A stretch of 19,886 nucleotides of DNA, taken from the NCBI GenBank assembly GCA_018396535.1, contig JAGTQC010000011.1:1-19886 (forward strand). The letters run 5' to 3'. Below the pieces are notes generated by a model. That model saw only the letters and a program-made list of their open reading frames with translations, ran no database searches and was not told the DNA's origin. Origin of the DNA: Candidatus Bathyarchaeota archaeon (GTDB taxonomy: Archaea; Thermoproteota; CALKCG01; B24; DRYS01). Position 1 is the first letter of the stretch; every line of letters starts with the position of its first letter. The position numbers were made by a program, and so were the translations under genes. Of the stretch, positions 1 through 19,886 are shown piece by piece.

Positions 1-20
1 ATGTTATATTACTAATTATT

Positions 21-176
21 TTATACTTGATTTATATGATTTTTTAAAGTCTTTAAATAATTTTCTGGTGTTCATATATCTATATAATCTTCAGAATTTC
101 CAAGTTCTAATGCATATACTGGTTCATTATTGTTAAATAAACTATAAATATGAGATGTAATAAAAATATGTATTAT
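21..176 (-). pseudogene. Remnant of the C-terminus of a sugar-phosphate nucleotidyltransferase (RmlA/GalU/GCD1-like)
   Basis: Minus frame reads ...NNEPVYALELGNSEDYIDI*TPENYLKTLKNHINQV*. This resembles the 'W/YxDIGTPExY' motif with GGA>TGA at 72-74. No start codon; very AT-rich. Confidence 0.45.
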
Positions 177-719
177 TTACCAGTGGTTGTAGCTTATTAT
201 TTGTTGTAGTGGTTTTCTGTCGGTTACTGGTTCTTTCTTTTCTGCTGGGTATCCTACTGTTATCATGGCTACTATTCTTGCTTCTTCTGGTATTCCTAAT
301 ACTTTTTTGAGTTCTTGTTCTTCGTGGAATACTCCTATCCAGCATGTTCCTAATCCCTGCTCCCATGCTGCTAGTACTAGGTTTTGTAGTGCTATCGATA
401 CGTCTATCTTCCAGAAGTCTGTTCCTGGGAAGCTTTCTCCTGGTATAGCGCATCCTACTATCACTACTGGTGCTGTATCTAATGGTCCTTCTCTAGGTGA
501 TCCTCTTGCTTGTGGCGGCCTCATCTTTTCTTTAACTGTTTTTATCGCTTCCTTTACTTTCGGATCTGTGATTATTATGAATTTCCATGGCTGTCTATTA
601 CCTGCTGAGGGGGCGAGTCTAGCTGCTTCGAGTATTCTTAGAAGTTTATCTTCCTCTACTGGTTTATCTTCATAGGTTCTTATGCTACGCCTTGTTCTTA
701 TAGCTTCGAAAACCTCCAT
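177..719 (-). CDS. Nitroreductase family protein
   Basis: RRSIR, AARLAPSAGNRQPW and GLGTCWIG motifs; AGGTG SD before the ATG. Confidence 0.93.
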   Translation of the reverse strand: MEVFEAIRTRRSIRTYEDKPVEEDKLLRILEAARLAPSAGNRQPWKFIIITDPKVKEAIKTVKEKMRPPQARGSPREGPLDTAPVVIVGCAIPGESFPGTDFWKIDVSIALQNLVLAAWEQGLGTCWIGVFHEEQELKKVLGIPEEARIVAMITVGYPAEKKEPVTDRKPLQQIISYNHW

Positions 720-791
720 ATATTACACCTACTAGGTTATGGATGTGTTGTGGTATATTAGGCTATCTATCGTTTAGGTTTTAGCTATAGG

Positions 792-1136
792 TTAGAGGAT
801 CAGTATTCCTATACCTATAGCGACTAGTACTATTACTACTATGAATATTACCGCTGCTAGGATGGATATAGCTAATGCTTTCAGCCATCCGCAATCGAAG
901 AAGTGTTTGATTAGTAGTAGCCATATTATGATTGTGAGTATAGCTGCGATCGGTCTGTGGGTGAGGTGGTTTATGATGGATCCGATGGATACACCTAGAG
1001 TGACTATCCATATAGCATCTGTGAATCTTGCTCTATCCTTACCTACTAGTATCCTTCCCGAGATCCATAGTATTGGTGCGATGGATACTAAGCAAACTAT
1101 AATCTGTATTATTAATTCTATAACGTTCATGTTCAT
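792..1136 (-). CDS. Small integral membrane protein (about 4 TM helices), function unknown
   Basis: 114-aa ORF with hydrophobic segments; same strand as the nitroreductase. Confidence 0.75.
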   Translation of the reverse strand: MNMNVIELIIQIIVCLVSIAPILWISGRILVGKDRARFTDAIWIVTLGVSIGSIINHLTHRPIAAILTIIIWLLLIKHFFDCGWLKALAISILAAVIFIVVIVLVAIGIGILIL

Positions 1137-1293
1137 AGTCTCACTTTTGGAGTTGTATTGATAGCTTCTAGTATTTTAGATTATATCCTATTTTCAACCG
1201 GGTTCGGTATAGATGTGTTTGGAAGATTTCCTATGCATGGTAATGTTTAATAGGGTTAAATCTAGCTTTTACCTATTTTAGGGTGGTGTCGGC

Positions 1294-1755
1294 TTGGTAG
1301 AGGTGCTTATACTATACTATTCTAGGACTGGTAGGACTGAGGCTTTAGCTAGAGCTGTAGCTGAGGGGGTTGGTAGGGTTGAGGGGGCTAGGGCTAGGCT
1401 TGTACGTGTGGATTATGCTACCGTCGAGGATCTGGTTTCATGTGATGCTGTAGCTTTCGGTTCTCCAAACTATTTCGGCTATATGGCTGGGCTTTTGAAG
1501 CATTTCTTCGATTTAGCTTGGAGTGTTAGGGGTAGGGTAGCTGGTAAGCCTGCTGCAGCTTTTACATCTGGTGGTGGATCTAGTAGTTCTGCTCTTCTAA
1601 GTATTGAGAGGGTTATGGAGGCTTTCAGGATGGTGAAGGTTTGTGATGGTGTTGTTTCGAGTGGTATGCCTAGCGAGGGGGATTTGGAGGCTTGTAGGAG
1701 GCTTGGTGAAGCTTTAGCTAGGGCTGCTATAGGAGGAGTATCTTCTAGAGGTTAG
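1294..1755 (+). CDS. Flavodoxin / WrbA-like NAD(P)H-dependent FMN-binding oxidoreductase
   Basis: YYSRTGRTEALA phosphate loop, GSPNYFG and GKPAAAFTS motifs; TTG start after GGTGGTG SD. Confidence 0.9.
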   Translation: MVEVLILYYSRTGRTEALARAVAEGVGRVEGARARLVRVDYATVEDLVSCDAVAFGSPNYFGYMAGLLKHFFDLAWSVRGRVAGKPAAAFTSGGGSSSSALLSIERVMEAFRMVKVCDGVVSSGMPSEGDLEACRRLGEALARAAIGGVSSRG

Positions 1756-1763
1756 TATTCTCC

Positions 1764-2600
1764 TCATATACGGTATGGTAGTCTATCAGCTATCTCGTGT
1801 ACCTCTTTCAATGTGGATGGTTTTATAGTTAATCCCATATCCTCTACTTCTATTATAGCTTGGATTAATCCTTCTAGCTTGTATCGTTCCTCAGATCCTT
1901 TACTATAGTCTATGGTGTTATGCGTCATAGCTACTATAGTTTTCAAAGGTGTATCGATCGAAGATATGTGTTGAAGCCACCATGATAGTATATCTTTGAG
2001 ATATTCTAGGCTACCTGATTCTATCCTTAGGTGTGGTGGATCACCTATACTAGGCTTGAATCTTATATCGGCTGTTACAGGTATATCTAGGAAGTCTATA
2101 TCTTCTATATGATGTGGATACGGTGGTGAATCAGACCATACCGCATACCATTCTGGTCTAACCCTACCCGGTATGTAGCAGCTACCCTCCCTGAATCCTA
2201 GATTGTATATAGCTCTATAGGTATCTATATTCGCAGAGAAGTTTCCAGGTCTGAAACATCTAGGTTTAAAACCTAGATACATATCCCAATCGTTTAAAGC
2301 CTCCCTAAGCTGGTATAGCTGATCTCTATAGCTATAGCTTGCTAGGTAATTCTTCCATAACCCATTCCTAAAGCTTTGAGGATGATAGTGTAAGCCTAGT
2401 TCAAAACCCCTACCCATAGCTTCAAGAAGTATATCCCTATACTTGTAAGCTGCTTCAGGTACTATGAAGAAGGTAGCTTTAAACCCATAGCTAGAGACTA
2501 CATCGATGAAATACTCTATAGAAGATCCACCTACATTAGGGTAGCTGAATAGCCTCTCACAATCCATAGTTAAAACTATGTATAAACAATCCCGAACCAT
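1764..2600 (-). CDS. Polysaccharide deacetylase (NodB/CE4-like) family protein
   Basis: LTMDCE, ATFFI, ELGLHYH and FRPGNF motifs typical of CE4-like folds. Confidence 0.78.
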   Translation of the reverse strand: MVRDCLYIVLTMDCERLFSYPNVGGSSIEYFIDVVSSYGFKATFFIVPEAAYKYRDILLEAMGRGFELGLHYHPQSFRNGLWKNYLASYSYRDQLYQLREALNDWDMYLGFKPRCFRPGNFSANIDTYRAIYNLGFREGSCYIPGRVRPEWYAVWSDSPPYPHHIEDIDFLDIPVTADIRFKPSIGDPPHLRIESGSLEYLKDILSWWLQHISSIDTPLKTIVAMTHNTIDYSKGSEERYKLEGLIQAIIEVEDMGLTIKPSTLKEVHEIADRLPYRI

Positions 2601-2804
2601 AAATATAGTATAACGTGGATAGCTAGCTTAAAACTCTCCGATATAGAATCTATATGGATAGAAATAGCAGATCTATGGCAGAAATATGGAGGAAAACTAT
2701 GGATAAACCTAGGGGGGCTGCACAAACTCTAATATACTAGTAAATCTAAGAAGCCTATCATAGGAAGAAATCCTTAACCTAAACCTCTACTATACCTAAA
2801 GTCT

Positions 2805-3368
2805 ATGTCTACTAGCTATAGGGGGCTTAACCCTACAGAATACTATACACTCCATCCTAGACCAGTCTACCTTATAGTAGTAGTTAAACCTGATGGTGGA
2901 TTCAACGTTATGACTATAGCATGGCTTACACCTGTAAGCAGCGATCCTCCTAAGATAGCTCTATCGATATCTAAGGATTCTCTAACACATAAAATCCTAT
3001 CAGAGAATGGAGAATTCACGGTTAATATCTTAGGTGAGGAGCATGTAGATATAGCTTATAGAGCTGGATCTATAAGCGGGTTTAAAGTAGATAAGTGGAG
3101 TATGATAGGATTCAAACCTGTAGAATCTAAGTTTATAACTGCTCCAGGTATAGATGGATGCTATGGATTCCTAGAATGCAAAATCTCGAATATGATAGAT
3201 GTAGGTGAATGCACATTATTCATAGCTGATATCCTATCGATACATGTGAGAAGCGATCTTGTAGAGAAGGGCTTCTGGAATCTTAGAAAAGCTAGAATAC
3301 TCCTACACTGTAGGAGTAGGATATTCACGATACCAGGTAGGATTATATACGCTACTACTAGAAGATGA
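2805..3368 (+). CDS. Flavin reductase-like (DIM6/NTAB family) protein
   Basis: HPRPVYLI, NVMTIAW..VSSDPP, GEFTVN and GECTLFIA motifs. Confidence 0.9.
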   Translation: MSTSYRGLNPTEYYTLHPRPVYLIVVVKPDGGFNVMTIAWLTPVSSDPPKIALSISKDSLTHKILSENGEFTVNILGEEHVDIAYRAGSISGFKVDKWSMIGFKPVESKFITAPGIDGCYGFLECKISNMIDVGECTLFIADILSIHVRSDLVEKGFWNLRKARILLHCRSRIFTIPGRIIYATTRR

Positions 3369-3400
3369 TACTACTATAGAAAGCATAGAGTATCCTAGAA

Positions 3401-3454
3401 GTTTAGGTGGCGTATACGAAGTATTATACGATACCACTATACCGCCACTAAAAC
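3401..3454. other. Intergenic imperfect inverted repeat (stem-loop) between convergent genes
   Basis: GTTT.GTGGC.GTATA...TATAC.GCCAC.AAAC arms with an inner GTAT/ATAC pair. Confidence 0.5.
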
Positions 3455-3469
3455 TGAATCATAGCTAGC

Positions 3470-4246
3470 TTATATGAATATATGCGATATATTCGTCGGG
3501 GTTTCCGGATCTAAGACTAGTATAAACGGCTTCCCACCATACACTCTAGTAGAGCTTACTGTAACTACTCTACCATTATGTTCGTAGCACGGTCCTGATA
3601 AAGCTTTCATAGGTTCATGACTCCTAACTATCATCTTAATACCTAGTCTATCACATACCTCCTCCGTAATATCTATACCAAACTCTACGCCAGCCCCCCT
3701 CCTACTAGGATACTCTCCATACCCACCCCATGGATCAGACCAGAGTACATCCCTCTCTACTAGTAGGCTAGGATATCTTAGATCGCTTATACTCTTAATC
3801 CTACTCGATACACCTCCATGAACCATGAGGATCTCCCCAGGTATCATAGCTGCTAAGTATAGCCTCTCTATAAAGAGTTTAAACTCCTCTACGAAGTACC
3901 TCATCCAACCCCCCTTCTTCCTCTCAGCTTCATATACGAGATCGCATGGATAGAATCTAGGTTCGCCATCATCACTATAATCCTCATGATTACCCTTTAA
4001 AGCTACGATCCTCCCACTATACTCTTCTAAAAGACTACTTATAGTATCTATAACTTCAACACCATACAATCCTCTATCAGCATAATCTCCTAGGAAAACT
4101 ATGAAATCCCTACTCATATCCACTAAGCCTATAATCCTCCTTAGAGAATCGTAATCCCCGTGAATATCCCCTACTACCAGTATCCTCTCTATCCTCTTAA
4201 ACTCTCTAGGATCGAATTCGAATAAGCGAGAATCTATTCGCGACAG
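3470..4246 (-). CDS. PPP-family (calcineurin-like) Ser/Thr protein phosphatase / metallophosphoesterase, 258 aa from a CTG start
   Basis: GDIHG (upstream of the track's GTG at 4123), LGDYADRG, GNHE, HGG, LWSDP, RGAG..FG and RSHE motifs; GGGTGGA SD 5 nt before the CTG at 4246. Confidence 0.88.
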   Translation of the reverse strand: MSRIDSRLFEFDPREFKRIERILVVGDIHGDYDSLRRIIGLVDMSRDFIVFLGDYADRGLYGVEVIDTISSLLEEYSGRIVALKGNHEDYSDDGEPRFYPCDLVYEAERKKGGWMRYFVEEFKLFIERLYLAAMIPGEILMVHGGVSSRIKSISDLRYPSLLVERDVLWSDPWGGYGEYPSRRGAGVEFGIDITEEVCDRLGIKMIVRSHEPMKALSGPCYEHNGRVVTVSSTRVYGGKPFILVLDPETPTNISHIFI

Positions 4247-4274
4247 ATAGATCCACCCTTATGTAAGAGTTAAG

Positions 4275-6446
4275 CTATGGATTATAACACTGCTCCTCTT
4301 CGATATTAAACCCTCCTATAAGTCTTATATCCCTAGATGATGACCCTACCCTAACTTCATAATAACCCTTCTCTATAAGCCACCTCTCCCCATCAAAACT
4401 TGCTAGAGATTTAATATCTATCAACAATTCTATCCTCTCGATTTCACCAGGATTTAGAAGTCTAGTCTTATAGAAGCTCTTCAACTCCTGGAAGGGTTTA
4501 TCTATCCTTCCCTTCGGAGCTTTAACGTATACCTGCGCTACCTCCCTTCCAGGATACTTACCAGTATTCTCTATGTAGAAGGCTACCCTGATAGATCCAT
4601 CTATCCTCTCCACCTCTAGATTACTATAGCTAAAGGATGTATATGATAAACCGAAGCCAAACTCGTAAGCCGGCTCTACTCCGAATGTATCATAGTATCT
4701 ATAGCCTACATATATCCCCTCCTCGTATACTACTCTTTGAGGATTATCCTTAGGTTCACCTGGGAAGCTCCATGAAGGGACATCGCCGTAATCTCTAGGG
4801 AATGTTATAGGTAGTTTTCCAGATGGGTTTATCCTACCTATAAGTGTATCAGCAGTTATCCTTCCAATCTCTTGTCCAGCTTGCCATACGAGTAGGATAC
4901 CATCTACTAGATCTCTCCAACTCACAACTTCTATCGGAGAACCTATATTTAATACTACTATAACCTTACCCCCGTATCTATGGAATATTTTAGATATCCT
5001 ATCTAATAGACTCCTCTCATCATCACTTAGATAGAAGTATCCCTTCTCAGGTTTAAGATCGTAACCTTCACCAGATATCCTACCTACTACGAATACTGCT
5101 ACATCATTTCTCTTAGCGAATCTCTCTATATCATCCTCACTTAGAAAATCTTGAGGTAGACTAGGAGCTTTAGGCTCACCTAATAAGCCTACTCTTATAC
5201 GATACTCGTCCATAGCTCTCATACTACCTACATATCTACGATAAGCTTCAGCTAGTTCTTCATCGATTACTAGACCCCTCTCCCTCATGCCATCTATGAT
5301 CGATACTACGTATCGAGGATGAGTATCACCACTACCAGTTCCACCTTTAATAGTCTCTATCTGCCCAGTTCCGAATACAGCTATCCTAGTATCCGGGTTT
5401 AACGGTAGGACACCATTATTCTTGAGGAGTATAACGCCTTCAGCACCTGCTTTGTAAGCTATCTCTGCATGCTCATCTAGATTAGGCATATTAGAGTATC
5501 TATACCCTTTAAACGAAGGTGAATTAACGATAATCCTCAATATATTCCTAACACTCCTATCTAGGATATCCATGCTAAGTCTACCATCTCTAACTGCTCG
5601 AATAATCTCCTCTACCTCATCCACCCTTCTAGAACTTATCTGGTAAGCCTTCCCAGGCATGATAAGATCGTTTCCAGCTTTCACCTGCTCTACAGGATCA
5701 TCACCTGCATACCAATCGGAAACGACGAAGCCATCGAACCCCCACTCCCTTCTTAAAACCTCTGTTAGAAGCCATTCATTCTGAGAACAGTATACACCAT
5801 TCAGTCTATTATATGCGCTCATAACAACCCAAGGCTTAGACTTCTTGATAGCTATCTCAAACCCTTTAAGATATATTTCTCGTAGAGCTCTCTCAGATAC
5901 TATAGTATCTATAGTCATACGATTCGTCTCTTGATTATTAGCTGCGAAGTGTTTAAGACATGCACCTACACCTTGAGATTGAATACCTCTAACGAAGGCT
6001 GCAGTCATCTCACCTGTTAGAAGAGGATCTTCAGAATAGTATTCGAAATTCCTACCACATAATGGATTTCTATGAATATTCATAGCTGGTGCTAGGATTA
6101 TATCGACACCATACTCTCTAACTTCTTCACCTATAGCTCTACCTACAGCTTCCAAGATGCTTCTATCCCAAGTCGATGCGAGCATAATAGCAACTGGGAA
6201 AGCTGTAGCGTAATACCTCTCCTCATCCCCCTCTCTTATAGGGTTTATTCTAAGACCTGCAGGTCCATCTGCTAGGATTATCGAAGGTATACCAAGCCTC
6301 TCTATAGGATATGTTTCACCAGCAGCTCCCGGAACTCTAGAAGGAGGGTTTCCGAACCAGCCTGGAAGCCCGACCCCTACTATAAACCTAGCCTTCTCTT
6401 CGAGGCTCATCATGGATATTATCCTATCCACATCTACCCTTATCAA
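4275..6446 (-). CDS. bglB: GH3 beta-glucosidase with C-terminal FnIII-like domain
   Basis: ADGPAG, GRNFEYYSEDP, KHFAAN, SDW nucleophile, SGEG acid/base and YVGYRYY motifs; closely resembles Thermotoga Bgl3B/BglB as recalled. Confidence 0.95.
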   Translation of the reverse strand: MIRVDVDRIISMMSLEEKARFIVGVGLPGWFGNPPSRVPGAAGETYPIERLGIPSIILADGPAGLRINPIREGDEERYYATAFPVAIMLASTWDRSILEAVGRAIGEEVREYGVDIILAPAMNIHRNPLCGRNFEYYSEDPLLTGEMTAAFVRGIQSQGVGACLKHFAANNQETNRMTIDTIVSERALREIYLKGFEIAIKKSKPWVVMSAYNRLNGVYCSQNEWLLTEVLRREWGFDGFVVSDWYAGDDPVEQVKAGNDLIMPGKAYQISSRRVDEVEEIIRAVRDGRLSMDILDRSVRNILRIIVNSPSFKGYRYSNMPNLDEHAEIAYKAGAEGVILLKNNGVLPLNPDTRIAVFGTGQIETIKGGTGSGDTHPRYVVSIIDGMRERGLVIDEELAEAYRRYVGSMRAMDEYRIRVGLLGEPKAPSLPQDFLSEDDIERFAKRNDVAVFVVGRISGEGYDLKPEKGYFYLSDDERSLLDRISKIFHRYGGKVIVVLNIGSPIEVVSWRDLVDGILLVWQAGQEIGRITADTLIGRINPSGKLPITFPRDYGDVPSWSFPGEPKDNPQRVVYEEGIYVGYRYYDTFGVEPAYEFGFGLSYTSFSYSNLEVERIDGSIRVAFYIENTGKYPGREVAQVYVKAPKGRIDKPFQELKSFYKTRLLNPGEIERIELLIDIKSLASFDGERWLIEKGYYEVRVGSSSRDIRLIGGFNIEEEQCYNP

Positions 6447-6579
6447 TACAACTCATCTCGTAGATCTAGATAGGAGGGTAACGTTATTAATAGTTTACCT
6501 ATTAGGATATAGTAGCGGATCTACCCTATACCGCAATAATTTATATCCTTTAGGATCGAATCCTATCTTTGATAAGGGG

Positions 6580-8064
6580 TTGTGGAAAGAAGTGGATAGA
6601 AGATCATATTCTGAAACCGTAGATTCTACGAGTATCTATGCGCTTACACCTACAGGTATCGAAGGTTTAGATAGGATTATCAAAAATCTACCTAGGGGTG
6701 GTTTAATCATAGTAGCAGGTAATCCAGGTACTGGTAAAACTATGTTCTCAGCTAAATTCCTCTATATGGGTGCTGAAAGATATGGTGAGCCAGGTGTCTA
6801 TGTAAGCTTCGCTGAGAAGAAGCCTATATTCTACTCGACTATGTCCAGGATAGGCTTAAACTTCGAGCATCTTGAATCTAGGAATATGTTTAGGTTTCTA
6901 GATCTACTCGCTATAAAGGATTCTGGTCTACCTCTAGTTATAGAATCCATCATAGAGACTGTAGAAGAGATAAAAGCTAAACGTCTAGTGATAGATTCAT
7001 TCTCAGCTCTAGCTCAAACACTTAAGGATCCTAGCGATCTTAGGATAGTATTACATAGCCTTTTAGGTAGGATTGTATGGAGTATGGATTGTACAACTCT
7101 ATTGATAAGCGAAATCCCACTAGGTGGAGCTAGGATAGGATTCGGGGTGGAAGAATTCGTAGCAGATTCTGTTATAATCCTTAGAGAGGGTATTCTAGAT
7201 GGAAGGTTTCTAAGAGATTTAAGAATAGTTAAAGCTAGAGGTGTAAGATTATCTGAGAAGCAGATGATATTCACCCTAGATAAGGGATTCAATGTTATAC
7301 CACCATTCGAAGCTCCGAGTATAGATGTATGGAGATTCTATAAGCCTCCAGAAGATCCTTCTAGAAATATATACTCGACTGGTATACCTGATCTAGATAG
7401 AGCAGTAGGCGGGTATCCTAAGGGGTCTATAGCACTCTTAGAGGTAGATTATAGGGTTAGAAACTATGACTATCAATCTACGATAACTATACCTTTAGGA
7501 TCATGCTTCCTAAGTAAGGGTGGAGGTTTGATAGTTATACCATCACTAGGTGTAAGCGCATCCACAGTTCTAGAACAATCTCTACTATCCTTCGAGGATA
7601 AGAGTAGAGTTGAAAGGAATCTTAGAATATTAACTATTAGAGGTGAATTAGGTTACAAGGTTAGACAGGGTATAGTGAATCTTAGAGGTGAATCTATAGA
7701 GGATGATTATAGTGAGATATGTAGGATAGAGGATGAATTAAGATCTGAAGTAGGTGGACCTATACTTAAAGTGATAGGGGTTGATAGGGTGATGCTACAC
7801 TATGGTTTAAACGATACGTTGAAACTATTATCGATGGATGTAGATAGAGTAGTTTCTAATGGATCTCTAACATTCCTCATAGCTAAACCTATACATCCAA
7901 AGCTTACCGAGAGGATATCGCCTATAGCTGATACCCATCTAAAGCTTACTAGAGAGCATGGGGCTCTAATCCTGTATGGAGTTAAACCTAGGACTGGTTT
8001 ATATGCTGTAGAAGTAGATGTTAGAGAGGGTTATACATGTACGAAGCTTACACCTATCGTATAG
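6580..8064 (+). CDS. KaiC/RAD55-like RecA-family ATPase with a degenerate second (GvpD-like) P-loop domain
   Basis: TGIEGLD, Walker A GNPGTGKT, Walker B LVIDS and EEFVADSVI. The second repeat starts STGIPDLD but lacks GKT. The likely start is TTG 6580 or GTG 6592; the ATG at 6412 overlaps the divergent GH3 gene. Confidence 0.85.
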   Translation: MWKEVDRRSYSETVDSTSIYALTPTGIEGLDRIIKNLPRGGLIIVAGNPGTGKTMFSAKFLYMGAERYGEPGVYVSFAEKKPIFYSTMSRIGLNFEHLESRNMFRFLDLLAIKDSGLPLVIESIIETVEEIKAKRLVIDSFSALAQTLKDPSDLRIVLHSLLGRIVWSMDCTTLLISEIPLGGARIGFGVEEFVADSVIILREGILDGRFLRDLRIVKARGVRLSEKQMIFTLDKGFNVIPPFEAPSIDVWRFYKPPEDPSRNIYSTGIPDLDRAVGGYPKGSIALLEVDYRVRNYDYQSTITIPLGSCFLSKGGGLIVIPSLGVSASTVLEQSLLSFEDKSRVERNLRILTIRGELGYKVRQGIVNLRGESIEDDYSEICRIEDELRSEVGGPILKVIGVDRVMLHYGLNDTLKLLSMDVDRVVSNGSLTFLIAKPIHPKLTERISPIADTHLKLTREHGALILYGVKPRTGLYAVEVDVREGYTCTKLTPIV

Positions 8065-8086
8065 TAATCTAGGGGATTAGAAGCCT

Positions 8087-9304
8087 ATGCTCGATCCATA
8101 TAGGGTTAGAGAAGATTTCCCCATACTATCGGTTAAGAGGAGTGATGGTAAACCTCTAATATACCTCGATAATGCTGCTACATCTCTCAAACCTAGAAGT
8201 GTTATAGATTCGATCGTAGAGTATTATGAGAAGTATACGGTTAACGTTCATAGAGGGGTATACCGTCTATCACATGAAGCTACAAGAATCTACGAGGATT
8301 CTAGGGAGAGGATAGCTAAGTTTATAGGTGTATCTCCGAGTGAACTCGTATTCGTTAAGAATACTACGGAGGCTATAAATCTAGTAGCATATGGTTTAGA
8401 TTGGAGTCCGGGTGATGAGGTTATAACAACCGTTATGGAGCATCATTCTAATCTAGTACCTTGGCAGATGGTTAGGGATAGGTATGGAGTTAAACTTAGA
8501 TTCATAGATATAACTAGCGAAGGTTTACTGGATATAGGGAAGCTATCAGATCTAGTATCTGAGAAGACTAGACTTATATCTTTAACCCATGTATCGAACG
8601 TCCTAGGTACGATAAATCCTGTAGAAGATATTGCACGTATAGCTCGTAGAAGCGGTATACTACTACTAGTTGATGCAGCTCAATCAGTACCTCATATACC
8701 GGTAGATGCTAGGAGGATTGGATGCGATTTCCTAGCTTTTAGCGGTCATAAGATGCTCGGACCTACAGGTATAGGATGCCTATATGTGCGTAGAGGGGTG
8801 GAGGATCTATTGAAGCCCGTATTCACCGGTGGGGAGATGGTTGGGAGGGTTAGCTTAGATAGAGCTACGTGGAGCGATATGCCTTTGAGGATGGAGCCTG
8901 GTACACCGAACATAGCTGGAGCTATAGGTCTCGCAGCTGCTGTAGATTACTTATCGAATCTAGGTATGGATAATGTTAGATCGTATGAAGATAGATTAAC
9001 AGATTATACTTTAAAGAGGATGAGTGAGATTGATAGGGTATCGATCTATGGTCCTAGAGATGTTAGGTATAGATCTGGTATAGTAGCCTTCAACGTAGAG
9101 AGGTTAGATCCGCATGATGTAGCTCTACTATTGGATGAATTAGAGAATATAGCTGTAAGATCTGGTGTACATTGTGCTGAACCCCTACATACTAGGTTAG
9201 GATTATCTGGTACTGTGAGAGTATCGTTCTACGTGTATAATACTTTAGAGGAGGTGGATATACTATGCGATACTTTGGAGAAGGTAATAGAGATGTTAGC
9301 TTAG
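8087..9304 (+). CDS. sufS: SufS/CsdA-type (group II) cysteine desulfurase
   Basis: YLDNAATS, EHHSN, DAAQS, SGHKM (PLP Lys) and RSGVHCA (catalytic Cys) motifs. Confidence 0.95.
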   Translation: MLDPYRVREDFPILSVKRSDGKPLIYLDNAATSLKPRSVIDSIVEYYEKYTVNVHRGVYRLSHEATRIYEDSRERIAKFIGVSPSELVFVKNTTEAINLVAYGLDWSPGDEVITTVMEHHSNLVPWQMVRDRYGVKLRFIDITSEGLLDIGKLSDLVSEKTRLISLTHVSNVLGTINPVEDIARIARRSGILLLVDAAQSVPHIPVDARRIGCDFLAFSGHKMLGPTGIGCLYVRRGVEDLLKPVFTGGEMVGRVSLDRATWSDMPLRMEPGTPNIAGAIGLAAAVDYLSNLGMDNVRSYEDRLTDYTLKRMSEIDRVSIYGPRDVRYRSGIVAFNVERLDPHDVALLLDELENIAVRSGVHCAEPLHTRLGLSGTVRVSFYVYNTLEEVDILCDTLEKVIEMLA

Positions 9305-10084
9305 CTTCCTAAGATCCCTTACTATAATCTCAGCTACTCGTCTACCAGATAGTAGCATACCTCCGAATATTGGGCCCATCCTAGGTATACCGTACACAGC
9401 TGCTACAGACATACCTGCTACATATAGCCCAGGACATAAAGCTCCAGTCTTCTCTACTATAAGCTTCTCACCTTTCGAAACCCACATAGATGATTCACCC
9501 TTCAAGGATAGGTTTAGTTCAGGTATCCTTCTAGAAGCTATAGATACTACTTCAGCTTCATGTCCAGTACAATCGATTATAGCTTTAGATTTCAACGCTA
9601 GCGGATCTACATGGAGCGATGCAGCTATGGTGGAAGTCCACTGTACTACAACCCCCACTATCTTTACATGATCATCCTCGATCCTATAAACTACATCATC
9701 TACAGTTACCCCTAATACTATCTCAGCACCGGAATCTATGGCTGATGATGCGAGTTTAGCTATCATCTCAGCTGGATCTACTATGTATAGGTTTGTAGGT
9801 TTATGAAGCCTATACCTGCAGCCTACATCTCTAAGTATATCTAGAGCCTCCTCCTCTACTACGATAGCGGGTAGCTGCATACCTCCACCACCGATACCTC
9901 CACCGAAGGATAACCTCCTCTCGATTACTATAGTCTTCAACCCGTTTCTAGCTATGTATACAGCTGCTGTAAGACCTGCTGGACCTGCACCTACGATAAC
10001 TACATCTACATCTACTAGTCTAGATAGCTTCTCAGCTGAAGATTCTATGATAGCTTTCGATATGGATGATTCATCTATCTGCAT
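9296..10084 (-). CDS. thi4: Sulfide-dependent (His-type, non-Cys) ADP-thiazole synthase Thi4
   Basis: GAGPAG, GGGIGGGGM, LHVDP, DCTGH and PRMGPIFGGMLLSG motifs; likely ATG at 10084 after GGGTGG SD. Confidence 0.93.
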   Translation of the reverse strand: MQIDESSISKAIIESSAEKLSRLVDVDVVIVGAGPAGLTAAVYIARNGLKTIVIERRLSFGGGIGGGGMQLPAIVVEEEALDILRDVGCRYRLHKPTNLYIVDPAEMIAKLASSAIDSGAEIVLGVTVDDVVYRIEDDHVKIVGVVVQWTSTIAASLHVDPLALKSKAIIDCTGHEAEVVSIASRRIPELNLSLKGESSMWVSKGEKLIVEKTGALCPGLYVAGMSVAAVYGIPRMGPIFGGMLLSGRRVAEIIVRDLRKLS

Positions 10085-10154
10085 ACATCGATCCACCCGT
10101 ATAGTTTACCCATTCAGATATGGTATTAGAGGTATTTAAAGTCTAGGAGGGGGT

Positions 10155-10463
10155 TTATCCTAGTTGGAGTCTCATAATCCTGCATAACTCGCATATATAC
10201 TCCTCTTTGAATACCCTATCCGAGACTATGCTATTTACGATGCTATCTAGAATCCTCCTAGCTTCGGGTATGGATTGAAGCTTCTCGGTAAACCTACCTC
10301 CACGTTTAATATTCATGTAGTGGCTTATAGCAGCTTGGGTAGTACCTAGGATCTTAGCTACTGAGGATTGTGTATACCCGTATTCTTCTATAAGTCTACG
10401 AGCTATAAGAGCTCTTATAGCTGGAAGTATGTATTTGGTAGATGATTCGCAGGGAGGTTTCAT
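10155..10463 (-). CDS. Small XRE-type HTH transcriptional regulator (COG2522-like, resembles the ThiR N-terminal domain) with C-terminal CxxC
   Basis: MKPPCE...LPAIRALIAR..YGYTQSSVAKILGTTQAAISHY..KRG...ICELC; TTTAATA promoter about 25 nt before the ATG at 10463. Confidence 0.85.
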   Translation of the reverse strand: MKPPCESSTKYILPAIRALIARRLIEEYGYTQSSVAKILGTTQAAISHYMNIKRGGRFTEKLQSIPEARRILDSIVNSIVSDRVFKEEYICELCRIMRLQLG

Positions 10464-10568
10464 ACAGAGATTTAGAAGTATTACATGGTTATTAAACATT
10501 TTCCTCCCATCTATCCTTCTATTATTTCGTTAGATTGGGGTATGTTTATATCTATCCCTCTTCTATTA

Positions 10569-10599
10569 TGTTACCAGTTTTGTTATCATTTTTGTAACA
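10569..10599 (+). promoter_or_regulatory. Putative operator: three TGTWAYCA-like repeats at 12-bp period
   Basis: TGTTACCA (10569), TGTTATCA (10581), TGTAACA (10593). The outer copies form a TGTTAC/GTAACA inverted pair immediately upstream of an RHH-like gene. Confidence 0.45.
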
Positions 10600-10610
10600 G
10601 GGGGTTGTGT

Positions 10611-10985
10611 ATGCCTCAGAAGCAGGTTGGGTGGAGGTTTGATCCATGGATTTTGGATAGGTTTAGGGAGGTTTGTAGATCGAATGGGTTTAGGCCATCT
10701 AGGGTTGTGGAGGAGTTTATGAGGGTTGTTGTAGATGTTGGTGATCCTAGGATTGTGTTGGATAGGGTTTCTAGGATTAGCAGTATGGAGGGGAGGGGTG
10801 TTGAGAGGCAGGCTAGGATACTATTATCTATGCTTAGGAGGGGGGTGTATTGGCTCTATGATGGTGATGAATCCTATAGCGTAGAGTTTATGTTATTGAA
10901 ATTGATACCGCGTATAGAGGATGAGGAGTTAGCTAGAGAGATAGAGGAGGAGTTATCTAAGATTAAGGGTGAAGATTACGAGTAG
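10611..10985 (+). CDS. Hypothetical protein with N-terminal ribbon-helix-helix-like domain
   Basis: ATG at 10611 after GGGGG; KQVGWRFDPWILDRFREVCRSNGFRPSRVVEEFMR fits a beta-alpha-alpha RHH pattern. Confidence 0.65.
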   Translation: MPQKQVGWRFDPWILDRFREVCRSNGFRPSRVVEEFMRVVVDVGDPRIVLDRVSRISSMEGRGVERQARILLSMLRRGVYWLYDGDESYSVEFMLLKLIPRIEDEELAREIEEELSKIKGEDYE

Positions 10986-11149
10986 GGTGGGTTCTAGAAT
11001 ATTCGTCTATCAGCTAGGATCTATTCTAATCATACCCTACATCCATAACTATCATATTTATCTTATGGTATAGTATACGGATCCCTACGGTTAGAAAAGC
11101 TTCGTTAAGATTTATAAAATATACATCATGCAAACTATCATATAGCAGT

Positions 11150-11743
11150 ATGGTTAGGATAGCTGATATAGAAGAACTTTTACAAAGATATGCTAAAGAC
11201 GGAGATTTAGAAAAGGCTGATGCCCTATACCTTCTATGCACAACTGATTTTGAAGAAGCTAAGGAAACTCTGAAAGCTAGGTATGGTAGATCCGAAGCTT
11301 TAAACTATGTTATAAGCGATCTTTTAAAAATCACCGGTATAGACCTATCGTATACGTATATAATGCATATAGAAGATAGCTGTAAAGGTTTAGAAGATAT
11401 AGTTAGAAACTTCTTTAAACAGCTATGCTTAGATATGGTTATAGAATACGCGAAGAGATACTTGAATAATCTAAGTAGAAGTGCTAGAGAAATCCTCTAT
11501 ATAATCTCCATAATATACCCGGAGCAGGTATCCGTAAATGAACTATCCAAATTCTACAAGATAATATTTCAGCGAGATATAGCGAAGAATGAGTTAGAGA
11601 AAGCTCTAGTAGAGCTTAGAAAATGCTATATAATACAAGACTCCCATCTAAAACTCCCACCATACATCGAAGAACTATTCTCCGAAATAAAATATGTTAT
11701 CCCGAAAGTCGAGATAAAGATATCATGGTTAGAGAATATCTAA
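11150..11743 (+). CDS. Hypothetical protein with possible C-terminal winged-helix domain
   Basis: 197-aa ORF with TTTATAAA box at about 11111; LSRSAREILYII...VSVNEL...LEKALVELRKCYII is wHTH-like. Confidence 0.6.
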   Translation: MVRIADIEELLQRYAKDGDLEKADALYLLCTTDFEEAKETLKARYGRSEALNYVISDLLKITGIDLSYTYIMHIEDSCKGLEDIVRNFFKQLCLDMVIEYAKRYLNNLSRSAREILYIISIIYPEQVSVNELSKFYKIIFQRDIAKNELEKALVELRKCYIIQDSHLKLPPYIEELFSEIKYVIPKVEIKISWLENI

Positions 11744-11830
11744 ACTCCTAGATACCAATCCATACTAAACTATAACGAGAAAGAGTAAAATCATATGGAG
11801 TATAGTATCAAAGATTTAACAACAATCCGA

Positions 11831-11956
11831 TCAAACCCTCTCAGGATGCTCAAACCTAGCTAACCTAACCCTACCCCTATGCCTCCTCCTCAAATGCCTA
11901 TTCAACCCTTCTAGATCATCAAATCTCTCACCACAAAATGGGCATAAAAAAGACAT
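11831..11956 (-). CDS. 41-aa C2H2 zinc-finger microprotein (not in ORF track)
   Basis: MSFLCPFCGERFDDLEGLNRHLRRRHRGRVRLARFEHPERV*: F-x-C-x2-C-x3-F-x5-L-x2-H-x4-H; AGGTG SD before the ATG. Confidence 0.8.
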   Translation of the reverse strand: MSFLCPFCGERFDDLEGLNRHLRRRHRGRVRLARFEHPERV

Positions 11957-11993
11957 AATACACCTACACCGCTCCACACAGGATATAGCAGCC

Positions 11994-12707
11994 CTACCCG
12001 CCATACACCGCTCTCAACCCTAGGATATCACCTAATCCTAGACTTCTCTTATAAATCTCACCTAGACTAGCATAGCCATACATGGTTAACCAGTAATCTT
12101 TATCATCGTATAGATCATCTAAACCACACCAATGACCAAATTCATGAGTCATAATATTCTGAACATCCATCCTACCCGGCTCACCGTTTAAACTCCATTT
12201 ATAGAATGTATTTAGTAGAGTATCCGTTTCGATTATAGTATCACCAGTATACCATATATAAGTAACAGCTATAACACCAGCCCTATAAGAACCCCAAGAG
12301 ATAACGTTAAACCTATCATACCTACCAGCTTTCCTACTAGTCACACCCATATACTTGAAAACCTCGAAAGACGTCTCCTTATCCCACGTACCAGCTGCCT
12401 CAACTATAACAGATACAACACTATCAGATCTAAAACCATAACTATTCGATGGATTAATCCAAAAACTCGCAGTAACCTTCCACCTAAACGGAAGCAACTT
12501 ATAGTCAGAATTACTCATCGAATCATCCTTTGAAGGAATAGCGTTAGAGATAGCTCTACCATTCACTCGTTCAATAACCCATTCTAAAACTATCAACCTA
12601 GGCTGTAGAGATAATAGCGATATAGGCGTAGCAGCAAGCGAAAACACCATCAGAGATACTAGAAACGCTAAGATAAGAGATCTAAATCGAATCAAATATT
12701 CATCCAT
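11994..12707 (-). CDS. Secreted or membrane-anchored matrixin-like (M10) zinc metallopeptidase
   Basis: N-terminal hydrophobic signal, HEFGHWCGLDD zinc motif (third ligand Asp) and TMYG Met-turn. Confidence 0.85.
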   Translation of the reverse strand: MDEYLIRFRSLILAFLVSLMVFSLAATPISLLSLQPRLIVLEWVIERVNGRAISNAIPSKDDSMSNSDYKLLPFRWKVTASFWINPSNSYGFRSDSVVSVIVEAAGTWDKETSFEVFKYMGVTSRKAGRYDRFNVISWGSYRAGVIAVTYIWYTGDTIIETDTLLNTFYKWSLNGEPGRMDVQNIMTHEFGHWCGLDDLYDDKDYWLTMYGYASLGEIYKRSLGLGDILGLRAVYGG

Positions 12708-12831
12708 GAATATATATGGCGAGATAACTAGTATTTAAACCTTCCAGATACATGTAAAACCTCCATAACATAATCGATAGATTTCCCAAGTATACCAGTT
12801 CTAGAGAGGATATCTGTAACCGCTCACTGTA

Positions 12832-12906
12832 TGGACCCGCCGGGATTCGAACCCGGGACCTCCGGCTCCGCAGGCCAGCGTCCTATCCTGGCTAGACGAC
12901 GGGTCC
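12832..12906 (-). tRNA. tRNA-Arg (anticodon GCG), intronless, CCA not encoded
   Basis: GGACCCG/CGGGTCC acceptor stem, CTGGC-CTGCGGA-GCCGG anticodon arm and GGTTCGAATCC T arm. Confidence 0.96.
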
Positions 12907-12985
12907 AAACCTAGTATAAACTCTACTCTCCTATATTACTGTTTAACACTTAATAACCTATATCAACTATGGTATTTAGCGTGGT

Positions 12986-14335
12986 ATGGTATTTAAAGCT
13001 CTAACTATAGCTGGATCCGATTCAGGTGGAGGTGCAGGTATACAAGCCGATCTAAAAACATTCAATGCATTAAAGGTATACGGGTTAACTGTCATAACAG
13101 CTGTTACAGCTCAGAATACGGTAGAGGTTAGAAGCATATACCCTCTACCAGCAGAGTTTATCAGATACCAGCTAGAAGCCGTAGCCTACGATATAGGCTT
13201 CGACTCTGCTAAAACCGGTATGATATACGGTGAAGATCAGATAGATGCCATAGCTAGATTCTTCCACGAGAATCCTAAACCTCTCGTAATCGATCCGGTT
13301 TACAAAGCTACGGTAGGAGCTGATCTTACAACTAGTAAAGCTTACGAAGTTCTAAAACATAAGCTCATACCCATAGCTACGGTTATAACACCCAATATCG
13401 ATGAGGCATCCATACTCGCAGGCTTTAAGATAGATGATATAGATGATGCTGTTAAAGCTGCTGAAGCTATAGCTGAACTCGGATGCGAAACCGTAGTCGT
13501 TAAGGGTGGACATCTAAAAGGTGATAGAGTAGTAGACGTAGTATATCGTCGAGGTAGGGTAAGGTTTCTAGAATCTATAAGGGTTGAGGGTGGAACACAT
13601 GGAGCTGGATGCAGTTTCTCAGCAGCTATAACAGCGTATATAGCTAGAGGCTTACCGATAGATGAAGCTATAGATAGAGCTAAAGAGTTTATAATAGATG
13701 CTATAAGATTCAGCGAGTCTATAGGTAGAGGTGTCAAACCTGTAAACCCTCTAGCTACGTTGTATAGGGATTCTGAAAGGTTTAGAATAGTATCGATGCT
13801 AGAGGAGGCTATGAGTAGGCTAGAAGGTTTGAAAAACCTATCTAAGCTTATACCTGAGGTTAGATCAAACCTAGTTATGAGTCTACCATACCCTAGAGGT
13901 TTAGAAGATGTAGCTGGATACCCATCTAGGATAGCCCCATATAGAGATGGAGTGAAAGCCTTTTCGAAACCAGAATTCGGTGTTAGTAAGCATCTAGCTA
14001 GAGCAGTACTAGAACTTCAAAAACTCGGATTCGATATAAGATCAGCTATCAATATAAGATACTCTGAAGAATTGATAGAAGCATGTAGAAGGATAGGGTT
14101 CAAAATAGGATTCTATGATAGACGTGAAGAACCTGAGGATATCAAGAAGATAGAGGGTGCTACGATACCATGGGGTATACGTAGAGCTATCGAAAACCTA
14201 GGCGGATGCAAACCAGATATCATATACCATATGGGTGACTGGGGTAAGGAGCCTATGATACTCATACTAGGTAGAGACCCATCCGAGGTCGTCGATAAAC
14301 TCGAAACTATACTAAAGGCTATAGGTGATAACTAG
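12986..14335 (+). CDS. thiDN: Bifunctional HMP/HMP-P kinase ThiD fused to thiamine-phosphate synthase ThiN
   Basis: [22 protein letters not shown] and HGAGCSFS (ThiD); IPEVRSN, SAINIRY, DRREEP and GDWGKEPM (ThiN). Confidence 0.95.
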
Positions 14336-14584
14336 AATTTAGGGCTCAAACTATGATTCATACCTCTTAAACCACCATCAAAAATCAAAGCATCGCTATA
14401 CCCACTAACCTAGTTAGAAAGCGTGAAGGTAGCTTCTACACCCCTAACATTAAGCCTAATGGATAACATTGCCTCAAGTACTAGCTTATCCTTTAGCATA
14501 GTGTTTAAAGCTTTCCTTATATAGGGTAGGAGATTTAGGAAATTTTATATAAGTTTACCATAGATGTTTACCTTGGTGTTTTAA

Positions 14585-14813
14585 ATGGGGTATGTAACAG
14601 TATCCGCTAAGATTCCAAAAGAGTTGAAGGAAGCTTCTAGATAAGTATAACATAAAACCTGGATCTATTATTAGGAGAGCTCTCGAAGAAGAGGTTAGGA
14701 AGCGGATACTTGAAGAGCTAGAGGAGCTATCTAGAAAACTATCTAAAGAGCTATCCCAGATAACTGATGAAGAGATAGTTGAGCTGATACGGGAGTATAG
14801 GGAAGGTAGATAG
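14585..14813 (+). pseudogene. vapB: Frameshifted RHH-type antitoxin (VapB-like)
   Basis: MGYVTVSAKIPKELK stops at TAA 14642. The +1 frame continues KLLDKYNIKPGSIIRRALEEEVRKR...EIVELIREYREGR* to 14813. Confidence 0.75.
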
Positions 14814-15211
14814 CTCTGTATCTCTACAATACAGGTGCCGTATTGAATCTTGTGAAAAGAGGATGTGTGAAAGTTTTCGTAGAGGGATGTACTATAGATC
14901 TTGCTATATACGAAGCTATTAACGCCGTCTGGAAAGAGTGCTATATACTTAAGAAGATAAATGTAGAGGTAGTTTACAAGTTAATCGAGCTACTATCCAA
15001 GATCTTCAATATACTAGATTCGTATAGTATAAGAGGATCTGAAAGAGAGGTATTGGAGATAGCCGTAAAAGAAGGGATAACAGTTTATGATACATCCTAT
15101 ATCTATATCGTAGTACGAGATAAATTAACACTAGTAACCGACGATAAGAAACTTATAAATACCGCTAAAAAATACGTTAACATAGCAACAACTACACAGA
15201 TTACCATATAA
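14810..15211 (+). pseudogene. vapC: PIN-domain VapC toxin, probably degenerate
   Basis: YEAINAVWK, ITVYDTSY and LVTDDKKL motifs. The N-terminal strand reads ATA-ALYLYNTGAVLN, so the start is ATA and the first catalytic Asp appears as Asn. The track's TTG at 14843 omits this strand. Confidence 0.7.
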
Positions 15212-15312
15212 AGTATTTAGTTCATTTCTAGATTAAAAGTAGCTAAATCTCTAGAGGAGTGTAAGAAGGTAGGATAGAATCCATCATGAAATGAATGCGA
15301 GACACCCTTCCT

Positions 15313-15375
15313 GGAGCCTCCGATACCCCAGGAATCTATCACTAATCATCGTAGATGACTTTCTTCATCGGCTCC
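15313..15375 (-). ncRNA. Box C/D guide sRNA
   Basis: GGAGCC/GGCTCC terminal stem enclosing C-like ATGAAGA, a 12-nt guide, D' ATGA, C' GTGATAG, a 13-nt guide and D-like CGGA; TTTAATATA box 25 nt upstream (15400-15408). Confidence 0.72.
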
Positions 15376-15425
15376 GATAACTATCCTAGCTCCTAAGCCT
15401 ATATTAAACCTTTTAATCATTAATC

Positions 15426-17489
15426 CTATATAGGGCATACACCCGATGGGCATCCAGCTTCCTCGCTAGCACCCACGTACAATACTTGCTGCGATTTACT
15501 ACCATACCTATAGACCGTTACACCCTTACACTTCAACTTATATGCTAGCATGAAGACTCTTCTAACATCCTCTAGTGTAGCATCAGAGGGTAGGTTTACG
15601 GTTTTAGCTACAGCATTATCTACATATCTCTGGAATGCTGCTTGTATCTCTACATGCCATCTAGGATCTACTTCTAGAGCTGTTACAAACAATCTTTTAA
15701 CATCTTCAGGTATTCCTTGAACATTACGAAGAGTCCCCTTACGCGCTACCTCGACTACTAGATCATCACTATAAAATCCACGCTCCTTAGCTATCTCTAC
15801 GAATAGCCTATTAACATCTATGAGTCGTGTACCCTCCAGTACCTCTCTAACATATGCTACAGCGAATAGAGGCTCTATACTACTACTAGTACCAGCTACT
15901 ATGCTTATACTACCTGTAGGAGCTATCGATGTAAGGGTAGCATTCCTCATAGCATCATATCTCCCAGCCCATATACTATCCTCGAACGATGGGAAGGAGC
16001 CTCTAATCCTACCAAGCTCTACAGATTTCTCCCTAGCAGTCTCAGATATGAATCTCATAAGCTTCTCTGCGAAGGATACAGCCTCCATAGAATCGTATGG
16101 TATACCTAGCTGTATAAGCATCTCTGCAAACCCCATAACACCCAACCCTATCTTACGATTAAGCTTAGTCATACGCTCTATCTCTGGTAGCGGATACCTA
16201 TTCACATCGATAACGTTATCTAGGAAGTGTACAGCTTCTCTAACAGTATAAGCGAGCCTATCCCAATCCACATCACCACTCCTCCTATCTACGAATCTAG
16301 ATAGGTTTATAGATCCTAGATTACAAGATTCGTAGGGTAGAAGCGGTACCTCACCACATGGATTAGTAGCTTCTATCACTCCAAGCTTAGGTGTAGGATT
16401 ATGCCTATTTATCTCATCTATGAATATCAATCCAGGATCACCAGTCCTCCAAGCCTGATTAACTATTAAGCTGAATACATCATTAGCTGGAAGCTTCTTA
16501 ACGACCAAACCAGTCCTAGGATTTATAAGAGAATACTCACTATTCTCATCCACACACTTCATAAACTCATCGGTAACAGCTACAGATATGTTGAAGTTTC
16601 TTAAAGCCCCCTCCTCACTCTTAGCCATTATAAACTTTATTATATCAGGATGATCAACTCTGAGTATACCCATATTAGCACCCCTACGTTTACCACCCTG
16701 CTTTATAACCTCTGTAGCTACATCGAAAATCCTCATAAAAGATACTGGACCTGAAGCAACACCCCTAGTACTCTTCACTATATCGCCTTCAGGTCTAAGC
16801 CTACTAAACGAGAAGCCTGTACCACCACCAGATTTATGGATTAAAGCCATAGCTTTCAACGCATCGAATATACTCTCTATCGAATCATCTATAGGCAATA
16901 CGAAGCATGCTGAAAGCTGACCTATCTCAGTACCAGCATTCATAAGCGTCGGCGAGTTTGGAAGCCAATCTAAGCTAGCCATCATCCTATAGAAGTTCTT
17001 CTCCACGTTAGATACCTCATCCCATGACGCTCCGTAGAATCTATCAGCTAAAGCTATGGCATGAGCAACTCTAGCGAACATCTGGCTAGGAGTCTCTATT
17101 ATCCTACCATCAAGATCTCTTAGAAGATACCTCCTCTCTAAGAGTCTTACAGCGTTAACTGTAAGCTTAAGGTCATCGTATACGCCTATGATACGTTTTA
17201 AACTCCTTATATCCGCTCTCATCCTACGATAGAGTATATACTCTTTAGCAACCCTAGCATATCCATGCCTTATAAGCGTCTCCTCAACTATATCCTGTAT
17301 ATCCTCTACGCTAGGTATAGAATCCTTAAACTTCTCTTCTACGATAGATACAACGGCTTTAGTAAGCTTAGCTACAGATTCACCATCACTCTCGCCTACA
17401 GCGTTGAAAGCCTTCATTATAGCATTATATATACGGTTAGGATCAAACGCTTCTAGCCTACCATTCCTCTTCCTAACATAGGAAACCAT
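15426..17489 (-). CDS. nrdJ: Class II (adenosylcobalamin-dependent) ribonucleotide reductase with N-terminal ATP-cone
   Basis: VRKRNG ATP-cone, [33 protein letters not shown] and APTGSIS motifs; C-terminal CPSGVC; likely ATG at 17489. No intein visible. Confidence 0.93.
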
Positions 17490-17779
17490 AACTATCCTCA
17501 AAATATTATGACTAGGAACTTCGAGATAAATATGATCGAAATATACTAGGAGAACTTATCAAACAATAAATTCACCATTTCTAAGAAGAGGAATGGGGCT
17601 TACCCACCATACAGCTTAAGCTTCTAGCCTCCATACTAGCCCCTACCATACTGGTGAAGAATGGGTGAAGGAGAAGTTTATAGGATCTGGTATGGTAGAA
17701 GATCCGTTCTATAGCTATTTAAAGCATAGGGCTAAAGTAAGAGATATATGGAAGCTAATATTATGATCATGATATTCGT

Positions 17780-18652
17780 ATGGAGGAGGAGATCTATAGA
17801 GCGGTTTTAATCGCTCAGAAGAATGAGATTACTGAGTATCATATCTATAGGAAGCTAGCTCAATCCATGGGTAATCCTAGTAATAGAGATGTTTTAAAAC
17901 GTATCTCAGGAGAAGAGCTTAAGCATTATGAATTTTGGAGAAGGTATACGTGTAAAGATGTCGAGCCTAGTAGGCTTAAGATCTGGGCGTACTCTATAAT
18001 CTCTAAGATTTCTGGAATAACCTTCGGGATAAAGCTCATGGAGAGGGGGGAGGAGAAGGCTAAAGCTATATACAAGAGGATAGCAAACCATTTTCCCGAA
18101 GCATGTAGCATAATCGAGGATGAAGATATACATGAAAGAGAGCTTATGAATCTAATAGATGAGGAGAGGCTTAGATACATTAGCTCTATAATCCTAGGCT
18201 TAAACGATGCACTTATCGAACTTACAGGTGCTCTCGTCGGATTTGCATTCGCTCTCCAGGAAGCTCGTTTAGTTGCTGTCACAGGTTTGATAACAGGGAT
18301 TGCTGGAGCTCTCTCGATGACTACATCAGAGTATTTATCGACTAAATCTGAAACAGATACTAGAAGTCCTCTTAAAGCAGCTTCATATACGGGTATAACA
18401 TACATTATCACAGTCCTATCCCTAATACTACCATACATTCTCCTATCAGAAATCCATATATGTATATGCATATCGTTAATCAACGCTGTAATACTCATCT
18501 TCATCTTCACCTTCTACATCTCCGTAGCTAAAGATTTACCATTTAAGAGAAGATTCCTAGAAATGACTTTGATAAGTCTAGGAATAGCATGCCTAACCTT
18601 CCTTATAGGCCTCCTTGTAAGGATATTCCTAAATATAGAAGTACTGGATTGA
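17780..18652 (+). CDS. Rubrerythrin/ferritin-like domain fused to VIT1/CCC1 iron transporter (MbfA-like)
   Basis: E..EY, EELKH, ERGE and EDIHE diiron-type ligands; LGLNDAL..., GALSM..SEYLS and about 5 TM segments. Confidence 0.88.
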   Translation: MEEEIYRAVLIAQKNEITEYHIYRKLAQSMGNPSNRDVLKRISGEELKHYEFWRRYTCKDVEPSRLKIWAYSIISKISGITFGIKLMERGEEKAKAIYKRIANHFPEACSIIEDEDIHERELMNLIDEERLRYISSIILGLNDALIELTGALVGFAFALQEARLVAVTGLITGIAGALSMTTSEYLSTKSETDTRSPLKAASYTGITYIITVLSLILPYILLSEIHICICISLINAVILIFIFTFYISVAKDLPFKRRFLEMTLISLGIACLTFLIGLLVRIFLNIEVLD

Positions 18653-18775
18653 GACTGTTTTTAACAATATCTTATAGCATAACGTAGAACGTACATATAA
18701 TATAAATTAATAATGGAATATTATTCATACATACGGTTATAGCGTACTATCCTAGAGTATTCTCTAACCTTCATC

Positions 18776-19000
18776 CTACCTTGTAACAGGTGAAGCAACA
18801 GCAAACCTTCTACTTACACTCTCTATCTTTATGTGAAGATGATCTCCAACCTTACTACCTGGTACGAATATTATAAAGCCTTGTATACGAGCTATACCAT
18901 CACCTCTACTTCCTACAGATTCTATCACCACATCGTATTCTTCGCCTACCTTAACAGGTACTGGTCTATACCCTCCACCGCCTACACGTTTTCTCGCCAT
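18776..19000 (-). CDS. Single TRAM-domain RNA-binding protein (archaeal cold-shock-like RNA chaperone)
   Basis: PVKVGEEYDVVIESVGSRGDGIARIQGFIIFVPG..VGD...FA; GGAGGTG SD before the ATG at 19000. Confidence 0.92.
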   Translation of the reverse strand: MARKRVGGGGYRPVPVKVGEEYDVVIESVGSRGDGIARIQGFIIFVPGSKVGDHLHIKIESVSRRFAVASPVTR

Positions 19001-19024
19001 ACACATACACCTCCTTTCCATACA

Positions 19025-19129
19025 GAGACCCTAGGTAAAGGATTATACCCTGTTATACTACACCTACCAACTCCGTGAGGAGAAGGTAGGCGTAAGTATA
19101 CGGATACAACCCTCCACCTGGTAGGCCTC
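19025..19129 (-). promoter_or_regulatory. Long structured 5' leader hairpin of the TRAM gene
   Basis: Nested helices of 18 bp (5 G-U pairs), 5 bp, 10 bp and 4 bp with a UCAC loop. The G-U pairs form only on the minus strand. GAGAAA-TGTTAAATA BRE/TATA at about 19157-19170. Confidence 0.75.
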
Positions 19130-19407
19130 CTAGGCTTATAATCACAGTTATCTCCTATTTAACATTTCTCTCTAGCGATCATGATGGAGTATATAACATT
19201 GCAGATTAAGAAAAGGGAAAAATATATGTATACAGAAGTTAATATATTCCATACTCTTCTACGGTTTATACAATTACTTTCATTTTTCTGAAGATTTCTC
19301 TCCCAATACATCTGTTACTCTGTGCTAGTATAACTTTACTTAAAGATTGGTTATCGGCAATCATACCAACGATCCTTTACTGATATACCTAACGCTGTCA
19401 AACTCTG

Positions 19408-19614
19408 GTGAAGGGCATCGATAGATATGTTAAACGTATTAAGGTATACGGATCTACCATAAGTAGCAGGATTCCTACAACCTGAACATCTATTATTCCT
19501 AGAATTGGGGGGAAGGAAAATATAGCTAAGGAAATATACGCTAAGACGAAGCAATCTGGTATAATGGCGTTATCAAAAATCTCTCGTAGTAGAGTGGGGA
19601 AACTTAACGAATAA
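19408..19614 (+). pseudogene. Possible degenerate minimal nucleotidyltransferase (MNT) remnant
   Basis: VKGIDRYVKRIKVYGSTISSRIPTT*TSIIPRIGGKENIAKEIYAK resembles the 'VYVFGS..RG....SDIDIL' layout, with a stop at 19483 and no DxD. Confidence 0.3.
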
Positions 19615-19686
19615 ATAGTTAACTAAACTATATAGCTAAAACTATACAAAACAAATAGAGTATATCTGCTTAACCCTATCTCTCTT

Positions 19687-19886
19687 TTATGCTTGTGTTA
19701 TCTTTTCTAATTTTTCTTGTATTGATTTAAATCTTTTCTGGTATTCTGTTCTTTCTGCTACTTTCATACTTCTCCATAGTAGTACTTGTTTTCTCATTAG
19801 GTCTAGGAATTCTCTTCCGAATGTTATCCATGATCCTCTAGGTCCTGTTGTCCTCTCCATTCTTACTATGAAGCTGTGTCTACCTG
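19687..19886 (-). CDS. 3' end of a gene truncated by the window edge, possibly a large FtsX-like permease family protein
   Basis: ...GPRGSWITFGREFLDLMRKQVLLWRSMKVAERTEYQKRF...TQA*; the RKQxLxWR tail is recalled from large archaeal FtsX-like proteins. Confidence 0.55.
   Translation of the reverse strand, partial: GRHSFIVRMERTTGPRGSWITFGREFLDLMRKQVLLWRSMKVAERTEYQKRFKSIQEKLEKITQA

Follow-up and report, generated by a model that had tools for sequence, protein, structure and literature searches.

What does the long leader of a small archaeal RNA-chaperone gene do: does it alternate between two folds that free or cover the ribosome-binding site (RBS), or does it keep a single fold that serves the messenger in another way? 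The question is raised by a TRAM gene on the minus strand of the window, by which we mean the whole stretch of 19,886 nucleotides analysed here, one complete 19.9-kb contig of a 1.41-Mb assembly (93% complete). A reading made from the letters alone, hereafter the sequence-only reading, had proposed a two-state RNA switch in the leader of this gene, working as a thermosensor or through autoregulation by TRAM. In archaea, stand-alone TRAM proteins fill the place that cold-shock proteins have in bacteria.

The TRAM gene, its promoter and its host

The gene and the signals that surround it are the following.

18776..19000, minus strand: single-TRAM protein gene, 74 aa from the ATG at 19000-18998, stop codon included (PF01938 and PDB matches)
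19008..19014, minus strand: Shine-Dalgarno (SD) sequence GGAGGUG, left free by the hairpin fold (complementarity to the 16S 3′ end; folding)
19019..19021, minus strand: upstream ATG in frame with the gene (MERRCMCM-ARKR...), without an SD and 2 nt past the outer hairpin helix P1
19131..19135, minus strand: predicted transcription start, 27-31 nt past the first T of the TATA box and placed from the TATA position only
19155..19170, minus strand: BRE-like stretch and TATA box of the TRAM promoter, read from the sequence, with the block aaaCGTTAAATAG common to four orthologous loci

The sequence-only reading had taken the gene for a TRAM RNA chaperone, and the product is indeed a genuine stand-alone TRAM protein. 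PF01938 spans residues 15-71 of the 74-aa protein (E 1.2e-13), which agrees with the usual definition of such proteins (a single domain of about 60-70 aa and none other), and the nearest solved structures are 1YEZ (MM1357; E 1.5e-19) and 1YVC (MMP0076/TRAM0076; E 4.5e-16). All genomes of the order (16/16) have an orthologous TRAM gene. The host (Bathyarchaeota by NCBI label, likewise the MAGs of close relatives) is treated here as a thermophile or hyperthermophile because its genome encodes reverse gyrase (1271 bits) and the IVYWREL fraction of its proteome is 0.466.

A BRE/TATA had been proposed at about 19157-19170 of the minus strand, and it is present there as the TATA box TTAAATAG (19162-19155) behind a purine-rich BRE-like stretch (19170-19163), conserved in four orthologous loci. 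The conserved region of these loci starts at the BRE/TATA, about -183 from the ATG, with none further upstream, and this onset of conservation supports the promoter assignment. The tRNA-Arg gene in the window carries a similar TAATATAG about 32 nt ahead of its 5′ end. Transcription is predicted to start at 19135-19131, hence a 5′ leader of roughly 132 nt.

The SD GGAGGUG is fully complementary to the 16S 3′ end (GAUCACCUCCU, read from the 16S of a genome of the same genus), and the 19 nt from the SD through the ATG at 19000 (GGAGGUGUAUGUGUAUGGC) are invariant in four orthologues. At the upstream ATG (19021), AUGGAAAGGAGG matches the start AUGGAAAGAAGG of a sister family, and a 3-nt indel in the orthologues preserves the frame of this ATG; the codons between both ATGs differ at each position. 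ATG 19021 is possibly the ancestral start, and the start codon is, as read from these comparisons, ambiguous between AUG 19000 and AUG 19021. The leader also holds an upstream ORF of 17 codons (GUG 19117 to UAG 19064, minus strand) behind an SD look-alike; this ORF is absent from the orthologues.

Structure of the leader hairpin

Most of the predicted leader is taken up by one long hairpin, whose parts are listed below.

19024..19130, minus strand: whole leader hairpin P1-P4, 46 bp, rod-like, with the apical loop UCAC at 19078-19075 (RNAfold and covariation)
19123..19130, minus strand: P1 5′ arm GGAGGCCU, SD-like and near the 5′ end, pairing with 19031-19024
19024..19031, minus strand: P1 3′ arm GGGUCUCU, forming the 8-bp outer helix with GGAGGCCU (RNAfold)
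19102..19119, minus strand: P2 5′ arm AGGUGGAGGGUUGUAUCC, pairing with 19050-19033 (18 bp, 5 G-U)
19033..19050, minus strand: P2 3′ arm GGGUAUAAUCCUUUACCU, holding the invariant GGGUAUAAU and a weak, inferred TATA-like TATAAT at 19047-19042
19079..19101, minus strand: inner 5′ arm (P3/P4), the proposed anti-RBS strand, including the invariant CCUACCUUCUCC (19090-19079)
19052..19074, minus strand: inner 3′ arm, with GGAG of P4, a tandem U-U loop and GGUAGGUGUAGUAU.AC of P3 (RNAfold)

RNAfold reproduced each helix that the sequence-only reading had named, i.e. P2 with its 18 bp (5 G-U), GUAUACU/AGUAU, ACGCCUACC/GGUAGGUGU and CUCC-UCAC-GGAG, and added the outer 8-bp P1, which was absent from that list. 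The predicted folding energy of the 116-nt element is -66.8 kcal/mol (z -8.5), a value that 0/200 shuffles equalled, whereas the antisense strand, in which the roughly 10 G-U pairs of the hairpin weaken the fold, reaches -41.2 kcal/mol (z -3.1). The far stronger fold of the sense strand marks the hairpin as an RNA structure of the TRAM transcript. The hairpin ends 9 nt before the SD, which had been described as free in this fold; the mean unpaired probability of GGAGG, 0.88 at 37 C, bears this out. Inspection of the internal loops revealed no K-turn or bulge-helix-bulge motif.

Conservation and distribution of the hairpin

Four distinct versions of the leader were compared, the only ones present in the collections searched, namely that of the window (identical to the one on metagenome contig L117), those of the congeneric genomes L008 and L009, and that of metagenome contig L118. 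The rod is common to all four genus-level leaders, with folding energies between -56 and -70 kcal/mol. Pairs were counted in a model-fitted alignment of the four sequences, used because MAFFT alone misaligned the hairpin centre; in this alignment, which is fitted to the structure and leans towards it, 92% of pair cells are paired, as compared with 42-49% when the partners are slid by 1-3 columns, and both partners were replaced in six pairs and a single partner in nine. P1 has one pair with both partners replaced (CG/GC). As the sequences number four and the alignment is fitted, this covariation supports the hairpin without being decisive.

Pairwise identity of the leaders (0.60-0.81) is near that of third codon positions in the coding sequence (0.65-0.92), and the fold persists while the primary sequence drifts. 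Three blocks within the hairpin are invariant: UAGGAGGC, which is found in the P1 5′ arm of 4/4 sequences, CCUACCUUCUCC and GGGUAUAAU. They hint at sequence-specific recognition beyond pairing.

When the four sequences were turned into a covariance model, it matched the genus only, with hits in 3/16 genomes of the class and 3/150 sampled genomes of the phylum, and the hairpin is single-copy in the 1.41-Mb assembly according to both BLAST and the covariance model. At the gathering score, cmscan of the window against Rfam returned a tRNA only; at E <= 10, the region 18650-19886 gave chance matches only (<=17 bits), and 20 other TRAM loci gave tRNAs only. The element thus has no Rfam match at either threshold, in line with the sequence-only reading, which had not recognised a described family. 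No regulon was apparent for the motif CCTACCTTCT, whose 11 genomic copies are scattered and lie mostly outside leaders upon inspection. As judged by these searches, the element is undescribed and restricted to the genus; its kind, a structured leader on the mRNA of a chaperone, is itself familiar.

TRAM leaders in relatives and other archaea

The other three families of the order have shorter leader hairpins (about 11-23 bp), followed by a spacer and an SD. Their 5′ arms are purine-rich (UUAAGAAGGU, GGUAGGAAG and GAAUAAGGAG) and their 3′ arms CU-rich (CCUACCUUCUUAA, CUCCUUCUUAUU and CUUCUUAUUUC). In all four families the first hairpin pair lies about 25-33 nt past the first T of the TATA box (by manual count, and with the TATA box of family f4 placeable in two ways), which puts it at the predicted 5′ end or no more than about 5 nt away. 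In the sister family, little variation is seen in the 3′ arm, spacer and SD, and the 5′ arm varies through G-U pairs. The motif CCUACCUUCU recurs in the window element, where it belongs to the 5′ strand of the inner helix.

Structured leaders are also enriched upstream of TRAM genes more widely. Folds with z < -2 were found for 28% of 145 distinct TRAM upstream regions from across the archaea, compared with 6.7% of 150 control upstream regions taken from the genome studied here, and folds with z < -3 for 17% and 1.3%, respectively. The structures are heterogeneous and not homologous between lineages. They tend to have a purine 5′ arm and a pyrimidine 3′ arm (RGAAG..CTTCY in 12 leader clusters vs 5 reversed; 14 vs 9 when scored by arm composition), an asymmetry that is suggestive and not significant. 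The length of the hairpin was considered as a heat adaptation and this was rejected: reverse gyrase is present in family f1 as well as in f3, whose hairpins measure 46 bp and about 20 bp, respectively, and f4 has no reverse gyrase match yet folds at -47 kcal/mol, so that there is no simple relation.

A proposed static stem-loop at the 5′ end

We propose that the region comprises a promoter and a leader with a static 5′-terminal stem-loop, which would serve mRNA stability or insulate the RBS and to which TRAM may bind, and we give this explanation about an even chance of being correct. It is put forward because selection appears to keep the hairpin and no helix covering the RBS, and it is favoured because a hairpin at the predicted 5′ end and a free, strong SD are constant across the order. 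Transcription would start at 19135-19131, and 1-5 free nucleotides would precede the hairpin, the first pair of which is 32 nt past the first T of the TATA box and 1-5 nt from the transcription start as predicted from the TATA position. The RNA would then fold into one 46-bp rod (19130-19024), with the SD (19014-19008) following after 9 nt and then the AUG at 19000. This stem-loop could block 5′-end-dependent decay of the TRAM mRNA, and the rod could hold the long leader off the RBS, resulting in stable, high expression of an abundant chaperone. Binding or unfolding of the leader by TRAM itself is a possible second layer.

We infer the stabilising or insulating function, the stabilising one by analogy. 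Stabilisation of messengers by 5′ stem-loops is known from bacteria, where examples include the 5′ hairpin of ompA and the aprE and ermC leaders of B. subtilis, and the STAB-SD of cryIIIA is an SD-like stabiliser; our literature search found no experimental report of a 5′ stem-loop stabilising an archaeal mRNA. Like the bacterial stabilisers, the TRAM leader has a hairpin a few nucleotides from the predicted 5′ end, set apart from an exposed RBS, and an SD-like sequence near the 5′ end. However, its hairpin is much longer (46 bp), its SD-like sequence is paired and not free, and the nuclease to be withstood would be a beta-CASP enzyme of the aCPSF2 type rather than RNase E or RNase J1. The genome encodes a 419-aa beta-CASP RNase without KH domains that aligns to positions 176-614 of the aCPSF1 model, an architecture that we assign to the aCPSF2 type from its domain content. 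In Sulfolobus, aCPSF2 is a 5′-3′ exoribonuclease (PMC3792030), and protection of the 5′ end by aIF2 affects mRNA stability (PMC3936769).

Three observations run counter to parts of this proposal. A stem of 46 bp far exceeds the requirement of end protection, the invariant blocks hint at recognition of specific sequences, and a helix between the inner 5′ arm and the RBS, treated below, beats chance in this genome (z -4.6).

TRAM as a possible ligand of its own leader

The hairpin could instead be an operator for TRAM, whose binding or unwinding would feed back on transcription elongation, on mRNA decay or on translation and would involve no particular second helix. The protein belongs to the same family as TRAM0076 of M. 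maripaludis (PMC6705878) and TRAM3066 of Methanolobus psychrophilus (PMC5572242). TRAM0076 immunoprecipitates its own mRNA, unfolds 5′UTR hairpins in vitro and in vivo, and has been proposed to regulate itself (PMC6705878), which makes TRAM action on the present leader a serious second possibility. The enrichment of structured TRAM leaders in many lineages of archaea and the invariant blocks inside the helix, which suggest recognition beyond pairing, are both consistent with an operator. However, the binding of RNA by TRAM0076 reportedly shows no obvious sequence specificity (PMC6705878), leader structures lack homology from one lineage to another, and the authors of the Methanolobus study, who predicted the 5′UTRs of TRAM genes at two temperatures, saw no alternative, temperature-dependent structures (PMC5572242). 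The target hairpins studied there have 9-13 bp, and the two papers suggest self-regulation yet define no leader RNA motif (PMC6705878; PMC5572242). By analogy with these systems, TRAM autoregulation through the leader is possible; as the main role of the hairpin we consider an operator unlikely, at perhaps one chance among several.

A possible strand exchange at the base of the hairpin

A smaller rearrangement would involve P1 only. Its 3′ arm, an anti-SD sequence, would have two possible partners: the 5′-terminal SD look-alike UAGGAGGCgUA, which leaves the RBS on, and the true SD AAGGAGGUGUA, paired in a local 9-bp hairpin that turns the RBS off. The exchange would be tipped by capture of the 5′ end by a 30S subunit, by TRAM or by 5′ trimming. 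Among the orthologues, the P1 3′ arm reads aCGUCUCC or aUGCCUCC and could also pair with the true SD, and the P1 5′ arm (AGGAGGCGUAcu) nearly copies the SD region (AGGAGGUGUAug), the two being equal at 9/12 positions in L008, L009 and L118. With P1 blocked, these same three are predicted to form the local anti-SD:SD hairpin. The cost of opening P1 is 5.6-8.5 kcal/mol, and the other TRAM leaders of the order likewise have an SD-like purine arm ahead of a CU-rich arm.

Against such an exchange, the compensatory CG/GC change of the window keeps P1 and breaks the SD pairing (a G-G clash, with 6 bp left, 3 of them G-U), and no opening of P1 is predicted at temperatures up to 85 C. Among archaeal TRAM leaders whose SD is clear (97 in all), anti-SD:SD pairing shows no enrichment relative to dinucleotide shuffles (median z +0.2), and SD look-alikes are weakly enriched (mean z +0.68; 3/37 clusters at p <= 0.05). 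We therefore regard the P1 exchange as a quite unlikely account of the leader.

The same low standing applies to a more general scheme, a chaperone-gauging switch, in which the SD look-alike and the true SD would exchange strands with one or two anti-SD segments, in a process catalysed by TRAM or dependent on temperature, and so set TRAM translation; we hold it to be a speculative idea with little chance of being right. If true, it would work through the inner arm here and through that of P1 in the congeneric species, and would be an independently evolved archaeal counterpart of cspA autoregulation that differs by lineage.

A possible second promoter within the hairpin

The invariant GGGTATAATCC in the 3′ arm may be a second, weak TATA box that gives rise to a short-leader or near-leaderless mRNA from about 19020. 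Part of the hairpin conservation would then reflect promoter constraint at the DNA level, and the long leader would be one isoform. TATAAT (19047-19042) precedes 19020-19017 by 27-30 nt, the block is invariant though its pairing partner varies, and the in-frame ATG 19021 resembles the sister-family start. However, the block has no A-rich BRE and is a poorer TATA box than the upstream one, and the 5′ arm retains pairing via G-U and compensatory changes, which a constraint on DNA only would not require. Two promoters or starts are accordingly improbable, about on a par with the P1 exchange.

The proposed alternative helix

The two-state switch of the sequence-only reading rests on one further segment.

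18999..19019, minus strand: RBS segment able to pair with 19101-19079 (duplex -24.3 to -25.8 kcal/mol, this genome only)

In the proposed toggle, either the long hairpin forms and the RBS is free, or the inner 5′ arm (19101-19079) covers the SD and AUG (19019-18999), and temperature or TRAM sets the balance. The complementarity claimed for the inner arm over the SD and the AU of the AUG is real and unusual in this genome: the helix has 21 bp and -25.8 kcal/mol (z -4.6), and 0/1000 dinucleotide shuffles were as good. A role for TRAM in setting the balance would agree with the binding of TRAM0076 to its own transcript and the autoregulation proposed for M. maripaludis (PMC6705878).

The energies, however, argue against a toggle. 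At 37, 70 and 85 C, a fold with the alternative helix lies above the hairpin by 17.1, 10.8 and 7.6 kcal/mol, respectively; in the orthologues the difference is +12.7 to +28 kcal/mol. The hairpin would also be kinetically favoured, since its arms are adjacent and transcribed before the RBS, as the order of segments implies. A pseudoknot with P1 and P2 intact appears to be precluded on geometric grounds because the 9-nt linker is too short, so that the entire rod would need to open.

Comparison of orthologues, which had been suggested as a check by covariation, upheld the hairpin, which is conserved with compensatory changes, and went against the alternative helix, which is not conserved. In the three orthologues the RBS is invariant yet the extended pairing is lost, and complementarity between the core CCUACCUUCUCC and GGAGG alone persists; their best leader:RBS duplexes (-12.8, -17.9 and -15.2 kcal/mol) are no better than those of shuffles (z +0.8, -0.8 and -0.3). 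The two helices are thus neither of comparable stability nor both conserved or covarying, as those of a two-state switch would be, and that part of the earlier proposal is not supported.

The thermosensor fares no better. In the thermodynamic model, the unpaired probability of GGAGG is flat, at 0.88, 0.91, 0.91 and 0.84 for 37, 55, 70 and 85 C (0.64-0.93 in the orthologues), which differs from the pairing of SD or AUG and their release on a temperature shift that mark an SD-masking thermometer. The leader resembles the ROSE and fourU thermometers in being a cis-acting hairpin with SD-like and anti-SD-like strands; unlike in those thermometers, its true SD is unpaired at every modelled temperature. 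Taken together, we judge the toggle to be very unlikely, slightly more so than the P1 exchange.

Least credible of all is a reading of the hairpin as an independent small RNA, or as a mobile or palindromic repeat, instead of a leader. Its length, its near-perfect pairing and the promoter in front of it would suit this, but a repeat or mobile palindromic element was rejected on finding one genomic copy (BLAST and covariance model), there is no terminator-like site or T-tract between the hairpin and the TRAM gene, the position before this gene is constant, and searches for Rfam families, tRNA and tmRNA gave no match at the hairpin (ARAGORN reported only a tRNA-Arg far from the leader).

Comparison with cspA and implications

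The alternative folds over the RBS and the leader autoregulation that had been envisaged were modelled on the E. coli cspA 5′UTR, a thermosensing leader with a cold box (the cspA thermoregulator of Rfam), and there is a likeness, in that both are structured leaders of >100 nt before the gene of a small OB-fold RNA chaperone. Unlike cspA, the present leader belongs to an archaeal thermophile and has no match in Rfam, and it is a single rod with an exposed SD, for which the alternative is neither energetically competitive nor conserved. On present evidence, it is not a new kind of switch. What it adds is a delimited, covarying and undescribed leader structure, with a clear promoter and an exposed SD, from thermophiles that bear reverse gyrase. 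This leader would be a useful test case for the stabilisation of archaeal mRNAs by 5′ stem-loops and for a possible action of TRAM on its own message.

Predicted SD masking in Candidatus Hecatella orcuttiae

L115:1330-1503, upstream of the TRAM gene of Candidatus Hecatella orcuttiae JdFR-11: predicted SD-masking leader, evaluated by duplex energy against shuffles

Among 97 archaeal TRAM leaders with a clear SD, the JdFR-11 leader was the sole strong outlier in SD pairing. GCUUUUUACCUCGCU pairs with AGCGAGGUGAAAAGC in a perfect 15-bp helix of -24.9 kcal/mol (z -6.6 relative to shuffles), and this predicted helix masks the SD of the TRAM mRNA. Based on this modelling, the leader is a better candidate for a switch or thermometer than the hairpin of the window.

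Leaders of the sister family

About 95 nt upstream of the TRAM ATG in L010-L016 and L020 (TRAM loci of family f3): nearly invariant leader 3' half

This 3' half, CCUACCUUCUUAA(A/C)CC(A/U)AUAAUUUAAAGGGAGGUUG, is almost invariant over two genera, whereas the hairpin's 5' arm differs between sequences, a pattern in the sequences which suggests that the CU-rich strand and spacer are recognised sequence-specifically.

The TRAM locus of the window and other loci of its genome

19064-19117, minus strand: 17-codon upstream ORF (GUG start, VEGCIRILTPTFSSRSW, UAG stop)
19019-19021, minus strand: in-frame upstream ATG, adding MERRCMCM ahead of MARKR
15426-18652: TRAM neighbour genes, encoding a ribonucleotide reductase (minus) and a ferritin-like/rubrerythrin-VIT1 fusion (plus)
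G000:C9:25884-29540, in the window's own genome assembly: reverse gyrase (1271 bits)
G000:C7:93322-94581, same assembly: KH-less, aCPSF2-like beta-CASP RNase (419 aa)

The upstream ORF lies within the leader hairpin, its GUG 8 nt past the 5' SD look-alike, and was not conserved in the three orthologous leaders compared. The 3' arm of the hairpin contains a 10/12 match to a bacterial sigma-70 promoter (19042-19070, minus; TTGGTA-17-TATAAT), whose TATAAT is the block that is invariant in this arm; in an archaeal host the match is presumably without meaning.

The stretch of about 500 nt that precedes the TRAM promoter (19171-19686) holds only short ORFs (≤67 aa), with no Rfam match and no conservation found in congeneric genomes, and the contig ends (19886) within a 65-aa open frame lacking a Pfam match. 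The neighbouring reductase (691 aa) is class II-type with an ATP-cone, and the fusion protein (290 aa) is encoded convergently with TRAM. The genome assembly contains no 16S rRNA gene.

At the upstream ATG, AUGGAAAGGAGG resembles the sister-family TRAM start AUGGAAAGAAGG and looks homologous to it. This likeness suggests that the present SD (AGGAGG) may be derived from one-time Arg-Arg codons, the TRAM start having moved 21 nt downstream.
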